A DNA stretch of 64,000 bases from Escherichia phage vB_EcoM-RPN187, in the sequence record OL770074.2; one strand, written 5' to 3'. This document shows positions 1-64,000 of the stretch, piece by piece. The translations under genes and the position numbers were made by a program. Numbering within the stretch: position 1 is the first letter of the stretch; every line of letters begins with the position of its first letter. The notes under the pieces are model-generated. The model searched no databases, was not told the origin of the DNA, and saw only the letters and a program-made list of their open reading frames with translations.

Positions 1-2214
1 TTATTTGGCCGCTTCCACGGCCTTCATGAATTTAACGATTTGAGCGACCTGTTCTTTAGAAAGAGTACCACGTCGTCCCATGTATTCTGACACAATATGA
101 TAATTGGTTTCAAATTCAATAACCATTTTATCATCATTATCGTAAGCATTATCTTTAAGCTTATCGAAAATTTTAGCACACAATTCTAACTTCTTATTCA
201 GATCTCTGTTAGTAGCACCTGAGAATCGATTCCATCCCCAACGATTATTTACTGTTGAAAGTTTTGCAAAATCTTTACTGATTTCTTTGTTCTTAGAGCT
301 AAAATACTTACTAAGGAAGTTAAGCTCTTCATTACGAGTAATATGATTCAAATAAGGCTGTGCTCTACGACTTGGTGATACATACTCATCATAATCCACT
401 TTATCAATTAGCGTAATATAGTCATTAATTGATTTTTCGAACAAGCATTCTACTTCACCAAGTTTACGAACTTTCTTAGCAATCTGTGGACGGACTACAG
501 TGAACTCTTTAATACCTGACAAATCAGCAATACGGGTCAAGAAATTGGAGTCATAGTTCAACCAACCTTTATCTGCGTCAAGACATTCAGCATTAGAACG
601 ATTACGAACTATAGCATAACCTTGGATTTCATCAGCTTCACTCGCTGGAATAAAGAGATCTTCTGATACCCAAACATCGTTTTCATTCTTAAAGAACCGA
701 TGAGCACTTGGGGATTTAGGACGAGGCCCATTAGAACGAGTCTTGACTTCAATCCATGGCTTAACGATTTGTAAAAGCTCTGAAGTCTTGTACATGTTAA
801 TGTTGTCGCCATCAAAGATAACTTTAAGGCGTTCCAGAAGTTTCATTGCATCTTCGTCTGTAGGGTCAACGAATAGTACGCTTTTACCAAAACCGCTTGG
901 AACTTTACCGGTTAATTTAACCTCGTCTTTAGACATTTCAATTGAATTAAGAGCTCGCATTAATGGAACACGTCCCTTAACGTCGTCAATAACAATTTCA
1001 ACGTTTTTAATGTTAATGCCAATCAGACTGTTAATTGAAATAGTTGCAGATGAGCTACCACTTTCACGAATACGACGAAGACGAGGGTCTTCAATGATAT
1101 CGTATACGACGCCGAGATTACACCATTCAGGTCCCATTTTAAAACGTTTGTACAACTCAGAATAAGTTAGCTGTTCTTTAGAATATTTCAGTGATTCAAT
1201 ATTAGTCCCAGCCTTTTCCATGTATTTGCGAGCGGTATAGCCAAGAGAATCAATTTCACGGAACACATGACGCGGGTATTTACAATCAATCCATTTCTTA
1301 GAATCTTCAGCAAATAATTTTGCATCGATTTCTGCAACACGTTTATGGATATTTGCTACTGTACGTTTATCAAATGACAATGCTTCACGAGACGGGGCTA
1401 CATCTAGTTCACCCATAGGGAATTTAATATAAGCTGTAGTGCATCGCGTCATCATCCATGTTTGTTCTTTAATAACACTTCCGATTGGATATACAATACC
1501 ACCATAAACAGCCATGATATTACCACGTTCACCCCATGGAGCTTCCTTGGCTAAATAAACATCATCGAATTCCGGGAAGTATTTGATATCTTTAACACCA
1601 CGAACTTCTGCAATATCGCCGAGAGGACGCATAACATAAGCAATTTCGGATGCGAACTTTTCAAAATCTTCTGGGTTAACAGGCACAACTACTTCTACAC
1701 CCGTACGGTCATCAGGACCCATCTTATCTACGAAGGTTGGCTTAATCTGTGGACCGCTGTCATCTTGATAAATTACATAACCACGAACTTCACCATTGTG
1801 ATAAGACGTAAGGTTAAACGTATCGGTATATGCTAGTGGAGCTTTAGAGCCGAGTCCGAATCCACCAATGAAATCGTTACTCGATGTTTTAGTTGAAGCA
1901 AAATATGAGTTATAGATTCCTGGCTCTTCGTCATTACCTCGAATGGTGAAATCACTCATACCAGGACCAAAGTCTCGAACTACAAAACGTGGGTCTAAAC
2001 GACCTGGAGCCTGAACAATAAACTTATCAGTGCAACCATTAAGAATTTGACCATCGATACAGTTTGTGATTAATTCACGTACACAAGCCAATTCTTTGTT
2101 TGTATAAAGGTCATTAGACAAAATCTTATAAACTTTGCTATTGCCTTGAATAGTAAATGCTGTGCTCTTACCGCCTGAACCAATAATCGTTTCTTTAGCC
2201 GTTTCAATAATCAT
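1..2214 (-). CDS. rIIA: rIIA protein (N-terminal GHKL/HSP90-like ATPase fold)
   Basis: 737 aa ORF, ATG at 2214..2212, stop at window nt 1-3; size and position match T4 rIIA; followed by rIIA.1-size ORF. Confidence 0.88.
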   Translation of the reverse strand: MIIETAKETIIGSGGKSTAFTIQGNSKVYKILSNDLYTNKELACVRELITNCIDGQILNGCTDKFIVQAPGRLDPRFVVRDFGPGMSDFTIRGNDEEPGIYNSYFASTKTSSNDFIGGFGLGSKAPLAYTDTFNLTSYHNGEVRGYVIYQDDSGPQIKPTFVDKMGPDDRTGVEVVVPVNPEDFEKFASEIAYVMRPLGDIAEVRGVKDIKYFPEFDDVYLAKEAPWGERGNIMAVYGGIVYPIGSVIKEQTWMMTRCTTAYIKFPMGELDVAPSREALSFDKRTVANIHKRVAEIDAKLFAEDSKKWIDCKYPRHVFREIDSLGYTARKYMEKAGTNIESLKYSKEQLTYSELYKRFKMGPEWCNLGVVYDIIEDPRLRRIRESGSSSATISINSLIGINIKNVEIVIDDVKGRVPLMRALNSIEMSKDEVKLTGKVPSGFGKSVLFVDPTDEDAMKLLERLKVIFDGDNINMYKTSELLQIVKPWIEVKTRSNGPRPKSPSAHRFFKNENDVWVSEDLFIPASEADEIQGYAIVRNRSNAECLDADKGWLNYDSNFLTRIADLSGIKEFTVVRPQIAKKVRKLGEVECLFEKSINDYITLIDKVDYDEYVSPSRRAQPYLNHITRNEELNFLSKYFSSKNKEISKDFAKLSTVNNRWGWNRFSGATNRDLNKKLELCAKIFDKLKDNAYDNDDKMVIEFETNYHIVSEYMGRRGTLSKEQVAQIVKFMKAVEAAK

Positions 2215-2226
2215 ATTTTTCTCTCA

Positions 2227-2427
2227 TCACAAGTTACGTTTAAAAATTTCTGCTACTTCAAGAAGTTCTTCTTTAGTAGCTGTATCGGTTTGTATTTTAT
2301 ATCGAATTTCCTTAAAGCGTTCTTTAAAGGCTTCAGCTGATTCGATATCAAAAAATCTTTGGATAAGCCGGAATTCCCGGAGCACAGCTTTATCAAAAAG
2401 TTCCAAGTCCACGTTATATGTTCTCAT
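2227..2427 (-). CDS. hypothetical small protein (rIIA.1 position)
   Basis: 66 aa ORF with ATG start directly upstream of rIIA. Confidence 0.5.
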   Translation of the reverse strand: MRTYNVDLELFDKAVLREFRLIQRFFDIESAEAFKERFKEIRYKIQTDTATKEELLEVAEIFKRNL

Positions 2428-2451
2428 AATATTCTCTTCAGTAGATTCCTA

Positions 2452-2503
2452 GGGCACTATTACTAAAGACCATATAATCTATCATCTTATGTGTAATAGT
2501 GCC
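2452..2503. repeat. 11-bp perfect inverted repeat (ggcactattac / gtaatagtgcc) with 29-nt loop, rIIA.1-upstream intergenic
   Basis: read directly from sequence. Confidence 0.6.
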
Positions 2504-2519
2504 TCAGGCTATTCAGGAT

Positions 2520-3620
2520 TTACGCTGTGAAGATTTTATCCCACATCGCAACAACTGCATCTCGATTATACTTCTTCCATACTGCTTCAGCACGTTTAAC
2601 TCGAGCTTCGTATGTGTCAGTGAATTCTAATACAGCTTTTGTGTAAAGCGCAACTACTTCTTTCTTAGGAGTAGAGGAATCAATTTCTACACGCACAGTA
2701 TCTGGGTCGTATTCGAATGTCGCATGAGGATAATCCTTAAAAACTAACTGGATTACAGGGACACCTTTAGAGATAGCTTCAATAGAACTATTCTCTACTG
2801 TACCTGTGTCAGGACACGTATTAATAAGTGCTTTAGCTGTTTTAAGACGTTCCATGATTTCACTGTGTGGAGCATCAATAATAACAGGATATTTAGCTGG
2901 TGGTGCCCATTTACTAGGACAGTATCCTACACCATTTTCGCCTAGTGCTTTAATCGCTTCAAGAGCAACATCAGTACGACGCATTTTAGTGTCATAACGT
3001 TGTGCACTAATAATCAAATCAGTCGCCGGAAGAACTTCCGGTTTTTCAGTCAAACAAATAACCGGATAATCTTCGGCTTCAAACAATGGATTTGCTCGCC
3101 AATAATCATAATCAATTTTGTCAGTCAGACCTGAAGTCATATAACAATATTTGCGTTCAAATTCACGGAAGGCTTTAGTAGGAGCATAACTCTTACCACC
3201 ATTCTTATGAATTTGAATAGTCTGGTCCCAAATTTGAACAATGCCACGAGATACTGGTTCAAATGGTGTTGCCATAAAATTCTTATGAACTTTAGAGAGA
3301 CCTGCGTCTTTAATTGCCTGAACGGTTAGTTTAGTCGGTTCCATAGTAACAACAAAATCGTATTCATGGATGCCGGCTAGTTCAACAATCTTACGAGCCA
3401 TAGTATAACTCATACCTAGACTGAATTTAGTCAGATGACCAACAGGATGGTGTGTAACTTTCCAGTCACCAAACGTGTCATTATCAAAGCCGATATAATC
3501 AATATCAGCACCAATAGAAACTAAATATTTCAACACATTTAAATGTACTGCTTCAAGGCCACCTTGTACACGGTCAGGATTAAATGGGACTGCACGAGAT
3601 GGGATAAACATAACTTTCAT
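2520..3620 (-). CDS. GT-B fold glycosyltransferase; candidate DNA (hmC) sugar transferase, Aat-like
   Basis: 366 aa; C-terminal GTVENSSIEAISKGVPVIQ resembles the E..EA..G.PVI sugar-donor motif of GT-B (GT4-like) enzymes; sits between rIIA.1 and gp39. Confidence 0.65.
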   Translation of the reverse strand: MKVMFIPSRAVPFNPDRVQGGLEAVHLNVLKYLVSIGADIDYIGFDNDTFGDWKVTHHPVGHLTKFSLGMSYTMARKIVELAGIHEYDFVVTMEPTKLTVQAIKDAGLSKVHKNFMATPFEPVSRGIVQIWDQTIQIHKNGGKSYAPTKAFREFERKYCYMTSGLTDKIDYDYWRANPLFEAEDYPVICLTEKPEVLPATDLIISAQRYDTKMRRTDVALEAIKALGENGVGYCPSKWAPPAKYPVIIDAPHSEIMERLKTAKALINTCPDTGTVENSSIEAISKGVPVIQLVFKDYPHATFEYDPDTVRVEIDSSTPKKEVVALYTKAVLEFTDTYEARVKRAEAVWKKYNRDAVVAMWDKIFTA

Positions 3621-3662
3621 AATTAAGCCTTATTAAAATTAAAATGAAACTCCCGAAGGAGC

Positions 3663-5480
3663 TTAGGACATCCATTCTTTACGAAGTTCTGAATCGTCAC
3701 CCAACAACATTTCAAAGAGTTCTTTCCAATTTTCAGGAAGTTTAACTACGTCGTACACAGGGTTCTGAATCATTTCACGATATTCTGACTTTTCAAGGGA
3801 GCCTAATCCCTTGATGTATCGAATACTATGCTTAGGAAGTGTATCTTTAGCTTCTTCATACTCAGCTACAGTATAAAACCATTTTTGAGTTTTGCCAATT
3901 TGTGCAATAATTACAGGCGTTTTAACAAAGCGAATACGTCCTTGTTCAAACAATTCAGGCCAATTACTAAAGAAAGCAAGCAAAGCCGGATAAATACTTC
4001 CAAGACCATCATGATCGGCATCGGTCATAATTGCAATATTACGATAGTTCGTATTCTCTGCCTTTTCACCAAGAATAAGACCTGTGATAGCACAGATATC
4101 AAAGAGCTCTTTGTTCTTCATCATATCGGCATATGACATACCCCAGCTATTCATCACCTTACCACGTAATGGGAATCCGCCGTGTAGTTCACGGTCACGA
4201 ACATCAATGAGATAACCAATTGCCGAATCACCTTCTGTTAAAAACAATGTCGTATCTGCATCTTTACCACATTGGTTAGCTTTAATATGCTTATGAACCT
4301 TAGCTTTAGTTGCCTTTTTAGCTGCTTTAGTTTCTGCAGCCTTTTCTGCCGCCAATTTACGAGCTAATGCTGCTTCAACAATAGGCATAATCAAGGCTTC
4401 GTTTTTAAGAAGTGCCTGAGCAATTTTCTTAGCATCTAATTGGATATGATTACGAATATCACCATACGTTGACGTTAAACGTTCTTTAGTCTGAGAATCA
4501 AAACGCATGTTGCTCATGTCTCTAATAAACATCAACATTGTGAGGCATTCTTTAACACGAGCTTTAGTGACTTCAATACCCTTATATTTCTTTTTAATGC
4601 CAGGCAAAAGATGTTCGCAAATATCATCCATTACACATTCAACATGATGACCACCATTTTTAGTATGGATGTTATTCACATAAGTTAAATGACGGAAGCC
4701 ATCTGGTGATGTTGTGAATGCTATAGAGACTTTATCATTTTCTTGAATGATGTTATCTTCACCAAATTGTTTAGCAAATCGTTTAAAATTACCATCAACC
4801 TTTTTACCATTAAATGTGAACTTGATATCAGGATAAACGACTGCCAATGTTTGAAGACGGTCTAAAGTAATATCTAAATAAATTTGAGATAAATTATGCT
4901 CTTCAAATGAAGAGAAATCAGGAGTGAAGATTACTTTAGTGCCTTTACCTTTAGATTTCTTAGAAGACCATGATTTGTTTTCCATTCCGTTTGAACAGTT
5001 AACAGTGATTTCATTTTCGCCATCTGACGTGATGCCTGTAAACAACGTAGAGAAGATATTAGTTAAACTACTCCCGACGCCGTTCATACCACCAGTCTTG
5101 CGTTCAGAGTCGTCACCAAAGTTACCGCCAGCCTTTGGAATAGTCCAGGCTGCTACAGGCCCAGGAATCTGTTCACCATTTTGGTCGGTGACCATTGCTT
5201 GAGGAATACCACGTCCGTTATCTTCCACTGAGACTTGATTATTTTTAATTTGCACATCAATTTTATTTGCAAACTTAAATGATGTACGAATAGCTTCATC
5301 AACCGAGTTGTCAATAATCTCATCGATTAATTTAACCAGACCAGGAACATATTCAACTTGTTGATATTTACCAAACAAAAAACGCTCGTGGGCTTCTTTG
5401 GCCGAAGAACCAATATACATGCCACTACGTTTCTTAATATGTTCTACATCTGACAATACCTTAATTTCATTTTTAATCAT
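3663..5480 (-). CDS. 39: DNA topoisomerase II large (ATPase, GyrB-like) subunit, unsplit gp39 including the gp60 segment
   Basis: 605 aa, GHKL ATPase motifs, strong SD GAGGAG; T4 has this as two genes 39 (516 aa) + 60. Confidence 0.9.
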   Translation of the reverse strand: MIKNEIKVLSDVEHIKKRSGMYIGSSAKEAHERFLFGKYQQVEYVPGLVKLIDEIIDNSVDEAIRTSFKFANKIDVQIKNNQVSVEDNGRGIPQAMVTDQNGEQIPGPVAAWTIPKAGGNFGDDSERKTGGMNGVGSSLTNIFSTLFTGITSDGENEITVNCSNGMENKSWSSKKSKGKGTKVIFTPDFSSFEEHNLSQIYLDITLDRLQTLAVVYPDIKFTFNGKKVDGNFKRFAKQFGEDNIIQENDKVSIAFTTSPDGFRHLTYVNNIHTKNGGHHVECVMDDICEHLLPGIKKKYKGIEVTKARVKECLTMLMFIRDMSNMRFDSQTKERLTSTYGDIRNHIQLDAKKIAQALLKNEALIMPIVEAALARKLAAEKAAETKAAKKATKAKVHKHIKANQCGKDADTTLFLTEGDSAIGYLIDVRDRELHGGFPLRGKVMNSWGMSYADMMKNKELFDICAITGLILGEKAENTNYRNIAIMTDADHDGLGSIYPALLAFFSNWPELFEQGRIRFVKTPVIIAQIGKTQKWFYTVAEYEEAKDTLPKHSIRYIKGLGSLEKSEYREMIQNPVYDVVKLPENWKELFEMLLGDDSELRKEWMS

Positions 5481-5525
5481 GTTGTCTCCTCGTTATGAAG
5501 GTATTCTATCATCCGAAATCTAAAG

Positions 5526-5544
5526 CAAAAAGGGCCGAAGCCCT
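5526..5544 (-). terminator. intrinsic terminator-like hairpin (AGGGC-UUCG-GCCCU) followed by U-run on minus strand
   Basis: hairpin with cgaa/UUCG loop immediately after stop of ORF 5544..5969, A-run on plus. Confidence 0.5.
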
Positions 5545-5969
5545 TATTTAAATTTAATTTTCTGAAGTGCATCAATTGCAGCCAAACGCCCTTGTTCACT
5601 TTTAACTGTAATGACCACATCGCCTGATACGATCACCGAACCATCAACAAATTCTATAGAGCCTTTTTTGAAATCGACAGCTGTATCTGGTTCCGGAACT
5701 TCTTCAAAGAATTTAAATTCTGCACCATAAATCAGAATATCACCTTGCATACTATGAATAGTTCGGCCATAATCGCCTACGGCTTCTACAGCAATCACCG
5801 AAACGCCGTAACCAATCATCTCTTCCACAATAAAATCTTTGGACAATAAAGTAGTATGCAGATTAGTATTAAGACGTTTACCAGTCGTATTAAGCATTCT
5901 CAAGAAATTATCTTCTTGACCTTTGATAATACGATATTTCTTACCAACTTCAAAACCTTTAAAAGCCAT
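5544..5969 (-). CDS. hypothetical protein
   Basis: 141 aa ORF, ATG start. Confidence 0.55.
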   Translation of the reverse strand: MAFKGFEVGKKYRIIKGQEDNFLRMLNTTGKRLNTNLHTTLLSKDFIVEEMIGYGVSVIAVEAVGDYGRTIHSMQGDILIYGAEFKFFEEVPEPDTAVDFKKGSIEFVDGSVIVSGDVVITVKSEQGRLAAIDALQKIKFK

Positions 5970-5971
5970 AA

Positions 5972-6151
5972 TTAACCCTTCTTAAGTAAGTCGTAAAAAC
6001 CACCGTTCACATGTTTAGGAGCAGAAACCCGACGAGTAGACAGACGATGACATTCAGGGCAAACATCGGTTTCTCGTTCAGAAATCCTTTTAATTTTTTC
6101 ATATTCATGACCACAATCTTCAGATTGACATTTATAGTCGTATAACGGCAT
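5972..6151 (-). CDS. FmdB-family zinc-ribbon small protein (59 aa)
   Basis: my own translation MPLYDYKCQSEDCGHEYE...CPEC; below ORF-track cutoff; fits between neighbours with TAATAATG junction. Confidence 0.5.
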   Translation of the reverse strand: MPLYDYKCQSEDCGHEYEKIKRISERETDVCPECHRLSTRRVSAPKHVNGGFYDLLKKG

Positions 6152-6153
6152 TA

Positions 6154-6564
6154 TTATTCCTTAAAATGTGCTTTCAACATTTGATACAAAGACCATGCCT
6201 GGTCGTTATTTTCGATAGTAATCGTCATCACCGGAAATTCAGACAATTCGTCAAGTTCATCAGAATCTTGCTCTTCGGACGCTTGATATGGATTTTCAAC
6301 TTCATCAAAGAACTCTGCTTCATTCGTGGAGAGCCAGATAAAGTTTTCATCAAGGATATCACCACCTGTTGCGTATCCAACCGTGCCAGTAGATGTCACA
6401 ATTTTAGTAGGACGTCCGAGATGGTCAACATCTAAAATTTTAAAAGGTTCCATGCCAAGACGTCGTGCATAAATCCCATTATCAGTGTGGTCTTTAATAA
6501 ACTCTTCTTGGGCACGTTTATCTATAAATTGGTACCATGAGTTAACTCGGAATTTATTAGCCAT
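6154..6564 (-). CDS. hypothetical acidic protein
   Basis: ORF-track start is TTG; first ATG (MANKFRV) has SD AAGGAAA. Confidence 0.55.
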
Positions 6565-6791
6565 TAGTAAGTTTCCTTCCAATAAGTTGTACCATTTTCA
6601 GTGATTTCACGGAAGATACCATAGATAGGCATTTCATCACCGAGTTTTTCGTAAACGTAAACCACTTCAGTGTAGCATAAAAATTCTGTCCAGTTTTTCT
6701 GTACAACAACTAAATCAGGATTAAACAGAACATCTTCAAACTCATCGATGTTTGAATCAGTAGTTACATTTTTAATGATTTGGCGTTTCAT
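6564..6791 (-). CDS. hypothetical protein (75 aa)
   Basis: ORF-track N-terminus translates the promoter cassette; ATG (MKRQII) with SD GAGGAG chosen. Confidence 0.5.
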
Positions 6792-6819
6792 AATATTCTC
6801 CTCTTGTTTTGATAGGTCT

Positions 6820-6849
6820 ATAGTATCATAGGCCATAGTTGTTGTACAT
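6820..6849 (-). promoter_or_regulatory. early-type promoter cassette, variant -35 TGTACA, -10 TACTAT
   Basis: member of gataggtctata repeat family upstream of gene start. Confidence 0.4.
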
Positions 6850-7373
6850 CATTTTAGCAAAATAAAATCAACTTGTTCTGCCAATGAACGTCTGAACATT
6901 AATTGACAACTTCCGAGGATGAAATCAGGTGCTTCATAGACCGCGATGTAGTATCCTTTAGCTTTCAAGAGTTCAACATCCACCTGGTCATCAAACCATG
7001 CATAAACCGCGTCAACACTTTCAAATCCAAAATAGAACCCTTTAGCCCAATCTTCACTCAATTCAAATGTTTGCTCAATTCTATAGTATCTTAAGATATT
7101 TTGTTCAAGGAGTTTGTCTTCATTTACTGTAGGACGATTAGGGACATTGTAGTTGTCGCCGTGATGGTAGAAGTTACCTGAGAGTATTCCATGCTTATCA
7201 AGGAACTCCCATGTTTCTTCAGAGTTGTCGGTGCCCGACCAACCGTATGGCGAACGAGGTTCTTTATTCCAAGAGGTTTCCCAAATTCTGACGGCTTTAC
7301 CATCTTCGATAGCAATTCCTGGTAATGATTCACGTTGAGTACAAAAACTACGTTCTACGCGGTAAACTAACAT
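6849..7373 (-). CDS. hypothetical protein
   Basis: 174 aa, ATG start. Confidence 0.55.
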   Translation of the reverse strand: MLVYRVERSFCTQRESLPGIAIEDGKAVRIWETSWNKEPRSPYGWSGTDNSEETWEFLDKHGILSGNFYHHGDNYNVPNRPTVNEDKLLEQNILRYYRIEQTFELSEDWAKGFYFGFESVDAVYAWFDDQVDVELLKAKGYYIAVYEAPDFILGSCQLMFRRSLAEQVDFILLK

Positions 7374-7398
7374 ATTATTCTCCTCTGGTTGTTATGGT

Positions 7399-7427
7399 TA
7401 TAATATCAAAACCAGAGGAGAAGTAAA
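7399..7427 (-). promoter_or_regulatory. early promoter cassette: -35 GTTTAC, 17-nt spacer, -10 TATTAT; flanked by 9-bp inverted repeat overlapping the SD
   Basis: read on minus strand; arms cctctggtt 7381-7389 and aaccagagg 7410-7418. Confidence 0.6.
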
Positions 7428-7432
7428 CAACT

Positions 7433-7852
7433 TTATGCGAAAGCAGCTGGGCTATATTTTTTAATTTGGAATTCAGGAACTACCATGAACTGACCAGCGA
7501 AAACGATGTTATAAAGCTTAACACCATCTTCTACCCAACGGTCGCTAATAAATCCGGCGATTTGCTTAGTTTTCCACGGTGTTCCATCAGTTGCCGCAGC
7601 AATAGTGAATTCATGGTCTTTTTCAACAGAAACTGATCTGCATAGTCCCCATTTGAATGCTTTTTCTTCCGGTTCAATGAATTGGCTTTTAACATAACCA
7701 ATGTTACCATCGGCGTCACGAACTTTAACTTCGTTACGTCCAAAAACCGGATCACTCACAGAAAGAACTTCAACCAACTTCCCGGCAACTTTAGAGCGAG
7801 AAGCAACAGATACATATACGTAATCACCTGTAGAGAGATTTACAATATTCAT
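7433..7852 (-). CDS. hypothetical protein, paralog of 7862..8317
   Basis: 139 aa; shares SRSK.AG.LVEV and GFISD.WVEDG.KLYNIVF motifs with neighbour. Confidence 0.55.
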   Translation of the reverse strand: MNIVNLSTGDYVYVSVASRSKVAGKLVEVLSVSDPVFGRNEVKVRDADGNIGYVKSQFIEPEEKAFKWGLCRSVSVEKDHEFTIAAATDGTPWKTKQIAGFISDRWVEDGVKLYNIVFAGQFMVVPEFQIKKYSPAAFA

Positions 7853-7861
7853 AATAATTCC

Positions 7862-8317
7862 TTAAGCTTTACGAGGAGACACATAACGAGTGATTTCAGA
7901 TTCTTTAACAACTCGGAAGTCACCTAAGAATACGATATTGTATAACTTTTCGCCATCTTCAACCCATTGGTCACTAATGAAGCCACACATAGTATCAGTT
8001 TTGCTTGGATAACCGTATTCATCGATGAAGTCAAATTCTTTATCAGTCTGGAATTCAACACCTTTACAAAGCTCCCATTTGAACTGTACATTAGGTTCAG
8101 TAGAAGAAAAATGAGCGCTCACACGAGTTTCCAGGAATTTAGGACTTACGTAAGCGTACTGAGTATCCTGACGTCCAAAACTAGGAACGATTCGAACTTT
8201 AACTTCTTTAATGCGTCCCATGCCATTTGTGCGAAGTCCGACAACTTCAACCAGACGACCTGCGGCTTTAGACCGGGATGCAGTTGATACACGCTTAATT
8301 TCACCAATAGTAATCAT
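7862..8317 (-). CDS. hypothetical protein, paralog of 7433..7852
   Basis: start set to MITIGEIKRV (aligns with paralog); ORF-track N-terminus MEYNEF is the TATAAT promoter region. Confidence 0.55.
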   Translation of the reverse strand: MITIGEIKRVSTASRSKAAGRLVEVVGLRTNGMGRIKEVKVRIVPSFGRQDTQYAYVSPKFLETRVSAHFSSTEPNVQFKWELCKGVEFQTDKEFDFIDEYGYPSKTDTMCGFISDQWVEDGEKLYNIVFLGDFRVVKESEITRYVSPRKA

Positions 8318-8347
8318 AATTTTTCTCTCTTTGTTTAAGTTGAATTC

Positions 8348-8377
8348 ATTATACTCCATCCATCCATGGATGTAAAC
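8348..8377 (-). promoter_or_regulatory. early promoter: -35 GTTTAC, 18-nt spacer containing CCATGG palindrome, -10 TATAAT
   Basis: minus-strand read upstream of 7862..8317. Confidence 0.55.
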
Positions 8378-8382
8378 TGGTT

Positions 8383-9060
8383 TTATCGCTGTTTTACACT
8401 TAACGGGTCAGGATTTTCAGGGACATCTTCAAGACCAAGCGCATAACGCTGAGCATATTTTAACATCAAAATATCTTTAGCACAATCATGAATACTATCA
8501 TGGGCAACGAATCCTTTTAGCGTACCCATCGGTAATGGACACATACTTAATCCTCGTGTCAACGAGTAAGCTTCGATTGCCGTACGAATATCGCGTTGAG
8601 CCCAGAATTTAACCGGTTCTAATTTATCAGTATCAATATCTGGTTCAAGAACACCTTCATCACGATAGAGGTCACGAATCAAATCGACCAAGATCGGGAA
8701 GTCAAAGCTCATACCACGGCACCACATCTGTGATTTCCATTGGTCAACTTTATTAGCTCGGCAATAGTCTAAAAAGATTTTAATGCCTTCAAGCGTAGTG
8801 ACATCGTCTTCAGACGGAGCCAAGTTTTTACGTGCTTCAGCCGATTGTTCTTTCCACCATTTCATAGTGGATTTAGCGAAAACTCGCTTCCCTTTCTGAG
8901 AAGCTAAATTAAATTTAATTCGCTTACCTCGTTGAACAAGTTCTTCAAATGATTCAACAACTTCAGGGTCGGAATTATATGCAATAACCGCAAGGTCAAT
9001 AACAGCCGCTTTTGATGTATTGCCGAATGTTTCAAAATCTATAATAACATCAGTGCTCAT
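8383..9060 (-). CDS. dexA: exonuclease A (DEDD 3'-5' exonuclease)
   Basis: 225 aa; N-terminal IIDFETFG exo motif; T4 dexA position and size. Confidence 0.8.
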   Translation of the reverse strand: MSTDVIIDFETFGNTSKAAVIDLAVIAYNSDPEVVESFEELVQRGKRIKFNLASQKGKRVFAKSTMKWWKEQSAEARKNLAPSEDDVTTLEGIKIFLDYCRANKVDQWKSQMWCRGMSFDFPILVDLIRDLYRDEGVLEPDIDTDKLEPVKFWAQRDIRTAIEAYSLTRGLSMCPLPMGTLKGFVAHDSIHDCAKDILMLKYAQRYALGLEDVPENPDPLSVKQR

Positions 9061-9069
9061 AATTTTCTC

Positions 9070-10383
9070 TCAAATAAAATGGACGTCAAACCGGCCACGA
9101 GTTGTGCCGACATACAATAACTGTTTAGCTAATTCTGAATCGGCATAATGGATACACGGTGTATAAACAAAGGCCGTGTCAACAGACATACCCTGGGCCT
9201 TATGGAAGGTTGATACTGGTAGTGCCTTCACCTTAGTGAACATACGTTTAGCATCCCAGAATTCGCTCCATGGAGCTTTACCACCTTTATTCCAAAATTT
9301 GTATGTTTCTGCGGCCTTAGCCAAAAACAAATTGAATTTATAAAGCTCTTCTTCAGAAGAAATAACCTTTATATCTTCGCGGATGTATTCTTCATCATCC
9401 CCATATGTTTCTACTGTAAGATTCCAGTATCGTATCATATATTCGCCTGAAACACCACGTGCTTTAACGAATGTAGACGTTTCTACAGCATCTCGAATAC
9501 GAACGAATTGGCCGTTATTGAAAAGCATTTCGGTCATATTTTTACCATCTAGCTTATATGTCTTAGTAAATGGCTCTTGTAGAACAATGACTTCGTCTTT
9601 AATAAATGGTTTTTCTGTTTCAAGAAGTTTTCGGCGAATAATTGAATTTAACTTGTCCACCGACTTATTTGTGAATGCCATCATTCGATTTTCGAAAAGG
9701 TCTTCAGGAGTTTTAACGACGTTAAAATAGTTCATCATATACGATTTAAGGTCTGTATATCCGTGAACACCATGTCCATCAACTACTTTATCGTAAATCC
9801 ATTTGCCATTACGAATATCAGTCGCAACATCAATAATTGGTGCATTGCTACGTTTAACTTCTGTAAGGTTGCATTGCACGAAGTCTTTGTGAGTGAAGAA
9901 AGGACTTAGATACGCAGTTGATTCGCCTGGGTCTACCGGACGAATCTGGCATCGGTCGCCGATTCCAATTACTGTACACCATTTAGGGATACTAGCTAAC
10001 ATTATTTTAAACAGAGAACGGTCGCACATTGACGCTTCATCAAATAACAGTACACGGCACAAGGCTAAGTCTGGAACCTTTTTCTGTTCAAACAATACGT
10101 TTTCTTCGTATGTAGTTGGGTTGATTTTAAGAATGCTATGAATAGTCGATGCTTCTTGACCCGCAAGTTTGCTTAGAACCTTTTTAGCAGCATGTGTAGG
10201 GGCTGCTAAAATAATACCTGATTCTCCAGAAGAAATAAGGGCTTCAACGATGAATCTAGTAAGGGTTGTTTTACCTGTACCAGCAGGCCCATTAATAGTT
10301 ACGTGATGTTTCTTTTCTTTAATAGCGTTCATAACAACGTTGAAGGCGTTTTTCTGGCCTTCAGTCAAATCATCAAATGTCAT
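9070..10383 (-). CDS. dda: Dda DNA helicase (SF1)
   Basis: 437 aa; Walker A GPAGTGKTT; T4 Dda size and position. Confidence 0.9.
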   Translation of the reverse strand: MTFDDLTEGQKNAFNVVMNAIKEKKHHVTINGPAGTGKTTLTRFIVEALISSGESGIILAAPTHAAKKVLSKLAGQEASTIHSILKINPTTYEENVLFEQKKVPDLALCRVLLFDEASMCDRSLFKIMLASIPKWCTVIGIGDRCQIRPVDPGESTAYLSPFFTHKDFVQCNLTEVKRSNAPIIDVATDIRNGKWIYDKVVDGHGVHGYTDLKSYMMNYFNVVKTPEDLFENRMMAFTNKSVDKLNSIIRRKLLETEKPFIKDEVIVLQEPFTKTYKLDGKNMTEMLFNNGQFVRIRDAVETSTFVKARGVSGEYMIRYWNLTVETYGDDEEYIREDIKVISSEEELYKFNLFLAKAAETYKFWNKGGKAPWSEFWDAKRMFTKVKALPVSTFHKAQGMSVDTAFVYTPCIHYADSELAKQLLYVGTTRGRFDVHFI

Positions 10384-10691
10384 CGTAAAGTCCCTGCAAT
10401 TGGAATACTAACAATACGGCCTGTATCCAGGATTCGTTGATACAATTTTTGCGTCTCCGCATCTAGTTTAACGTGTTTCATTTCAAGCTTATTAAACCAG
10501 AACTTACGCGGAGTTTCGACCATTCTTAGAACTCCCATTTTTAAATCTGTTTTATACTGTGTTTTCAAAGTATCGAAAACTTTATCTGCAATATCCTTTC
10601 TAAAAAATACTGCAGGACGATGCTCATCAAGTGGAACCGGGACAGTAAATCCTTCCATATCTCGATAAACTATTGCATATACATAAACCAT
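10380..10691 (-). CDS. hypothetical protein (dda.1 position)
   Basis: 103 aa, ATG, overlaps dda start by 4 nt. Confidence 0.55.
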   Translation of the reverse strand: MVYVYAIVYRDMEGFTVPVPLDEHRPAVFFRKDIADKVFDTLKTQYKTDLKMGVLRMVETPRKFWFNKLEMKHVKLDAETQKLYQRILDTGRIVSIPIAGTLR

Positions 10692-10693
10692 AA

Positions 10694-11440
10694 TTAACCT
10701 TTAATCAGTTGGAATAATGATGCGCTAAGTGGTAAGCCGCGTTTCAATTTTAATTTACCAATGAAACCGATCTTTTCAAAACGTTGCAGACCTTGGATAA
10801 CTTTATCATATGTATCGAAAAGCGATTCAGCGTCAGTTAATTTAGTTTTAGTTTTCCAGTCAGAGCCTTTAAGAAGAACGTTGAGTTTAGTAAGTTCATG
10901 GCCTTCTGCTTGATGTGAGCCATTAATGCGTGCTTTCAAAGCAACAATTCTAAGTTTAGATTCGTTAGATAAGGGTTGATTTTTCATCATGTTCGCCATA
11001 TGCTTAACACGATTTTCACGTTTTGCTCGGATTTTTAAAATAGTGCCATAAACCTTTTTAATTTGGGCCCATTTCTTCTCGTCGAGATTAAGTTTCTCTA
11101 CTTTACGGGCAGAAGGATTAGCGATACGTCTTGCAATGGCATCACGTTTCTCAATAAGTTCTTCTAATGTTAAATCAGAACGAGCCGTGTTATATTTTTT
11201 CTTAACTGGGATAACATTACCTTTAATGTAGCCGATATCGTTATTAAAACGTTCTAAGGATAATTTCTCACCTTCAACAGAGTTATTGAAAGATTCACCT
11301 GAGTAAGCGCAGACCTTTTGATCAAGAATGTTTTTAAGGTAATTAAAATCTAAGTTAAAATCCTTAGAGCGTCTCTTTGCAGAAGCTCTAGTGTGGTCAA
11401 GACGACGATTGATTTTGTTAATTTTATTATTTGATAACAT
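10694..11440 (-). CDS. srd: Srd-like protein (assigned by synteny only)
   Basis: 248 aa basic protein between dda.1 and modA as in T4. Confidence 0.45.
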   Translation of the reverse strand: MLSNNKINKINRRLDHTRASAKRRSKDFNLDFNYLKNILDQKVCAYSGESFNNSVEGEKLSLERFNNDIGYIKGNVIPVKKKYNTARSDLTLEELIEKRDAIARRIANPSARKVEKLNLDEKKWAQIKKVYGTILKIRAKRENRVKHMANMMKNQPLSNESKLRIVALKARINGSHQAEGHELTKLNVLLKGSDWKTKTKLTDAESLFDTYDKVIQGLQRFEKIGFIGKLKLKRGLPLSASLFQLIKG

Positions 11441-11593
11441 AATATTTTCCTCTGTCTTACGGACGTTAAGGTCATTTAGCTGATAGGTCTATAATATCAT
11501 GCCCTCAGGTAGTGTACACTCTTTTTTCGTAAAATGCTTTAATTTTTTATGTGTTATAATGGTTCTGAGTTCCATCCGGTTATTCCAATCCAG

Positions 11594-12202
11594 TCAGTAA
11601 CTGACAATAGACATATTCCAGATTGTATAACTTCCATCTTGAATAATAGAATCTACACGCAGTGTAGTCCCTATAGGGAGCATAAATTCACATTCGTCAG
11701 ATATAAGTCTAGCATTAGACCGTCTTGTCGCTTCAGGGAAAGCTCCATTGAACTCACAAGATGGCGCAGCCAGAATCATGTTAAGCATATGTTCACGGAA
11801 GTTGAAAGCAAATGGTGCATCTTTGATGCAGAACATATTAAATGTTCCGTAAAAATTATACGAAGCAAAGTTACGTGCTACACCAAACACTGGACTAAAG
11901 CTCATTACTCTGTCAAATTTAATAATACTACCAATGCCTTTATCGTCGAGTGTGGCCATAGTTTTCTTAGAGATTCCACGATACATTGTCTCAGGAACTG
12001 AAGAAGACCAATTTCTACGAACAATTGCACTTAAATCTTGTTGGATGCTGTCTGGCTTGTTTTCCATACACTGCCATAGTACACTTTGTTCAATGTCGCT
12101 GAATTGCTCATCGATTTTGTACTGAAGCATATCTTGATAATCCGGGCATTGAGCACGTCGAACCATTTCTTCAATTTCACACTCGTTATACGGCATAAAC
12201 AT
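11594..12202 (-). CDS. modA: ADP-ribosyltransferase ModA-like (R-S-E class)
   Basis: 202 aa; YRG, SFS..ARNF and ECEF motifs; SD AGGAG. Confidence 0.75.
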   Translation of the reverse strand: MFMPYNECEIEEMVRRAQCPDYQDMLQYKIDEQFSDIEQSVLWQCMENKPDSIQQDLSAIVRRNWSSSVPETMYRGISKKTMATLDDKGIGSIIKFDRVMSFSPVFGVARNFASYNFYGTFNMFCIKDAPFAFNFREHMLNMILAAPSCEFNGAFPEATRRSNARLISDECEFMLPIGTTLRVDSIIQDGSYTIWNMSIVSY

Positions 12203-12259
12203 TTAGATTTCTCCTATGGTTGATAAAGGTATAGTATCATCATCGGAAGAGTTTGTACA

Positions 12260-12841
12260 CTAAAAATTCAACATTTTCAAATGAATGATTTTGTATAATC
12301 GAGATAAAGGGTCATATTCTAAGTCTTCAATTTCCACAATCTCAAATCTAGAGATACCTGAGACCATGTACTCTTGTTCAGATTCAATCATATCTAGGAC
12401 GTCAACACGTGTTTCTTCCATAACATGCTTAGGGTTCTTTCCGGCAAGTACAATGTTAACCATGTTTTGGTAGTAATCAAAAATGAATGGAGCATTCCTG
12501 AGACTAAGAATAGTGTACGTCTGATATTCCCAATTCCCAGAGAATTGACGAGCTGTACTGAAATCAGTTGTGAACGATGTTACTCGTCCAGGAGACCAAT
12601 GACATCCAACAGAAAGAAGGGAAAGACGTTCTACTTCTTCTGGAGTTACACCACGGTAGAGTTCTACTGGTACTGTAGAAGTCATATGCTTACGAACAAG
12701 ATGGTCTAATTCATAGTGGAAATCCGGGTCTTCCTTAGAATCAGTGCAAGCCCAGAGAATGTTTTGTTCTTGGCGGGTGAATTTGCTATCAATCAGATTT
12801 GTTAGGTATTCACGTTCTTGAAGTTCAGATTGACATGTCAT
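12260..12841 (-). CDS. modB: ADP-ribosyltransferase ModB-like (R-S-E class)
   Basis: 193 aa; YRG, STARQF, EQEYMV motifs; paralog of modA. Confidence 0.75.
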   Translation of the reverse strand: MTCQSELQEREYLTNLIDSKFTRQEQNILWACTDSKEDPDFHYELDHLVRKHMTSTVPVELYRGVTPEEVERLSLLSVGCHWSPGRVTSFTTDFSTARQFSGNWEYQTYTILSLRNAPFIFDYYQNMVNIVLAGKNPKHVMEETRVDVLDMIESEQEYMVSGISRFEIVEIEDLEYDPLSRLYKIIHLKMLNF

Positions 12842-12868
12842 GATAGACCTCCATTTAAAGATAAGCCT

Positions 12869-12897
12869 ATCATAACACGAGAGGAGGGAATGTAAAC
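12869..12897 (-). promoter_or_regulatory. early promoter: -35 GTTTAC, 17 nt, -10 TATGAT
   Basis: minus-strand read upstream of modB-like gene. Confidence 0.5.
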
Positions 12898-13057
12898 TAC
12901 TTTTTAAGCTTTCCTACTAAAGGTCCATCAGGTCCAGGTTGTTCTAACATGAATAAGGATGCTTTAAAAAGCAATGCCAACCCTTTCACCATTCGATACC
13001 ATGTCTCAAAGTCTTTTTCCTTGATTTCTAGTAAGAATTTCTCTTTAAATTTCTCTT

Positions 13058-13237
13058 TCATTTCCAAGGACTCCATGGTGGAGGGTCGTCATAATAAGAG
13101 GCAAGGTCTTTCAGGGCTTCAACAGGTAAACTAAAGCCGTGACGTTGTATAATACTATCTAGTTCATCAACAAGTTCACTACGATGCACTTTAGGAGCCT
13201 CAACTTCGGGCTCATCAAACATACTCATCAAGTCCAT
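13058..13237 (-). CDS. hypothetical small acidic protein
   Basis: ORF-track start is GTG; ATG (MDLMSMF) with SD GGTGA. Confidence 0.4.
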   Translation of the reverse strand: MDLMSMFDEPEVEAPKVHRSELVDELDSIIQRHGFSLPVEALKDLASYYDDPPPWSPWK

Positions 13238-13238
13238 A

Positions 13239-13703
13239 TTATTCACCGAGATAAAAACTAGCAGGTTCAGAGAATGTTTCTAGTGCTACGCCTTTTGTCT
13301 TAAAAAATTTCCAAATAGCTCGTTGCAAATGGATTAAATCTGCTAATGATGTAATAAAGTATTTTTTAGCAAAATACTTATGGTCTCGCTTTTCAAACAA
13401 ATCTAAACGCTTTTCTGGATTCACATAAATGGCATTTTCCGTAGATTCATAACCTAAGTCCTTTATGCCTTCTTCAAGACTAAACGGAGAATTTTTAGAA
13501 TGAGTAATAGCTCCAACTCGCTCTACACGAATTTTGTAACCTTTAGGAATCTGCAATTTGCAGAATTCTTCTACGATATATTGCGGATTATTTAGACTTT
13601 TGTTAATGAGAATAGCTATTTCTAGTGGAGTCTTATCTTCTACTGGTATATGTTTAAACGACTTGGCTTCAAGCAAATACATTTTAAATAACATAGCATC
13701 CAT
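13239..13703 (-). CDS. hypothetical protein
   Basis: 154 aa, ATG, SD GAGGAAA. Confidence 0.55.
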   Translation of the reverse strand: MDAMLFKMYLLEAKSFKHIPVEDKTPLEIAILINKSLNNPQYIVEEFCKLQIPKGYKIRVERVGAITHSKNSPFSLEEGIKDLGYESTENAIYVNPEKRLDLFEKRDHKYFAKKYFITSLADLIHLQRAIWKFFKTKGVALETFSEPASFYLGE

Positions 13704-13882
13704 TATAATTTCCTCGATGGTTCACCCATATAAAGTTTTACAATACGTTCGCCTTCATCTTCGATGAGCTTCTCTTCGTGTTTCTGGAATTCTTTAGCCA
13801 TATTCTCTTCAAGAACATCCAGCCAATCTTCCAGACCGACACCATCGTCCCAGCTTTTAAACCATCTTACCACTCTGTTCAT
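13703..13882 (-). CDS. hypothetical small protein
   Basis: ORF-track start TTG; ATG (MNRVVRW) with SD AGGGAG; ATGA overlap with upstream stop. Confidence 0.4.
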   Translation of the reverse strand: MNRVVRWFKSWDDGVGLEDWLDVLEENMAKEFQKHEEKLIEDEGERIVKLYMGEPSRKL

Positions 13883-14127
13883 TCGCAGCTCCCTGAGATT
13901 GAACCACAATCAGAATAACTTGTCCCAGAATCACCAGGCCAAGACGATACGTATGAATGATTATAATCGGAAGAGCTTGAAGCATTAACCTGTTTTGTTT
14001 TTGGACGAACAACTTCTTCCATCATTCCGTCACCGATATATTCCCAACTTTTTTCGTGTGTATCAGGAATAGGCATCATACCTTCGCCTGGATTAACAGC
14101 AAACAACTTCTTCAGCATCGTAAGCAT
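13879..14127 (-). CDS. hypothetical protein (start uncertain)
   Basis: internal ATG with SD GAGGAA chosen to limit overlap with 14093..14320. Confidence 0.35.
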   Translation of the reverse strand: MLTMLKKLFAVNPGEGMMPIPDTHEKSWEYIGDGMMEEVVRPKTKQVNASSSSDYNHSYVSSWPGDSGTSYSDCGSISGSCE

Positions 14128-14320
14128 TAATTGTTCCTCGAACAAAACGAACACCGCCATCGTCCCAACGGATTTCGGCATTAAATTTGACGTCTTCACC
14201 ATCCATCATGAATGAGTGTACGACTACATCATCATAGTATCCAAGACCGTATTTCAACGAAACTTCTTGAGCAATCAAAGCACCTAATGTGTTATTAGGT
14301 TTAATCCAACGATTTAACAT
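14093..14320 (-). CDS. hypothetical protein (75 aa)
   Basis: ATG (MLNRWIK) with SD GAGGAG; ORF-track N-terminus reads through terminator and promoter. Confidence 0.5.
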   Translation of the reverse strand: MLNRWIKPNNTLGALIAQEVSLKYGLGYYDDVVVHSFMMDGEDVKFNAEIRWDDGGVRFVRGTINAYDAEEVVCC

Positions 14321-14387
14321 ATTGTTCTCCTCTTGAGTAAGTAAGAATATCTTAACACAGTTTTTAGTGGTTGTAAACTGTAGAAAC

Positions 14388-14412
14388 AAAAAAAGGAATC
14401 CCGAAGGATTCC
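14388..14412 (-). terminator. rho-independent terminator downstream of soc: GGAAUCC-UUCG-GGAUUCC followed by U7
   Basis: perfect 7-bp stem, UUCG loop, 7 A on plus (U-run on minus). Confidence 0.7.
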
Positions 14413-14420
14413 TTGAATTA

Positions 14421-14657
14421 TTAACCACCTACTGCTGTAGGCGTAAACATTGCAGCATTCTTAGTTTTCCAATCAGATGCATCAGAAACTACAGTAGAAT
14501 ATGCTGCCTTTTCTGATGGAAAGATTTGGTAATGAGAATCTGCAATCCGATGTTCGTTTGAATAAATCTCAAACGGTACAGAAACTTCCATACCTTTAAC
14601 TTCTTTGCCTTCACCAGCAGGATGCGTAAAGGTTTTGATGTTTACATAACCACCCAT
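14421..14657 (-). CDS. soc: small outer capsid protein Soc
   Basis: 78 aa; GYVNIKTF...HYQ.FPSEKAAYSTV matches recalled T4 Soc. Confidence 0.85.
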   Translation of the reverse strand: MGGYVNIKTFTHPAGEGKEVKGMEVSVPFEIYSNEHRIADSHYQIFPSEKAAYSTVVSDASDWKTKNAAMFTPTAVGG

Positions 14658-14703
14658 AATTAACTCCTTTGTTGTTTAATTACAGGTGTATTTATATCAG
14701 TAA

Positions 14704-15225
14704 TCAGTAACCATTATCTTGGCGTTCAAAGTTGTGTTGGTTTTTCAAGTAGTAAAGTTTAAAGATTTCTTCAGCCGTAAGACCCAGACCTTGGAACATA
14801 TTCAGAACAAAGTGCAGAATATCAATCATCTCGAATTTAATTTCAAGCTGGTCTTCAGGAGACAGTTCATCGATACGACGATTTCGATATTCAACATGTT
14901 GAGCTTTCCACGGCTTCCATACAGAGCTAGCGGCTTTTTCACCATTGCTCATACCACCAAGTGAAGTCAGCAGTTCACGGAATTCATCATCAATATAATC
15001 TTTCTGATTACGCAGCCAATCAACAACATCACCAGCAGTGGCCAATTCATCAGGATGTTTGTTATGTTCAGGCTTGTCATTTGCCAGACGAACCTGTAAA
15101 GATTTCTGCATATCAAGCATTACCTGCAGAGGGTCTTTATCTTCGTGAATCAGAGCATTAAAATAAGCTTCTTCTGCTTTATCAACACCAGAAATAAGTT
15201 GTGAACATTCGTTAAAGTGTGCCAT
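14704..15225 (-). CDS. 56: dCTP pyrophosphatase gp56 (MazG-like)
   Basis: 173 aa from ATG (MAHFNE) with SD AAAGGAAAA; T4 gp56 171 aa; ORF-track start is TTG. Confidence 0.8.
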   Translation of the reverse strand: MAHFNECSQLISGVDKAEEAYFNALIHEDKDPLQVMLDMQKSLQVRLANDKPEHNKHPDELATAGDVVDWLRNQKDYIDDEFRELLTSLGGMSNGEKAASSVWKPWKAQHVEYRNRRIDELSPEDQLEIKFEMIDILHFVLNMFQGLGLTAEEIFKLYYLKNQHNFERQDNGY

Positions 15226-15315
15226 TATTTTTCCTTTCAATTCAGTATAAGAGAAGTTAATTCTAACATTAATTTTATAAAGCGTAATAAATAATAAGGT
15301 AACTAAGGAGATATT

Positions 15316-15513
15316 ATGTTTAAACTTCCATCGTTAATCAACGCTATTAAAGGCAATAAAAAGAAAACTGCTATCGCTGCAATAGTTGTAGGTGGCATTA
15401 TTTCATGGAACTTCGGGATTGCACCATTGTTAGTTGCCCATGGTGTTATGGTTCCTTCTGTTCCATTGGATACTGTAGTTGATTTAGCCTTTGCTATTAT
15501 AGGGCTTGTCTAA
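15316..15513 (+). CDS. hypothetical small hydrophobic/membrane protein, plus strand
   Basis: 65 aa, strong SD AAGGAG 6 nt before ATG; convergent with gp61, stop codons overlap. Confidence 0.55.
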   Translation: MFKLPSLINAIKGNKKKTAIAAIVVGGIISWNFGIAPLLVAHGVMVPSVPLDTVVDLAFAIIGLV

Positions 15514-16532
15514 ATCTTAGAATAATGAGATAATCTCATTTTAGCATGCAACCCACTTGAAATATTCTGTTTCATATATTCTAAAATTTCTTGTGGTGTT
15601 GCATTTTCTTTCATTACCATATCATTCACATCCTTTGATCTCCATGGAGCTCGGTCCCAGAACATGACACGTTCGCCTGCATCAACTAATCGCTTCATGC
15701 GAGCTATAGTATCCGGATGCCTAGGTTCATTATCCATTACCCATACCCGACGTTCTTTAAATGGTACCACATCTAAATCTATTGAGCCGCCTGTAATAGC
15801 GATTGCGTTGGGTATGAATAAACTATCAATAGGGCCTTCCATTACCCAGACGTCTCCTTCCTTAACACGTTCAGCACCATAAATTTTTGTTGCAGACTCA
15901 AACGCTTTAATAGTGATATATTTCTGAGGAGCATCTTTACGAAGTGCACGTCCTTGGAATGACTCAGCCTTCCCATCTTTATTAAAAATAGGAATCACTA
16001 AACGTGGTTCGGGAATCTCTTTCTTATACGTACCAGGTTGAATCTTGTTGACCAATTTGGGCCATTCTAATGTGAACCATAATCTGTTCCATGATTCTTT
16101 AGGAATGCATCGAGACTTAACATATTTCACAATAGGATGCTCTTCAGGCAGCTTGTCCAGACGAGAACAAGACGGCAAAGAATTTATAGTCTTTTTCTCT
16201 GGTTCTGGTTTATGTTCAGGAACCTTTTCAATCTTTGGTTCCATTCTAGCTTTTTCTTTACGAACTTCCATTAGATATTCGCGATAAAGCTCTTCATCAT
16301 ACTCTTTTAAGTATCCGGAAATTGTATTGTGGTATTGGCAGTTATAGCAATGTACATTACCAGGAGTACCACCATAATACCATCCGCGAGCTTTCATTGC
16401 ATCTGTCTGGGAGTCGCCACAAACTGGACACCGAAACGTTAATTTAAATGTGCTTGAATTATTGATTTGTCTAAAACGAGGGAGGTGAGAAAACGCACGA
16501 TAAGCAAATTCATTATCTATCCATTCAGCCAT
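15510..16532 (-). CDS. 61: DNA primase gp61
   Basis: 340 aa; zinc-ribbon CPVCGD...CYNC; T4 gp61 342 aa; SD GGAG. Confidence 0.9.
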   Translation of the reverse strand: MAEWIDNEFAYRAFSHLPRFRQINNSSTFKLTFRCPVCGDSQTDAMKARGWYYGGTPGNVHCYNCQYHNTISGYLKEYDEELYREYLMEVRKEKARMEPKIEKVPEHKPEPEKKTINSLPSCSRLDKLPEEHPIVKYVKSRCIPKESWNRLWFTLEWPKLVNKIQPGTYKKEIPEPRLVIPIFNKDGKAESFQGRALRKDAPQKYITIKAFESATKIYGAERVKEGDVWVMEGPIDSLFIPNAIAITGGSIDLDVVPFKERRVWVMDNEPRHPDTIARMKRLVDAGERVMFWDRAPWRSKDVNDMVMKENATPQEILEYMKQNISSGLHAKMRLSHYSKI

Positions 16533-16571
16533 AGTATTCTCCAGAGGCCTTAAATTAATAAGGCCATCATA

Positions 16572-17039
16572 TCACAACTTATTAATATTTACTTTAATTC
16601 GCTTTCTTTTCTTGGAAGGAATTTGTTCTGGACCTTTATTTACGACTGCACCTGTAGTTGTTCCTGATGCAATAGCTTGAGGACTACCGCCTGAATCACC
16701 AGCAACCATATCCTCAAATAAAGGGAGTTCTTTAAATATTTCTTTCTGTTGTTCTTCCGTAATGTTATAGCGTGAAGCTACAGCACTCCAGGCAGACATC
16801 ATTGAGGCCATTCCATTAAGACCTGGAACAGTGCTCATCATTCGCTTCATTGAACGAACTGAAGCATGAAAAGGTGTATAAGCCGCTTTCTCTTCGGGAG
16901 TAGAAGGACGTTTAAGAACACTTCCACGTTCATCGATGATTTTGGCTTCGTATGCTTTCCATTCGGTAAAAGGTTTTTGCATTAGTCGAATAAACTTATA
17001 TGCATAAACAGAATCTATTGCAGTGTTAATAATACCCAT
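16572..17039 (-). CDS. hypothetical protein (61.1 region)
   Basis: ORF-track start TTG; ATG (MGIINT) with strong SD AGGAGGT. Confidence 0.5.
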   Translation of the reverse strand: MGIINTAIDSVYAYKFIRLMQKPFTEWKAYEAKIIDERGSVLKRPSTPEEKAAYTPFHASVRSMKRMMSTVPGLNGMASMMSAWSAVASRYNITEEQQKEIFKELPLFEDMVAGDSGGSPQAIASGTTTGAVVNKGPEQIPSKKRKRIKVNINKL

Positions 17040-17058
17040 AGGTACCTCCTGAGTATAT

Positions 17059-17256
17059 TTAATCAATTACAAAGATTGCTTTGTCACCATTTATATCTGT
17101 GACTTCATACGTAGTGCCTTCATACTGCGGAATATTCCAAATTACACCATCATTAGCTTTTACGCTAATATGGTATTGGTGTTTTGAAACAACTTCATAA
17201 TCTTCAAAACTTGTAAAAACACTAATTTTAGAACCAGTGCAAATTGCAGTAGTCAT
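17059..17256 (-). CDS. hypothetical small protein
   Basis: 65 aa, ATG, SD GAGGT. Confidence 0.45.
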   Translation of the reverse strand: MTTAICTGSKISVFTSFEDYEVVSKHQYHISVKANDGVIWNIPQYEGTTYEVTDINGDKAIFVID

Positions 17257-17257
17257 T

Positions 17258-17908
17258 TTAACCTCGATTCATAAATGCATTAAATATTTGGTCATCAACA
17301 GAAATTTCTAATTCGACTTCAATTGCTTCAGCCTTTTCTTCAGGTGGTAATTCGTATCCACACACTACAATTTTTTCATCGATATCAAAATATACAGAAG
17401 CAATATGATTAATGTTATTTTCGGTTAAGTCTAAATCAACATCAACATCTTTTTGACCTACACTTAAAGGATAACTAATACGGGTTATTTTATTATCTTT
17501 AACAAAGAGTCCACCGACATACTCTGTGCTATGTTTGAAGCTTACACGTTTCCGAAATGAAAGATATGATGCATCTTTACCGTGAGCTCGGCTCATAGGA
17601 CATAATGAATAGCTAGAATAAGAGATGTCAAATCCTACACCTTCAATATGAGCCAACGCGTCATGATTAAACCAATTATAATCATATGCCAAATCCATTA
17701 TATTGTAATATGTGAAAGGCACTGGATTAACATCATACGTTGTACCTTTAAAATCTGCCCAGGCAACAATTTCGTTATCTTTAACAATTACAAAAATTAC
17801 ACCAATATGGTATCCGTTATTATTTTCATTCGGCGTTATATTATAACATTGTGCATTAGGAAATTTACCATATTTAAATGGTGCGTTTTTGTGCATGTAA
17901 TAAATCAT
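17258..17908 (-). CDS. hypothetical protein
   Basis: ORF-track start GTG; ATG (MIYYMHK) with SD AGGTGA; TAATATG junction with sp. Confidence 0.5.
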   Translation of the reverse strand: MIYYMHKNAPFKYGKFPNAQCYNITPNENNNGYHIGVIFVIVKDNEIVAWADFKGTTYDVNPVPFTYYNIMDLAYDYNWFNHDALAHIEGVGFDISYSSYSLCPMSRAHGKDASYLSFRKRVSFKHSTEYVGGLFVKDNKITRISYPLSVGQKDVDVDLDLTENNINHIASVYFDIDEKIVVCGYELPPEEKAEAIEVELEISVDDQIFNAFMNRG

Positions 17909-17909
17909 A

Positions 17910-18203
17910 TTATTCACCTGTGATTTCGGTTACGATATCTTTGTTATCGAAATTAGGGTCACAATACAAAACATAGTTGTACTGCATGATACCGCCAGAC
18001 TTAAGTTGTCCAACAACTTTATTAACCATATTAGGACGGTCTCGTTTAGTGATGTTCATGATATCAGAGAAGATTTGTTGTTCAACATCTTCTTGATTTG
18101 CAGTCATTGACCACTCACAGAGGTCTTTATCATAACCTGCCGTAACTGGAGCTGGTGCACATGATACTGCAAGTAAGATTGCTGCCAATGATAACTTTTT
18201 CAT
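17910..18203 (-). CDS. sp: spackle-like periplasmic protein with signal peptide
   Basis: 97 aa as T4 Sp; N-terminal signal peptide MKKLSLAAILLAVSCAPA; SD AGGAG. Confidence 0.65.
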   Translation of the reverse strand: MKKLSLAAILLAVSCAPAPVTAGYDKDLCEWSMTANQEDVEQQIFSDIMNITKRDRPNMVNKVVGQLKSGGIMQYNYVLYCDPNFDNKDIVTEITGE

Positions 18204-18232
18204 TTTAACTCCTTAGTTGATTTGATAGGACT

Positions 18233-18262
18233 ACTATACCATAGTCCATCTATAATGTAAAC
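18233..18262 (-). promoter_or_regulatory. early promoter: -35 GTTTAC, 18 nt, -10 TATAGT
   Basis: minus-strand read upstream of sp. Confidence 0.5.
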
Positions 18263-18266
18263 AACT

Positions 18267-18515
18267 TTATTCTTTTTCGCGAATAATAATTACTTGTTGA
18301 GGCTGCTGGGCAGATTTCTTTTCGGCAACGATAGACCAAATTAAAGTTCCAATCCAACCAACCATCGTCCAGTTAAAGAGTAAAGACACAAAGAAGATTG
18401 CTGTTGTGCTTTTTGTGCCACGAATAAGTGCGATTACCCAAGGCAACATGTAAATGATGATTGAACCAATACCTGCGATTAAAACCGCTACTGAACTAGC
18501 TACGAATAATTCCAT
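18267..18515 (-). CDS. hypothetical membrane protein (2 TM)
   Basis: 82 aa hydrophobic, ATG, SD GGAAA. Confidence 0.55.
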   Translation of the reverse strand: MELFVASSVAVLIAGIGSIIIYMLPWVIALIRGTKSTTAIFFVSLLFNWTMVGWIGTLIWSIVAEKKSAQQPQQVIIIREKE

Positions 18516-18543
18516 GTTAATTTCCTCTTGATTTGTTATGTTT

Positions 18544-18573
18544 ATAATATCTTATTTTAACTTTGGTGTAAAC
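18544..18573 (-). promoter_or_regulatory. early promoter: -35 GTTTAC, 18 nt, -10 TATTAT
   Basis: minus-strand read upstream of 18267..18515. Confidence 0.5.
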
Positions 18574-18576
18574 CAA

Positions 18577-18945
18577 TTAGTTAAATTTGTTTAAACGTTC
18601 AATACACTGGACGTAGTTATTTGCAATTTGTTTCTGGGTGGGCTCTTTACCAGTTGTTTCAACATAACGAATGAATGCGATTTCAGTAGCCTGTAGACAA
18701 TGTTCTTTAACACGTTGTTCTTTTGACAATGCTACAGTATCAGAGTCACGATAACGTTGAGCATAGGCATCAGCTTGAATCATTCGATTACCTACAGTAA
18801 CAGGGTCTTCCACTTCAACTTTAGGTTGGTCATACTGTTTAACATTCGGATTGTAAATCAGTTGGCCAACGTTATTAGGGATAAAGCCATGGGCACCACA
18901 TCCGGTTAATCCAAATACCATTGCTAAAGCGATTAATTTTTTCAT
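18577..18945 (-). CDS. putative lipoprotein
   Basis: 122 aa; signal peptide with lipobox LTGC. Confidence 0.6.
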   Translation of the reverse strand: MKKLIALAMVFGLTGCGAHGFIPNNVGQLIYNPNVKQYDQPKVEVEDPVTVGNRMIQADAYAQRYRDSDTVALSKEQRVKEHCLQATEIAFIRYVETTGKEPTQKQIANNYVQCIERLNKFN

Positions 18946-18973
18946 TTCAATTTCCTCTGTAGTTGATAGAAAG

Positions 18974-19003
18974 ATAGTAACACAGTATGTGGTGCTTGTA
19001 AAC
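18974..19003 (-). promoter_or_regulatory. early promoter: -35 GTTTAC, 18 nt, -10 TACTAT
   Basis: minus-strand read upstream of lipoprotein gene. Confidence 0.5.
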
Positions 19004-19015
19004 AGTTATTTAAAA

Positions 19016-19204
19016 TTATCGAAAATCTGCTTCAAAAACTTTCTCGTCATTAACAAATGCTTTAACTAATGCGTTGTTCACTTCAGCAAGTTGTACCGTA
19101 ACCCACTCGATTTCTTCGCGATCACCTGATAACATGATATCTTTAGTGAACATCTCGCCGCTTTTAAACCAACCGATAAAAGTAACTTTAGTTAATTTGC
19201 TCAT
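19016..19204 (-). CDS. dmd: Dmd-like antitoxin (discriminator of mRNA degradation)
   Basis: 62 aa from ATG (MSKLTKV) with SD GAGGA; FIGWFKSGEMFTKDI...AEVNNALVKAFVNDEKV matches recalled T4 Dmd; T4 position upstream of gene 41. Confidence 0.7.
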   Translation of the reverse strand: MSKLTKVTFIGWFKSGEMFTKDIMLSGDREEIEWVTVQLAEVNNALVKAFVNDEKVFEADFR

Positions 19205-19518
19205 ATTTCCTCGCAAAATGCCCATTCAGCGTGATAAACTGTAGCACCTTTAGTATTATTCATTTGAACTACGTCTACCGGAGAAATTACTCGATAGAGA
19301 CGTGGTTCACCTCCATAAGAGCGTGCTGCTCGTCCTGCATAAATCTTTGCTAAACCGATATCTTCAGTAAAGAATACACGATCCAAGTTTTTCTTACGTC
19401 CTGTTTCAGACAGAACTCCTGTTTCCTCAGGAGGACAAAGCATGTTTTCGATGTTAGCTGAACTACTTGAACCGTGATAAAAAATCTTAAATTCTGCTTT
19501 ACAATCGATGGTTTTCAT
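19201..19518 (-). CDS. hypothetical protein
   Basis: 105 aa, ATG, SD GGAG inside cassette stem. Confidence 0.5.
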   Translation of the reverse strand: MKTIDCKAEFKIFYHGSSSSANIENMLCPPEETGVLSETGRKKNLDRVFFTEDIGLAKIYAGRAARSYGGEPRLYRVISPVDVVQMNNTKGATVYHAEWAFCEEI

Positions 19519-19544
19519 TTTGTTCTCCAGTAGTTGATAGGTCT

Positions 19545-19573
19545 ATAATAACACAACTACTGGAGAAGTAAAC
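19545..19573 (-). promoter_or_regulatory. early promoter cassette: -35 GTTTAC, 17 nt, -10 TATTAT, flanked by 12-bp perfect inverted repeat containing the SD
   Basis: arms ctccagtagttg 19525-19536 and caactactggag 19554-19565. Confidence 0.6.
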
Positions 19574-19948
19574 TTAAAAATGTAATTTAGATATATCTGC
19601 GTTGATTTCGTTTTGGTTTGCGTCATATGCAATTAAACGAACCGCTTTAGATGGGTCATTCAATGCATAGAAATGATGGAACATTGCTCGAACGATATCA
19701 CCATTTACGAGTTTTACCTGGATAGGAGAACCTTTTTCGAGTTGGAAATGTTCATAAGCTTTGATGGTTCGCAGATAATCAAGTTTTTGATTTCCGGCTC
19801 CAACAATTTGTACGATACGTTTGCCCATGTTTTCCATACGAGATACAATAGTTTTAGGAGCAAGAATAACGTAGGTTGCCAGCGGAGAAACTACTTCAAC
19901 AGTTGTGTTTTCGGTGATTGCAGTAAAAATTGCTTGAGACATATTCAT
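19574..19948 (-). CDS. hypothetical protein
   Basis: 124 aa, ATG, SD GAGGAAAA. Confidence 0.5.
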   Translation of the reverse strand: MNMSQAIFTAITENTTVEVVSPLATYVILAPKTIVSRMENMGKRIVQIVGAGNQKLDYLRTIKAYEHFQLEKGSPIQVKLVNGDIVRAMFHHFYALNDPSKAVRLIAYDANQNEINADISKLHF

Positions 19949-19977
19949 AATGTTTTCCTCTTGTTTGGTGTAAATAC

Positions 19978-20007
19978 ATCATATCATGCCTAGAGGAAGA
20001 TGTAAAC
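19978..20007 (-). promoter_or_regulatory. early promoter: -35 GTTTAC, 18 nt, -10 TATGAT
   Basis: minus-strand read upstream of 19574..19948. Confidence 0.5.
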
Positions 20008-20010
20008 CCC

Positions 20011-20033
20011 GAAAGGAGACCGAAGTCTCCTTT
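20011..20033 (-). terminator. stem-loop after gene 41 (GGAGAC-UUCG-GUCUCC), terminator-like
   Basis: 6-9 bp stem with UUCG loop right after gp41 stop; U-run imperfect on minus, stronger on plus. Confidence 0.45.
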
Positions 20034-20036
20034 TTG

Positions 20037-21479
20037 TTAAAATTTTAACTCATTGGCTAAGCTATCTAGGTCAGCACGTGTTGTTTTGGCTTTACCTACG
20101 CGTTCCGTACGATTCATCTCTGCCTGACGCATCTGAGCACCTGCGTTTTCATTTACTGTGTTAGGTGTGTTCATGCCTTCTTGCTCAATCTCAACCCATT
20201 TCTGGTTGCCTTTACGTACACCCATCAGGAATTTATTCCACTTATTCTTATCACCGTATCGTGATTTGATTTGTTTGATAAGTTGTTGTTCAGCTTGTGC
20301 AAGTTCTTCAGTTTCAATTACGGCCAACATGAAATCTGCCGTTGCTGGTAAACCTGCTGATTCTGCAATATCGCTCATGTTCATATCCGAAGCATCCCAT
20401 GCTGCACGTCCTACTTGAGCTGCAGTCCATAGAACTGTTTCAGATTCTACTGCTAATGCACGAAGTTCTTCTGCGATAGCTTTAACTAATGTGTAACTAT
20501 TTTCAGTGTAAACTCTGATACGACAAGACCCACAAATACCTAAGTAATCAACCATGATTACAGATGGCACAAAGTTCTTCTTGAGTTTCAATTCATTAAG
20601 CAATGCACGGAATGTATTAGCATTAGCTCCACCAGTAGGATACTGTTTAACTACTAAACGTCCTAATGTAGATTTTGAACGCCATTTTTCCATCTTGGCT
20701 TTATATTCAGCATAAGATACGTTACCATCATCAATATCATCAAGCGATACGTCAAGCATGTTTGCATCTATACGCTTAGCGCAAACTTCTTCGGCCATTT
20801 CCATAGAAATATAAAGAACATTATGACCTGTTTGAAGATAATCTGCAGCAAGTGAACAAAGGCCTAAAGATTTACCAACGTTAACACCAGCCATTAAAAC
20901 ATTCAGTGTACCGGTTTCAGCACCACCTTTAGTGATTTTATTCAGAATGTTTAATTTGAACGGGACCTTACGTGCTTTGTTCAGATAAGAAAGCCAGCGG
21001 GCTTCGTAGTCTTCCATCCAGTCATGTCCAACATAACTATCAAACGAAATTGAAAGTGCTTGACGCATAATATCAGGAATAGCTCCTACGTCAGGCATTT
21101 TCTTGTTACGTTGTTCTGGAGGTAGTTCAGCATTAGACTGAATCTCAATGATTTTGGACGTAGCGTTATACATCGCTTTTTGCTGGACATATTTCTCAGT
21201 TTCTTTAACCAACCATTCGTGGTCTTCAGGAGTATCAGCCAATTTTTCAATTAAGTCTGAAGTTCCTTTATATTCGGCTTCAGTTAAAGAACTGTTATCT
21301 AAAGCCACCTTTAACGCATTGATAGATGGCATTGCATTATATTCGTTAACGTGGCTCTTTATAATTTTAAAGACGTTTTTTGCCGGTCCACGCTCAAAAT
21401 ACTCAGAATCCATATAAGGCCAGACCTTAGAAAAATAAGCCTGGTCATATACTAGATGAGACAAAATAATTTCTACCAC
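20037..21479 (-). CDS. 41: replicative DNA helicase gp41 (DnaB-like)
   Basis: 480 aa; Walker A GVNVGKS; GTG start preceded by SD AAGGAG; MVEIILSHL matches recalled T4 gp41. Confidence 0.9.
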   Translation of the reverse strand: MVEIILSHLVYDQAYFSKVWPYMDSEYFERGPAKNVFKIIKSHVNEYNAMPSINALKVALDNSSLTEAEYKGTSDLIEKLADTPEDHEWLVKETEKYVQQKAMYNATSKIIEIQSNAELPPEQRNKKMPDVGAIPDIMRQALSISFDSYVGHDWMEDYEARWLSYLNKARKVPFKLNILNKITKGGAETGTLNVLMAGVNVGKSLGLCSLAADYLQTGHNVLYISMEMAEEVCAKRIDANMLDVSLDDIDDGNVSYAEYKAKMEKWRSKSTLGRLVVKQYPTGGANANTFRALLNELKLKKNFVPSVIMVDYLGICGSCRIRVYTENSYTLVKAIAEELRALAVESETVLWTAAQVGRAAWDASDMNMSDIAESAGLPATADFMLAVIETEELAQAEQQLIKQIKSRYGDKNKWNKFLMGVRKGNQKWVEIEQEGMNTPNTVNENAGAQMRQAEMNRTERVGKAKTTRADLDSLANELKF

Positions 21480-21488
21480 GATAACTCC

Positions 21489-21830
21489 TTAAAAGAATTT
21501 AAATTTTTTCTTGGCCCGTTCATTAAAAGCTTGTTGTACTTGCATTGTAACACATTTTTCAACATGTGGTGCAAGTTCTGCTTTTCTGTCCTGGTCAAGA
21601 ACTGCAAAGTCCATTACGATTTTACCATCAACCCAGTCTAGTTTTGTAATATAGACTATATGATGAGAACCATCTTCAAGTGTAATCAGAATCTCTTGAA
21701 TGACATTTTCCATTGCTGAACGGATAATTTTAAGAGATTCATTAAACACTCGTTCTTTGCGAATGTCTTCCCCTTCCGAAGAAGGGGATTCATCAACGAT
21801 TTCTAGATTTAAATCATCGAGATTATTCAT
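21489..21830 (-). CDS. 40: gp40-like protein (assigned by synteny), start uncertain
   Basis: between gp41 and uvsX as in T4; internal ATG (MNNLDD) chosen to limit overlap with uvsX. Confidence 0.45.
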   Translation of the reverse strand: MNNLDDLNLEIVDESPSSEGEDIRKERVFNESLKIIRSAMENVIQEILITLEDGSHHIVYITKLDWVDGKIVMDFAVLDQDRKAELAPHVEKCVTMQVQQAFNERAKKKFKFF

Positions 21831-22995
21831 CGAAATCTTCCATTTCGTCAAGGTCATTTTCTATATCTGCTGCAGACGGAGCATCAGAAGTTTTAACCGG
21901 AACTTTAGTTGTTGCTTTGCAATTAATAAGGTCGTTAACAGCGTCATCAACTTCTTTAATAGAAGAGATAGCACCTAGTTTATATTTAGTTTCAATTGCA
22001 TCTCGGAAAGGTTTGTGTTTAAACAAAGGTCCCCAGAATTCTACACAATCAGTAGCTTTAGCACGCCATGATTTTTCTTCACGAATCATTTCGCCAGTTT
22101 CTTCGTCAAGGAATTCACGAGCATACCACCCGGCTTTAGGCTTAACTACAAAACCAATTTCAGTTGCCATTTCCAACAAGCCACTGAATGGGTCGATACC
22201 ACCATCAAAATTAACCGTGATTGGGAAAGTAGATTTTTCTTTAACGGTGCGAGATTTTTCTGCTTTCAGTGTGAAATCGTATCCGGTCAATTCTGTACCT
22301 TCTTTAACCTGACGTTTAGAGATAAAGAATACGGTGTTAGCAGAGTAAAGAATACCTGTACCACCGCCCATAATCTCTTTAGGATACAATCCGCCGATTT
22401 CCATTGCTGTATGGTTGATTGCAACACACGGAATATCTTTAATAGTCAGATACGGAGTCACAATGCGGAATAGAGATTTAAGTGCCTTAGCACGAGACAT
22501 ATCACCTACGACTTTCTCGTTCAATGCATCTTCAGTTTCTTTCTTAGATGCAGTATTACCGATTGAATCGATAAAGATAATAACTTTATCACCGCGTTCA
22601 ATAGCGTCAAGCTGATTAGTCATATCAACTTTAAGCTGTTCGACAGATTGAATCGGAGTATGAACTACACGGTCTAAATCAACACCCATTGAACGAAAAT
22701 AAGATTCCGAAGCACCAAATTCTGAATCATAGAACAAACAAATTGCATCTTTATATTTCTTCATATATGCTGCAACCATGGTCAGACCAAACAACGTTTT
22801 AAAGTGTTTAGAAGGAGCAGCAAAAATAGTTAAGCCTGATTGCAACCCGGCATTCAGTGCACCACCTAATGCAATATTCAACATCGGAATACGAGTAGGG
22901 ACTTCATCGCGATTATTAAACAACTTAGACTTAGTCAAGTCTGCAGTCATTTTAGAAGTAGAAGCTTTAATCAGACGAGATTTTAAATCAGACAT
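21823..22995 (-). CDS. uvsX: UvsX recombinase (RecA-like)
   Basis: 390 aa; N-terminus MSDLKSRLIKASTSK matches recalled T4 UvsX. Confidence 0.9.
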   Translation of the reverse strand: MSDLKSRLIKASTSKMTADLTKSKLFNNRDEVPTRIPMLNIALGGALNAGLQSGLTIFAAPSKHFKTLFGLTMVAAYMKKYKDAICLFYDSEFGASESYFRSMGVDLDRVVHTPIQSVEQLKVDMTNQLDAIERGDKVIIFIDSIGNTASKKETEDALNEKVVGDMSRAKALKSLFRIVTPYLTIKDIPCVAINHTAMEIGGLYPKEIMGGGTGILYSANTVFFISKRQVKEGTELTGYDFTLKAEKSRTVKEKSTFPITVNFDGGIDPFSGLLEMATEIGFVVKPKAGWYAREFLDEETGEMIREEKSWRAKATDCVEFWGPLFKHKPFRDAIETKYKLGAISSIKEVDDAVNDLINCKATTKVPVKTSDAPSAADIENDLDEMEDFDE

Positions 22996-23094
22996 TGTAT
23001 TTTTCCATAGGCATCATTATATTTTACTCATGTTTAAAAGATAAGACGATTATATACTAAGGGTTATACAGCATTTAAAACTTTAAACAGGCTC

Positions 23095-23643
23095 TTAACG
23101 AGCCCATTTGATAATTTCTGTAATCAAATTATTACGTTCGCTTGCATTAAATCCTATAACTTTGTTAGCACTATCATGATTAAGTAATTGATACGTTTGG
23201 ATTTTGTTATGAATTGCAAACTCTTCAAAATATGAAATGACTGTATTAAAACCGAATGAAGACAAAGTAATAAGGTCGTCTTCAAAACTTTCAGTCATTT
23301 CGTTACGTGTTAAAATAATTGTGAACACATCATGGTTTTGGCAAAGACGAACATAATCCTGTTCATAAACGTCAAGAACCGAGTCCACATCTTGTCGAAT
23401 ACGTCCATAAACCCAGTTACTAATATATCCACGGTCTAACAGATAAATCTTAGTAGGGTCTAAATAATTCAACATCGTTTCGAAACAGCCAACTTCATTT
23501 CGAGACTTAACATCAAAACGTCCATCAACTGTTCGTTTAGGGAAATCAATCTTTACATATCTTTCACTAATTTCCATTATGTCATTAATGAAAGTTGTTT
23601 TACCAGCATTATCCGGGCCATCTACTAAAATAATTTTAGCCAT
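23095..23643 (-). CDS. thymidylate kinase-like P-loop nucleotide kinase
   Basis: 182 aa; N-terminal ILVDGPDNAGKTT P-loop and LLDRGYIS (TMK DRY-like) motif; SD GAGGAA. Confidence 0.55.
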   Translation of the reverse strand: MAKIILVDGPDNAGKTTFINDIMEISERYVKIDFPKRTVDGRFDVKSRNEVGCFETMLNYLDPTKIYLLDRGYISNWVYGRIRQDVDSVLDVYEQDYVRLCQNHDVFTIILTRNEMTESFEDDLITLSSFGFNTVISYFEEFAIHNKIQTYQLLNHDSANKVIGFNASERNNLITEIIKWAR

Positions 23644-23644
23644 T

Positions 23645-24544
23645 TTATTCCTCGATTACGACATCTTCATATTTAGGTATATTATACGGCGAAGAAATTA
23701 AAGCATTAAAGTAGATGAACTCGCCAAGACCTGGATGGAATACTTCTTCAGGATTTTCGAAGTATTGAATCTTCGGACGTCCTTTAAGAATTTGATAGTA
23801 CTCAGTTTTAGTTGGTTTAAAAATTCGAATCAGCGCTTCTTCAGGATACTTATTTCTGTCGAAGCTATTATTTGGATCGGTTATATAAAGCGGTTGACCT
23901 AATTGAATTGCACATTCAACCACTTGTTCAAAACGATAACACGGGTCACTAATTCGAAATGGATGAAAAATACCATCTAGATGAATAGGAGCCAAATCAC
24001 CTACAAGACGCTGCATGATGGAAGGACGTATAACTTTCTGGGTTACGATAATCTTATTACCATCTGCACCTGCGTTAACCAGCACTTCTTTTTGACGTTC
24101 ATTCAACACAGTAGTTTGAAGTGAACGATTAACCGACAACATGTCGGTTTTTAAGAATTCGTCAATGTAAAAACGTGGTTTATTAGGGTCTGCAGTGATA
24201 TTGAAATTGAATTCTACATCAAAAGCGCCGTCATATCCAGTGATATCTGTGATTAGAAAATCACAATCATAATAAGCAATTAATGAATCAACCACAAATT
24301 CATTTTCAGACCAGAAATATTTACGAGTGTTATACGCGTTATCTTTATACCATAATGGAACAAACTTAAATTCTGGGAAAAGACGTTCGCATTCTTTAAT
24401 ATCAGATGCATTACGTGGATATGTAATAACATCACCTGGATTAGCACGGTGCAAATGAAGTTGGAAGTTGCCATCCTTAAGGATAGCATACTGTCCAGTT
24501 TCATAAGACCGCATACTCAAGATAGGTACGCGGAAAATAGCCAT
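23645..24544 (-). CDS. hypothetical protein at the T4 beta-glucosyltransferase locus
   Basis: 299 aa, ATG overlapping gp42 stop (TAATG); no motif recognised. Confidence 0.5.
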   Translation of the reverse strand: MAIFRVPILSMRSYETGQYAILKDGNFQLHLHRANPGDVITYPRNASDIKECERLFPEFKFVPLWYKDNAYNTRKYFWSENEFVVDSLIAYYDCDFLITDITGYDGAFDVEFNFNITADPNKPRFYIDEFLKTDMLSVNRSLQTTVLNERQKEVLVNAGADGNKIIVTQKVIRPSIMQRLVGDLAPIHLDGIFHPFRISDPCYRFEQVVECAIQLGQPLYITDPNNSFDRNKYPEEALIRIFKPTKTEYYQILKGRPKIQYFENPEEVFHPGLGEFIYFNALISSPYNIPKYEDVVIEE

Positions 24545-25260
24545 TAGTCAAGAAATCCTTTAACATAATCAAAATCACGTTCAAACACATGGGCACTTAC
24601 CATGGTATGAGTATAATCACCAACTTCTACACCACATTCGTTAGCGATATAATGAAGTAATTTTCCTTGGAGATAAAAATCCAACTGCATAACAACAGCA
24701 CAGTTCTGAGAACGCATATGACAGTGGGTATAAAGCTTACCATCACGAATATAATAAGTCACTGAGTCGGTACATGGATATTCAAGTGTTTCGTCTGAAT
24801 CAAGCAAAGCCTGATCAGAACTTTCTAGAATTTGGAACACAACTCTTCGAGAGTTAGGTTTTTCTTTAAGTTCTTTTAGAAGAGTTGGTAACTGGGCCGC
24901 AATGCGAGGACCATAGAAAGTGTTGAAGTTCGCAGGCAAAGCATCTGATTTTGGTTTAGAAATAAATTTAGCGACGTTAGGATATGCCTTAAATGCTTCT
25001 TCTGCATCAGTACCACCAGAAATCATAAATTTCCAGAAATCTTCAGCATATTCATAAGAGATGCGATTAATACGTGGGTCGGTCATTTTGAATGATGAAG
25101 GGGTATCAACAACTACTGTCATAGACCCAATTTCATTACAACGTCCAATACGAGAATCAGTTACGAATTCCGGGTTTTCTAAAATTTCACGATTGACTGC
25201 TTTAAATGCGGATTGAAAATCTGCGGCTTTAATATATTTCATTGTGTTATGTTTTCCCAT
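24544..25260 (-). CDS. 42: dCMP hydroxymethylase gp42 (thymidylate-synthase fold)
   Basis: 238 aa; CTDSVTYYIRD...MRSQN resembles recalled T4 gp42 active-site region; SD GAGGT. Confidence 0.7.
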   Translation of the reverse strand: MGKHNTMKYIKAADFQSAFKAVNREILENPEFVTDSRIGRCNEIGSMTVVVDTPSSFKMTDPRINRISYEYAEDFWKFMISGGTDAEEAFKAYPNVAKFISKPKSDALPANFNTFYGPRIAAQLPTLLKELKEKPNSRRVVFQILESSDQALLDSDETLEYPCTDSVTYYIRDGKLYTHCHMRSQNCAVVMQLDFYLQGKLLHYIANECGVEVGDYTHTMVSAHVFERDFDYVKGFLD

Positions 25261-25278
25261 GTTTACCTCAATACAGTT

Positions 25279-25302
25279 ATTATATACTCAATTCATAAAG
25301 CT
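25279..25302 (-). promoter_or_regulatory. possible middle-type promoter (MotA-box-like AGCTTTA 11 nt upstream of -10 TATAAT) before gene 42
   Basis: box deviates from TGCTT consensus at first position. Confidence 0.3.
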
Positions 25303-25393
25303 TATTTGAATTTCTTAGCGATGTTGATATAACGTAGAGCTTCGGCATCGATACTTCCAAGGACGCTATGAAGGAACGCGTCGACATAGTATT

Positions 25394-25543
25394 CTAGTTG
25401 AACAGGTTCTCTTTAATCACTTTAGCCGCTTTAGTTTCAAACAGGCCCATAAGGGCCTTTTTAAGAATTTGTTCGTTGTTGTTAATTTTAATAGTCAAAA
25501 TCTCTTCGTTAAGTTGGTGATTAAAAGTTTTTCTAGAAATCAT
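25394..25543 (-). CDS. possible small ORF (49 aa) coupled to upstream gene by ATGA overlap
   Basis: own translation MISRKTFNHQL...; contains a GGCCC/GGGCC hairpin, so may be non-coding. Confidence 0.25.
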   Translation of the reverse strand: MISRKTFNHQLNEEILTIKINNNEQILKKALMGLFETKAAKVIKENLFN

Positions 25544-26709
25544 TCTGGGTACCTCAAAGCGTCATCAGAGTTAGTTATATCAATAATAGATATAGAGTTT
25601 TCCGATAACCCATTTTTAGATAACTGACGTTTATAATATCTTTCACAATATGTACACGTCGTCCCGCAGATTTCATTAGCACAATCGAAATCTGGATGTT
25701 TGAACCACCTTTTTTCTAAAAAGCCATCTAACAAAGAGGTTTCAATATTTACCGTATGTGAAAACTCAGTCTCATTTTCAAGAGTGAAAATGGTCTCTAA
25801 AGGCTTCCACAATTCCAACAAATTACCTTCAAATTTTTCGGAAGCATAAGCTTCAAGAACTTTCAAAATGTAGTCTGTGCTACCTGTACGTCCTGAAACT
25901 TTGAATTGAGTGATACCAATATCATTATAAAGTTTCAAATCTTGAGGACGAACAAAACGAGTTCTCAACCAGTTAAATGGGTCTGTATCACGAGCTTTAA
26001 TACAGTGTTGCATTGGATATCCATTTAAGGATTTGGCATCATCTACTGTAACGTCGGTGCTATGGAAAATATAGCAAGAGTCACGATAACTACAATGTGT
26101 TGTATACCCTTTACCAGCATTAGAACAGAACTCATTTACAAGAACTTCAAATATTATATTGTTCTTATTGCAAAACTCTGCTGCACGCTTCAGGAAAGAA
26201 ACTGAACGGTTCTTATGAATTCCACAACAGACCTTTTTGATATTATACTGGTCATGCAAGTATTTGATTTGAGTTACAGCATCGACATGTAGAATTGTTG
26301 AAACTTCAATCTCAATGTCTTTATTGACTTCACGAACAATTTCCATAACAACAGGGTTAGCGATAGTAATACGCCATACGCCTATTGACCAAAGATACTG
26401 AACATAATCCTGAATAGCTTTCTTCTTCCACTCAACTAGTTCTCTTTTTGAACCAGGATTTATCGTGTTGAGTGTATAGTTAAAGCAAATACCTAATTCG
26501 TTACAACGTTTAACGTAATCTTCTAACATCTTTTTGTCAACGTCAGGAAGCCTAAAATCAGGTCTGGCTGCTACAAAAGCCATTTCTCTTGTAGAGCCGT
26601 ATACTTCGTTTATCAAGCTATTAGGATAAGTTTTATTGAGCTCTACGATTTTATCAAGAAGAGCTAAATCAAAATTCGTTCCGATTTTAAAGGTATTCAT
26701 TTTTTGCAT
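25540..26709 (-). CDS. hypothetical protein with weak resemblance to peptidase U32 (PrtC/RlhA/UbiU-type) family
   Basis: 389 aa; Cys-rich EFCSNAGKGYTTHCS and FKVSGRTGS reminiscent of U32 signature/LKIEGR motif; assignment tentative. Confidence 0.45.
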   Translation of the reverse strand: MQKMNTFKIGTNFDLALLDKIVELNKTYPNSLINEVYGSTREMAFVAARPDFRLPDVDKKMLEDYVKRCNELGICFNYTLNTINPGSKRELVEWKKKAIQDYVQYLWSIGVWRITIANPVVMEIVREVNKDIEIEVSTILHVDAVTQIKYLHDQYNIKKVCCGIHKNRSVSFLKRAAEFCNKNNIIFEVLVNEFCSNAGKGYTTHCSYRDSCYIFHSTDVTVDDAKSLNGYPMQHCIKARDTDPFNWLRTRFVRPQDLKLYNDIGITQFKVSGRTGSTDYILKVLEAYASEKFEGNLLELWKPLETIFTLENETEFSHTVNIETSLLDGFLEKRWFKHPDFDCANEICGTTCTYCERYYKRQLSKNGLSENSISIIDITNSDDALRYPE

Positions 26710-26756
26710 CTCGCCGTTAATTGATGCGATGGTTTTTGCAGGTCTTACTTAAATTA

Positions 26757-27158
26757 TTATAGATTCGGTTTATATGATTTAAATGTTTCGAATTCGCCTT
26801 TATTCATAAGAGCTTTGAATTCGTCAGGACGCATAGCTTTGTCGTCGATAATCCAATCATATACTGGTTTATGTGTTAGCAAATTATGGTACTTCAATCC
26901 AATGTTTGCCAAGTTCTGAATCAGACTTGGGAGAATGTCAATTGCTATACGACCCGGACCGACTGACTTCATACCGCGAGCAGTGTAAAGCGTTATGGTA
27001 TGCCCTGCATCATACAGGGCATTAATGGCAGACACCATTTCGACGTCTGGTTTGAAGTTCACGTAATCACGATTGTTATTCCACTCTGTTATACAATCAT
27101 CGACATCAAAACAAAGATTAAGCATGTTTTCTACACGGTGCATTAGATTCGTTCCCAT
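26757..27158 (-). CDS. small HAD-superfamily-like phosphatase (start uncertain)
   Basis: LCFDVDDCIT resembles HAD motif I; alternative starts at M6 (TAATG coupling) or M12. Confidence 0.45.
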   Translation of the reverse strand: MGTNLMHRVENMLNLCFDVDDCITEWNNNRDYVNFKPDVEMVSAINALYDAGHTITLYTARGMKSVGPGRIAIDILPSLIQNLANIGLKYHNLLTHKPVYDWIIDDKAMRPDEFKALMNKGEFETFKSYKPNL

Positions 27159-28828
27159 TGATGAGTGATATCGCCACCGATTGGACGATAGGAAACACCA
27201 GTTTCTTTATCAGTTAGTACCCATTTACCAGGATTTTTTGTAATCAGAGTAGCCGTTACAGGTTCTGCTACGTCATAACTAATAGAGCCGTCCTGAAGTA
27301 CACGGCCCATGTTACGTAATTGCTTAGTCAGAAGTTCCATACCTTTATAATATGCGGCTACCGCTTTAAGTGGATTATTCTTGAAATAACCACCTAATGC
27401 AATCCAGATAATTGCCACTGCCAAATGATGATACTCGTTAAACGAACTCATCTTTCCATATTTGTAAACTAATGGATTGATGTTAATAGTCACATTACAA
27501 GTTGTTTCATCAATAGTAAACTGTCCCCAGGTCGGATTAGCGTTGAATTCATCATACCCTGAAACAGCATAAAGCACTTTAGCTTCGTCATACAATTTTG
27601 GCCCGTAAATCTTGGTTTCACCAAAATATCCACGAGGGTCAATAAACTTGACTTCACCATTATCAGTAATCATAGTATTACTGAAGTTCGGGTCACCATG
27701 AATAACAGAGTACTGTCCCTGAGAACGGTTATGATAACGAATAAGGTGTTCTAAAGCTTGTCTCAACATTGGCTTCAGACGTCCAATCTTAGTGTAGTTC
27801 ACATGTGTGATTTTACCAAATGAATCAATCAATGGTTGAATACTTTCACAACGATCAATAACTTTCGTATAGAATTCTTTAGTGAAATCACGACGAACAG
27901 TTTCAGGACTTACAAAATAAGTGTCTGTGCTGAATTTCAGTGCATCTAAAATTGCATCAACAATTTGTGGACGAGCAAGACTTGATTTGGATTTAATATA
28001 TTCAAATGCCGGCTTACCTTTAATGCGTTCCATTTCAAAGTTATTTTCATTAACAGAAACTAACTGAGGAACTGAATCTGATTTCACTTTAAGATACCAT
28101 GAAATCTCATCTTTCTGAAGAGCTCGGCCCTGTTCGGTTAATGCGAATTTAGTTACAGTTTCTTCACCAATTTCAACTGCGTTAAAACTACGATTAAGTT
28201 CACGAACTTCATGAGCTTTTTCAAGTTTAGGCATATCACCTAAATCAATTAGATTCATAAGCTCTGATTTATTGAATGCGCTGCCGTAAAGGAATTCTAC
28301 GAAATCACGTCCTTTGCAGTATTCATGAATTTCCTCATCAGTAGAACCCATATAGAATTCCCAGTCTTTGAACTGATAAATTCCTACAACATTACCACCT
28401 GTTGAACCTACGTTAGTGATATTTTCACCGTCGAAATTATATCGACATTCGTCGCCCTTAACATAGATTGCGTTAACATTCCAAGACCACGAACCAAAAT
28501 CAGGAATAATATCACACCAGTTAACAATTACATTATGGCCGTCTAAATCTTTGTGCAATTTAGCAAGAGCATAAGCAGAACCATATGCTTCATCAACTGT
28601 ACGAATAGTCACATTGAACCCTTCTTGCTCACAATAAGCTCGAACAGTTTCAGCAAATTTTGAATGAACTACTACAATAATTTCATCTGCGCCAAGGTCA
28701 GAATAAATTGTATACAAATTGCTCAGAATAGTGTCTTGTTTATAGTTAACAAGCACCTTAGGAATATGATGCGTTATTGGATACAAACGAGTTGCCAGTC
28801 CAGCACCAAGAATAACAGCTTTTTTCAT
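27143..28828 (-). CDS. bifunctional sugar-phosphate nucleotidyltransferase (N-terminal) / APH-like kinase (C-terminal)
   Basis: 561 aa; N-terminal ILGAGLATRL (GxGxR NTase motif); C-terminal HGDPNFSNTMI and FIDPRGYFG (Brenner/APH kinase motifs); SD GAGGA. Confidence 0.7.
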   Translation of the reverse strand: MKKAVILGAGLATRLYPITHHIPKVLVNYKQDTILSNLYTIYSDLGADEIIVVVHSKFAETVRAYCEQEGFNVTIRTVDEAYGSAYALAKLHKDLDGHNVIVNWCDIIPDFGSWSWNVNAIYVKGDECRYNFDGENITNVGSTGGNVVGIYQFKDWEFYMGSTDEEIHEYCKGRDFVEFLYGSAFNKSELMNLIDLGDMPKLEKAHEVRELNRSFNAVEIGEETVTKFALTEQGRALQKDEISWYLKVKSDSVPQLVSVNENNFEMERIKGKPAFEYIKSKSSLARPQIVDAILDALKFSTDTYFVSPETVRRDFTKEFYTKVIDRCESIQPLIDSFGKITHVNYTKIGRLKPMLRQALEHLIRYHNRSQGQYSVIHGDPNFSNTMITDNGEVKFIDPRGYFGETKIYGPKLYDEAKVLYAVSGYDEFNANPTWGQFTIDETTCNVTININPLVYKYGKMSSFNEYHHLAVAIIWIALGGYFKNNPLKAVAAYYKGMELLTKQLRNMGRVLQDGSISYDVAEPVTATLITKNPGKWVLTDKETGVSYRPIGGDITHQWERI

Positions 28829-28869
28829 GTTGTGGTCCTCATTGGTAAGTAGGAGTATTGTACACTATT

Positions 28870-29013
28870 CTAGTTAAAGCATTCATACTTTGCTTGTAGT
28901 CCAATCATAATCCATCCGATTATAAGAGTCGGAATCATTACTGGAGCCGTTAAGCTCCAGTAGATAGTCATGACAAGCATCAATAGTAAAAGTCCTATTG
29001 TTATTGCTTTCAT
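28870..29013 (-). CDS. possible small two-TM membrane protein (47 aa), coupled to the SIS gene stop
   Basis: own translation MKAITIGLLLLMLVMTIYW...; ATG overlaps upstream TGA. Confidence 0.4.
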   Translation of the reverse strand: MKAITIGLLLLMLVMTIYWSLTAPVMIPTLIIGWIMIGLQAKYECFN

Positions 29014-29645
29014 TGTTCGCCTCGTAACATGGCACCTAGTGCACCGCCAGGGTGGAACTTAAGGAAGTCATTAGAGGTAAATCCACGTTCAGACGAAAGG
29101 TTGATAGCAAACGTATCGATAAGCGCTAACAACAATGTAGTGGACATGGTCGGAGCCAGAGAATTCTCATCAACCTCTACTGCGATGCCTGTACAGAACG
29201 TATAATCAAAAAGAGCTTCGTATTCTTGTGGAATGTCCGGGTTACAATGCAACAGAATCTGTTTGACGTTCGGACGAATCATTTTAAGATGCTTAGCCAC
29301 GCCTATCATTTCTTCAGTTTTACCAGAACGACTAATATGAATCAACACATCATTAGGCGCAATGAATCCTGCATCACCGTGAGAATAATGTCCAGTGTTC
29401 AAGTACATACTCGGGATACCGAGTGAAGCAAATGTCTCAGAAGCTTTAGTTGCAATATTAGCATTCTTACCAACACCTGTAATAATTACTCGGCTTTCAT
29501 AATTACTAAGTCCAGGACGTCGAAGAGTTTCTAGAATAGCATTATAACGAGCAGGGTTTTGACTAATTACTTTGGCCATAGCGGCCAAAGAAGAAGCTTG
29601 TTTTATGATTGCGTCAATAGCGATAGTAATAGGAGTAGTTTTCAT
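29010..29645 (-). CDS. SIS-domain sugar-phosphate isomerase (KdsD/GutQ-like arabinose-5-phosphate isomerase)
   Basis: 211 aa; ITGVGKNANIA and ISRSGKTEE SIS motifs; SD GAGAG. Confidence 0.7.
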   Translation of the reverse strand: MKTTPITIAIDAIIKQASSLAAMAKVISQNPARYNAILETLRRPGLSNYESRVIITGVGKNANIATKASETFASLGIPSMYLNTGHYSHGDAGFIAPNDVLIHISRSGKTEEMIGVAKHLKMIRPNVKQILLHCNPDIPQEYEALFDYTFCTGIAVEVDENSLAPTMSTTLLLALIDTFAINLSSERGFTSNDFLKFHPGGALGAMLRGEQ

Positions 29646-29685
29646 ATTTCTCTCATTTAATTAGTTTGCCGTCCATGTCATTATA

Positions 29686-32397
29686 TCAAAAATCGAACAT
29701 ATCGAACAGAGATGCTTTCTTCTCGTAATCGAGTTTCGCTGCTGATGTGAATCCTTCAAGTGGTTTAATAAATGTCTTCTCAAGGAGAACAGTGTAGTCC
29801 ATCCAATGAAGTACGTCGTCTTTAATTAAATCTGTGATTTCAGTACCAGAAGGCCATGCGATACATTTATCACCGAATGGGTTTCCTTCACGTAAAGGCA
29901 GAACATATACTTTTTCACCTTCTACAACTTGTGGTGCATCGATATTACCTTTGATAGCACGGTTATACGTCAGAATTCCACGAATATGGAATGGGCATTT
30001 AGGACCAGGGAATCCACCTACATCATATTTAGCAATGTTATTCGCAGAAGATACTGACGCGATGCTAATATAATTCAATTGACGGAATTCTTTTTCAAAC
30101 TCTTTAAAATATTCTTGTAATGATTCTTCGCCTTCCTGAAGCATACGACGAATACATTCTTTAAGAGCTTTCTGTACTGCTTTAGGAGTCGAAGATTTCT
30201 GAGTCTCTAGACCCATGATTTTGAGTTTAGGCTCAGCGTATCTGGTTCCTTCCATATCCCACACGTTTAATGCATAACGTTTCTTACCAGTCCAGAATCC
30301 ACCAATACCTTTAGAACCGAGTGGAGGCCCAGCGATAGCTTCTCGGTCCATGAACATTAAGTGTTGTTTATTGTTCATGTATTCACACATTTCACGGAAA
30401 CCTCTATCAATAGCTGGTTCCATACGTTCACGTGCAAACTTATCTAAGAAGTCTACCCAATGGTTGGTATCACGGAATTTAGATTCACCAACCTTATCGA
30501 TAATTTTATCAGCAGATACGTAAATAGAGTCTGTATCACCATAAAGAACGAAAGCTTCACCTTCTGTGCCACAAACTTCATTCAGATATTCATTAACTTT
30601 ACGTTCAATCCACTGTAAAGCCATTTGCCCGAATGTTGTGATTGCAGTAGCATTACGCAAATCGTAATAACGGAACCAAACGTTGCCAAGTGCACCATAA
30701 AGTGAGTTGATAAGCAATTTACGGTTAATTTGGGCAGTCATACCTGCAACTTCAGTACGTTGAGCTCTAAACAACATTTCATTAAGAGATTTAGCAGACA
30801 ACTTTTTAATCTTTTCTTTAATCTCATCACTGAAGTCGAAACGATAATCAACATCTAATGGTTCGTCAACAGAAAGATTAGGATTATGCAATGCCTCTTT
30901 AATTATTTCACCATTACGTTGAGCTGCAAGCATGTAACCTTTATGTTCTTTACGTTGATTAAAGACCTTAGTGATTTCAGTTGGAACAACACCGTCACGG
31001 TCTTTATAATACATCATGCCGTTAGGAGAACAACTGTACACATCAGAAGGACGTTCAGCAACAGCGTTAATATAATCATGTAATGGAGCTACTTTAAACG
31101 TTCCTGCTATTGTTTCTGGGCTAATATTCACTTGGCGAATAATACTTGGATACAGAGATGTAAGGTCGAAACTCATTACATATTTGTATCGATTTGGAAT
31201 AGGTTCCTTAACAAAAGCGCCTGGATAAGGTTGAACCGGGTGAGAACGACCTTGTGGAATCACCTTGTTCTGCTCTTTAAGGCTATTAAAAATAATAGCA
31301 TCCCATGTTTTAATTGGACTAAACACAGATTGAATCTGTATCTTAGCATAATAACCCATATCCAAACTCAAGTTGATGAACTGACGCTTAGCATCAATTT
31401 GCAATACACGATACACGTCGATAATGTTATAAGAAATATATCGTTGGTGATTGCTTTCACGAAGCTTAGAAATAGGGCCGTCATATTTCAGTTTACCAAC
31501 GTTCAATTCAAATTCTGAAATGTAATCCAGAGAATATGACGGTTGATTGGTAAAAGAGAATTTTTTGTAAAGGTCAATGTAATCAAGAACAGAGATACCG
31601 AACAATGTAATGATTTCACGAGAACCATACATGTTTTCGATAACTTTAACACGAGTTTTACGATGTGGTGATAAACGTTTCGCAGTAGATTCGCCAAAAA
31701 TATTCTTTATTCGGTTATACACATACGGAATATCAAATGACTCAACGTTCCATCCAGTCAAAACGACAGGAGTTTTCTGTTGCCAGAAGTTGAGATATTC
31801 CATCAACAATTCTTTTTCGTTATCGAACGGCATATAAATGATTTTATCGATAATTTCGGATGGAACTTCATCACCACCTTGTTCTTGAAGCTTAGCCGCA
31901 ATTTCGATAGACCATTCTTCTACATTACCATATGGAGAATTCAAAAGGTCAAATACGTAGAACCTGTCGTCAATTGAGTCATAATGAGTGATAGCATCAA
32001 TCGGGTGTTTTGCTTGTGACGGCTCAGGGAACCCATCCGGAGATGTTACTTCGATGTCGAAGTTAGCCACACGAATTTTTGTATGGTCGTATTTGATTTC
32101 ATAGTTATAAGTGTCAGACAAATACGCCAATTTGAAATCGTCCATGCCAAGTGCTTCAAGTCCGATATCTTCCATGCGTTTAATCCATTGGGAGGCATCA
32201 CGCATATTGGCGAACAACTTACGAGTACACGGCTTACCGTAGATATCGAAATATTTCGTAGCCTGACTTTCTGGACAATGAGCAAACAGTGATGGTTTAT
32301 ATTCTACTTCACGAGTACGTTCACGGCCGTTAGAATCGATGTAACGTTCAAAAATTGAATCACCAATCTGTTCAACCGTTAAGTAAAATTCTTTCAT
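29686..32397 (-). CDS. 43: DNA polymerase gp43 (family B, with 3'-5' exonuclease)
   Basis: 903 aa; exo and pol motifs (FDIE, YGDTDS, SLYGALG); T4 gp43 898 aa. Confidence 0.92.
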   Translation of the reverse strand: MKEFYLTVEQIGDSIFERYIDSNGRERTREVEYKPSLFAHCPESQATKYFDIYGKPCTRKLFANMRDASQWIKRMEDIGLEALGMDDFKLAYLSDTYNYEIKYDHTKIRVANFDIEVTSPDGFPEPSQAKHPIDAITHYDSIDDRFYVFDLLNSPYGNVEEWSIEIAAKLQEQGGDEVPSEIIDKIIYMPFDNEKELLMEYLNFWQQKTPVVLTGWNVESFDIPYVYNRIKNIFGESTAKRLSPHRKTRVKVIENMYGSREIITLFGISVLDYIDLYKKFSFTNQPSYSLDYISEFELNVGKLKYDGPISKLRESNHQRYISYNIIDVYRVLQIDAKRQFINLSLDMGYYAKIQIQSVFSPIKTWDAIIFNSLKEQNKVIPQGRSHPVQPYPGAFVKEPIPNRYKYVMSFDLTSLYPSIIRQVNISPETIAGTFKVAPLHDYINAVAERPSDVYSCSPNGMMYYKDRDGVVPTEITKVFNQRKEHKGYMLAAQRNGEIIKEALHNPNLSVDEPLDVDYRFDFSDEIKEKIKKLSAKSLNEMLFRAQRTEVAGMTAQINRKLLINSLYGALGNVWFRYYDLRNATAITTFGQMALQWIERKVNEYLNEVCGTEGEAFVLYGDTDSIYVSADKIIDKVGESKFRDTNHWVDFLDKFARERMEPAIDRGFREMCEYMNNKQHLMFMDREAIAGPPLGSKGIGGFWTGKKRYALNVWDMEGTRYAEPKLKIMGLETQKSSTPKAVQKALKECIRRMLQEGEESLQEYFKEFEKEFRQLNYISIASVSSANNIAKYDVGGFPGPKCPFHIRGILTYNRAIKGNIDAPQVVEGEKVYVLPLREGNPFGDKCIAWPSGTEITDLIKDDVLHWMDYTVLLEKTFIKPLEGFTSAAKLDYEKKASLFDMFDF

Positions 32398-32446
32398 TTA
32401 ATTTCCTTTAGACGAGTTATTGTCTTTTGTTTGTTGATGAACTTAT

Positions 32447-32466
32447 TATACTCCAAATGGGACCGA
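32447..32466 (-). terminator. stable stem-loop AAUGGGAC-UUCG-GUCCCAUU between regA and gene 43 (terminator-like, no clean U-run)
   Basis: 8-bp perfect stem with UUCG loop about 60-80 nt upstream of gp43 ATG. Confidence 0.4.
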
Positions 32467-32482
32467 AGTCCCATTGCTTGCT

Positions 32483-32851
32483 TTAATTACCAATTGTATA
32501 TTTTGCTTTCAAAGTCCAGTCATCTTTCTGTTTAAAAGAGATAACACGGAAGTTATTAGTCAGGCTAAATAGATCTTCACGAGCAGAGTCTTCAATAACA
32601 ATCAATCCCCAGTCTTCAAGCAACTGAGCAATCGAATCACGTCGCTGATAGTCTTCACCATCAATATCAACCTGACGTCCGTCCATACGCAGCATTTCTT
32701 TAAAGTGGACGATATAGTACTTACCTTGCTTTTGGAGGATATGACAAGACTGGTAAAGGACTTTATCCTTGTTATTAGCGATGCCCATACGGGTCAAAGT
32801 CTCTTTGACTTTCAGAAAATCTTCAGGGTTCTTCAATTTAATTTCAATCAT
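32483..32851 (-). CDS. regA: translational repressor RegA
   Basis: 122 aa from ATG (MIEIKLKNPEDFLKVKETLTRMGIANNKDKVLYQSCHILQK), matches recalled T4 RegA. Confidence 0.85.
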   Translation of the reverse strand: MIEIKLKNPEDFLKVKETLTRMGIANNKDKVLYQSCHILQKQGKYYIVHFKEMLRMDGRQVDIDGEDYQRRDSIAQLLEDWGLIVIEDSAREDLFSLTNNFRVISFKQKDDWTLKAKYTIGN

Positions 32852-32853
32852 TT

Positions 32854-33417
32854 TTACCATTCCAATGCTAATTTTTTAAATTGTTTTTGTTCTTTCACAT
32901 TTTTTGTAACTTCTTTGAGAAACTCATCAGTGACCATGGCCTTCAGTTCTTTAAGGACTATTGGCAACTTGTTATTTTTTTCAAGGAGCCGCTTATACTC
33001 AGTAGCATCATTCATGTTGATTGTGTAATGTTTCATCAACAGTTTGATAACTAGTAACTCTGAAGTGTCTTCGACTAGTTTAGCCCATTTAGAGAATCGA
33101 CGACCACGCGGAATTGCCGCCATCATATAGTTGAAGTGCGCTTCATCACTTAATTCAGAACCGACTAAGTTCATCATGTAAACAGCTGGCATACATTCTG
33201 GGAACTGGGATAATGAGTTCTCAACCATAAATTTTGAGTAGTCGACCTGAGCAATTGACATAGATTTCTTTTCATTAATAGCATTAATGATTTTAAAGAA
33301 TTCATTCTCAGGTTTTTCTTTAAACATATCAGCACATTTTTGAATCGCATCAGCGTCATTAGACTTCCATGCAATTTGGTGCTCGTTAAGCTGGACGTCA
33401 TCATCGAATAAGTTCAT
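32854..33417 (-). CDS. 62: clamp loader small subunit gp62
   Basis: 187 aa as T4 gp62; between gp44 and regA; TAATATG junction. Confidence 0.8.
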
Positions 33418-33418
33418 A

Positions 33419-34381
33419 TTATTTCCAAGTCAGTTCGCAGGTCAGTTGAAGAAGCATATACATAACATGTAATTCAATATTACTTGCTAATCCATGAAAC
33501 TTATTGTTTTCGCCTGCAATTTCATAAAGCGAAATAATACTTTTACCAGGTGCAACTTGGTCATAACATTCTGAAACTAATTTATCGATGAACCATGAAT
33601 AATCTGCGGCATATTTTGGAGCTAATGCACGAAGCTGTTTGATATCTTTGTTCTTCATTGCTTCGATAACATCAGAGACTGTGCCACGGTCATTAGTTAC
33701 GATAGACAAAATACCCGCATCAAGAACACCTTTAGACGAGTACTGGTCTAATTGACCAATTGTGCGACGAAAGTCTGGGAAGTTCTTTTTAACCAGAGCT
33801 GCAACAACTTTCATATCAGCGATTTCGATATTTTCGTTCTTACAGATTTCAACCATACGATGAATCATTTTCTTCATCATCGAGATTTTATCTTCTTCGG
33901 TTGGACGTCCGAATTCGATAACTCGACAACGACTACGTAATGGTTCAATAATTCCATCGATGTTGTTAGCAGTAATAATAATAGAGCAGTTACTAGAGAA
34001 TTCTTCCATAAACGTACGAAGGTGACGTTGTGATTCGGCGAGACCACTACGGTCAAATTCATCGATAACAATAACTTTCGGCTTGCCTTCCATTGAGACT
34101 GAACGAGCAAATGCGGTTAACGGTCCCCGTACAAAATCAATCTTACAATCAGAACCGTTGACGAACATCATTTCGGCATTGATATCATTACATAATGCTT
34201 TTGCTACGGTTGTTTTACCTGTACCAGGAGAAGGAGAGTGCAAAATAATATGAGGAAGTTTTCCTTTAGATACTAAAGACTTGAATGTTTCATGGTCATA
34301 CGCAGGCAGAATACATTCGTCAATGGAAGAAGGACGATATTTCTGTTCTAGAATGTGTTCTTTGGAATTGATAGTAATCAT
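33419..34381 (-). CDS. 44: clamp loader ATPase gp44 (AAA+, RFC-like)
   Basis: 320 aa; Walker [14 protein letters not shown] motif (LRSRC). Confidence 0.9.
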
Positions 34382-34415
34382 GTAATTTTCCTCATTATCA
34401 TTAAACTGGAGGATT

Positions 34416-34431
34416 TCTCCTCCATAATAGT
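34416..34431 (-). promoter_or_regulatory. hairpin GGAGGA-gaaa-UCCUCC in the gene 45-44 intercistronic region
   Basis: perfect 6-bp inverted repeat about 30 nt upstream of gp44 ATG. Confidence 0.35.
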
Positions 34432-34456
34432 ACTACATTAAACGTAAAGCTTTGAC

Positions 34457-35143
34457 TTAGAAGTCGTGAGTAGAATCGGCTTCCATCGCAATAACATAAC
34501 TTACTTGGGAGCTTTCAAACTTGGCTGCAACTTTATCACCAGCTCCCCACAACATTACTTTATAGTTACCTGGCTGGATTTTCATATTAGCCATATTGAT
34601 TACGAAGTTAAAATTGTTAGAACCGTCATAATCGGTAAGAGTCAAAGAATACTTAGGACGAGTTAGTCCAGAATCTTCAACTTTATTATAGCCATTGATA
34701 ACAATTTTACCATCTTTATTTGTAATAGCAATTGTATCAATCTGAAGACCACGTGAAACTCGAAGCAATTGTTGAAGGTCTTCAGCTTTAATTTCAGTAA
34801 TCACAGAAGCCACTGGGAATTGAATTGGCTTATTAGGAAAAACAATGGTGCTCTTGTCAGCGGCAGGCCAATAAACCGTGGAACGTGTATCTGCAATTTT
34901 AATATTGCCATCGGTGTGCATTGAAATTTCAGCATCATCAGACACTAGACTCAAAATGCTTAAGAAGCTATTCAAATCATAAAGTGCTACGTCAAAATCA
35001 ATTTCATCAGAGATATTTGCTTCCGCATAAGTGGTGCCATTAACTGCACGAGTCATAATAAATTTACCTTGACTCAGCAGAATGCCAGAGTTAATAGAGG
35101 CAAAGTTTTTCAGAATAGCGATAGTATCTTTAGACAGTTTCAT
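34457..35143 (-). CDS. 45: sliding clamp gp45
   Basis: 228 aa from ATG (MKLSKDTIAILKNF) matching recalled T4 gp45; ORF-track start is TTG. Confidence 0.9.
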   Translation of the reverse strand: MKLSKDTIAILKNFASINSGILLSQGKFIMTRAVNGTTYAEANISDEIDFDVALYDLNSFLSILSLVSDDAEISMHTDGNIKIADTRSTVYWPAADKSTIVFPNKPIQFPVASVITEIKAEDLQQLLRVSRGLQIDTIAITNKDGKIVINGYNKVEDSGLTRPKYSLTLTDYDGSNNFNFVINMANMKIQPGNYKVMLWGAGDKVAAKFESSQVSYVIAMEADSTHDF

Positions 35144-35183
35144 TTTATTTCCTTTCAAGACAATTCAAAGTTTAACAAATTTA

Positions 35184-35600
35184 TTATGCAGTAACCATTT
35201 GCTTTTTAATAGCTTCAGGCAGTGATTCAATATATTCTGGAATTTTAGAAGCAACAATTTCGCCGGCTGCAATTAGTTGTTCGTCGGCATCAACACAGTA
35301 GAAATCTTCCAGACGCTCAGAACCATCTTTATCAAGAACGATTTTTCCGCCGGCTTCAATAGAATCTTTATAGTGCTTACGCATCAGATGAATCCACATA
35401 TCAGATACATCGTTATCAATAAAACCATAAATCATAAAACGAGTTTCTTGTGGCAAAGATTGGAGTTTTTTAGCACTTGCGTCATCACAATGCAGGACCC
35501 ATGCTTTACGAACACGATTATGGTTATGTGGGTTAGCGTCAGTACGGATAGAAGTAACTTTCAGATCAGCAGCAGTGAAACCTTTAGCAGTAGTAAACAT
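35184..35600 (-). CDS. rpbA: RNA polymerase-binding protein RpbA-like (by synteny)
   Basis: 138 aa immediately downstream of gene 45 as in T4. Confidence 0.55.
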   Translation of the reverse strand: MFTTAKGFTAADLKVTSIRTDANPHNHNRVRKAWVLHCDDASAKKLQSLPQETRFMIYGFIDNDVSDMWIHLMRKHYKDSIEAGGKIVLDKDGSERLEDFYCVDADEQLIAAGEIVASKIPEYIESLPEAIKKQMVTA

Positions 35601-35612
35601 ATTATTTCTCTC

Positions 35613-35813
35613 TTATTCGTAGAAGTCGGTAACTGTCCATGCGGAATTGCGATTAGACATTATTTTATTATACTCATCTTTAAAAGCAGATTTGAGCATT
35701 TGTTCAGTAACAATATGTTCTTCACCTGAAAACGTATTGGTCAAAACATATTTTTTAATTTCAGGGACAACGAGAAGATGTTGGCCAGTTGAATACTCCA
35801 TGTTGTTCTCCAT
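35613..35813 (-). CDS. hypothetical small protein
   Basis: 66 aa, ATG. Confidence 0.45.
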   Translation of the reverse strand: MENNMEYSTGQHLLVVPEIKKYVLTNTFSGEEHIVTEQMLKSAFKDEYNKIMSNRNSAWTVTDFYE

Positions 35814-35855
35814 TTAATTTGATGTGGTCATTATAACCACATCGTGTTAAAGCGT

Positions 35856-37544
35856 TTATGAAACAGTCATTACCGTAAATCGTCCAACTTTGCTCATCTG
35901 AAGATGCTGTCCATACCGTTGAGGGTCATGGTCTCGATGAGAGATAATGAACACATTAGTATTTTGTAAACTTCCAAGAATGGTATCTATAGCCTTAACA
36001 GCCTCAGAATCGACAGCGCCATCAAAAACCTCATCAAGAATCAGAGTGTTGATTTTAACACCAGAGACCTTTTCAGCAATATCTCGCCATGTAAACAACA
36101 ATGCGATATCGATACGTGCCTTTTCACCTTGACTAAATGAAGCATAACTAAAATCTTCACGACCACGTGATTTTATAGATTCATTGAATTCTTCGTCAAT
36201 AGAAAACACGTAATCAGCTTCCATGATTTTAAGATAATAGTTAATCTGCTTGTTGAACAGAGGCACATATTTTTTAATGATAGCACCTTTAATACCAGAA
36301 TCTTTTAACATATCTGTGATAATACCACGATGGTATTTTTCAAGAACGATATCCGATTTTGTTTTAATGATTTTATCAAGTTCTTTTTGAAGCAAAGCTA
36401 TCTCATCGGCATGGTCGATAAATTCCGCTGAGGCTTGTTCTATTGCAGCTTTAACTTTCTTAGCTTTATCAATAGTGGCAATCATTGCTTGTTTCTTGGT
36501 ACGAATATCAGATGCAAGGTCCTGTTTAGTCTTAACATTAGCTCTATATTCGTCCACTAGGACACTCAGATTATCTCTGTGACATGTAAGTTGCTCGAAT
36601 GAGTGATTACATTCGTGAAGCTTATCGGTAATCTTAGAGACAATAGGATCACCCTGGTGCAACTGTGATGCACAAGTAGGACATGTGCCGCCGTCATGAT
36701 ACATCTTAATAACTTTGTTATATGAGTCAATTTTAGATTTAATCAAGAATGCTTCTTGTCCTATCTTGTTGAATGCCTCAGTAGGGTCTTCATCAAGAAC
36801 GATATTAAGTAGTCGCTCATTAGCTTCTTCGATTTCTGCTTTTAATGAACGAGCTTCTTTGGCTAGGTCGTCATACATATTCTGTAGACGCGCTACATTA
36901 TCACCAGATAATTTCTTTTGACGTTCGATATTCTCGTTATAAATCTTAATTTGTTGGATAACACCATCTTTCTTGGCATCGAGAACTTGTCCCTGGGAAT
37001 TAAGTTCTCGAACTTGAGACTTATTGATTTTATCCATTTCAGCGAGTGTGCCGACTTCTAAAAGGTCTTCAACAAGTTTTCTGCGAGCAGGGGTGCTAAG
37101 AGCCATGAAAGGGGTATACCCTGCCGTCCCAAGCACAACGATTTGTTTAAAAGACGCGTATGACATTCCGATGCTACGTTCAAATTCTTCTTGGAAGTCA
37201 CGACTGCTGGCAGATTCATCAAGACGAACACCGTCAACGGAGATTTCGAAAATATTGGGCTTTTGGCCACGTTTAATGAAGTATTTTTTACCATCAAATT
37301 CCATCCAAAGCTCAACTAAGAGCTCTTTCTTGTTCGTGCTATTAATGATTTGCCCTTTCTTAACATCACGAAATGGTTTACCGAAAAGTCCAAAAGTAAT
37401 GGCTTCTAACATCGTAGATTTACCACCACCATTTTTACCAGTGATTAATGTCTTTTGGACTTTATCTAATTGGATGTCAATAGGATTCCCGCCTACCGAC
37501 ATGATGTTTTGATAACGAACACGATTTAATTTAAATGATTTCAT
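35856..37544 (-). CDS. 46: recombination/repair ATPase gp46 (Rad50/SbcC-like)
   Basis: 562 aa; Walker A GKNGGGKST, coiled coil, CPTC zinc hook, C-terminal LILDEVFDG. Confidence 0.88.
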   Translation of the reverse strand: MKSFKLNRVRYQNIMSVGGNPIDIQLDKVQKTLITGKNGGGKSTMLEAITFGLFGKPFRDVKKGQIINSTNKKELLVELWMEFDGKKYFIKRGQKPNIFEISVDGVRLDESASSRDFQEEFERSIGMSYASFKQIVVLGTAGYTPFMALSTPARRKLVEDLLEVGTLAEMDKINKSQVRELNSQGQVLDAKKDGVIQQIKIYNENIERQKKLSGDNVARLQNMYDDLAKEARSLKAEIEEANERLLNIVLDEDPTEAFNKIGQEAFLIKSKIDSYNKVIKMYHDGGTCPTCASQLHQGDPIVSKITDKLHECNHSFEQLTCHRDNLSVLVDEYRANVKTKQDLASDIRTKKQAMIATIDKAKKVKAAIEQASAEFIDHADEIALLQKELDKIIKTKSDIVLEKYHRGIITDMLKDSGIKGAIIKKYVPLFNKQINYYLKIMEADYVFSIDEEFNESIKSRGREDFSYASFSQGEKARIDIALLFTWRDIAEKVSGVKINTLILDEVFDGAVDSEAVKAIDTILGSLQNTNVFIISHRDHDPQRYGQHLQMSKVGRFTVMTVS

Positions 37545-37780
37545 ATGTATTCTCTTCGAATGAAGTCCTCTACATATTTTAACATGTCATCTCTATCAGC
37601 AAAATATTCATCTAGTTCTGCATACATAACAACACCCGGTGCGTACTCACAGGTAACATACATTGTTCCAAAGAAACGAGGAGTTGATTCCTCGTAATTC
37701 TCAGTCCATTCAACGACACCAATATAACCGTCACCAATACTAAATTCATGACGTTGGATTTCGTAATCAGTCTTCGTCAT
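37541..37780 (-). CDS. hypothetical small protein
   Basis: ATG (MTKTDY) with SD GAGGA; ORF-track start TTG. Confidence 0.45.
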   Translation of the reverse strand: MTKTDYEIQRHEFSIGDGYIGVVEWTENYEESTPRFFGTMYVTCEYAPGVVMYAELDEYFADRDDMLKYVEDFIRREYI

Positions 37781-38024
37781 TATACGCGTCCTCAATACAC
37801 GCTTCAGCCATTTTAAGAATAGAGCCAGGAGTATCGTTGTCCATTATATTAAAGCTAAATTCAATAGCCCAGTCAGTGCAGACATGAACTGCTTTAACTT
37901 CATTGCCTTCAACGCGTAATGGCTCAATCCAATACTTGATAGTGTTCTCGAATCCATCATCATCTTTAACGTCCATTTCAACTTCAAGCCTGAGTCCAGC
38001 ATTGTTAAATTCATCTAAAGTCAT
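37767..38024 (-). CDS. hypothetical small acidic protein
   Basis: 85 aa; ATGA overlap with gp47 stop. Confidence 0.45.
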   Translation of the reverse strand: MTLDEFNNAGLRLEVEMDVKDDDGFENTIKYWIEPLRVEGNEVKAVHVCTDWAIEFSFNIMDNDTPGSILKMAEACIEDAYNDED

Positions 38025-39040
38025 TGTGTTGCCTCAATATAAAGTTCGTTGGAATATTTGACCAGCGCTTCTCTGTCTTCGTCTGAGATATCTGGAATCG
38101 CGTCAATATATTCTTTAATGATATCTTGAAGTGATTTAATCTCGATTTCCTGGTCGTCATCAGATTCAACACTGTTATCAACTTTAGAAACCATACGAAG
38201 AGAGTGAACTACTTTTTCAAGTTCAGATTCAAACTTAGTCAACTCTGAATCAATTTCTGATACTATAACACGTACGGCTAGATTAGTATAATCAGAATAA
38301 TTGATTTTGCCTTTAAACGGATAAGTGATTCGTCGATGCCATGTTGTTTCATTAGGAATAAATTCCATACGTTCAACATCGGTGTCAAATACCCAGAATC
38401 CTCGAGGGTCGTTTTCATCACCTGCAGTAAGGGTCCATGGTGTCCCAATATATTTGACGTTAGCAGCTTCAGAGATTGTGTGGAAGTGGCCGGACCAGAC
38501 TTGTTTATAGGTCTTTAAAAAATCAGGTTCAAGCCCATGAGACTTCATTCCTTTATAGAAATAAAAACCATTCAGTTCCCAGTGCCCAACACAATACGCG
38601 GCAGAAGAAGTCTTGATGTGCTCTAAGATTTCACCAGTATTTTCTTCGCACATCCAAGGAATTAAATCAATCAAACATCCGTCAAAATCTACTGTAGTAG
38701 GCTTATCATATACTTTAACATTAGGATATTTAGCTAAAAGCTCAGTAGAAGCGTTTGGAGTTAAAGTATTTTTAAAGTGCATATCATGGTTTCCTACAAC
38801 AGTATGTAGGGTAATACCAGCCTCATCAAGCATTTGAACTATTTCACGTGCGAACTCCATAGTTTTATGCGTGATTGCTTTTCGCACATCAAAAATATCG
38901 CCGTATTGAATCCATGTAGTAATTCCATTTTTCTTAGAATATTCTATCGCCTGCTTAATTCCATCCAACTGAATGGATTGAACCCACTCATCATCGGCTT
39001 TAACACCTAAATGCCAATCACCTAAATTTAAAATTTTCAT
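38021..39040 (-). CDS. 47: recombination nuclease gp47 (Mre11/SbcD-like)
   Basis: 339 aa; phosphoesterase motifs GDWHLG, GDIFD, GNHD; SD GAGGAAA. Confidence 0.9.
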   Translation of the reverse strand: MKILNLGDWHLGVKADDEWVQSIQLDGIKQAIEYSKKNGITTWIQYGDIFDVRKAITHKTMEFAREIVQMLDEAGITLHTVVGNHDMHFKNTLTPNASTELLAKYPNVKVYDKPTTVDFDGCLIDLIPWMCEENTGEILEHIKTSSAAYCVGHWELNGFYFYKGMKSHGLEPDFLKTYKQVWSGHFHTISEAANVKYIGTPWTLTAGDENDPRGFWVFDTDVERMEFIPNETTWHRRITYPFKGKINYSDYTNLAVRVIVSEIDSELTKFESELEKVVHSLRMVSKVDNSVESDDDQEIEIKSLQDIIKEYIDAIPDISDEDREALVKYSNELYIEATQ

Positions 39041-39086
39041 ATTATTTCCTCATTAGTTAATTCATTCTATCATCCGTTTATAAAGC

Positions 39087-39114
39087 AAAAAAAAAAGGAA
39101 CTCCGAAGAGTTCC
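39087..39114 (-). terminator. rho-independent terminator GGAACUC-UUCG-GAGUUCC followed by U10
   Basis: perfect 7-bp stem, UUCG loop, 10 A on plus strand. Confidence 0.7.
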
Positions 39115-39287
39115 TATCCACATAGTACACCGTACAGAGGCTCATTTGAACTTTTAAATCGAATGGGCTTGTATGTAATAGTTCCTTCGGCTTTAGCTTT
39201 ATCATAAGACTCTTTAAAACGTCTCATTCTTTCTGCTTTGCCTTTACGGATTTTATCGAAATTTTCAGAAGTCGGGATGTTCGTCAT
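39114..39287 (-). CDS. possible small basic protein (57 aa)
   Basis: own translation MTNIPTSENFDKIRKGKAERMRRFKESYDK...; SD GAGAGG; stop inside terminator stem. Confidence 0.3.
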   Translation of the reverse strand: MTNIPTSENFDKIRKGKAERMRRFKESYDKAKAEGTITYKPIRFKSSNEPLYGVLCG

Positions 39288-39326
39288 GCATAAGCACCTC
39301 TCAGAAAATGCCTAAATCGATTTCTC

Positions 39327-39533
39327 TCATCGTTTCCACCATTTCTTAACTTGAAATGAATCAACCCACACGAGTTGTTTTGGGTCTGCCTTTACAATAG
39401 GCGGACAAATTTCTGTAATAGAACCGTCGTGATATTCCTTTTCAGAGATTTTAACGCAAAGAGGACCTCCCAATTTAAGGGTGAACCCTGCGTTCAGCTT
39501 CAGACGTTTAAACTTTGTTTGAACTAGCGCCAT
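39327..39533 (-). CDS. hypothetical small protein
   Basis: ATG (MALVQTKF) with SD GAGGA; ORF-track start TTG. Confidence 0.4.
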   Translation of the reverse strand: MALVQTKFKRLKLNAGFTLKLGGPLCVKISEKEYHDGSITEICPPIVKADPKQLVWVDSFQVKKWWKR

Positions 39534-39831
39534 TAATGATGTCCTCAATAGCCTGACGAGTAGTAACCCACTGGATTTTAATTAACTTGTCGTTATATGG
39601 TTGTCGTAGAATATCCCGAGATTTCTTAATAGCATATTCGTAAGCTTCGAAGTTGTTTTGAATTGCTGCTTCTTGAGCATGAGCATAAAGACGGTTTAGT
39701 TCAAAACGATTCTTTTTAAGAATCTTTTCGGATTTTTTACGTGCTTCAGCTTCATTTTTCTTTTGGATTTCTTGTAGCATTTTAGCTACTGCATCTTCTG
39801 CTTCTTTATTTTCAATAATCTCGGTAGTCAT
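39508..39831 (-). CDS. hypothetical protein
   Basis: 107 aa, ATG. Confidence 0.5.
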   Translation of the reverse strand: MTTEIIENKEAEDAVAKMLQEIQKKNEAEARKKSEKILKKNRFELNRLYAHAQEAAIQNNFEAYEYAIKKSRDILRQPYNDKLIKIQWVTTRQAIEDIINGASSNKV

Positions 39832-39832
39832 A

Positions 39833-40048
39833 TTATCTCATTAAATTAAAATAAAAACGTCCATCCTCTTCAATACAGAACTCATACTCAACCGGAGTCC
39901 CATTTATCGAAAATGACACGTCATGTGGGTTCAAAGGGTCGATGTCAAAATTAATTTTAAATTCACGACCCAACAGTTTTACCAAATAAGGGATTGCTTC
40001 GTCAAAAGGTTCTTCTAAGTAGTTAGAGATGTCAATTGTCATCCTCAT
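39833..40048 (-). CDS. hypothetical small protein (start uncertain)
   Basis: internal ATG chosen because longer ORF overlaps gp55 by about 95 nt. Confidence 0.35.
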
Positions 40049-40589
40049 ATAAAAAATCCAAACTAGGCGAATCGCTAACAACTTCCTTCTTTTCAGCCCC
40101 AGGAGCTTTATAAGCGGATTCTTCATAATGCGTCATTTTATCGTAGATGTCTTGAATAAACGTTTCATCTACCAACGCTACCATATCATCGTCATGACTG
40201 TCGTAGACGTTATGAACGAAGTAACTATATTTCTTTGCAACTTCCTTACGTTCTTTTTTGATACGTTGGACAAAAGCATTAAAACAAGCTCGAGTTATGT
40301 ATGCATGTGGGTTATTGTACTTAGTTTCGTCGAAATTATGAAGTCCCTTAATAGAGGCTTCAATCCCATCTGCAATCATCTCCTGCTTCCAAGACTGGGT
40401 ATATCCTGAAAAGTTGAAACGTTTGGACAGGCCTTCAGCGATAAGCATAATTGCTAAACCGATGGTATCATTCTGACGAATAATTTTGTTTGGGTCTTTA
40501 TTATTTAAGAGCTCCTTTTTCCACTCGATTATAGCGGCGAGAAGCTCTTTATTATTCACATAGTTATTTTTAGGTTTTTGTTCAGTCAT
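40032..40589 (-). CDS. 55: late-transcription sigma factor gp55
   Basis: 185 aa as T4 gp55; N-terminus [17 protein letters not shown] resembles recalled T4 gp55; SD AGAGGT. Confidence 0.85.
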
Positions 40590-40661
40590 AAGTACCTCTT
40601 AGCTCAATTCATAGGTCTATTATATCATAATATTTAGAGACCTATCTTAAAGCACGAGATA

Positions 40662-40931
40662 CTATCGGAGCAAACAATAAGCCTGAAACACTTTTTCCAT
40701 TAAACGTTTGAACTCATGGATATCGATATAAAGCTCAGTAAGACCGGCATTATAAAGAAAATCTAAAAAGTTCTCATGTGTTTCGTTATAGTCGCCTTCG
40801 TTTAATTGAGATACATGAGTTTCCCAAAAACCAACACCTTTAACGAATGGAAAATACGTGACTTTCATGTATTCGTCAACATAAAATTCGCCCAGCTTTT
40901 CTTCAGTTATACTGATTCGAGTTAATTTCAT
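40662..40931 (-). CDS. hypothetical protein
   Basis: 89 aa, ATG, SD AGGAA. Confidence 0.5.
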   Translation of the reverse strand: MKLTRISITEEKLGEFYVDEYMKVTYFPFVKGVGFWETHVSQLNEGDYNETHENFLDFLYNAGLTELYIDIHEFKRLMEKVFQAYCLLR

Positions 40932-41155
40932 TCTAGTTCCTTTGCTGCTTCAAGAGCATCATCCAACGAATCAAATTGGTCAACGAAATCGATATTCAAC
41001 GCATCGTCAGCCGTAGCATATAGCCACCATTGTTTGAATTCATATTCTAGGATAAATCCAAGCCCTTCAATCTGAGAAAGACCTAGGCTATTTGTACCAA
41101 CTTCGTAACCAGCTAGACGCAGGTCATTAATCAAAGATTCTGTTAATACGCTCAT
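40928..41155 (-). CDS. hypothetical small acidic protein
   Basis: 75 aa, ATGA overlap. Confidence 0.5.
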   Translation of the reverse strand: MSVLTESLINDLRLAGYEVGTNSLGLSQIEGLGFILEYEFKQWWLYATADDALNIDFVDQFDSLDDALEAAKELE

Positions 41156-41484
41156 TTTACCGCCTTAACAATTTTCAGGTCAACGAATTTTTTCTTACGT
41201 TGATTTTTCATACGACGGATAGTCTTTTCAGAGATTTCATGTTTCTGATAAGCTTTAGATTCAACACCAAATGCAGCAACGTCAAATTCAGAAAGAATAT
41301 ATTGTACTAGAATTTCACGAATAGAATTACGTCCAATTTTCTGGTCGTGTTTTTGCATGATTTCATAAAGACGGAATTCCCATGCGTCAAGGACTTGAGG
41401 AGTAACAATATTGCCGGATTCCAGAAGAGCAACAACTTTATCGAAAGCGAAAGAATTAACTACGTTTTTGATTTTAGTAGACAT
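41152..41484 (-). CDS. hypothetical protein
   Basis: ATG (MSTKIKNV) with SD GAGGAAA chosen over longer ORF. Confidence 0.5.
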   Translation of the reverse strand: MSTKIKNVVNSFAFDKVVALLESGNIVTPQVLDAWEFRLYEIMQKHDQKIGRNSIREILVQYILSEFDVAAFGVESKAYQKHEISEKTIRRMKNQRKKKFVDLKIVKAVK

Positions 41485-41550
41485 ATTATTTTCCTCGGTT
41501 ATTTTATTATCCAATGAGAGCATTATACTCTGCTCTCAAGAGTTTGTGCA

Positions 41551-41790
41551 TTATTCCGTGATAAGATAATGTAAATAGTTTGCTTGACGAACACTGATAT
41601 CAACACCCATATCAAAGATACCTTTATAGAACGGGTATTTGTTTTCAGTAGAATCTAGACTAAAAGCCTTTCCACCACAACTAACGGTAATAGCATCAGT
41701 TAAAGTGTCATATACAAACTTAATAGTTGAGCCATTCACTACGACTTCAAGACGTTTTTTCGATGTAATAACGTCTAATTCTTGTTCCAT
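41551..41790 (-). CDS. hypothetical small protein
   Basis: 79 aa, ATG, SD GAGGAAA. Confidence 0.5.
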   Translation of the reverse strand: MEQELDVITSKKRLEVVVNGSTIKFVYDTLTDAITVSCGGKAFSLDSTENKYPFYKGIFDMGVDISVRQANYLHYLITE

Positions 41791-41853
41791 GATATTTTCC
41801 TCATTTTAAGACGATAGGAAGATAATAACACGTCTTCCTATCGTTGTACATTA

Positions 41854-42054
41854 TTAACCGAACTTTTTAGCGCCTTTCCAGCCTTCATACATAGCTGCAC
41901 AAGTCAGTAGTACAGCGTGCTGGCATTCTTTGTATTTGTAAATCCAGAACCAACGTAAAAAGTCTTCGTCCTCAACGCCGTTGAGTTTCATATTGGCAAA
42001 GAATTCGGCACGTTCTTCACGAAGTTGCCATGACACAATATTTTCAGGATTCAT
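41854..42054 (-). CDS. hypothetical small protein
   Basis: ATG (MNPENIV) with ATGA overlap; ORF-track start GTG. Confidence 0.4.
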   Translation of the reverse strand: MNPENIVSWQLREERAEFFANMKLNGVEDEDFLRWFWIYKYKECQHAVLLTCAAMYEGWKGAKKFG

Positions 42055-42185
42055 TTTGTGTTCCACGTCCCATTTTCATCGATGAACTTAATCCAGTCAT
42101 TTACAGACCATTTAGTTGTATCACCCTTTGGATTAACATTTAAAGTATATAATCCCTGCTTAAAAAGCATTCGTTTGATATTCAT
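42051..42185 (-). CDS. possible small protein (44 aa)
   Basis: ATG (MNIKRML) 4 nt after strong SD GAGGAAA; longer track ORF overlaps neighbour by 86 nt. Confidence 0.35.
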   Translation of the reverse strand: MNIKRMLFKQGLYTLNVNPKGDTTKWSVNDWIKFIDENGTWNTK

Positions 42186-42192
42186 AATTTCC

Positions 42193-42486
42193 TCAACTGT
42201 AACGATAACATTCATTAGCTTTACGTTTGGCTTCAGTATGAGAAGTATTATAATCATAATCTTCTTTACTGTAAACATCTTTTTTCAACTTACGAACTTC
42301 TTTGCGGAGTTGTCGATTCATTTCGTTCTTGACTTCAGAATCAACGCCTTTCATACGTTTCCATTTATCTGAGCGGAAAATGTTTTCAACCATGTCTTTG
42401 TGGCTAACACCGTCAGGAGCTTTACGTTTACCAAAATAGTCGTAATCACGAACTTTCAAATCTTTACGACGATACGTTTTACCCAT
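42193..42486 (-). CDS. hypothetical basic protein
   Basis: ATG (MGKTYRR) with SD GAGGT; ORF-track start TTG. Confidence 0.45.
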   Translation of the reverse strand: MGKTYRRKDLKVRDYDYFGKRKAPDGVSHKDMVENIFRSDKWKRMKGVDSEVKNEMNRQLRKEVRKLKKDVYSKEDYDYNTSHTEAKRKANECYRYS

Positions 42487-42493
42487 AAGTACC

Positions 42494-42742
42494 TCAGAGG
42501 TTGATTGATACAATGCGTTTGATAAAATTTACTTCACTTACTGAAAGGTCTTTAAGACCAATTGATTCTAAACGCTGAGTAAGCGTCAACATTGGGATAT
42601 AGTCCCAATGTATTTTAGACGTTTGATAAGTACGGACGCCATTAGCAATTTCAACGTTCAAATCGGAAATGGTAATGAACACCAGACGTTCGTTGTTTAC
42701 ATTAAGAGTTAGAACAACTTTCTTTGAATCTAAACTAATCAT
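42494..42742 (-). CDS. hypothetical small protein
   Basis: 82 aa, ATG, SD AGGAAA. Confidence 0.5.
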   Translation of the reverse strand: MISLDSKKVVLTLNVNNERLVFITISDLNVEIANGVRTYQTSKIHWDYIPMLTLTQRLESIGLKDLSVSEVNFIKRIVSINL

Positions 42743-42921
42743 GGCTTAATTTCCTTCGCAATTGAACAGAAGATACCACGGTCACAAAGCATTTCACCAA
42801 TTTCTGGATATTTGATTGAACGGTACCAAACATCCAGGCTTGAAACTCTGGTTATCTGTACTGCATTACCATTGACAGAATAGTACTGGTCGACCTTAAT
42901 TTCTTTATCTTCAATTGTCAT
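42739..42921 (-). CDS. hypothetical small protein (60 aa)
   Basis: ATG (MTIEDKEIK) with SD GGAAA; track N-terminus translates intergenic cassette. Confidence 0.45.
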   Translation of the reverse strand: MTIEDKEIKVDQYYSVNGNAVQITRVSSLDVWYRSIKYPEIGEMLCDRGIFCSIAKEIKP

Positions 42922-42949
42922 TTTATTTTCCTCTATAGTAGATGGTTTA

Positions 42950-42978
42950 ATCTTAACACATCTATTGAGGATGTAAAC
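42950..42978 (-). promoter_or_regulatory. early promoter: -35 GTTTAC, 17 nt, -10 TAAGAT (weak)
   Basis: minus-strand read upstream of 42739..42921. Confidence 0.4.
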
Positions 42979-43070
42979 TGTTTTATGAAAATATTTTCGA
43001 TTTGAGAGGGGCACAAGGAGATAGTGAAGTGAAGATTCCAATTGGATTATATTAGAAATGAGATAAAGAA

Positions 43071-43089
43071 GACCAGGCGGCACCTGGTC
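43071..43089 (-). terminator. hairpin GACCAGG-ugccg-CCUGGUC followed by U-rich tract (terminator-like)
   Basis: 7-bp stem overlapping stop of 43088 gene; U-rich on minus. Confidence 0.45.
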
Positions 43090-43411
43090 AATCTTCTATG
43101 ATATCAGAGTCATATCCTAATGAAATCAAGGACTTTTTAAACTCTGCAATATTCTTTTGTTTCTTATCATTTAAAAATATGACAGGATAACGAATATTAA
43201 GTGAAGTGAATCCTGCACGTTTAGCAAGAGATACGATTAAAGGACGGTCATATTCAATCTTACCATTATTAGTGAGGACTTTATAAAATGTATAAGGAGC
43301 ATTGAGCTCCTTTAAAAGTTTTGTAACAGTATAACATCCCGGACAACGTCCTACTTCTTCAGGGATGCCATAAATTTCAATCTTGTTCTTTAAGTTCGAG
43401 TTTTGTTCCAC
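43088..43411 (-). CDS. glutaredoxin/NrdH-like redoxin (start uncertain, possibly GTG)
   Basis: CPGC active-site motif in C-terminal about 85 aa; longer ORF overlaps upstream gene; no internal ATG. Confidence 0.45.
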   Translation of the reverse strand: MEQNSNLKNKIEIYGIPEEVGRCPGCYTVTKLLKELNAPYTFYKVLTNNGKIEYDRPLIVSLAKRAGFTSLNIRYPVIFLNDKKQKNIAEFKKSLISLGYDSDIIED

Positions 43412-43694
43412 GAGAAATAATTCCTTGGTAAGCCCAATAAGGAGGATTAACAGAATCCTCACCAGAGTTTTCTTCAGGAAAATAAACCTGGATAACAAAT
43501 CCAGATTCATCAAAGGTAAAATAAACTGTAGGTAATTCACCTAACAATTCAGCACGATTATTAATTTCTTCGAGTTCTCGTTCACATCCAGCCCAAAAAC
43601 TAGGATTTAAACTACATTCGTAAAAATAATAGTCATTACCGAACATATCAAAACCATTCCAACTCTCAACCACATACCGCTCAAAACTAATCAT
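43377..43694 (-). CDS. hypothetical acidic protein
   Basis: 105 aa, ATG. Confidence 0.5.
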   Translation of the reverse strand: MISFERYVVESWNGFDMFGNDYYFYECSLNPSFWAGCERELEEINNRAELLGELPTVYFTFDESGFVIQVYFPEENSGEDSVNPPYWAYQGIISRGTKLELKEQD

Positions 43695-43696
43695 AA

Positions 43697-43912
43697 TTAA
43701 GCCTTTTTATCAAGAACAGAATTCAGTTTATTAGTAATTTTGTCCAAACGTTCATTGAATTCGCTGGAGGATAAACCCTTTTCCGGAGAAATTAAACTAA
43801 TCACGAAAAATACAACAGTAAAAGGAATAAGAAAAATAGCTCCAACTGCCATAAACAAAAAGAACGTTACAGTTGTAAGAAAATCAGCTAAACCTTTACG
43901 AAATTTATACAT
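43697..43912 (-). CDS. hypothetical membrane protein (1-2 TM)
   Basis: 71 aa, hydrophobic core, SD AAGGGT. Confidence 0.5.
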   Translation of the reverse strand: MYKFRKGLADFLTTVTFFLFMAVGAIFLIPFTVVFFVISLISPEKGLSSSEFNERLDKITNKLNSVLDKKA

Positions 43913-43921
43913 ATTTTACCC

Positions 43922-44035
43922 TTAATTGATTATCCAAGCATTGATAAGCACTAAACTATATTGTGAATAAAATTCTGGACCAAAATTAAAAATCATATCA
44001 TTTATAGTATCCATAATATAATTCAATTTAATCAT
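43922..44035 (-). CDS. possible small ORF (37 aa)
   Basis: ATG overlapping nrdG stop; longer track ORF overlaps nrdG by about 120 nt. Confidence 0.2.
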   Translation of the reverse strand: MIKLNYIMDTINDMIFNFGPEFYSQYSLVLINAWIIN

Positions 44036-44498
44036 GTTTCCACACCCCATCGGTATTTGACCAAAGTCGCTGATTATCTGATCCTCGCCACAGTTTTTTG
44101 GTCGGAAGATTTTTCTCATACTTCCCATCAATAATAACATCAACATATTTAAGCATTTCTAGTTGTTTAATATCTTCAAACTTATATCCTGTCCACAACC
44201 AAATGCTTTTATTGGGATAAAGATTTTTTACTGTTTGAACGATGCAATGAACAACATCTCGGTTATCAGGATAGAGAGGGTCTCCTCCAGTTATAGTTAA
44301 TCCTTCTATATAATCGTTATTCAAACATTCAATTAATTGCTCTAGTGTTTCACCCGTAAATGGAATACCATTTCTAGCGTTCCATGTTGATTTATTATAA
44401 CACCCCTCGCATTTATGCAAACAACCTGTAACGAAAAGAACGACCCTGCAACCAGGGCCATTCACAAAATCGCAAGGATAAAATCTATCATAATTCAT
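44028..44498 (-). CDS. nrdG: anaerobic ribonucleotide reductase activating protein NrdG (radical SAM)
   Basis: 156 aa; CDFVNGPGCRVVLFVTGCLHKCEGC motif; ATGA overlap with nrdD. Confidence 0.9.
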   Translation of the reverse strand: MNYDRFYPCDFVNGPGCRVVLFVTGCLHKCEGCYNKSTWNARNGIPFTGETLEQLIECLNNDYIEGLTITGGDPLYPDNRDVVHCIVQTVKNLYPNKSIWLWTGYKFEDIKQLEMLKYVDVIIDGKYEKNLPTKKLWRGSDNQRLWSNTDGVWKHD

Positions 44499-46312
44499 TG
44501 GTGTTTAACCCTATGCATGATTTCTTTATTTTTGCCGAGATTAAATCCGCGTTCGTTCGGATTTCCAAGATATCCGCATGTTCTTCTTATGGTGTTCATC
44601 TTTTTAGGATCAGTTTCTCCACAAACTGAACAAACAAATCCGTTTTCAGTAGGAGTCATTTCATGGGTACTTCCGCACGTAAAACATTTATCTACTGGCA
44701 TATTAACACCAAAATAATCTAAATGTTGTGCAGCATAATCCCATACAGCCTCAAGACCTTTTAGGTTATTTTTCATATCAGGAAGTTCAACATAAGAAAT
44801 GTGACCACCTGTCGCAATGAAATGATATGGCGCTTCACGAGAAATCTTTTCAAATGGAGTAATATTTTCTTCTACTGAAACATGGAAACTATTAGTGTAC
44901 CAGCCTTTATCAGTAACATCTTTTACACTTCCATATTTTTCTGTATCAAGTTTACAGAAGCGATAACAAAGGTTTTCAGCAGGAGTAGAATACAGGCTAA
45001 AAGCAAAACCGGTTCTTTCAGTCCACTGCTTAAGACGAGCATTCATTTTAGTCAAAATTTCCTGTCCAATATCACGTCCGACAAGAATATTCAATTCGTG
45101 AATACCAACGTATCCTAAAGACACCGAACTTCTACCGTTTTTAAATAACTCAATTATGTCGTCATCAGGTTTAAGACGAACCCCGAATGCACCTTCTTGG
45201 TAAAGAATAGGAGCAACAGTAGCTTTAACTCCTTTTAAGGAACTAATTCTACACATCAATGCTTCAAAACACAAATCCATTCGTTCATTGAACAATTCGG
45301 CAAATTTCTGTTCATTGAACTGTGTTCCAATATAAGAATCTAATGCAATACGAGGAAGATTCAGTGTTACAACGCCAAGATTATTACGTCCATCAAGAAT
45401 TTCATTACCAGTCGAATCTTTCCATACGCTCAAGAAACTGCGGCAACCCATTGGAGAAACAGGAACAGATGAACCGGTGATAGCTTTATTATTCTTAACT
45501 GAAATAATATCAGGATACATTCTTTTGCTTGCGCATTCTAAAGCAAGCTGCTTAATATCATAGTTCGGATCGTCTTTATAAAGATTAACACCCTCTTCAA
45601 CAAACATAACAAGTTTAGGGAAAATAGGAGTTATCCCATCGCGTCCAAGGCCTTTAATACGATTTTTCAGAATTGCTTTCTGAATCATTCGTTCAGTCCA
45701 GTCAGTTCCCGTACCAAACGTAATTGTTACAAAAGGCGTTTGTCCGTTTGAACTAAAGAGAGTATTTACTTCATATTCATACGCTTGGAATGCATCGTAT
45801 ACATCTTTTTCTGTTTTAGATTGGGCATAATTCAACGCATCAGCGATTTGCCATTTTTCTGCATCCTCAATATGTTTTGCATAGGTGCGTTTAACATAAG
45901 GAGAAAGAACTTTATCGACATTCGCAAATGTAGTTCCACCATACTGATGCGAAGCAACCTGTGCAGTAATTTGCGCCATAATTGCAGTAGCAACACCGAT
46001 TGATTTAGGAGTTTCAATCTGTGCATTACCGAGCTTAAATCCGTTCTCAAGCATTCCTTTTAAATCTACTAAACAGCAATTAGTAAACGGAAGAGCAGGG
46101 GAATAATCAATATCGTGCACGTGAATAATTCCGCTTTCATGCGCTTTCATAATAAAAGACGGGACCATATTTTTGGCAATGTGCTTAGACACAATACCAG
46201 CCATAAGGTCCCGTTGAGTTGGAAAAACACGAGAATCTTTATTAGCATTCTCGTTTAAAAGGTCTTTATTAGTTTTATGAATCAATCCTTCAATTTCTTT
46301 TTCAATTGTCAT
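44495..46312 (-). CDS. nrdD: anaerobic ribonucleoside-triphosphate reductase NrdD (glycyl radical enzyme), intron-free
   Basis: 605 aa; C-terminal zinc ribbon CFTCGS...CSVCG and glycyl radical motif RTCGYLG. Confidence 0.9.
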   Translation of the reverse strand: MTIEKEIEGLIHKTNKDLLNENANKDSRVFPTQRDLMAGIVSKHIAKNMVPSFIMKAHESGIIHVHDIDYSPALPFTNCCLVDLKGMLENGFKLGNAQIETPKSIGVATAIMAQITAQVASHQYGGTTFANVDKVLSPYVKRTYAKHIEDAEKWQIADALNYAQSKTEKDVYDAFQAYEYEVNTLFSSNGQTPFVTITFGTGTDWTERMIQKAILKNRIKGLGRDGITPIFPKLVMFVEEGVNLYKDDPNYDIKQLALECASKRMYPDIISVKNNKAITGSSVPVSPMGCRSFLSVWKDSTGNEILDGRNNLGVVTLNLPRIALDSYIGTQFNEQKFAELFNERMDLCFEALMCRISSLKGVKATVAPILYQEGAFGVRLKPDDDIIELFKNGRSSVSLGYVGIHELNILVGRDIGQEILTKMNARLKQWTERTGFAFSLYSTPAENLCYRFCKLDTEKYGSVKDVTDKGWYTNSFHVSVEENITPFEKISREAPYHFIATGGHISYVELPDMKNNLKGLEAVWDYAAQHLDYFGVNMPVDKCFTCGSTHEMTPTENGFVCSVCGETDPKKMNTIRRTCGYLGNPNERGFNLGKNKEIMHRVKHQ

Positions 46313-46782
46313 TTTAAACTCTTTCTAAGCTGCTTTTTGAATGAAGCTATTAATTGTGTTTTAGTATCAGATTCATTATATTCAAATCCTCTTTGAAGCA
46401 TCTCAGCCATCATTTCCTCTTTACCTAGTCTTGAGAACTCTTTAGTTTTGTCTGGAACAAAATTAGGATGGATATTATTATCAGAATAATCTTGTTTCAA
46501 ATAAGCGAGAAGAGCTTCAAGCCATTCGAGGTAGTCGACATCACGTCCTTTAAGACCGGAACGGTTGAACTTATGCTTCATTTGACCTTCTGCTGCGTTG
46601 CACAGATTACAGAGTAATCCACGAACTCTACCGGCTTTTGGCCCGTTTAATTCATGGTCGTGGTCAAGATGGTTACCTTGAACATCAGGGTCTAATTCAC
46701 GGTGGCAAATAGGACACTTACCGTTCTGTGCATCATAAAATTTTTGTTTTTCTTCTTTATATTTTGCGCCTGATAATAACAT
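46309..46782 (-). CDS. 49: recombination endonuclease VII gp49
   Basis: 157 aa; CPICHREL...HLDHDHELNGPKAG.VRGLLCNLCNAAEG matches recalled T4 endo VII. Confidence 0.9.
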   Translation of the reverse strand: MLLSGAKYKEEKQKFYDAQNGKCPICHRELDPDVQGNHLDHDHELNGPKAGRVRGLLCNLCNAAEGQMKHKFNRSGLKGRDVDYLEWLEALLAYLKQDYSDNNIHPNFVPDKTKEFSRLGKEEMMAEMLQRGFEYNESDTKTQLIASFKKQLRKSLK

Positions 46783-46807
46783 GATAAACCCTTACCTTAA
46801 ATAGATA
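46783..46807 (-). promoter_or_regulatory. hairpin CCCUUA...UAAGGG whose 3' arm contains the gene 49 SD
   Basis: 6-bp inverted repeat directly upstream of gp49 ATG; T4 gene 49 is known to have SD-sequestering structure. Confidence 0.4.
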
Positions 46808-46817
46808 AGGGTATTTA

Positions 46818-47243
46818 TTAACTTAAACGTCTTTCTAAATATTCAATGTATTCTGCGGCTGCTTGCATCAGGTTACCTTCATAGCCGTCGTTATTTTCTT
46901 GTCCAGCTAATTTAGCTAATGCATAAGAAATTCGTTCACCTTCGAATTCACCAAGTTTACTACCTAGCACATCCGCAATATCAGCCGAATCAATTTCTTC
47001 GAGTTCATCTATTGAATGGGATTCCCAGAAGCACCAAAGAGAAGTATCACGGTCATAGATGCAAAGTTTCTCACCTGTGTTCAACATCACTTCGATAATG
47101 CCATGGCCGCCATAACCATCTTCGGTAGTAGTACCAATTACCTTGATGATTGTTCCTTTCTTTAATTCAGGAAACTTGTCTTGTAGTTCTTCATCTTCTT
47201 TAACAATCTTGAACCATTTACCGCGAGTTTCAGAAATATTCAT
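46818..47243 (-). CDS. hypothetical acidic protein
   Basis: 141 aa, ATG, SD AGAGGA. Confidence 0.5.
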   Translation of the reverse strand: MNISETRGKWFKIVKEDEELQDKFPELKKGTIIKVIGTTTEDGYGGHGIIEVMLNTGEKLCIYDRDTSLWCFWESHSIDELEEIDSADIADVLGSKLGEFEGERISYALAKLAGQENNDGYEGNLMQAAAEYIEYLERRLS

Positions 47244-47244
47244 A

Positions 47245-47415
47245 TCAATATCCTCTATAAAAGTTGCGATGCGTGCGTTTCGCTTTGCGAAGCTGACGTT
47301 TAGTTGGTCGAACCGTAAATGGTCGTCCGGAGAAAAAATTTGGTTCGGTTTTAATCAACACATACCAATCGTGTTCGCCACTTTTTAATAAACGGTACAA
47401 TAATTTAACTTGCAT
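47245..47415 (-). CDS. possible small basic protein (56 aa)
   Basis: ATG (MQVKLLY) with SD GGAAGAG; ORF-track start TTG. Confidence 0.35.
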   Translation of the reverse strand: MQVKLLYRLLKSGEHDWYVLIKTEPNFFSGRPFTVRPTKRQLRKAKRTHRNFYRGY

Positions 47416-47464
47416 AATAATCTCTTCCCATTTCCAAATCAATCATATCGTTTACTGTAGGTTC

Positions 47465-47494
47465 ATCATAACACGTTTCTTCGTCGTTGTAAAC
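47465..47494 (-). promoter_or_regulatory. early promoter: -35 GTTTAC, 18 nt, -10 TATGAT, preceded by 8-bp hairpin CGGCUCGA/UCGAGCCG
   Basis: minus-strand read. Confidence 0.45.
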
Positions 47495-47543
47495 TGTTTC
47501 GACGTCCGGCTCGACAGTTTCCCATCGAGCCGAATACCATGGT

Positions 47544-47861
47544 TTAACCCCGGAGTTTATTGAGCTCTTCATAATCAATCCAGGATTCTAGCCCTGACGG
47601 CAGGTCACATTCAATGTTCCACAGAAGCTCTTCGATGGCTTGTAGGCGATTATATTCTTCAACAGTAATAGTAACCATTGTTTCAGGCTTTTTAACCATC
47701 ATGTCATTCATCAGAATGTACAGGTCGTCCCATGTCCATATTTCAGCATCTCGAACTAATGAAGTCGGAATCGAATTTAAAACTTCAATCTTAGTAGGAG
47801 CGTCAGGGCCGAGAAGAGTTGCTACAAATTTATACGCTCTGGCGAAATCAATATCATTCAT
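47544..47861 (-). CDS. hypothetical protein
   Basis: 105 aa, ATGA overlap with nrdC stop. Confidence 0.5.
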   Translation of the reverse strand: MNDIDFARAYKFVATLLGPDAPTKIEVLNSIPTSLVRDAEIWTWDDLYILMNDMMVKKPETMVTITVEEYNRLQAIEELLWNIECDLPSGLESWIDYEELNKLRG

Positions 47862-48121
47862 TTAAAATATTCTCGCAGTTGGTCAAATCCACCAATGTGA
47901 CTTCCGTCAGGAGCAAACACTTGAGGCATAGTCAATCCGACTTGTGATTCACGTCCAAGCTTAACCAGAAGCTCAGCAATTTTCTCATCATCAAAAACAC
48001 CTTTTTCTGGCATAACATTAATGAATTCAAATGGCTGTTTCTTAACAGTCAGCAATCGTTTCGCATTATCGCAATAAATGCATTTATGAATAGTAGAGTC
48101 ATACCCATACACTTTAAACAT
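47858..48121 (-). CDS. nrdC: thioredoxin/glutaredoxin NrdC
   Basis: 87 aa from ATG (MFKVYGYDS...CIYC), nearly identical to recalled T4 NrdC. Confidence 0.85.
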   Translation of the reverse strand: MFKVYGYDSTIHKCIYCDNAKRLLTVKKQPFEFINVMPEKGVFDDEKIAELLVKLGRESQVGLTMPQVFAPDGSHIGGFDQLREYFK

Positions 48122-48527
48122 TATTTTTCCTTTCATCAATTAAATATGCAATGCCAAATACAATACATGTAATAAAACCTGTGATACAGATAGAAACCAA
48201 CAACACTGTACCAAAGAACCAAATCAAGTTATCTTTAGTAGTTTGTTTGATATCCATCTCACGAATTTCTATAGCTATCGTATCACCTTTATTAAGAAGC
48301 GTATAAAACGATGGTGATACATGCCTGTCAAAAACTCGTCCTTGTTCATCTTTATAAACTGCAATAAATTCTAATTTAGAATATTTTCCTGTAGATTGAC
48401 CTGAGATTAATTCTACTACCTCCACAGGAATTACTTTAGTTTCCATGTAAGTATTCTGGCTGTTCCAAATGAATGGAATGATGGCAAAAACTAAAGCTGT
48501 AATAAAACAACGAAGGCTATATCTCAT
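48114..48527 (-). CDS. hypothetical membrane protein
   Basis: 137 aa; N- and C-terminal hydrophobic segments. Confidence 0.5.
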   Translation of the reverse strand: MRYSLRCFITALVFAIIPFIWNSQNTYMETKVIPVEVVELISGQSTGKYSKLEFIAVYKDEQGRVFDRHVSPSFYTLLNKGDTIAIEIREMDIKQTTKDNLIWFFGTVLLVSICITGFITCIVFGIAYLIDERKNNV

Positions 48528-48832
48528 TATAATGTTCTCTCAAATTTGTGGAAGCATTTACGGCATTTCAATTTCAAGTTATCAGTGGTCCAGTTAACCA
48601 GTTGGACTTGGATAGTTCCACATTCCGGACATGGATGTTTTGCTGCCGATTTGGCAGCATTTTCACGTCGTTCAACCATTTTCATTATTTCGTTCCATGC
48701 CGGAGGAACGAACTCTTCTTCACCGTGGATTTTATCTCGCTGAACAAATTCAATCTTTGAACTATCGTCGATAAACTTAACCAAGCTGTGATTAGTGCTC
48801 ATGTCAATATCCTCTAAAAGACGTAGTTTCAT
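48527..48832 (-). CDS. hypothetical zinc-ribbon protein
   Basis: 101 aa; CPECG...CRKC; SD GAGGT. Confidence 0.5.
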   Translation of the reverse strand: MKLRLLEDIDMSTNHSLVKFIDDSSKIEFVQRDKIHGEEEFVPPAWNEIMKMVERRENAAKSAAKHPCPECGTIQVQLVNWTTDNLKLKCRKCFHKFERTL

Positions 48833-49782
48833 TATAAAACCTCAATGGCATTTCGTAAACCATCCGCTTTCGCATTCAGAGCTTTTAACGATTTAGTTTT
48901 TTCTGCAATCTGGGCTTCGACTTCTTTCAGTCGAGATTTGAGATATTCGCGTTCTTCTCTTAAATTATCAACTTTTTCTACTTTAGGTTCTTTAATAGGC
49001 TTAGGTTTATACGTATTAGGGTTCTTCAGTTTAATTAGAATGTGTGAACTGTACAGCATTGAACCATTATCTTCGGTTTCGTCATACATTTCCACTACGT
49101 CCATCATCTCCACCATCGTGCAGAGTTTATAAGACAACGAACGAATAGTTTTGTTGTGCTTATTAATTTCTTTAGAGTTCATGGTGCCTAGATTACGCGA
49201 GTAGTAATAAGGAACCTGGATATCAATTGTCAATGATGCGTTACCATTACCAGTTGGTTTGAATACTGCAGTAACCCAATCTTTAACATGAACTTTATTT
49301 GTACGACCATCGCCACCTGTGAATAATTTACGAGAATGTTTAAAAAGCATATTCACTTGGTTATTGAATTCACAAGCAAATTTATCAGCAAATTTAGTTT
49401 CAGGAATGGTAGATAACCAATCAGCCAAGTAGGTCTTTTTAACATCGTTAACAATAGTAAATTCAACCAAATCGGTTATAGATGTCGCAGTTTTAATGAA
49501 GCTCGGCTTCATAAAGTTTTTAATGTTATCGCGAGCTACAGTAGAAGATAATAAACGAGAACGTTTGAACCATTGAAGCAGTGTCCCTAATGAATGAGAA
49601 TACGCGTTTTGAGTATCTTTACAGATATGATTTTCTTGGCCTGTGTATGTACCAAAATCGCGAAGAATGCCACTTACTACAACTCGGTGTGGAACATCAA
49701 ATCCTAATGATCCAGAAGCACGTTGGGCATGAACGTTAGCGATAAGACCTGCAAAATAATCAATGTAATGTGAACGTGTCAT
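48832..49782 (-). CDS. hypothetical protein with C-terminal coiled coil
   Basis: 316 aa, ATG, SD GAGAGGAAA. Confidence 0.55.
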   Translation of the reverse strand: MTRSHYIDYFAGLIANVHAQRASGSLGFDVPHRVVVSGILRDFGTYTGQENHICKDTQNAYSHSLGTLLQWFKRSRLLSSTVARDNIKNFMKPSFIKTATSITDLVEFTIVNDVKKTYLADWLSTIPETKFADKFACEFNNQVNMLFKHSRKLFTGGDGRTNKVHVKDWVTAVFKPTGNGNASLTIDIQVPYYYSRNLGTMNSKEINKHNKTIRSLSYKLCTMVEMMDVVEMYDETEDNGSMLYSSHILIKLKNPNTYKPKPIKEPKVEKVDNLREEREYLKSRLKEVEAQIAEKTKSLKALNAKADGLRNAIEVL

Positions 49783-49810
49783 AATATTTTCCTCTCGTTA
49801 AGATAGAAAG

Positions 49811-49840
49811 ATTATACTCCAACCATCCTTGGTTGTAAAC
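49811..49840 (-). promoter_or_regulatory. early promoter: -35 GTTTAC, 18-nt spacer with small hairpin, -10 TATAAT
   Basis: minus-strand read; near-identical copy at 50804..50831. Confidence 0.55.
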
Positions 49841-49844
49841 TGAT

Positions 49845-50777
49845 TTATGATTTTAATGCATTCATTGCGTTAAAAAGTTTAGAGTACTGCAACTGGAGCT
49901 TGGTGACTACTTGTTGAGCATCACGAAGCTTAGCTTGTGCTTTGTCAAGTTCAACAGACAGTTGGTCCACAGTGCCTTTGATTTGATTATAATAGTAATC
50001 TTCTGCAGGAAGAAGACCGTTAGAGATTTCCAGTTTAGTCGACGGTGTGCCATTAAACATAACAGGTTGTGCTGAAGCCGCATTAATCTTACCGATAGTC
50101 GGGGCGACAATAATTGACGCTTCGAACGTTGCATTTTCCTTTTTAAGATTTTTATAATATTCAGAGTCTTTGTGCCACCATGGTGCAGGAACCTTTTTAC
50201 CAATAGATACACGAGCCTGGATAGCGATATGGCCCTTATTCTTGATAGGGTCGATAATATTAAGCTCACGAGAATAAATTGCTTTAATCTGGTGGATATT
50301 ATCACCTAACACTTCCAACGCTTGGTGGAATACACGAGCAACGTTATCATTCTTAGGTTTATACGTAAGAGTGAACTCGTTCTCACTGATAACCATGATT
50401 TCTAACTTATCGTAAGTATATTTCAAATGTTTCATGTTAATTGCTTGAGGACGAATACGAGAAGCAATGGCCATCAAATTGTTAAGGTTATTCCGGAACT
50501 GCTTAGCGAAATATTGTCCTTCACCGCCAATACAAAAATTACGAAGTTTCTGTTTGGCTAATAAACGGCTGAACTCACCATTTTTAATGAACTCTTTAAC
50601 GGGTGTGTTAGTAACGCATTCAAATTGAGTAAACTTACGAGAAGTAATCCCATAATATGAACAGATTTCCTCAATCTCTTCAGGAGTCTTTACAGGCATA
50701 CGGATAGGATTAGGACCTGGGGTATATGCGTTCGAGGTAAATTCTTTGATAAGTTCTCTACGTGTAATAGAAGCCAT
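49845..50777 (-). CDS. hypothetical protein with C-terminal coiled coil
   Basis: 310 aa, ATG, SD AGGA. Confidence 0.55.
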   Translation of the reverse strand: MASITRRELIKEFTSNAYTPGPNPIRMPVKTPEEIEEICSYYGITSRKFTQFECVTNTPVKEFIKNGEFSRLLAKQKLRNFCIGGEGQYFAKQFRNNLNNLMAIASRIRPQAINMKHLKYTYDKLEIMVISENEFTLTYKPKNDNVARVFHQALEVLGDNIHQIKAIYSRELNIIDPIKNKGHIAIQARVSIGKKVPAPWWHKDSEYYKNLKKENATFEASIIVAPTIGKINAASAQPVMFNGTPSTKLEISNGLLPAEDYYYNQIKGTVDQLSVELDKAQAKLRDAQQVVTKLQLQYSKLFNAMNALKS

Positions 50778-50803
50778 TTTATATTCCTCATGTTGAAAAA
50801 TTT

Positions 50804-50831
50804 ATTATACTCCAACCATCCTTGGTTGTAC
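50804..50831 (-). promoter_or_regulatory. early promoter, variant -35 GTACAA, -10 TATAAT
   Basis: near-identical to cassette at 49811..49840. Confidence 0.45.
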
Positions 50832-50832
50832 A

Positions 50833-51828
50833 TCATTCCTTAAGAAGTTTTACTACTTGAATAAGATTAGCTCGTTCTGTTTTATTTTTACCGTTTAAGC
50901 CTGCTAATCGTGAGATTTCATCGTCAGTCTGTTGAATAGTTACATTAAGTTCGTTAATCAAAGCTTCAAAGTATTTGATTTGCTCAGCATGTTTTGATTC
51001 AAATTTCTGAACCGGAATAACGTCTTGGTTCAGTTCATCAATAAGGTCTTTAAGAGCATCTTCTTGATTGATATCATATTCAACTTCTTTTATTTCTTCA
51101 ACGAGCTCGTCTTTATATCTAACGTCTTTTAGTCCTGGTGCTGGTCCTGAAATCTCTTCTTTAAGAGTACAAACATATCCAATACGGTATCCAATGCCGT
51201 CTCGCTTGATATCAACTTCGTCAATAAATCCACAATGTTTAAGACCAGAGCCGATTAAGTCAAAATATCCTTGACGACGTCCTTCAAACGTTACACGAAC
51301 TACTAAGACAGTTTTACCTGCAACCTTTTGAAGCTCACATTTATAAAAGTTTGTTGAACCTGAATAACGTGGATGAGTTTTAAAGTTCATCTGACGATCT
51401 AGGCCCATTTGTAAGCGTGCTGATACGGCCATAAAACGTGTTTGGTTCTCGTTAAGATGAGCAACAATCCATTTCAAAGGCATTTTACACTGTTCACGTC
51501 CGAACAAATCAGTACGTCCTAGATTACGCAGGATGTTGTTAGAGTTAATCATCGACAGAACGTTAAGTTTATTCAGCGCGCTGAAGATTCCATCGGCCAT
51601 TGATTTTCCGTAACCTTTACACGCTTTAATAAGCGCTCGCGGTAGATTAGTATAGATTTCAGACGGCATATGAAAATCAAATTTACTAGTCAGTAATTGA
51701 TGAACTTGGATAGCAATTTGCTCATAATTAAGTGCTCTGCGATCATTATGGTCTTTAAACCACACTTTAATCTGTGAAGCACATAAACCGTTAATTTCAT
51801 GTTTTACCGCATCAGATGTAATGCTCAT
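50833..51828 (-). CDS. hypothetical protein with C-terminal coiled coil
   Basis: 331 aa, ATG, SD GAGGAAA. Confidence 0.55.
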   Translation of the reverse strand: MSITSDAVKHEINGLCASQIKVWFKDHNDRRALNYEQIAIQVHQLLTSKFDFHMPSEIYTNLPRALIKACKGYGKSMADGIFSALNKLNVLSMINSNNILRNLGRTDLFGREQCKMPLKWIVAHLNENQTRFMAVSARLQMGLDRQMNFKTHPRYSGSTNFYKCELQKVAGKTVLVVRVTFEGRRQGYFDLIGSGLKHCGFIDEVDIKRDGIGYRIGYVCTLKEEISGPAPGLKDVRYKDELVEEIKEVEYDINQEDALKDLIDELNQDVIPVQKFESKHAEQIKYFEALINELNVTIQQTDDEISRLAGLNGKNKTERANLIQVVKLLKE

Positions 51829-51863
51829 AACTATTTCCTCAGATTGAATTGGAACTCAAAACC

Positions 51864-51889
51864 ATTATAACCCGTCCTTGGGTAAAGCG
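51864..51889 (-). promoter_or_regulatory. possible middle-type promoter (CGCTTTA box 13 nt upstream of -10 TATAAT)
   Basis: box deviates from TGCTT consensus. Confidence 0.3.
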
Positions 51890-51890
51890 T

Positions 51891-52418
51891 TTATGCGTGA
51901 ACCGTCTTTAAACGTTCTTCAAATTTCCGAAGAGTACTAATACGTTCTGCTTTCTGTTTTGTATAGTTTGCAATACGTTCTGAAGTGAGAGCGTATCGTT
52001 CATTTACTGTTTCTTTCATGAAGTCAGGGATTTCACGAGAAGCTTTAATTTCATCAAACTTATCGAGTACTGCCTGGTCTTCAGTGATTAAATTTTCGTA
52101 CATCTCGATATCTTTCTTGATGAAGTCGATATCTTCCTGGGTTACTTTGGATAAACGAGATGCTTTATCCTTTTTGTACTGCTCGTTAGTTTCACGAGAC
52201 CAGAATAATGTACGTTTTTTGTTAGTGTTTTTGTAGACTTCCACAATTCCAACTGAATCAATGATAGCAATCCAATTCCAGCGAGATTTGAAAATCTGAC
52301 CTCCGTCCACGGTAATCTCGTTACCATAAGCAACGTCATTAAAGAACTTGCTTTGTGCTTCAGATTTAAATTTACCGTCGTTATAATTTACCAGGTTGAA
52401 AATATCTTTAGCGTTCAT
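51891..52418 (-). CDS. hypothetical protein
   Basis: 175 aa, ATG, SD GGAGGT. Confidence 0.55.
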   Translation of the reverse strand: MNAKDIFNLVNYNDGKFKSEAQSKFFNDVAYGNEITVDGGQIFKSRWNWIAIIDSVGIVEVYKNTNKKRTLFWSRETNEQYKKDKASRLSKVTQEDIDFIKKDIEMYENLITEDQAVLDKFDEIKASREIPDFMKETVNERYALTSERIANYTKQKAERISTLRKFEERLKTVHA

Positions 52419-52445
52419 GTTTTACCTCCAGTAGTTGATAGGTCT

Positions 52446-52474
52446 ATAATAACACAACCATAGACCTTGTAAAC
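52446..52474 (-). promoter_or_regulatory. early promoter: -35 GTTTAC, 17 nt, -10 TATTAT
   Basis: minus-strand read; contains gataggtctataata core. Confidence 0.55.
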
Positions 52475-52476
52475 AA

Positions 52477-52764
52477 CTAAAAGAAACTTTTTTCGGTATT
52501 TTTTCCACTGAACCAAACAGACTTCGGGACTTTCTGTAATTTTTCAGATTTAAGTTTCTCTTCCTGTTCTTTCTTATATGCATCCTTGTCGTACTGGAAC
52601 AACTCTAGGGCATTCTTTTGTAGACGGTCTAAGGTAATTAAGGCTTTAGTTTTTCCTTTCAAGGAAGAGTCCTGGCGAACCTCCTCGCTATATTGCATCG
52701 TAGAACTAACCATACGATGAGCATACAGTTCGACTGCGGCTTTAATTTTTTGCATAAAATCCAT
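52477..52764 (-). CDS. hypothetical protein
   Basis: 95 aa, ATG, SD GAGGA. Confidence 0.5.
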   Translation of the reverse strand: MDFMQKIKAAVELYAHRMVSSTMQYSEEVRQDSSLKGKTKALITLDRLQKNALELFQYDKDAYKKEQEEKLKSEKLQKVPKSVWFSGKNTEKSFF

Positions 52765-52902
52765 AACATATCCTCTTTGATTTGTACACCATTATTTTTA
52801 AATATTTCTATGCCCTCAGTAGGTTCCTGGTGTCCTTCTTTGAGGTAAGCCATATGATTATTCATCTTTATGGCTTTTGTTACCTCAGAACTTCCTATAA
52901 GC

Positions 52903-53883
52903 TTATTTCAGTAAAGTTACTTCAGAGATTTCTTCCCAACCATCTTTATCAGTTGAAATAAAATCTGCTACATAAAGAGCCGTACGTAATGATACATTGC
53001 GAAGACGAGATACGTTAGCCTTCATCCAGGACAATGCTTTATACGTTTCTGCATCGGTCAGACCACGTTTCTGCATCATGTCAGTAGATAATATTACATC
53101 TTCAACTCGAACCATAATCTCTTCATTAGAGTGTACTCCAAGGTCGAGATACACCGAACGAGATACTAAAGCTTGAAGGTGTGGGGCAAGTTTCGAACCG
53201 CGTTCTAACTCTTTATCGATATCAACGTTTGTAATGAAAACGATAGTACCTTCAAACTCAAATTCTTTATCAATACCCTTATCATCGAGATAAGATGACG
53301 CAGTGCTCCAGCAAACTTTGCGTTTATCTCCAGTATCTAATGCTGCTTTAAGAAGGTTCAAGATGTCCATATCTGAGAATACGTCAACGTCGTCGATTAA
53401 GAGAACGCTGTCTGCATCACGGTTGAGCCAAAGTTGTTCGTAAAGGCCAATACCGGAGATTTTACCATTAATGCTTTTGTATTTGATGAAACCATTATCA
53501 TTAGCGTTATTAAGTGCTTTATCCAGAGAATACGTCTTACCAATACCAGCTGCACCTGAAATAATGAGTGAACGAATTTTGCCATCGATAATGCCATTCG
53601 TCATCATGTTCATTACTTTAAAGCGTTTGTTGATACGAGTTTTCATATCTTCAGTGCTTTCAACAACTGCAACTGGTGATGTCTCAACTCCTTCCATTAC
53701 GATGTCTGATTTGAAGACCCATACTCCACGTTCAGAACCATCAATCATAACGAAAATTTTACCATCACCTAAGTGGGAACATTCAGGATTAAGCTTTGCC
53801 GGGAACCATGTCTTTGTGGCGACATAAGAACCAGAGATTTCGTTATTACGATAGATACCTTTTTTGATTTGAACGTTGAACAT
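52903..53883 (-). CDS. P-loop NTPase (AAA-like) of unknown function
   Basis: Walker A GAAGIGKT, Walker B LLIDDVD; ATG (MFNVQIKKG) with SD GGAG chosen. Confidence 0.55.
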   Translation of the reverse strand: MFNVQIKKGIYRNNEISGSYVATKTWFPAKLNPECSHLGDGKIFVMIDGSERGVWVFKSDIVMEGVETSPVAVVESTEDMKTRINKRFKVMNMMTNGIIDGKIRSLIISGAAGIGKTYSLDKALNNANDNGFIKYKSINGKISGIGLYEQLWLNRDADSVLLIDDVDVFSDMDILNLLKAALDTGDKRKVCWSTASSYLDDKGIDKEFEFEGTIVFITNVDIDKELERGSKLAPHLQALVSRSVYLDLGVHSNEEIMVRVEDVILSTDMMQKRGLTDAETYKALSWMKANVSRLRNVSLRTALYVADFISTDKDGWEEISEVTLLK

Positions 53884-53921
53884 TTTATTCTCCAATTTAC
53901 TCATTTCGTTTCGATAGGTCT

Positions 53922-53950
53922 ATAATAACATGTTTAAAGCAAAAGTAAAC
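53922..53950 (-). promoter_or_regulatory. early promoter: -35 GTTTAC, 17 nt, -10 TATTAT
   Basis: minus-strand read. Confidence 0.55.
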
Positions 53951-53952
53951 AA

Positions 53953-54171
53953 TTATTTGCGACGAGATTTTTTGGTAAGAGGTTGAAAGAACACTGCTTT
54001 ACCTGCTGGGGTTAAGGTGACTCGTAACGCATTACCGATTCCCAAGGATGCTTTAACTAGACCTTTAGCTTTCAGTTCACCGAATGCTTGACGTTGGTCT
54101 GCATCACGAGTGTTAACCATAAGACCTTTATCACCAGCTTCACGAATCATTTCTAACATTTTGGTTTTCAT
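53953..54171 (-). CDS. hypothetical small basic protein (72 aa)
   Basis: ATG (MKTKMLEM) with SD GAGGAG; track N-terminus is translated cassette (IDLSKQEEN). Confidence 0.5.
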   Translation of the reverse strand: MKTKMLEMIREAGDKGLMVNTRDADQRQAFGELKAKGLVKASLGIGNALRVTLTPAGKAVFFQPLTKKSRRK

Positions 54172-54199
54172 TTTGTTCTCCTCTTGTTTTGATAGGTCT

Positions 54200-54227
54200 A
54201 TAATAACATATCCTAAAAGCATGTACA
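54200..54227 (-). promoter_or_regulatory. early promoter, variant -35 TGTACA, -10 TATTAT
   Basis: gataggtctataata core. Confidence 0.45.
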
Positions 54228-54280
54228 CTACTTTTTTAAAAATATTTTAACCCCCTAAAGGGACCCGAAGGTCCCCACAT

Positions 54281-54562
54281 TTACTTATCACACTTAGCAA
54301 CATAATTAGGCATATCACAGAATACGGAGCGAGTAACTACTCGGCCCTTTGACCATGCTTCAGTTGCTTGTCCGGCTGTGCTATTGATATAGCTTGATCT
54401 AATGTTCTCAATACCCTGAGAATGTGATGCATTTACCGAACCATTAGAAGACCCAGAAGACTGGTTACCACCAGCTCCTGCGCTACCGCTGGCTGCACCC
54501 GTGGTAGCACCGACAGAGAATGCCATCATTACTGCGAATAAACCAATTACTAATTTTTTCAT
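54281..54562 (-). CDS. hypothetical secreted Gly/Ser-rich small protein
   Basis: 93 aa; signal peptide MKKLVIGLFAVMMAFSVGA; SD GAGGT. Confidence 0.5.
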   Translation of the reverse strand: MKKLVIGLFAVMMAFSVGATTGAASGSAGAGGNQSSGSSNGSVNASHSQGIENIRSSYINSTAGQATEAWSKGRVVTRSVFCDMPNYVAKCDK

Positions 54563-54593
54563 ATTTACCTCAAGTTAATGGTTATTTATCTAC

Positions 54594-55583
54594 TTATTTA
54601 TAGTAAGAATTATGATTTTCGAGATAGACTTGTTCAAGGAAGTCATCCCAGAAACTCATATCTACTTTTTGTCGCATACCGTTCTTGGCAGCTTGTTCTG
54701 ACGCATGTTCAACTTGGTCAACGATATCTTCTAGGAATTCTTGTACAGTTTTAAACGTATGTTTACCAAGCTTAACATCGAGAATAAATGGAGCATCCTG
54801 AAGTGGGTAAACCAGGTCGCCGGTTTTATAAATTTCTAATAGTTGAAGTCCACCACGACATGCATGACTCAATGCTTTCCAGTCAATACCTTCGTTAGCT
54901 TCTGCCTTACGAGCACGTTCACCATAGTTCTCTTCCAGTTTAACCAGGATGGCATTGAACTCTTTATTGGTTAATGTGTCTTGGAATTTACGGTCTAACA
55001 GATTATAGAATGTTTGCTTACCTGTTTTCTCGTTTTCAGTTTCAACCCACGAAGCAAATTCACCTACAGGCAGAACATTCTTCATATGTGATAAACGAAT
55101 TACTGCACCATTATCAAAGTATTGTCCCCATTCATTAGAACGTTTAAGGGCTTGACGAAGAACAGCCAGTCGAGAACCCTTGACACCGTATTTAGAAGCT
55201 TGCTTACGGACATACCCTAAATAAGATTTCATGTTAGTGGTATAGAAACGAGACCTGTTATCTTGAATATACTTCCATACATCAGGCAAATCAGATTTAA
55301 CTACTAAACTTGGTGGAGTGTGAAGCATATCTAATGCGACGGTTTCACCATCCGCCGCTAATTTAAAGAAATATTTGAGACTATACAACTCATGGTCCAC
55401 GTCGTCTTTTGTGTTCTTAGAAGATGTGTTATTCGTGTTCTTGCTCATGTGTTCTTTAACGTTACCTGTCAAGATGTCACGAGCATGAGGGACATAAATT
55501 TCTTTAAAATCGACGTCAGATTCAGGAGTAGACGTTCCGTAAAGGTGGCTACCAAAGTAGCCTTTCATAATTGTTTTCATCAT
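54594..55583 (-). CDS. predicted nucleotidyltransferase (Pol-beta/minimal NTase fold)
   Basis: 329 aa; N-terminal GSHLYGTSTPESDVD fits GS-x(9-13)-DxD NTase signature. Confidence 0.55.
   Translation of the reverse strand: MMKTIMKGYFGSHLYGTSTPESDVDFKEIYVPHARDILTGNVKEHMSKNTNNTSSKNTKDDVDHELYSLKYFFKLAADGETVALDMLHTPPSLVVKSDLPDVWKYIQDNRSRFYTTNMKSYLGYVRKQASKYGVKGSRLAVLRQALKRSNEWGQYFDNGAVIRLSHMKNVLPVGEFASWVETENEKTGKQTFYNLLDRKFQDTLTNKEFNAILVKLEENYGERARKAEANEGIDWKALSHACRGGLQLLEIYKTGDLVYPLQDAPFILDVKLGKHTFKTVQEFLEDIVDQVEHASEQAAKNGMRQKVDMSFWDDFLEQVYLENHNSYYK
54595..54602 (-). promoter_or_regulatory. T4-type late promoter box TATAAATA (minus strand), about 33 nt upstream of 54281..54562 start
   Basis: exact match to late promoter consensus; overlaps 3' end of upstream gene. 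Confidence 0.45.
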
Positions 55584-56053
55584 TTAGCCTTATATTCAAG
55601 AGTAGGACAGATTTTTTCTTTACGAGCTTTAAGGTATTCACCTATTAATGATTTCTTACGTTCAATAGGTTCAAGTCCGTTTTTAATTCGTTCTTGGTTT
55701 TGCGCAATGAGCTCAATTTCTTTATAATATTTTCTGTCGTTATATTTGTCTAACAACCAAGACGGACCAATTACCAACCCGGTAGCAATAAAAGCCATGA
55801 CTGCTACCATTAAAATGCCTACACCAATTGAGGCCGGAACTAATGTCCATAGACTGCTAAAAACAAAGAATCTAGTTAAAATTTCCTGGCCAATGATTAC
55901 GACTGCTGCTAAAATAGCAAATCCGATAATTGAAACAGACAATACCGGGATTAACGTTTTCCAAAAATAAGCACACAACGTTTTCGGGCGATTCCATGTA
56001 CTATTGAACGCGGCATAAATTTTAAAGTGCCAAGAGTTTTCATTAATAATCAT
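55580..56053 (-). CDS. hypothetical integral membrane protein (about 3 TM)
   Basis: 157 aa, hydrophobic segments, SD AGGAA. Confidence 0.55.
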   Translation of the reverse strand: MIINENSWHFKIYAAFNSTWNRPKTLCAYFWKTLIPVLSVSIIGFAILAAVVIIGQEILTRFFVFSSLWTLVPASIGVGILMVAVMAFIATGLVIGPSWLLDKYNDRKYYKEIELIAQNQERIKNGLEPIERKKSLIGEYLKARKEKICPTLEYKAK

Positions 56054-56062
56054 AATAATTCC

Positions 56063-56593
56063 TTATTTCAAAGTCGGGATAATAGAATCAAGATAAGCTT
56101 TAAGAGCAACTGCTTCATCTTTGTCTAATGTAATGATATGTTGACGAAGGTCATCAATTTGACGAATAACTACGACATCACCATCTTCATACGAAGGATT
56201 AACGCCTAAGACCGTTGTAGAGTCAGGGTTGGCCGGATTTGTAATAAAAGCATTACGGCATTTAGCCCATTGAAGTTTGGCCTTTTTGGCTGTTTCAGAT
56301 TCCACGAATTCTTTCACCTTAGTGACGAATGTTTTCCAATTATTAATAGAAAAACATTCGTCTTCAGTTTCGATATTAACCCCACTATAAAGTCCATGAT
56401 AAAAACGAACTTGAAGGTCTTCATTAATGTTAATTACAGATGCATGACCCGGTGGATTGAGTTTCAAAATCTTGTCCAGTTCCATAGGAAGAATAGTAGC
56501 AGCATCATCTTCTTGTGTCAGAACATACACATAACCACGTTTTTCGATACATAAATCACCAAACAACTCGGTTGTTTCAATTACAGTTTTCAT
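56063..56593 (-). CDS. hypothetical protein
   Basis: ATG (MKTVIETT) with SD GGTGA; ORF-track start TTG. Confidence 0.5.
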   Translation of the reverse strand: MKTVIETTELFGDLCIEKRGYVYVLTQEDDAATILPMELDKILKLNPPGHASVININEDLQVRFYHGLYSGVNIETEDECFSINNWKTFVTKVKEFVESETAKKAKLQWAKCRNAFITNPANPDSTTVLGVNPSYEDGDVVVIRQIDDLRQHIITLDKDEAVALKAYLDSIIPTLK

Positions 56594-56594
56594 A

Positions 56595-56774
56595 TTATTC
56601 ACCAATTAAAGTTTCAACAAAATTCACCAAAGCATTCTGACAAGCATCAACCTGATTTTCATAAAAGCCTACATTATCATTTACCGCATGATAAGCTACA
56701 TCATTCAAATCTGAATCAGCTTCGCGCAAGTCACGAATAAGGTCCATCAATTTATTAGCTTGTTCACGGGTCAT
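56595..56774 (-). CDS. possible small acidic protein (59 aa)
   Basis: own translation MTREQANKLMDLIRDLREADSDL...; TAATATG junction with downstream gene. Confidence 0.35.
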   Translation of the reverse strand: MTREQANKLMDLIRDLREADSDLNDVAYHAVNDNVGFYENQVDACQNALVNFVETLIGE

Positions 56775-56881
56775 TTTACCATACTCGTTTCAATAAGATT
56801 CACTATGCCGTTTACCATGTTATAAGTAAACATCGGATAATTGTATTGTACTACAACATAAGCGATAAGCAAAAGTTTCAT
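56771..56881 (-). CDS. possible small hydrophobic peptide (36 aa)
   Basis: own translation MKLLLIAYVVVQYNYP...; SD GGAG; ATGA overlap with next ORF. Confidence 0.25.
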   Translation of the reverse strand: MKLLLIAYVVVQYNYPMFTYNMVNGIVNLIETSMVK

Positions 56882-56909
56882 TTTGTTCTCCATTTGTTTT
56901 GGTAGGACT

Positions 56910-56939
56910 ACTATAACATAGTCCTACCAAGACGTAAAC
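56910..56939 (-). promoter_or_regulatory. early promoter: -35 GTTTAC, 18 nt, -10 TATAGT within 10-bp inverted repeat GGTAGGACTA/TAGTCCTACC
   Basis: minus-strand read. Confidence 0.55.
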
Positions 56940-57154
56940 TACCGATTATGTTTTAAAATACTATAAAGAGCTTCTACTTGGCTTGCATCCAGGTAAATAA
57001 CATCATCATCTTGCTCAATGGAAATTCCGCCAGTATTACCTTCAACGAAATTACATTCGCATACTTCAACGGTGCGATATACATCACCAACTGGATGCCC
57101 AGGCTCCAGAACAATCACACCATCTTCAGAACAACCGCTTGGGTCATATAACAT
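56939..57154 (-). CDS. hypothetical small Cys-containing protein, paralog of 57246..57410
   Basis: ATG (MLYDPSGCSEDGV) with strong SD GAGGAAA. Confidence 0.45.
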   Translation of the reverse strand: MLYDPSGCSEDGVIVLEPGHPVGDVYRTVEVCECNFVEGNTGGISIEQDDDVIYLDASQVEALYSILKHNR

Positions 57155-57245
57155 TACAGTTTCCTCGCTAACCATGAAAAGAATAAACCAATTAAAACAG
57201 GTCCTACAGCCATTGTTAACCAAGCCCAAGGTTCAAGATAATAAA

Positions 57246-57410
57246 TCATCTCATGCTCCTGTGCCAACAGTTTCTTGGTTCACGTTTAAAAATTTCATCA
57301 TGCATTGATTGACAACCAACACAATATATCACCACCATATCATCTTCAGCGCTTTCAGGTAAAAGTTCAAGTACACCGTCTTCAGATTTTCCAGTATAAT
57401 CGTAAAGCAT
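57246..57410 (-). CDS. hypothetical small protein, paralog of 56939..57154
   Basis: ATG (MLYDYTGKSEDGV) with SD GAGGA; CVGC motif. Confidence 0.4.
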   Translation of the reverse strand: MLYDYTGKSEDGVLELLPESAEDDMVVIYCVGCQSMHDEIFKREPRNCWHRSMR

Positions 57411-57417
57411 AATATCC

Positions 57418-57597
57418 TCACATAATCTCGTTAACATACATTTGCAATTCGGTGTGGGCTTCGGCCATCTTTTTCATAGCTCTGTTAATGTCGATGTCTC
57501 CATCTTCGCAACCATGAGCATTTTCCCAATCAGATACAGCATTAGCGTACTCTTCAATCAAAAACATTAACTTAGAAATTTTTTCTTTACGTGACAT
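57418..57597 (-). CDS. hypothetical small protein
   Basis: ATG (MSRKEKI) with SD GGAG; ORF-track start TTG. Confidence 0.45.
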   Translation of the reverse strand: MSRKEKISKLMFLIEEYANAVSDWENAHGCEDGDIDINRAMKKMAEAHTELQMYVNEIM

Positions 57598-57624
57598 AAC
57601 GTTCTCCTCTAGTAAGTAAAGACT

Positions 57625-57653
57625 ACTATAACACAACCTGAGGAGAAGTAAAC
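57625..57653 (-). promoter_or_regulatory. early promoter: -35 GTTTAC, 17 nt, -10 TATAGT; 7-bp inverted repeat includes the SD
   Basis: minus-strand read. Confidence 0.55.
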
Positions 57654-57663
57654 TGCTAAATGC

Positions 57664-57691
57664 AAAAAAGCCCCAACCGTAAGGAAGGGGC
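57664..57691 (-). terminator. rho-independent terminator GCCCC...GGGGC followed by U6
   Basis: GC-rich stem then 6 A on plus (U-run on minus), just downstream of 57699..58001. Confidence 0.6.
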
Positions 57692-57698
57692 TAGTAAA

Positions 57699-58001
57699 TT
57701 AGATAGATGTAGGCTCTAATTTTATTTTCATGAACTCGGCAAATTGTCTGGCAGTTTTTATGCCTTGTTCATGACATTCAAATGCATCATCACAGGGGCT
57801 ATTTTTGTAATGCTTTACCATATACTTATAGAATTTTTCAGAATTCTCAACATTTTGAATTTCAAACAAAGTATATACGTTTTTAATCCCTGATTCCATA
57901 AAGTTATCAAAATATGGGTCGGTATACGCAGTACCAACGTTAGGAGTTGTTGCTGCAAAAAACCCCAGCATCGCCATTACAGCTATCGCTCTTAAGGCCA
58001 T
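57699..58001 (-). CDS. hypothetical secreted protein
   Basis: 100 aa; signal peptide MALRAIAVMAMLGFFAA; strong SD AGGAGG. Confidence 0.55.
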   Translation of the reverse strand: MALRAIAVMAMLGFFAATTPNVGTAYTDPYFDNFMESGIKNVYTLFEIQNVENSEKFYKYMVKHYKNSPCDDAFECHEQGIKTARQFAEFMKIKLEPTSI

Positions 58002-58013
58002 ATAGGCCTCCTG

Positions 58014-58226
58014 TTAATTTTGGCCAGTATTTATTTTTCGCCTTTGGACGGCCTTAACATCTGTGAGGTATTTTTCCAGCTTGCGCTTGCGTGTATAATC
58101 AGCTTTAGAACCGGTTTGACGGATATCCTCGTTTAAATGAGAAATAGAATGTCCTAATTCTCTTCGGATTTCATCCAATTGGGTTACAGTAAGATTACGA
58201 AGTTGTCTTTCGTTTAATTGCTGCAT
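58014..58226 (-). CDS. hypothetical small basic protein
   Basis: 70 aa, ATG, SD GAGGT. Confidence 0.5.
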
Positions 58227-58250
58227 ATATACCTCTTGGTTAGATATTAG

Positions 58251-58258
58251 TATTTATA
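58251..58258 (-). promoter_or_regulatory. T4-type late promoter box TATAAATA (minus strand), about 25 nt upstream of 58014..58226 start
   Basis: exact consensus match; overlaps 3' end of tk. Confidence 0.45.
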
Positions 58259-58835
58259 ACAACCCTGTCAAATCATTCCAATGCTTCCGGCATAATGACA
58301 CATATCTATCAGTATCACCAATTTCAATTTGACTGCCATCTGTAATTGGAAGTCCGTCTTCCGTGACTCTAGCTACCATTGTGGCCTTTTTACCGCAATG
58401 ACAGACACCTTTAAGTTCAACAAGCTTATCGGCAATAGCCATTAATGCTTGAGAACCTTCAAATAGATTACCTTTAAAATCTGTTCGTAGTCCATATGCC
58501 ATTACCGGCACATTGTATACGTCAACAATACGACTAAGTTGATACACCTTTTCAGTAGTTAAGAACTGAGCTTCGTCAACAAATACACAATGAATATCCT
58601 TTTGTGCTGCGGCCCATTTATAGAATTCAAAGATATCCATGTCTTTTGTAATTATATTGGCGTCCTGACGAATACCAATACGAGAGACTATTTCACCTTT
58701 TGAATCGCGAGTATCAATAGCCGGTTTAAGAACTAATACACCCATGCCACGTTCTTTATAGTTATGTGCGGCAGTAAGTAATGAAGCAGACTTACCAGCG
58801 TTCATAGCGGCATATGTAAAAATTAAACTAGCCAT
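58254..58835 (-). CDS. tk: thymidine kinase
   Basis: 193 aa; P-loop AMNAGKS, zinc ribbon CHCGKKA...CRKHW; T4 tk 193 aa. Confidence 0.9.
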   Translation of the reverse strand: MASLIFTYAAMNAGKSASLLTAAHNYKERGMGVLVLKPAIDTRDSKGEIVSRIGIRQDANIITKDMDIFEFYKWAAAQKDIHCVFVDEAQFLTTEKVYQLSRIVDVYNVPVMAYGLRTDFKGNLFEGSQALMAIADKLVELKGVCHCGKKATMVARVTEDGLPITDGSQIEIGDTDRYVSLCRKHWNDLTGLL

Positions 58836-58844
58836 AAGAGTCCC

Positions 58845-59027
58845 TTATAGTGAATTCACGTAGTCAATGAGTTCTTGTTCTTTCCTATCAAATGATTCCA
58901 ACAATGCTTGATATTCTTCATCTGTTAAAGGAGCATATTCATCGTACGCATTGGTGGCTGCTTGCTCATCCAATAGGTCATGGATAAGATCAAACAGTTT
59001 AGCTTTCTCTTCTTTAGTTAATTTCAT
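58845..59027 (-). CDS. hypothetical small acidic protein
   Basis: 60 aa, ATG, ATGA overlap. Confidence 0.5.
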   Translation of the reverse strand: MKLTKEEKAKLFDLIHDLLDEQAATNAYDEYAPLTDEEYQALLESFDRKEQELIDYVNSL

Positions 59028-59230
59028 TTAGGTTCACCTTCTTTAACGAAATCTGGGTAAGGGTAAAATCCTGAGTAAAACCCTTCACCTTTATGATTGC
59101 TACAACCTTTGTTCGAACAGTAACACCAATAATCAAAATCACAAGCCATTTCGTCATTGCATAAAGCAAAAACTACAGGCCATTCGCATTTTTCGCATTT
59201 AGCACCTGTAAGAATTTTTGTTTGACTCAT
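59024..59230 (-). CDS. hypothetical Cys-rich small protein
   Basis: ATG (MSQTKIL) with SD AAGGTGA; CEKCEW...CYCSNKGC. Confidence 0.45.
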   Translation of the reverse strand: MSQTKILTGAKCEKCEWPVVFALCNDEMACDFDYWCYCSNKGCSNHKGEGFYSGFYPYPDFVKEGEPK

Positions 59231-59439
59231 AGCCATGTCACCTTTAAGCAATATTCTTCTACATGTTGTTTACGACCTTTCTTATCAATAAAGGTATATT
59301 CAACGAATGTTCCGATGTAGTCTTTATCTACATCATGTGGACTATTAATTGGACATTTGGTACGACAAATGCGTTCCCATTGACGAATAATTACTGCCTT
59401 ATTCTTTGGGTCATACGGATGTGGATAATGTATATTCAT
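59227..59439 (-). CDS. hypothetical small protein
   Basis: ATG (MNIHYPH) with SD GGGAA; ATGA overlaps both neighbours. Confidence 0.45.
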   Translation of the reverse strand: MNIHYPHPYDPKNKAVIIRQWERICRTKCPINSPHDVDKDYIGTFVEYTFIDKKGRKQHVEEYCLKVTWL

Positions 59440-59903
59440 AATAATGGTTCCCAATCAACAATCACAATTTCTAGTTTAGTGGAATACGTATCTAAAATCT
59501 CTTCGATGACATCCCAGTTTCCACCACCGATACCTGCACCAATTCTTGGCATGTAAATTACAGGCTTTGTTATCTTATTCTTTCCGAATTCATTTAATTC
59601 TATTATACAATTCATTAAAGCAAAGTACTCAAAATTAGGTCCAGGCTCAAACTGCGTATAAAGATTAAAGCAATAAGCTTTATGTGTCTTAAAATATTTT
59701 TCATAAACTGAATAAGTCCCGAGTTTAGACTCGTCTCCGAATTCAGTTTGAAGTTTATCGGCTTCTAGAATTTTTGGATAAGCCTTTGCTAATTGTCCTG
59801 CCACACCAGCGCCCATTGTATGAAAACAATTACACCCATGAGCAATATTATTACCTTTAGAAAACAGGGCGACAATATCGCCCTTGATATAGTTTTTAAT
59901 CAC
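59436..59903 (-). CDS. macro-domain protein (ADP-ribose binding/hydrolase fold); start uncertain, probably GTG
   Basis: NIAHGCNCFHTMGAGVAGQLA and RIGAGIGGG macro-domain motifs; no ATG upstream of domain; GTG with SD GAGGAC. Confidence 0.65.
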   Translation of the reverse strand: MIKNYIKGDIVALFSKGNNIAHGCNCFHTMGAGVAGQLAKAYPKILEADKLQTEFGDESKLGTYSVYEKYFKTHKAYCFNLYTQFEPGPNFEYFALMNCIIELNEFGKNKITKPVIYMPRIGAGIGGGNWDVIEEILDTYSTKLEIVIVDWEPLL

Positions 59904-60243
59904 TTGCTGCAAGTCCTCTAGTATAAGAGTCAACTAGACGGTCCACCATAGAATTGCATGCTGCCTTATCTTTAGGTTCCGCCACCGAGCATTCTAATAT
60001 TTGCCATTTTTTATAGTATCTTTTAATTAAGGTGGACGCCTTGAACCTACTAGTCGCCCCATCTTTTTCTCCGTCTTTATACGCATATAACAATTTTTGT
60101 GAAAAATCTACTTTACACTCTTGACTTTTACCACAATAATCAGACGCTGTTCTGTTTGTATACTCCGTTACATCAGTATATGTAGTATTAGCAAGAGCGT
60201 TAAACGAAACCAAGCCAACTATTAAAGCCAACATTTTGGTCAT
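59896..60243 (-). CDS. hypothetical secreted protein
   Basis: 115 aa; signal peptide MTKMLALIVGLVSFNALA. Confidence 0.55.
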   Translation of the reverse strand: MTKMLALIVGLVSFNALANTTYTDVTEYTNRTASDYCGKSQECKVDFSQKLLYAYKDGEKDGATSRFKASTLIKRYYKKWQILECSVAEPKDKAACNSMVDRLVDSYTRGLAASD

Positions 60244-60782
60244 TCTTTTATTTCCAGTAGTTTGTTTGATTTAAGGTAATTAGCCTTTTCTAGGACTTCA
60301 GAAGCATATTTACTTCCAGCACTTGTCTTCCATCCCGCATTATATGAGGATATAGCTTTTCTTATATCCCCGTTATGTATATTTAACCAATAAGAAAATT
60401 CGATATAAGCCCATCTGGCTGAATTAGACCGCTTAGATAGCATTTTCTTAATTTGGGCATCAGTCATATTATAACCAAGCTGGTTAATTCTTGCCCTCAT
60501 TGTTGGTAGATAATTTTGGAACATTCCATACGCATGGTGACCTTTCTTATCTTTAAGATTAATACCGGCAGATGATTCCTGCCATAGTATTGCGGCCATT
60601 ATGTATCCAAGTCCTTTCTTATGCATGTTTTCATGCGTTTTAAATTTTCCATCCTTAGAAAACTGTTCCCCAAACTGATAAGCATAATTCAAGTTATCGA
60701 GTTGGACATTACTAAAAGTATGCTCGGAGCTATGTGCTGATAATGAAAGAGCAAATAGACCAGCGAGTAGTGCTTTTCTCAT
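60240..60782 (-). CDS. secreted lytic transglycosylase-like protein (SLT domain)
   Basis: 180 aa; signal peptide; LWQESSAG...AYGMFQ resembles SLT catalytic E-S and GLMQ motifs. Confidence 0.55.
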   Translation of the reverse strand: MRKALLAGLFALSLSAHSSEHTFSNVQLDNLNYAYQFGEQFSKDGKFKTHENMHKKGLGYIMAAILWQESSAGINLKDKKGHHAYGMFQNYLPTMRARINQLGYNMTDAQIKKMLSKRSNSARWAYIEFSYWLNIHNGDIRKAISSYNAGWKTSAGSKYASEVLEKANYLKSNKLLEIKE

Positions 60783-60790
60783 GTTTACCT

Positions 60791-61249
60791 CTAGATTTTA
60801 ATCACTGCTTTAGAAGCTTTTCCTGGTAGTCGTTTACTGTTAATAATAGCCATTCTGCATTGAAGAGTCTTCATTTTGAACGCTGGATTTTCGCGACAAA
60901 CTGTAAGTCCTAACCAAAGATTTCCGTCAGTTATTTCTAAACGGCCTGGGCGATATTCGACACCTTCGACAAAATCTTCATCAACATCTGGACGTGCCGG
61001 CATTGATAAAAATTCTGTAACTTCTTTAACATGATTTTTTACTTTACGAAATAATTCAAAAACGTAGTTCTCATCTATTTCTCTCTGGATGGCACGATCT
61101 AAGAGATGTTGAGAATACTTGATATGAAAGCCTGGTAGTCCAAGAGACTTTGCAGCATCTTTTATACCGGCATTTATTTTGCGGAACTCCGTTTCAAAGA
61201 TTCGACGGAGTTTATTACGGCGGATAAAAACGTCAGAATTGATAGTCAT
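60791..61249 (-). CDS. regB: endoribonuclease RegB
   Basis: 152 aa; closely matches recalled T4 RegB (FHIKYSQHLLDRAIQREIDE...RPGRLEITDGNLWLG). Confidence 0.85.
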   Translation of the reverse strand: MTINSDVFIRRNKLRRIFETEFRKINAGIKDAAKSLGLPGFHIKYSQHLLDRAIQREIDENYVFELFRKVKNHVKEVTEFLSMPARPDVDEDFVEGVEYRPGRLEITDGNLWLGLTVCRENPAFKMKTLQCRMAIINSKRLPGKASKAVIKI

Positions 61250-61277
61250 TTTTTATTTCTCCTCTAGTTGACAGGTC

Positions 61278-61306
61278 TATAGTAACACAACTAGAGGAGA
61301 AGTAAA
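61278..61306 (-). promoter_or_regulatory. early promoter cassette: -35 GTTTAC, 17 nt, -10 TACTAT, flanked by 9-bp inverted repeat CTCTAGTTG/CAACTAGAG next to regB SD
   Basis: minus-strand read. Confidence 0.6.
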
Positions 61307-61311
61307 CTACT

Positions 61312-61527
61312 TTATTGATAAAATGGAGTTAAAGCCCAAGATTCTTTAGATACCATATCGGCGAAATGCCTCATCTCTTCGATTTGGCGACGACGCTGGT
61401 CAGCATAGTCTTCTTCGCCTTCTTCCTTACAATCTTCAAGGTCTTCTTCAAGATACTTTAAGTATTCACTACAAATTTTGTTGACCTTTTCTTGAAAGTC
61501 CAATAACCCAGTAATAGTAGAAGCCAT
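61312..61527 (-). CDS. hypothetical small acidic protein
   Basis: 71 aa, TAATG overlap. Confidence 0.5.
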   Translation of the reverse strand: MASTITGLLDFQEKVNKICSEYLKYLEEDLEDCKEEGEEDYADQRRRQIEEMRHFADMVSKESWALTPFYQ

Positions 61528-61793
61528 TAGTATTTTTCCTCAGGTCGAAATACTGCACGACATGCCCACATGCTGGCTTCTTTTAGATGTTGCTTAGCAT
61601 ACTTAAGAGCCTGCACTGCATCCATATCTTCTTTGGTTTGTTGCTCTGATTCATTTTCTTTCAAGATATATGCTTCTTCAATCAGAGCATCAAACATCAA
61701 TCCAAGACGGACTTCTGCATCTTTAATAGCGTTCACTTTACTGATTTTATCATCGGTATGCGGCTTGTAGCCTTTGATGTCTTCAATCGACAT
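61527..61793 (-). CDS. hypothetical protein (88 aa)
   Basis: ATG (MSIEDIKGY) with strong SD GAGGAAA chosen over long track ORF. Confidence 0.45.
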   Translation of the reverse strand: MSIEDIKGYKPHTDDKISKVNAIKDAEVRLGLMFDALIEEAYILKENESEQQTKEDMDAVQALKYAKQHLKEASMWACRAVFRPEEKY

Positions 61794-62007
61794 AAGGAAT
61801 TTCCTCATCGGTGGCAAGGTCATATTCGACCAATTGGATAGGCTCATTAATACCATATCCGCGTACAGTGATATCGGTTGACGGATATTTTCCAGTAATA
61901 TCACCAATTCTAAATGATTCAATGAATGATTGCTCGCCTGAGCAACTAAACCAGGCGGCAAAACATTTTAAAACATCTTCAGACCCTTCTATAATCAATT
62001 TAGCCAT
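61783..62007 (-). CDS. hypothetical small protein
   Basis: 74 aa, TAATG overlap with grcA stop. Confidence 0.5.
   Translation of the reverse strand: MAKLIIEGSEDVLKCFAAWFSCSGEQSFIESFRIGDITGKYPSTDITVRGYGINEPIQLVEYDLATDEEIPYVD

Positions 62008-64000: not shown

Follow-up and report, generated by a model that had tools for sequence, protein, structure and literature searches.

The gene analyzed here lies on the minus strand of the window (that is, the whole 64,000-nucleotide stretch of Escherichia phage vB_EcoM-RPN187 under study, record OL770074.2) and encodes a bifunctional protein that very probably catalyzes two non-adjacent steps of phage UDP-D-arabinofuranose synthesis, with a separate phosphatase acting between them. 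In the scheme that we propose, a SIS-domain isomerase would turn host ribulose-5-P into D-arabinose-5-P; the C-terminal kinase domain of the protein would then use ATP to phosphorylate C1, giving arabinofuranose-1,5-bisphosphate; a HAD phosphatase would take off the 5-phosphate to leave Araf-1-P; and the N-terminal domain would finally join Araf-1-P and UTP, the predicted nucleotide, into UDP-Araf and PPi. Phage glycosyltransferases would subsequently move the arabinose onto 5-hydroxycytosine in the phage DNA, which in its arabinosylated form would be shielded from host nucleases. The folds, the catalytic residues, the gene order and coupling, the near-identity to RB69 and the correspondence of neighboring gene products to crystallized proteins come from the present analysis, and the activities and their order are taken from the literature: it is because of the order reported for the enzymes AfhE and AfhF in PMC13326640 that we assign the two activities of the protein to steps 2 and 4, not to consecutive ones, in a route that comprises four steps and three proteins.

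The ORF coordinates of the original prediction were confirmed to the nucleotide (Table 1), and a Shine-Dalgarno sequence, GAGGA, lies 8 nt 5' of the ATG. The window belongs to a Mosigvirus, i.e. an RB69-like coliphage, and the exact protein sequence is that of ULA51988.1 of phage vB_EcoM-RPN187; phrog_4098 matches it over its full length (E 3.8e-295). Its identity to the combined RB69 ORF053c and ORF052c (ORF53_52c, gp52:53) amounts to 99.5% of amino acids over 561 aa, the two copies of the gene differ by 39 nucleotides, mostly synonymously, and the RB69 gene order ORF045c-055c is preserved in full synteny. In the RB69 GenBank record the gene is split artificially by a superfluous C at its position 655, a sequencing error that was already known (PMC6024577), and the copy in the window is intact. 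The enzyme is thus already known, and its identification adds no new biology: ORF53_52c of RB69 was put forward as a UDP-arabinose gene in 2018 by Thomas et al. (PMC6024577), RB69 gp52:53 has been equated, as kinase plus nucleotidyltransferase, with AfhE of Escherichia phage HY126 (Lee et al. 2026, NAR, PMC13326640), and AfhE is biochemically characterized according to that 2026 paper. We take the protein to be the Mosigvirus ortholog of AfhE and RB69 gp52:53, the orthology to AfhE being presumed by way of RB69 and of the PDB entries matched by the neighboring gene products. Further homologs occur in Serratia phage 92A1 (52% identity) and in DLP-type Acinetobacter phages (57%), both of which are named as carriers of arabinosyl-5hoC (PMC13326640). 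A scan of positions 22900-29800 for promoters and terminators gave no usable candidate: the 22 promoter-like sites and the 4 terminator-like ones are no excess over the 25.8 and 3.5 obtained from shuffled sequence.

Table 1. Features of the bifunctional gene and of its neighbors, in window coordinates
Feature	Position	Strand	Remarks
Bifunctional nucleotidyltransferase/kinase ORF	27143..28828	-	561 aa + stop; ATG start
RmlA/LicC/MurU-type sugar-1-phosphate nucleotidyltransferase domain, aa 1-205	28214..28828	-	
Signature GAGLATRL, aa 8-15	28784-28807	-	
K24	28757-28759	-	
Kinase domain, APH/choline-kinase (ePK-like) fold, aa 216-507	27308..28183	-	
K227	28148-28150	-	Kinase key residue
E241	28106-28108	-	Kinase key residue
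HGDPNFSN, aa 377-384	27677-27700	-	HGDxxxxN motif
IDPRG, aa 396-400	27629-27643	-	DxxG motif
C-terminal tail, aa 508-561 (54 aa)	27146..27307	-	Mostly beta/coil extension (model secondary structure, pLDDT 82-91)
HAD-superfamily phosphatase, 128 aa (RB69 gp51; AfhF equivalent)	26757..27143	-	Start overlaps stop of bifunctional ORF (TAATG)
Hydrophobic 47-aa ORF (MKAITIGLLLLMLVMTIYWSLTAPVMIPTLIIGWIMIGLQAKYECFN), = RB69ORF054c	28870..29013	-	Between isomerase and bifunctional ORF
SIS-domain D-arabinose-5-phosphate isomerase, 211 aa (RB69 gp55)	29010..29645	-	Pfam SIS E 1.7e-10
Thymidylate-synthase homolog, 238 aa (RB69 gp48), 5-hydroxy-dCMP synthase	24544..25260	-	Pfam Thymidylat_synt E 1.9e-15
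Putative DNA arabinosyltransferase 1, 299 aa (RB69 gp46:47), intact	23645..24544	-	phrog_3891; PMC13326640 Table 1

Pfam, the homologs and an AlphaFold2 model of high confidence (pLDDT 93.7, pTM 0.91) agree on the architecture that had been predicted, namely an NDP-sugar pyrophosphorylase and an APH-fold anomeric kinase in one polypeptide, and the structural matches of the protein are to RmlA-like transferases and ePK-like kinases. When the PDB was searched by sequence, the only matches were to generic nucleotidyltransferases, over aa 1-96, and none was a structure of this protein. The anticipated domain sizes of 250 and 300 aa proved only partly accurate: the kinase domain spans about 290 aa, the transferase domain no more than about 205 aa, and a C-terminal tail of 54 aa had gone unmentioned.

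For the N-terminal domain, Pfam NTP_transferase matches aa 3-99 (E 8.6e-10) and is likewise matched by 36 of the 43 homologs. The literal GxGxR motif that had been ascribed to this part of the protein is absent, its place being taken by GAGLATR, a homologous signature; read as G8-A-G10-L-A-T-R14-L followed by K24, it is the counterpart of AAGLGTRL in LicC, Ala standing in for the second Gly. The catalytic set G10/R14/K24/D106/D195/D198 is invariant across the 43 homologs, at identities down to 28%; the RmlA-like domain of the protein carries the acidic residues for metal and sugar binding as well as the G-x-G-x-(x-x)-R...K signature. The NCBIfam models for GlmU, RmlA and ManC score 15-50 bits on the protein, where the cut-offs are 290-720, and their matches do not extend beyond aa 3-109. 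An identity as GlmU or as a mannose-1-P guanylyltransferase was considered and rejected, since the C-terminal half is a kinase rather than a beta-helix and these models remain below their cut-offs.

The original prediction hinged on a kinase fold in the C-terminal half, and such a fold is present, as judged from the structural matches and from the Pfam APH matches of 19 of the 43 homologs (best E 6.1e-10). Both of the motifs that it had named were recovered: HGDxxxxN occurs once in the protein, with 0.003 copies expected by chance, and DxxG in three copies against about 2.3 expected by chance, only the IDPRG copy being invariant in the homologs. Four Pfam families, Fructosamin_kin, RIO1, EcKL and APH, all match aa 308-409 below threshold, with APH (PF01636) reaching 14.7 bits (E 0.027) where its gathering threshold, exceeded by several of the homologs, is 23.2 bits, and neither Pfam nor NCBIfam yields a PfkB or CTP_transf_like match in the protein, which places it outside the HldE/RfaE group. 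The protein possesses an APH/ePK-like domain with the beta3 Lys, the alphaC Glu, the HxD...N motif and the metal-binding Asp; it is a divergent relative of APH that shares the common fold and the catalytic motifs, and not an aminoglycoside kinase. It might be argued from the sub-threshold Pfam kinase matches of the protein, as well as from database names such as 'NTP transferase domain-containing protein', 'GlmU' and 'mannose-1-phosphate guanyltransferase', that the nucleotidyltransferase half alone is catalytic and that the C-terminal half is a degenerate scaffold or regulator. We regard this as highly improbable, given that K227, E241, H377-G-D379, N384 and D397 are invariant or nearly so in the 43 homologs, down to 28% identity, that pseudokinases typically lose such residues, and that the passages of PMC13326640 citing He et al. 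2026 report kinase activity for AfhE.

The genomic context points to arabinose as the sugar. The isomerase, the HAD phosphatase, the thymidylate-synthase homolog and the DNA glycosyltransferases all lie within 23095-29645, on one strand with the bifunctional gene. The HAD phosphatase gene, whose translation is coupled to that of the bifunctional gene, encodes a protein whose sequence agrees with PDB 9iqw at every residue (100%) from its Met onward and which also matches 1xpj (E 5e-10) and the NCBIfam model for 'capsule biosynthesis phosphatase', TIGR01689 (E 3.8e-13); in databases, this neighbor is often mislabelled 'phosphoheptose isomerase'. The isomerase matches phrog_5670, 'arabinose 5-phosphate isomerase' (E 2e-116), NCBIfam KdsD of the KpsF/KdsD family (E 1.2e-30) and PDB entries 3etn, 5uqi and 2xhz, and its stop codon overlaps the ATG of the hydrophobic 47-aa ORF (ATGA). 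The thymidylate-synthase homolog differs from PDB 9iqc/9ir2 at 3 of 238 residues (98.7% identity); its RB69 counterpart, gp48, has been shown to be the 5-hydroxy-dCMP synthase that makes the acceptor hydroxyl for arabinosylation (PMC13326640). The gp46:47 ORF, whose putative arabinosyltransferase would consume the UDP-Araf of this pathway, is split in the RB69 record by an extra T. Entries 9iqw and 9iqc most likely come from the HY126 study of He et al. 2026, and the identity of the HAD protein to the former and the near-identity of the thymidylate-synthase homolog to the latter therefore indicate that the phage studied experimentally is essentially the present one. Against this background it is hardly credible that the protein should be of the LicCA type, i.e. 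a choline or amino-alcohol kinase joined to a CTP:phospho-alcohol cytidylyltransferase that makes CDP-choline or a CDP-alcohol: its neighbors are an arabinose-5-P isomerase, a HAD protein of the sugar-phosphate type, glycosyltransferases and a 5-hydroxy-dCMP synthase, it shares just 12-21% identity with the Lic proteins, and the sugar arabinose is what decorates the DNA of Mosigvirus, which bears no phosphocholine (PMC13326640, PMC13390438).

As to the order of the steps, the text of PMC13326640, in the passages that cite He et al. 2026, states that HY126 AfhE converts D-arabinose 5-phosphate by phosphorylation into the 1,5-bisphosphate, that the HAD protein AfhF strips the 5-phosphate, and that only afterwards does the N-terminal domain of AfhE make UDP-Araf. 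Table 1 of the same paper gives another order, phosphatase and then kinase on free arabinose, which contradicts the paper's own text and counts against the explanation that we favor; the protein would in that case convert free D-arabinose to arabinose-1-P and thence to NDP-arabinose, in the manner of MupP/AmgK/MurU or of FKP-type enzymes. We consider this second order unlikely, inasmuch as the cited passages on the experiments of He et al. speak against it, the combination of isomerase, kinase, HAD protein and nucleotidyltransferase fits the GmhA/HldE/GmhB heptose paradigm, in which the kinase precedes the phosphatase, and free D-arabinose is mostly a pyranose whereas the sugar in DNA is a furanose, a form that, on grounds of carbohydrate chemistry, a 5-phosphate should enforce. 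With the kinase acting first, as we prefer, the 5-phosphate kept during C1 phosphorylation would lock the sugar as a furanose ring, the form found in DNA. The predicted role in NDP-D-arabinose synthesis is accordingly upheld, but the idea that a single protein activates a free sugar finds no support: an isomerase gene and a HAD gene flank the gene, and the substrate of AfhE is a sugar phosphate (PMC13326640). An assay of the protein with free D-arabinose would probably turn out negative or weak.

Beyond the close relatives, the order SIS, nucleotidyltransferase-kinase, HAD and ThyA is kept in two distant phage contigs (L001 and L007, 35-37% identity), and in every homolog context examined a HAD phosphatase adjoins the gene or is fused to it, with three different HAD subfamilies represented. 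BLASTP of the HAD protein of the window against the HAD parts of the distant homologs detected no similarity, which we take to mean that different HAD subfamilies were recruited and not that the phosphatase step is missing. The nucleotidyltransferase-kinase core also forms part of a four-domain HAD-SIS-nucleotidyltransferase-kinase polypeptide (29-35% identity) in giant-virus-like contigs, where MutS7-HNH and RNA polymerase subunits lie nearby, and in one eukaryotic transcript; no ThyA homolog was found near these four-domain genes. The 54-aa tail is present in every aligned homolog above 35% identity, the named ones being phage proteins and the rest metagenomic, and it is missing or no longer than 14 aa in the more distant ones; it might anchor the protein to the phosphatase or the isomerase, the partners forming a channelling complex. 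Tentatively, and with more doubt than conviction, one may thus picture either a way of making NDP-D-arabinofuranose, or else some related pentose nucleotide, that is used far beyond phage DNA modification, for instance in giant-virus or protist glycans, or a tail that serves as such a tether.

The DNA hypermodification arabinosyl-5-hydroxycytosine draws its activated sugar from this enzyme, and by virtue of the modification RB69-like phages resist many restriction enzymes and show altered sensitivity to other bacterial defences, a matter of relevance for phage therapy and for the enzymatic synthesis of UDP-D-arabinofuranose. The practical value of the identification lies in annotation: the protein has a match in 373 phage records, and among the matches listed most are called 'hypothetical protein', a few bear the wrong names 'GlmU' or 'mannose-1-phosphate guanyltransferase', and none is called AfhE.

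Among known systems, the LicA and LicC proteins of Streptococcus pneumoniae, like the LicCA fusion found in Treponema denticola, lead from choline to CDP-choline in consecutive steps, without isomerase or phosphatase partners. In the MurNAc recycling of Pseudomonas, AmgK and MurU (with MupP) are separate proteins whose substrates are MurNAc and GlcNAc, and it is the phosphatase that opens the sequence by working on MurNAc-6-P, which leaves a free sugar to the kinase. The pathway logic proposed here rather mirrors the heptose route, in which GmhA (a SIS isomerase), HldE/RfaE (kinase plus adenylyltransferase) and GmhB (a HAD 7-phosphatase) cooperate; HldE, however, combines a PfkB/ribokinase-fold kinase with a transferase of the HIGH-motif cytidylyltransferase fold in the opposite domain order, and in the GDP-heptose variant HddA/GmhB/HddC the kinase, HddA, belongs to the GHMP type, unlike the one described here. 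The substrate of the nucleotide-heptose route being a heptose and not a pentose, the likeness is one of analogy and not of homology, save for HddC and the SIS enzyme. The closest parallels are RB69 gp52:53, which has the same length and an identical gene neighborhood, and AfhE of HY126, which has the same order of an N-terminal pyrophosphorylase and a C-terminal kinase, the same role in providing UDP-D-arabinose for arabinosyl-5-hydroxycytosine DNA and the same HAD partner, AfhF.

The gene examined here, a frame of 561 codons with an ATG start and a GAGGA 8 nt 5' of it, has been published together with its function and is already known. Its exact protein has the NCBI accession ULA51988.1 (named 'hypothetical protein'; source, Escherichia phage vB_EcoM-RPN187), and its DNA matches 147 records of RB69-group phages (e.g. 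AV112, F2, JS09, HX01) at 95-99% identity, the RB69 record being placed in the genus Mosigvirus. Resequencing of the RB69 counterpart, ORF053c/052c, yielded a single 561-residue frame whose division in GenBank stems from an extra C; its product ran as one band on expression, and it and ORF055c were put forward as candidate genes of UDP-arabinose synthesis (Thomas et al. 2018, PMC6024577). Our own alignment locates the extra C at gene position 655 in the RB69 record. The 39 nucleotide substitutions separating the gene from the RB69 GenBank sequence fall almost entirely on third codon positions and the proteins are 99.5% identical, which indicates purifying selection. Gene order in the window is that of a T4-type replication module, on the minus strand throughout (gp41, UvsX, an inserted gene block, gp43 polymerase, RegA, gp62, gp44, gp45, gp46, gp47), and the genes at 23095-29645 correspond one-to-one to RB69 ORF055c to ORF045c.

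Positions of the arabinosyl-5-hydroxycytosine module in the window and of related loci elsewhere
Feature	Location	Position	Strand	Evidence or detail
KpsF/KdsD-family SIS arabinose-5-phosphate isomerase	window	29010-29645	-	Pfam SIS; NCBIfam KdsD, E 1.2e-30; PDB 3etn, 2xhz
Hydrophobic ORF, 47 aa	window	28870-29013	-	ATG overlaps isomerase stop (ATGA)
Nucleotidyltransferase-kinase	window	27143-28828	-	
C-terminal tail of the latter, aa 508-561	window	27146-27307	-	
HAD-superfamily phosphatase, 128 aa	window	26757-27143	-	NCBIfam 'capsule biosynthesis phosphatase', E 3.8e-13; PDB 1xpj; ATG shares a base with preceding TAA (TAATG)
Peptidase-U32-family protein, 389 aa	window	25540-26709	-	Pfam, E 6.4e-11
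RB69ORF049c equivalent	window	~25280-25543	-	
Thymidylate-synthase (ThyA) homolog	window	24544-25260	-	Pfam
phrog_3891 protein, 299 aa	window	23645-24544	-	PHROG
Thymidylate-kinase-like P-loop protein	window	23095-23643	-	Pfam, PHROG
Module, contigs of large uncultured phages (at most 350 kb)	L001; L002; L007	7135-12997; 4082-9944; 4618-11081		
Four-domain fusion	L003; L004	8001-10781; 8001-10781		
HAD partner	L007; L005; P0092	9599-10138; 9575-10234; aa 6-177		

The phrog_3891 protein, a putative arabinosyltransferase, is a single intact frame in the window; an extra T splits it into ORF046c and ORF047c in the RB69 GenBank record, so that the intact frame backs the sequencing error already claimed in print for RB69. 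The equivalent of RB69ORF049c (79 aa) is broken into frames of 49 and 35 aa by small indels of 2 nt and 1 nt, representing either real variation or a further error in the old RB69 record. Lying between the isomerase and the nucleotidyltransferase-kinase, the 47-aa ORF is strongly hydrophobic, with two predicted membrane-spanning stretches, and its RB69 version is annotated shorter (ORF054c, 36 aa).

The original prediction held that the protein fuses a nucleotidyltransferase to an APH-like kinase and would thereby take free sugar to NDP-sugar unaided. The transferase half is recognized by Pfam (NTP_transferase, aa 3-99, E 8.6e-10), and the literal GxGxR motif claimed for it does not occur in the protein, which carries instead GAGLATRL at aa 8-15, differing from the AAGLGTRL signature of LicC by alanine in place of the second glycine. 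Absence of a kinase fold, named beforehand as a refuting outcome, was looked for, and the fold is present: aa 308-409 give sub-threshold Pfam matches to Fructosamin_kin, RIO1, EcKL and APH, and when 43 homologs were scanned singly NTP_transferase was found in 36 and APH in 19 (best E 6.1e-10). An AlphaFold2 model built from the alignment of these 43 sequences is confident throughout (mean pLDDT 93.7, pTM 0.91), matches APH(2'')-IIa in Foldseek (E 9e-8), and delimits a transferase (aa 1-205), a linker (aa 206-215), a kinase (aa 216-507) and a small tail (aa 508-561). Both predicted kinase motifs are there, HGDxxxxN as HGDPNFSN at aa 377-384 (0.003 expected by chance) and DxxG within IDPRG at aa 396-400. 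Across the alignment, down to 28% identity, G10, R14, K24, D106, D195 and D198 of the transferase are invariant, as are K227, E241, G378-D379, N384 and D397, the full protein-kinase-like catalytic set, and the further basic residues R213, R326, R399, K417 and K488. These invariant sets, taken with purifying selection, predict that both halves are catalytically active. The tail (pLDDT 82-91; 52-62 aa across homologs, with a conserved PxKW motif) is found in every aligned homolog above 35% identity and is missing or at most 14 aa long in more distant ones.

The RB69 modification is arabinosylated 5-hydroxycytosine, the ThyA homolog gp48 makes 5-hydroxy-dCMP, and gp52:53, the RB69 ortholog of our protein, comprises an N-terminal nucleotidyltransferase and a C-terminal kinase, is structurally matched to 4y7t, 1jyk, 3ham and 6hwl, and is equated with the HY126 phage protein AfhE (Lee et al. 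2026, PMC13326640). Our own structural matches independently recover the families of these four entries. Three PDB entries for one 'thymidylate synthase' of 238 aa (9iqc, 9ir2, 9iqu) differ at 3 positions from the ThyA homolog of the window, and a 'capsule biosynthesis protein' (9iqw) is 100% identical to its HAD protein when read from the methionine at 27143. According to Lee et al. (PMC13326640), the structure of the ThyA homolog from HY126 has been solved by crystallography, and the four entries very probably come from the HY126 study; in that case the phage characterised there and the one in the window would be essentially the same species.

The fusion architecture and general purpose of the original prediction stand; conversion of free sugar by this protein alone is not supported. 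Table 1 of Lee et al. (PMC13326640) still gives a phosphatase-first order, whereas the text of the same paper, citing He et al., has AfhE phosphorylate D-arabinose 5-phosphate to the 1,5-bisphosphate and AfhF, a Mg-dependent HAD phosphatase, turn this into Araf-1-P, so that the kinase-first order rests on the experiments of He et al. as relayed by Lee et al.; we consider the free-sugar route improbable.

The best-supported scheme for UDP-Araf runs through isomerase, kinase, HAD phosphatase and transferase: the SIS isomerase would convert ribulose-5-P to arabinose-5-P, the kinase domain would form Araf-1,5-bisphosphate, the HAD phosphatase would release Araf-1-P, the transferase domain would yield UDP-Araf, and glycosyltransferases would place arabinose on the 5-hydroxycytosine of DNA. 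Free D-arabinose would be mainly pyranose; phosphorylation at C1 with O5 still esterified would force the furanose ring, the form found in DNA.

Relatives elsewhere keep the phosphatase close at hand. In the large-phage contigs L001, L002 and L007 (35-37% identity) the nucleotidyltransferase-kinase is followed directly by a Hydrolase_3-type HAD gene, overlapping it by 4 nt, and then by a ThyA homolog, in a module that includes an SIS isomerase and, in L001 and L002, a glycosyltransferase, with Flavodoxin_2 and UDG-like genes nearby, which suggests glycosylated 5-hydroxycytosine beyond T4-like phages. At locus L005 it adjoins a HAD gene, and proteins of 890-955 aa (P0084, P0088, P0089, P0092, P0095, P0108; 29-35% identity) fuse all four activities as HAD-SIS-nucleotidyltransferase-kinase, their SIS part being 32% identical to the window isomerase (E 2e-24). 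Such adjacency and fusion across lineages argue for a phosphatase step integral to the pathway. In different lineages the partners belong to three unrelated subfamilies of HAD enzymes, EcbF/BcbF-like (1xpj type), Hydrolase_3 and HAD_2, and pairwise comparison detects no similarity between them; their use for the same step looks like non-orthologous displacement. The fusion loci have giant-virus-like surroundings (MutS with HNH, RNA polymerase Rpb2, RNA_pol_N, an Atg3-like gene), and a ThyA homolog is absent for 8 kb around; one member, P0091, comes from a eukaryotic transcriptome.

The U32-family protein sits within the module, with the HAD phosphatase on one side and the 5-hydroxy-dCMP synthase on the other; it has a C-terminal Cys cluster (DCANEICGTTCTYC), a weak, sub-threshold match to NCBIfam UbiU (E 4.9e-4) and no match in a PDB sequence search. 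U32-family proteins (RlhA, TrhP, UbiU/V) carry out O2-independent hydroxylation of quinones and, at C5, of RNA pyrimidines. The protein could be a candidate anaerobic route to 5-hydroxycytosine, complementing the O2/flavin-dependent ThyA homolog; Lee et al. name it only 'sugar or heterocycle reductase' and draw no connection between it and those RNA hydroxylation pathways, which they also mention (PMC13326640).

What value the gene retains lies in annotation correction, and the giant-virus fusions, the U32-family protein and the C-terminal tail may be useful side observations. Among the phage rows listed, the gene is mostly a 'hypothetical protein', or else 'GlmU' or 'mannose-1-phosphate guanyltransferase'; its HAD neighbour (26757-27158 as labelled) is 'phosphoheptose isomerase' in many phage records and in phrog_1238, and 'haloacid dehydrogenase' in one, labels that are annotation errors propagating through Mosigvirus genomes.

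The nucleotide-heptose pathway proceeds in the order GmhA, HldE kinase, GmhB, HldE transferase, and the proposed scheme is, by analogy, its pentose counterpart. HldE is a fused enzyme acting at steps 2 and 4, before and after a HAD phosphatase, and the phage protein would do likewise; the two nevertheless have different folds, and their resemblance is functional only.

Follow-up and report, generated by a model that had tools for sequence, protein, structure and literature searches.

The DNA of phage RB69 bears arabinosylated 5-hydroxycytosine (Lee et al., NAR 2026, PMC13326640). In the same study, RB69 gp51 and gp81 of Acinetobacter phage DLP3 are treated as HAD-like phosphatases analogous to AfhF of phage HY126, and gp55-type isomerases are assigned the conversion of ribulose 5-phosphate into arabinofuranose 5-phosphate (Araf5P). 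According to the account that Lee et al. (PMC13326640) give of the work of He et al. (Nat Chem Biol 2026), AfhE phosphorylates Araf5P at C1 to form Araf1,5P2 before AfhF acts, AfhF is a Mg2+-dependent phosphatase that converts Araf1,5P into Araf1P, and the N-terminal domain of AfhE carries out the final step, in which UDP-Araf is made. Table 1 of Lee et al. (PMC13326640) differs from the text of that paper, stating instead that gp51/gp81 "dephosphorylates Araf5p to Ara".

Here, we analyzed a 64,000-nucleotide stretch of the genome of Escherichia phage vB_EcoM-RPN187 (record OL770074.2), referred to below as the window. An open reading frame located on its minus strand (26757..27158; 133 aa when counted from the first ATG) had been described in the initial annotation as a small HAD-like phosphatase within a modification island, and this description holds. 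When translated from its second ATG, the protein is identical to HY126 XAN60478.1 over all 128 residues, differs from RB69 gp51 (NP_861741.1) at a single position (127/128, 99%), and corresponds with 100% identity to residues 7-134 of PDB entry 9iqw (E 1.8e-87), which was deposited with four chains as "Capsule biosynthesis protein"; moreover, its HAD motifs are invariant among homologues. We take XAN60478.1 to be the protein named AfhF, given the equivalence of gp51 and AfhF in PMC13326640. A neighbouring thymidylate-synthase homologue matches PDB entries 9iqc, 9ir2 and 9iqu, and the adjacent entry codes suggest that these three and 9iqw constitute one deposition series.

Mosigvirus comprises the RB69-like T4-type coliphages, and the 6.1-kb stretch around the HAD gene has 97.5-99.3% DNA identity to many genomes of this genus, including AV112/AV113, F2 and HY126. 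Compared with HY126 AfhF, the gene occupies the same site directly downstream of AfhE in the same arabinosyl-5-hydroxycytosine cluster, and there is no substantive difference between the two other than their origin from distinct Mosigvirus isolates with 97.5% DNA identity across the cluster. We are therefore highly confident that the gene at 26757..27143 (minus strand, second ATG through stop) is the Mosigvirus orthologue of afhF and of RB69 gene 51, and that it encodes a 128-aa capless, Mg2+-dependent HAD phosphatase of the UDP-Araf route, its activity and substrate being taken from the literature as relayed by Lee et al. Both the gene and the step are already known, as the phosphatase has been characterized and the structure of an identical protein has been deposited.

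The gene contains three in-frame ATG codons, which begin at 27158, 27143 and 27125 and would give proteins of 133, 128 and 122 aa, respectively. The first and the third are 33 nt apart, and the ambiguity of the start that had been pointed out for this region is real. The length of about 125-133 aa that had been proposed is correct at its upper end, which corresponds to the first ATG, but not at its lower end, as the shortest form would have 122 aa. The second ATG (27143-27141) shares one base with the TAA stop codon of afhE (27145-27143) in a TAATG overlap (27141..27145, minus strand), and it is preceded at 8 nt by the Shine-Dalgarno-like element TGGGAA (27152..27157, minus strand), with an anti-Shine-Dalgarno duplex of -4.2 kcal/mol. 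The GenBank records and the crystallized 9iqw construct also begin at this codon. In the 9iqw chain a His precedes the Met, which looks like the remnant of an NdeI/His-tag junction, and therefore the crystallized construct began at the second ATG.

Related phages provide comparative evidence for the same start. In Dhakavirus IME08, which shares the TAATG junction, the protein begins with M-S-HRVEN and has no Met where the third ATG would be. This Met is also missing from PM2 and P0004, in which the upstream (H/N)RVEN is conserved. In Winklervirus CHI14 the ATG has the same position and is preceded by the same GGGAACGAATC sequence, including a Shine-Dalgarno-like element identical to that of the window, 7 nt before the start. 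Because of the TAATG overlap, the TGGGAA element and this comparative start-site evidence, the 128-aa form initiated at 27143 is most likely the product of the gene. The overlap itself suggests that translation of AfhF could be coupled to that of AfhE.

The two other candidate starts were rejected. The first ATG arises from the AfhE codons CAA-TGG (Q-W) and is a by-product of them; its best anti-Shine-Dalgarno duplex is -1.9 kcal/mol at 11 nt, and no Shine-Dalgarno sequence is found at a usable spacing. The in-frame extension that it would add, MGTNL (27144..27158, minus strand), falls within the 3'-terminal part of the afhE gene and probably remains untranslated. The third ATG (27123..27125, minus strand), which encodes Met7 of the 128-aa form, matches the N-terminus of shorter homologues, and in 23 of the 48 homologue clusters the protein begins five residues before the nucleophilic Asp. 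As a main start it is disfavored by the lack of a Shine-Dalgarno-like sequence (+0.2 kcal/mol) and by the relatives without that Met, which nevertheless retain the upstream HRVEN. A 122-aa form, in which the full catalytic core is kept, could still be made from the third ATG as a minor product.

Assignment to the HAD superfamily is based on four motifs that occur in canonical order and are invariant in homologue alignments of 18 and 31 sequences (A1 and A2). Motif I, DVDDC (27093..27107, minus strand), contains D13, which is predicted to be the nucleophile, and D15, which would serve as general acid/base. It is followed by Thr54 of motif II (26982..26984, context LYTARG), Lys92 of motif III (26868..26870, context THKPVYD) and Asp100-Asp101 of motif IV (26841..26846, context IIDDK), the last two residues being the predicted Mg2+ ligands (all on the minus strand). 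The peptide LCFDVDDCIT had been singled out as HAD motif I, correctly so, as it is present in a genuine reading frame and both of its catalytic Asp residues are invariant. The motif is slightly atypical: the HAD consensus is DxDx(T/V), and Cys17 is found here instead of the usual Thr. At this D+4 position Thr, as in the canonical DxDxT, is present in 45 of the 48 homologue clusters and Cys in three, namely the Mosigvirus, PM2 and P0003 clusters.

A Pfam scan of the protein alone gave no match at E<=1. The NCBIfam model TIGR01689, "capsule biosynthesis phosphatase", matches it with E 3.8e-13, well outside what chance would produce, and is matched by all 18 homologues examined. The protein is thus related to the EcbF-BcbF subfamily represented by TIGR01689, yet it lies outside of it, because its score of 49.5 bits is below the curated cut-off of 162 bits. 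Its nearest structural relative besides 9iqw is PDB 1xpj, a hypothetical protein from Vibrio cholerae (E 4.9e-10 with the single sequence and 8.4e-16 with a profile), and the profile search of the PDB recovered no HAD structures other than these two. The proteins of the 1xpj/TIGR01689 type are capless, HAD-like and of about 126 aa, as is this one, and the alignment is nearly full-length; the setting differs, being capsule biosynthesis for TIGR01689 and phage DNA modification here. A literature search on "1XPJ" retrieved nothing describing its fold, and a single-sequence AlphaFold2 model of the phage protein had a pLDDT of 37.9, too low to be usable.

It had also been expected that the protein would prove to be HAD-IIIA and KdsC-like. 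As to the first part, the HAD-SF-IIIA model TIGR01662 matches the protein with E 0.024 and 14.7 bits, below its cut-off of 44.6, and 17 of the 18 homologues match HAD-SF-IIIA weakly (best 1.2e-4). Matches to HAD-SF-IIB and, weakly, to Pfam Hydrolase_3 (best 0.002) were each obtained for 13 of the 18. The second part fails at the family level, since the canonical KdsC/YrbI model is not among the NCBIfam matches of any of the 18 family members at E<=1, and the nearest type is that of TIGR01689 and 1xpj. There are nevertheless similarities with KdsC, itself a HAD-IIIA enzyme: both proteins are small HADs without an inserted cap, and the phosphate removed by KdsC, like the one that AfhF would remove, is terminal and stems from arabinose 5-phosphate. 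Furthermore, bacterial relatives of the phage protein do occupy the position of KdsC in Kdo operons, upstream of KdsD-like and KdsA genes, whereas the phage has neither KdsA nor KdsB.

Two other labels were considered and discarded. "Phosphoheptose isomerase", used in RefSeq and for PHROG 1238, is a propagated misnomer, as no SIS domain was found in the HAD protein with Pfam or NCBIfam. Membership in the GmhB family was rejected because, when A2 was compared by hhalign with E. coli GmhB, the sequence of which was checked against PDB 2gmw, only 46 columns covering motifs I-II could be aligned (E 0.0032, probability 9.9%).

The genes on the minus strand are ordered as DNA polymerase (gene 43), SIS isomerase, a 47-aa hydrophobic ORF, AfhE, the HAD gene, a U32-family protein (25540-26709), the thymidylate-synthase homologue (24544-25260) and a 299-aa protein (23645-24544). 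AfhE (27143..28828, 561 aa) is the orthologue of RB69 gp52:53 and combines a putative N-terminal sugar-1-phosphate nucleotidyltransferase (Pfam NTP_transferase, E 8.6e-10, residues 3-99) with a C-terminal domain resembling APH/choline kinases (weak kinase-family matches, residues 344-409); it matches PHROG 4098. The SIS-only protein encoded at 29010..29645 is the orthologue of RB69 gp55 and has the features of an arabinose-5-phosphate isomerase, with matches to Pfam SIS (E 1.7e-10) and to the NCBIfam models KpsF/GutQ (E 2.2e-32) and KdsD (E 1.2e-30), in agreement with its assignment by Lee et al. (PMC13326640).

The HAD gene is found directly downstream of an AfhE-type gene in Mosigvirus, Dhakavirus IME08, Winklervirus CHI14 and Acajnonavirus Acj9. 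A tblastn search of 50,697 phage records identified 383 with the HAD and 376 with AfhE, and the two counts are equal within each of the main host genera: Escherichia (176), Acinetobacter (57), Klebsiella (25), Shigella (15), Serratia (9), Enterobacter (9), Proteus (7) and Yersinia (6). In Acj9 the HAD gene adjoins AfhE and the isomerase, and gene 40 separates it from the block of synthase, glycosyltransferase and kinase genes. This co-occurrence argues for a role of the putative phosphatase in the sugar pathway and against one in the nucleotide pool.

The latter possibility deserves consideration, as the top Foldseek match of RB69 gp51 in the AlphaFold database was annotated as "putative 5'(3')-deoxyribonucleotidase" (Lee et al., PMC13326640), and the cluster also contains a 5hodCMP synthase and a nucleotide kinase. 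The protein could then be a nucleotidase that shapes the phage pool by acting on dCMP, 5-hydroxy-dCMP or other nucleotides. We consider this very unlikely. The HAD gene travels with AfhE and not with the thymidylate-synthase homologue, as the layout of Acj9 illustrates; its bacterial relatives are found in sugar contexts, either in Kdo operons or fused to CMP-sugar synthetases; and the activity relayed in PMC13326640 is on a sugar bisphosphate.

If the protein is a sugar phosphatase, the question is at which step it acts. In the pathway that we favor, the SIS-domain isomerase would convert ribulose 5-phosphate into D-arabinose 5-phosphate, the kinase domain of AfhE would phosphorylate the anomeric carbon to give arabinofuranose 1,5-bisphosphate, and AfhF would remove the 5-phosphate to leave arabinofuranose 1-phosphate. 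In the chemistry predicted for AfhF, D13 would form an aspartyl-phosphate intermediate and D15 would act as acid/base, T54 and K92 would bind the phosphate, and D100/D101 would hold Mg2+. The nucleotidyltransferase domain of AfhE would then produce UDP-arabinofuranose from arabinofuranose 1-phosphate, and phage glycosyltransferases would move the arabinose onto the 5-hydroxycytosine of the DNA. A phosphate on O5 should bar closure of the pyranose ring, and its removal only after phosphorylation of C1 would fix the sugar in the furanose form that arabinofuranosylation requires.

A precedent for this logic is found in the synthesis of ADP-heptose by GmhA, HldE and GmhB, where the substrate of the phosphatase is a sugar bisphosphate and its step comes after that of the kinase and before that of the nucleotidyltransferase. 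The arrangement of isomerase, bifunctional enzyme and HAD in the phage is consistent by analogy with the order Araf5P, Araf1,5P2, Araf1P and UDP-Araf. In both systems a HAD without a separate cap domain would remove the distal phosphate of a sugar bisphosphate between two HldE-type steps. However, AfhF and GmhB belong to different sequence families and their sugars differ (a pentofuranose here, a heptose there), and the AfhE kinase is of the APH/choline-kinase-like type and not PfkB-like.

The initial annotation had proposed a sugar-phosphate phosphatase that hands its product to an anomeric kinase. The enzyme class and the pathway are supported, but the order is not, as the kinase probably acts first and the phosphatase on the resulting bisphosphate, according to the work that PMC13326640 summarizes. 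The reverse sequence, in which D-arabinose 5-phosphate would be dephosphorylated to free arabinose, then phosphorylated at C1 by the AfhE kinase and finally used for nucleotidyl transfer, is the one listed in Table 1 of Lee et al. (PMC13326640), where gp51 and DLP3 gp81 are given the Araf5P-to-Ara reaction quoted above and the kinase domain "phosphorylates Ara to Araf1p"; and sequence by itself does not separate a monophosphate from a bisphosphate substrate. It is nevertheless improbable. The text of PMC13326640, which refers to in vitro experiments with the identical HY126 protein, has AfhE forming Araf1,5P and AfhF then releasing Araf1P. The 5-phosphate would block pyranose closure, and D-arabinose freed of it would lose this constraint to the furanose form; the gene layout mirrors that of the heptose route and its bisphosphate-acting phosphatase; and a homologue from a cyanophage is encoded among genes for a PfkB kinase, a cytidylyltransferase-like protein and an epimerase.

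The gene would thus account for one step toward UDP-arabinofuranose, the donor for arabinosyl-5-hydroxycytosine, a hypermodification that shields RB69-like phages against restriction enzymes and influences their sensitivity to other defence systems. Publication of this step dates from 2025-2026 and a structure of the identical protein has been deposited, so that the locus brings no new biology. Its value is corrective, since public records name the product "phosphoheptose isomerase", "haloacid dehydrogenase" or "hypothetical protein", whereas it should be annotated as arabinofuranose-1,5-bisphosphate 5-phosphatase (AfhF), 128 aa, with the start ATG overlapping the AfhE stop codon.

Homologues outside the phages point to a broader family of such mini-HADs. 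Among 1.84 billion representative proteins, 963 relatives were found at E<=1e-3 and only four at E<=1e-30, and many of the 963 are fusion proteins of 340-400 aa. A search through the genomes of bacteria and archaea yielded 34 loci. In 16 of the 30 strong-match non-phage loci, all of them from Chitinophagales/Sphingobacteriales, the gene directly after the mini-HAD encodes a SIS-only protein with 33-38% identity to the phage isomerase, and in 13 of these 16 a KdsA homologue comes next. In other phyla, the HAD is a C-terminal domain fused to a CTP_transf_3 cytidylyltransferase (KdsB/NeuA-type) or to a NAD-dependent epimerase. Gene context, taken by itself, suggests that the family consists of terminal-phosphate sugar phosphatases, and on the same grounds the HAD and isomerase pair of the phage may descend from a Kdo-type operon.

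These bacterial loci raise the possibility that the phage protein has kept the inferred ancestral role and acts on host Kdo metabolism as a Kdo-8-phosphate-type phosphatase, that is, as an analogue of KdsC. Such a role would fit with the SIS isomerase that comes directly after the homologue in 16 of the 30 bacterial loci, with the KdsA gene that is also present in 13 of them, and with the KdsD-like isomerase carried by the phage itself. Against it, neither a KdsA nor a KdsB homologue is present in the phage cluster; the HAD gene co-occurs with AfhE, to which it also appears to be linked in translation; the bacterial relatives are only 30-42% identical; and the published activity, as relayed in PMC13326640, is on Araf1,5P2. 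A present-day function in Kdo metabolism is therefore highly improbable, and the role of AfhF in the UDP-Araf route is retained.

The various contexts can also be combined into one reading, which we offer tentatively and regard as possible rather than likely. Mini-HADs of the 1xpj/AfhF type would be an unrecognized class of terminal-phosphate phosphatases of ulosonic-acid pathways, replacing KdsC non-orthologously in Chitinophagales and being fused to CMP-sugar synthetases in other phyla. T4-like phages would have captured a linked HAD and SIS pair from a Kdo-type operon, and the phosphatase would have been re-specialized from Kdo8P to arabinofuranose 1,5-bisphosphate. What would connect the two substrates is that the phosphate-bearing end of both comes from arabinose 5-phosphate.

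One of the 34 loci (L008), binned as a bacterium, is evidently a 167-kb contig of a T4-like phage, in which the isomerase, AfhE and the HAD follow each other in the phage order. In cyanophage S-SSM7, a 38%-identical homologue is located among genes for a PfkB kinase, a cytidylyltransferase-like protein, a cupin and an epimerase.

Among the Chitinophagales and Sphingobacteriales, homologues of the phage mini-HAD phosphatase (30-42% identity) were found in a gene context in which a SIS-only isomerase gene lies directly 3'. This isomerase in turn shares 33-38% identity with the arabinose-5-phosphate isomerase of the phage. The mini-HAD and SIS-only pair was present at L011:5980-7704, L010, L014-L018, L020-L024, L033 and L035-L037 of the compared loci, and at 13 loci the gene of KdsA (DAHP_synth_1) is the third in the row after mini-HAD and isomerase. 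The mini-HAD locus of these bacteria is a Kdo operon, and the HAD protein occupies the position expected for KdsC. In other bacterial phyla the HAD domain constitutes the C-terminal part of fusion proteins of 341-417 amino acids, the partner being a CTP_transf_3 domain, that is, a CMP-sugar synthetase of the KdsB/NeuA type (L009:3543-4568, L012:5068-6321, L019:5302-6345, L025:265-1386, L030:5194-6312 and L031:5302-6336). A 477-aa protein at L013:4891-6324 has HAD fused to an NAD-dependent epimerase.

The genes for the isomerase, AfhE and HAD are arranged as in phages, with 55-61% identity, on contig CAVJPU010000002.1 (L008), deposited under the label "bacterium isolate ... cleanbin". Its 167,038 bp match the size of a T4-like genome, so the contig is probably that of a phage and was misassigned to a bacterium during binning. 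Synechococcus phage S-SSM7 encodes a HAD homologue with 38% identity, annotated as "phosphoheptose isomerase", among genes for a cytidylyltransferase-like protein, a PfkB carbohydrate kinase, a cupin, a 2OG-Fe(II) oxygenase and an NAD-dependent epimerase (L006:2941-7099), a gene layout that resembles HldE/GmhB/HldD and would yield a sugar nucleotide. Dhakavirus IME08 possesses AfhE (the nucleotidyltransferase and kinase protein), HAD, a nucleotide kinase, a thymidylate-synthase homologue and a glycosyltransferase (L004:2452-7496), and neither an arabinose-5-phosphate isomerase nor a U32 gene adjoins this cluster. In the absence of a clustered isomerase, arabinose 5-phosphate would therefore presumably be supplied to IME08 by host KdsD/GutQ.

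The U32 gene, which is also missing from the Acj9 cluster, is located in the window between the 5-hydroxy-dCMP synthase gene and the HAD gene (25540-26709, minus strand). It encodes a 389-aa protein of the U32 "peptidase" family (Pfam E-value 6.4e-11) with a weak match to UbiU. Since members of the U32 family include the O2-independent hydroxylases RlhA, TrhP and UbiU/V, this protein could provide an oxygen-independent route to 5-hydroxycytosine. Its sole label in the study of arabinosylated RB69 DNA is "sugar or heterocycle reductase" (Lee et al., 2026; PMC13326640).

Several public records of these genes are misleading. The HAD gene (window 26757-27143) is commonly mislabelled "phosphoheptose isomerase", as in the RefSeq entries of RB69, IME08, Acj9 and CHI14 and in PHROG 1238, and is called "haloacid dehydrogenase" in one record. 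The HAD protein of the window lacks a SIS domain, and the isomerase label therefore seems to be an error carried over from one annotation to the next. In the RB69 reference NC_004928 (L003), AfhE is divided into ORF052c and ORF053c (6095-7781) and ORF046c and ORF047c (2598-3498) are likewise two pieces of the 299-aa glycosyltransferase; these splits have been blamed on sequencing errors (Lee et al., 2026; PMC13326640). Both AfhE (561 aa) and the glycosyltransferase (299 aa) are single unbroken ORFs in the window, which agrees with that account. Finally, the interval between the genes of the isomerase and AfhE contains a strongly hydrophobic 47-aa ORF beginning MKAITIGLLLLMLVMTIYWSL (window 28870-29013, minus strand); this ORF is recorded in relatives either as hypothetical or as "putative phosphosugar isomerase", the latter being a wrong annotation.

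Follow-up and report, generated by a model that had tools for sequence, protein, structure and literature searches.

A predicted single-domain arabinose-5-phosphate isomerase in the DNA-modification module of an RB69-like Escherichia phage

The DNA analyzed here (the window) is a stretch of 64,000 nucleotides from Escherichia phage vB_EcoM-RPN187 (sequence record OL770074.2), an RB69-like T-even phage (Mosigvirus). At 29010..29645 on its minus strand lies an open reading frame of 211 codons, with an ATG start and a stop codon within that span, for a protein made up of a single SIS domain and assigned here to the arabinose-5-phosphate isomerases (APIs). A preliminary description of this DNA had placed a SIS-domain gene at these positions, and the gene is real: the ORF opens with ATG, its product matches Pfam PF01380 above the cutoff (41.2 bits versus 25, E 1.7e-10), and a homolog is encoded in 275 phage records. 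These records, together with the match of the isomerase profile to PHROG 5670, “arabinose 5-phosphate isomerase” (2.3e-116), and the 191 database proteins that match the isomerase at E<=1e-5, exclude a chance ORF. The RB69 counterpart, ORF055c/gp55 (NP_861745.1), is 99% identical, is likewise positioned after gene 43, and bears the RefSeq name “arabinose 5-phosphate isomerase.” Over 5 kb surrounding the ORF, the window shares 99.3% identity with phages AV112 and AV113, and 152 phage records contain at least 80% of this stretch. The window phage is a close relative of RB69, not RB69 itself, and its isomerase shows no difference of substance.

The isomerase gene is bordered on one side by gene 43, encoding the DNA polymerase (29686..32397, minus strand; recognized from the ORF, the Pfam DNA_pol_B domains, and the RefSeq annotation of relatives), and on the other by a series of minus-strand genes that are 97-99% identical to RB69 gp54 through gp45. 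The interval between gene 43 and uvsX is a plastic region that houses the DNA-modification genes of T-even phages, including gene 42 and beta-gt in T4 (PMC6024577). In the window, it holds a complete Afh-type module (23095-29645) with kinase/nucleotidyltransferase, HAD phosphatase, ThyA-like, glycosyltransferase, and nucleotide kinase genes. Immediately after the isomerase comes a hydrophobic ORF of 47 residues (28870..29013, minus strand; PHROG 3610, 4.5e-27), the start of which overlaps the isomerase stop by 4 nt. It is conserved in relatives among the enterobacterial phages, with 62% identity in Klebsiella and Erwinia phages and a common QAKYECF end, and both it and the isomerase are missing in Klebsiella phage CP-p-KP-21072. 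The next gene (27143..28828, minus strand; RB69 ORF53_52c, AfhE-like) encodes a bifunctional sugar-phosphate kinase/sugar-1-phosphate nucleotidyltransferase of 561 residues, an assignment taken from the literature (PMC13326640, PMC6024577) and accompanied by a Pfam NTP_transferase match in the N-terminal part, weak kinase hits in the C-terminal part, and NCBIfam matches. A small HAD-type phosphatase (26757..27158, minus strand; RB69 gp51, AfhF-like, TIGR01689 capsule-biosynthesis phosphatase 4.3e-13) follows, its role as given in PMC13326640; its true start is likely the ATG at 27143, which overlaps the upstream stop by 1 nt, and its RefSeq homologs are 128 residues long.

The remainder of the module, all on the minus strand, begins with a U32-family protein of 389 residues (25540..26709; RB69 gp50; Pfam Peptidase_U32, 42.4 bits versus a cutoff of 22.4) and a remnant ORF of 49 residues (25394..25543) in the slot that a type II chorismate mutase occupies in related genera. 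A thymidylate-synthase-like 5-hydroxy-dCMP synthase (24544..25260; RB69 gp48; PHROG thymidylate synthase 7e-47) is 99% identical to RB69p048, the activity of which has been demonstrated experimentally (PMC13326640). The last two genes encode putative DNA arabinosyltransferase 1 (23645..24544; RB69 gp46:47, a locus 98% identical; assignment from PMC13326640) and a nucleotide (dNMP) kinase (23095..23643; RB69 gp45; PHROG thymidylate kinase 7.5e-45; PMC13326640).

The same preliminary description had located the isomerase directly upstream of the polymerase, just before gp43, and had argued from this placement that the precursor for modification is made with the replisome. As both genes lie on the minus strand, the isomerase gene stands directly downstream (3') of gene 43, in the transcription order 45-44-62-regA-43-isomerase, separated from it by a gap of 40 nt; “upstream” is true only in plus-strand coordinates. 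Within the gap (29646..29685, minus strand) are a single TATAAT (29680-29685) and a GAGAG resembling a Shine-Dalgarno sequence, and a promoter/terminator scan and a MotA-box search revealed neither a terminator nor a -35 element or MotA box there. Across 24500-33500, the sigma-70/terminator scan returned 32 promoter-like sites versus 32.1 expected and 6 terminator-like sites versus 4.3, counts so near expectation that the scan is uninformative; none of these sites falls in the gap. A search for the T4 late promoter, TATAAATA, gave 4 matches versus 7.3 expected, with none in the module. Because the 40-nt gap holds neither a terminator nor a recognizable promoter for the isomerase gene, co-expression of the isomerase with the replication genes remains plausible. 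Read-through from gene 43 probably accounts for transcription of the gene, in which case the enzyme would be made with the replication proteins. A T4 middle-promoter-like site found by pattern search (28857..28881, minus strand; MotA box TGCTTTA plus TACAAT) adjoins the kinase/nucleotidyltransferase gene on its upstream side. The motif of MotA box plus -10 element occurs 24 times in the window versus 6.5 expected, and none of 100 shuffles reaches 24.

The part of that argument that drew on placement does not stand, because the gene comes after 43 and its adjacency to the polymerase is not maintained across phages. Six small ORFs (~2 kb) in Acinetobacter phage Kimel and five (~2 kb) in a Pseudomonas phage lie between polymerase and isomerase, phage PAU has no polymerase near its isomerase gene, and in Klebsiella phage CP-p-KP-21072, which has no isomerase, the polymerase is followed by the kinase/nucleotidyltransferase gene. 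A functional reason for the position beside the polymerase was considered and rejected on these four cases.

Sequence, profile, and predicted-structure comparisons place the protein with the APIs and far from RpiR, GlmS, and GmhA, in keeping with the KdsD/GutQ-like assignment first made for it. Among the NCBIfam models, the best matches are KpsF/GutQ (2.2e-32, 112.7 bits), KdsD (1.2e-30, 107 bits), and GutQ (1.7e-22, 79.9 bits). These scores lie below the curated whole-protein cutoffs (203.7 for TIGR00393, 505 for KdsD, and 481 for GutQ) because the CBS half of the models is missing from the phage protein, with the match confined to model positions 2-153 of 268. The next SIS family follows at 2.4e-06 and the best RpiR-type regulator at about 1e-06, AgaS and HxlB are weaker, and none of GmhA, GlmS, RpiR/MurR, HxlB, AgaS, and MurQ exceeds 26.6 bits. 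By BLASTP, the protein and the authentic KdsD of MG1655 are 36% identical across 192 residues (E 2e-33). A sequence search of the PDB with the isomerase matches only 3etn, 5uqi/5vhu, 2xhz, and 3fxa; a profile built from 47 phage homologs, with identities down to 41%, finds 3etn, 5uqi, 2xhz, and 3fxa at 2.8e-39 to 3.5e-22, with the best other SIS structure at 1e-07, and the structure that scores best is that of an enzyme crystallized with arabinose 5-phosphate (A5P). When the predicted structure is used as query in Foldseek, ranks 1-9 are all APIs. Thus, in NCBIfam, the PDB, and Foldseek alike, the best hits are APIs rather than the GlmS or RpiR-type proteins that had been named as the contrary outcome.

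Conservation of the catalytic residues points in the same direction. The active-site residues of KdsD are reportedly K59, H88, E111, E152, and H193 (Gourlay et al., in 2010), and these align with K60, H89, E112, E157, and H198 of the phage isomerase. All five positions are invariant in KdsD, GutQ, and the 47 phage homologs. The 2xhz chain, titled “Probing the active site...”, provides a cross-check of this residue list: at the position of K59 in genomic KdsD it carries Ala. These residues bear on the reading of the protein as a non-catalytic SIS sensor or regulator of sugar phosphates, comparable to DiaA or to the effector domains of RpiR/MurR, which is scarcely credible: the Lys, His, and Glu residues of the catalytic set do not vary, the protein has no DNA-binding domain, and API models outscore RpiR-type models by 24-26 orders of magnitude in NCBIfam and by more than 15 in the PDB profile search.

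Within the API family, two structural arrangements are represented, and the phage enzyme follows the simpler one. KdsD (328 residues; 36% identity to the phage protein over the SIS domain) and GutQ (321 residues; 29%) carry a C-terminal pair of CBS domains and feed Kdo/LPS synthesis, whereas the phage protein has no CBS domain, ending 13 residues past HPGGALG where KdsD and GutQ run on for about 120 residues. Because the tandem CBS domains of the two-domain KdsD/GutQ type are absent, the phage isomerase is grouped with the single-domain APIs c3406 of E. coli CFT073 (PDB 5uqi/5vhu) and Bacteroides fragilis API (PDB 3etn), to which it is ~29-30% identical; as in a single-domain API, it has about 200 residues, an SIS domain alone, and a structural match over its full length. 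The c3406 enzyme (5uqi/5vhu) was crystallized with A5P, and 2xhz is the SIS domain of KdsD. Both single-domain enzymes are found in capsule/Kdo-type contexts, in contrast to the DNA-modification module that surrounds the phage gene.

How the isomerase is linked to its neighbors in other genomes bears on the pathway it serves. The isomerase, kinase/nucleotidyltransferase, and phosphatase genes are contiguous in phages of Escherichia, Yersinia, Klebsiella, Erwinia, Acinetobacter, and Pseudomonas, and a glycosyltransferase, the isomerase, and the kinase/nucleotidyltransferase are consecutive on an unrelated phage-like contig of 25% GC with a PolIII-alpha replicase. The conserved linkage is therefore that of isomerase, kinase, and phosphatase, not that of isomerase and polymerase. 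Gene fusion extends the association still further. Homologs of the 561-residue enzyme include proteins of 890-955 residues in which HAD, SIS, NTP-transferase, and kinase domains follow one another in that order. The SIS domains of these fused proteins share 30-36% identity with the phage isomerase and retain the catalytic motifs. The fused proteins of giant-virus-like contigs hold counterparts of the three phage enzymes in one polypeptide, but differ from the small phosphatase of the phage in having a HAD domain of the HAD_2 type. One of the genes adjoins genes for MutS+HNH, Rpb2, and Rpb10, a giant-virus-like context, and another fused HAD-SIS-NTP-transferase-kinase protein is found in the transcriptome of Ceratiomyxa, an amoebozoan. 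Given this eukaryotic-virus-like context, the target of the fused proteins is likely a glycan, not DNA.

The linkage and the fusions weigh against a purely metabolic role for the isomerase, in which it would increase host synthesis of Kdo, LPS, or capsule as an auxiliary metabolic gene and take no part in DNA modification. Homologs in the KdsD, KpsF, and GutQ families normally supply Kdo synthesis, and PHROGs files the isomerase under “moron, auxiliary metabolic gene and host takeover”; such a role is nonetheless highly improbable, as no KdsA, KdsB, or KdsC gene lies beside the isomerase, which is always contiguous with the kinase/nucleotidyltransferase and phosphatase inside a module for cytosine hydroxylation and glycosylation and is fused to counterparts of both in other viruses. 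Extra LPS would, moreover, bring no obvious gain to a strictly lytic phage.

A point against this functional assignment is that some related modules dispense with the gene. Klebsiella phage CP-p-KP-21072 has the remainder of the module without the isomerase, and its kinase/nucleotidyltransferase is only 43% identical, compared with 65-71% elsewhere. Klebsiella phages return 26 U32 matches versus at most 3 isomerase matches, and in at least 23 Klebsiella-phage records the U32 gene is present without an isomerase. The module does not always include the isomerase, and from these records it follows that host KdsD/GutQ could in principle suffice.

These lines of evidence converge on a gene that very probably encodes a single-domain D-arabinose-5-phosphate isomerase (EC 5.3.1.13) feeding UDP-D-arabinofuranose into the synthesis of arabinosyl-5-hydroxycytosine DNA. 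Homology, fold, catalytic residues, linkage, and fusion support this assignment; from it we infer the activity, the rationale of flux, and co-transcription. The isomerase would convert D-ribulose 5-phosphate (Ru5P) from the host pentose-phosphate pathway to D-arabinose 5-phosphate, the bifunctional 561-residue enzyme would phosphorylate C1, the small HAD phosphatase would remove the 5-phosphate, and the nucleotidyltransferase domain would then produce UDP-D-arabinofuranose, from which the phage glycosyltransferases would transfer arabinose onto 5-hydroxycytosine of newly replicated phage DNA. Several of these steps have precedents in related phages. The kinase, phosphatase, and uridylyltransferase steps have been reconstituted with AfhE and AfhF of phage HY126, and the ThyA-like protein of RB69 is an O2/flavin-dependent 5-hydroxy-dCMP synthase (PMC13326640). 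RB69 DNA contains mono- and di-D-arabinofuranosyl-5-hydroxycytosine, as determined by NMR and GC-MS (PMC13326640), and the D configuration of this sugar fits an origin from D-arabinose 5-phosphate. Arabinosylated 5-hydroxycytosine has been shown in the DNA of both RB69 and Mosigvirus NP (PMC13326640, PMC13390438), and the window phage, to judge from the module of the RB69/DLP3/HY126 “Afh” type that it carries, is predicted to have it as well.

Another reading retains a KpsF/GutQ-lineage isomerase but has it act on a different ketose/aldose-phosphate pair and feed a sugar other than arabinose. The phage clade has a His (H86), not Glu, three residues ahead of the catalytic His, giving H-x-x-HGD in place of the E-A-x-HGD of the cellular APIs that were compared (KdsD, GutQ, 3etn, and 5uqi). 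Other pentoses may also occur with related modules in some phages; the Shewanella phage Thanatos, for example, has kinase/nucleotidyltransferase and U32 genes in common with the window and a pentose that has not been identified. Such a substrate is improbable for the window enzyme, since the sugar of RB69-type DNA is D-arabinofuranose by NMR and GC-MS (PMC13326640), all five catalytic-equivalent residues are kept, the nearest solved structure by profile is that of an enzyme crystallized with A5P, and the drop in kinase/nucleotidyltransferase identity where the isomerase is missing (43% versus 65-71%) fits an A5P-specific pair. The His of H-x-x-HGD is also present in the very distant isomerase homolog on the 25%-GC phage-like contig.

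If the enzyme makes A5P, it would duplicate the activity of host KdsD/GutQ, and what the phage most likely gains from its own copy is a raised flux that is freed from host regulation, as the regulatory CBS pair is absent. The GC content of the window (37.15%) and the length of the RB69 genome (167,560 bp) give about 62,000 cytosines per genome, and the ratio of mono- to diarabinosylation in Mosigvirus NP is 1:4 (PMC13390438). At the 1.8 arabinose units per cytosine that this ratio implies, and for an assumed burst of 100-200, the computed demand is ~1-2 x 10^7 units per infected cell. This is an estimated several-fold more than the A5P normally committed to Kdo per cell generation. An isomerase expressed early and lacking CBS domains would meet such a demand.

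The function of the isomerase is already published and annotated (PHROG 5670). Thomas 2018 singled out ORF055c by its SIS homology and proposed that it performs the Ru5P-to-A5P step of UDP-arabinose synthesis (PMC6024577), and Lee 2026 gives gp55 as the proposed enzyme of that step, predicted only from structure searches (PMC13326640). With its role put forward in 2018 and again in 2026, the gene in itself is no new finding. A literature search, with He 2026 and Mahler 2025 outside its coverage, found no enzyme assay for the isomerase or its phage orthologs. What is new is that gene fusion and linkage across lineages tie the isomerase to the kinase/nucleotidyltransferase, and that the isomerase is optional. 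The enzyme would be the entry point at which a central metabolite, ribulose 5-phosphate, is diverted to a virus-specific nucleotide sugar, with which these phages can put arabinose on every cytosine and so evade both restriction enzymes and the nucleases of CRISPR systems. Phages of the RB69 type are often considered for phage therapy, and their DNA is refractory both to standard enzymatic handling and to nanopore base-calling.

More interesting than the isomerase itself is its U32 neighbor, the association of which with chorismate mutase and DAHP synthase points to a candidate oxygen-independent route of DNA-base hydroxylation. The U32 family includes RlhA, TrhP, and UbiU/V. The only members characterized act in pathways of O2-independent hydroxylation that are linked to prephenate, but reconstitution of a direct hydroxylase activity in vitro has yet to be achieved; RlhA is needed for 5-hydroxycytidine in 23S rRNA, a modification that requires prephenate and Fe-S clusters, and in the UbiU/V pathway prephenate is the oxygen donor (PMC5727448, PMC10990095). 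The U32 and ThyA-like genes are separated by a type II chorismate mutase gene (Pfam CM_2 above cutoff) in phages of Erwinia, Klebsiella (two lineages), and Yersinia; in the two loci checked closely, those of Erwinia phage Virsaitis27 and Klebsiella phage KLB31, this gene overlaps both flanking genes stop to start. On the 25%-GC contig, the gene after a U32 homolog (54% identical) encodes a DAHP synthase (2.6e-70, versus 2.9e-17 for Kdo8P synthase); this U32 gene sits with the glycosyltransferase, isomerase, and kinase/nucleotidyltransferase, and there is no ThyA-like gene within 21 kb. The coupling to chorismate mutase in relatives and to DAHP synthase therefore suggests a prephenate-dependent, oxygen-independent cytosine hydroxylase. 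It is a tentative proposal, given rather less than an even chance, that the module offers two routes to the modified base, one through the O2/flavin-dependent ThyA-like synthase and the other through an O2-independent, prephenate-dependent U32 hydroxylase (25540-26709). Were the second route to operate, the phage could hydroxylate and then arabinosylate cytosines in the anoxic gut.

The distribution of the U32 protein bears further description. It is the best conserved protein of the module, at 83-86% identity across genera, exceeding gp43, and on phage-like contigs of 60 kb and 466 kb its homologs are flanked by dCMP deaminase on one side and replication genes on the other. It is seen only in phages of Enterobacterales and Shewanella, which are facultative anaerobes, in few independent lineages; the modules of Acinetobacter and Pseudomonas phages have no U32 gene. 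Family membership rests on the Pfam profile only, as pairwise BLAST and phmmer comparisons with E. coli RlhA, TrhP, UbiU, and UbiV gave nothing significant and a PDB sequence search with the phage protein gave no match. The only label that Lee 2026 gives gp50 is “sugar or heterocycle reductase” (PMC13326640), and the literature search described above, with the same two papers outside its coverage, found no link between phage U32 proteins and prephenate.

The Mosigvirus ORF in the chorismate mutase slot was considered as a chorismate mutase and rejected, because neither RB69 ORF049c nor the 49-residue ORF of the window matches CM_2 even at E<=10. In a DNA alignment of RB69, F2, and KLB31 with the window, the 49-residue ORF is seen to be shortened by a 2-nt insertion in the window and by a nonsense codon in phage F2.

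The U32-family gene inside the DNA-arabinosylation module (window 25540-26709, minus strand; related loci L011, L012, L016, L006 and L018-L022) is tied to prephenate supply by two independent routes, one through chorismate mutase and the other through DAHP synthase. A true chorismate mutase gene follows the U32 gene in four related phage lineages, and in an unrelated phage-like contig of 25% GC, a 54%-identical U32 homolog is followed by DAHP synthase, with no ThyA-like gene found within 21 kb. All phages in which the U32 gene was seen infect facultative anaerobes, and the Acinetobacter and Pseudomonas modules lack it. Together, the linkage to chorismate mutase and DAHP synthase and this host distribution suggest U32 as a candidate O2-independent, prephenate-dependent C5 hydroxylase.

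The small open reading frame that follows U32 in the window (25302-25543, minus strand) appears to be a gene in decay. Compared with RB69 ORF049c (79 aa), it carries a 2-nt insertion that cuts it to 49 aa, and the copy in phage F2 has its stop two codons further on, through a GAA to TAA change. No match to chorismate mutase is found for the window, phage F2, or RB69 versions, unlike the reading frame that occupies the same slot in other genera, which does match this enzyme.

The phage isomerase clade carries an H-x-x-HGD motif (window 29386-29394, minus strand; protein residues 84-91) where the cellular arabinose-5-phosphate isomerases examined (KdsD, GutQ, 3etn, and 5uqi) have E-A-x-HGD. The first histidine is nearly invariant among the phage homologs and is present even in a distant homolog from a phage contig (L022); in fused giant-virus-type proteins, its position is taken by N or D. 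These fused proteins (P0204, P0208, P0209, P0211, P0212, P0215, and P0228; one gene at 8001-10781 of locus L008, a GCA_013558355.1 contig) combine HAD phosphatase, SIS isomerase, NTP-transferase, and kinase in single polypeptides of 890-955 aa. One such gene adjoins those for MutS+HNH, Rpb2, and Rpb10, a giant-virus-like context, and another of the proteins derives from a Ceratiomyxa fruticulosa transcriptome. Viruses of eukaryotes may have the whole pathway from ribulose 5-phosphate to NDP-arabinose within one protein.

Overlapping the isomerase stop (ATGA) is the start of a strongly hydrophobic 47-aa reading frame (window 28870-29013, minus strand; PHROG 3610), which is kept in related phages of Klebsiella, Erwinia, and Yersinia with 62% identity and a common QAKYECF end but is not found in the Acinetobacter and Pseudomonas versions of the module. 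In Klebsiella phage CP-p-KP-21072 (L016, 4327-9991), this reading frame and the isomerase are missing together; in this module variant, the polymerase is followed directly by a kinase/NTase only 43% identical to that of the window. Klebsiella phages give 26 U32 matches versus at most three for the isomerase; those lacking it either use host arabinose 5-phosphate or activate a different sugar.

Homologs of the small protein encoded at window 26757-27158 (minus strand) are named "phosphoheptose isomerase" in RefSeq and PHROGs. The protein has no SIS domain; its match is to TIGR01689, a capsule-biosynthesis phosphatase of the HAD type (4.3e-13). The name appears to be a propagated misannotation. 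RefSeq taxonomy places Escherichia phage F2 (NC_054913.1) in Tequatrovirus, even though it shares 98.7% identity with the RB69-like window in this region, where it holds a complete arabinosylation module.

T4 middle-promoter-like motifs (TGCTTNA, a 10-14-nt spacer, and TANNNT) are enriched across the window, with 24 matches versus 6.5 expected, and on the minus strand they closely precede the kinase/NTase gene (28857-28881) and the nucleotide kinase gene (23679-23705). A perfect 8-bp stem with a UUCG loop, AAUGGGAC-UUCG-GUCCCAUU, in minus-strand RNA (window 32456-32475) might act in RNA stability or processing or as an operator. It lies 8 nt past the regA stop; TATAAT comes next, and gene 43 starts ~60 nt downstream.
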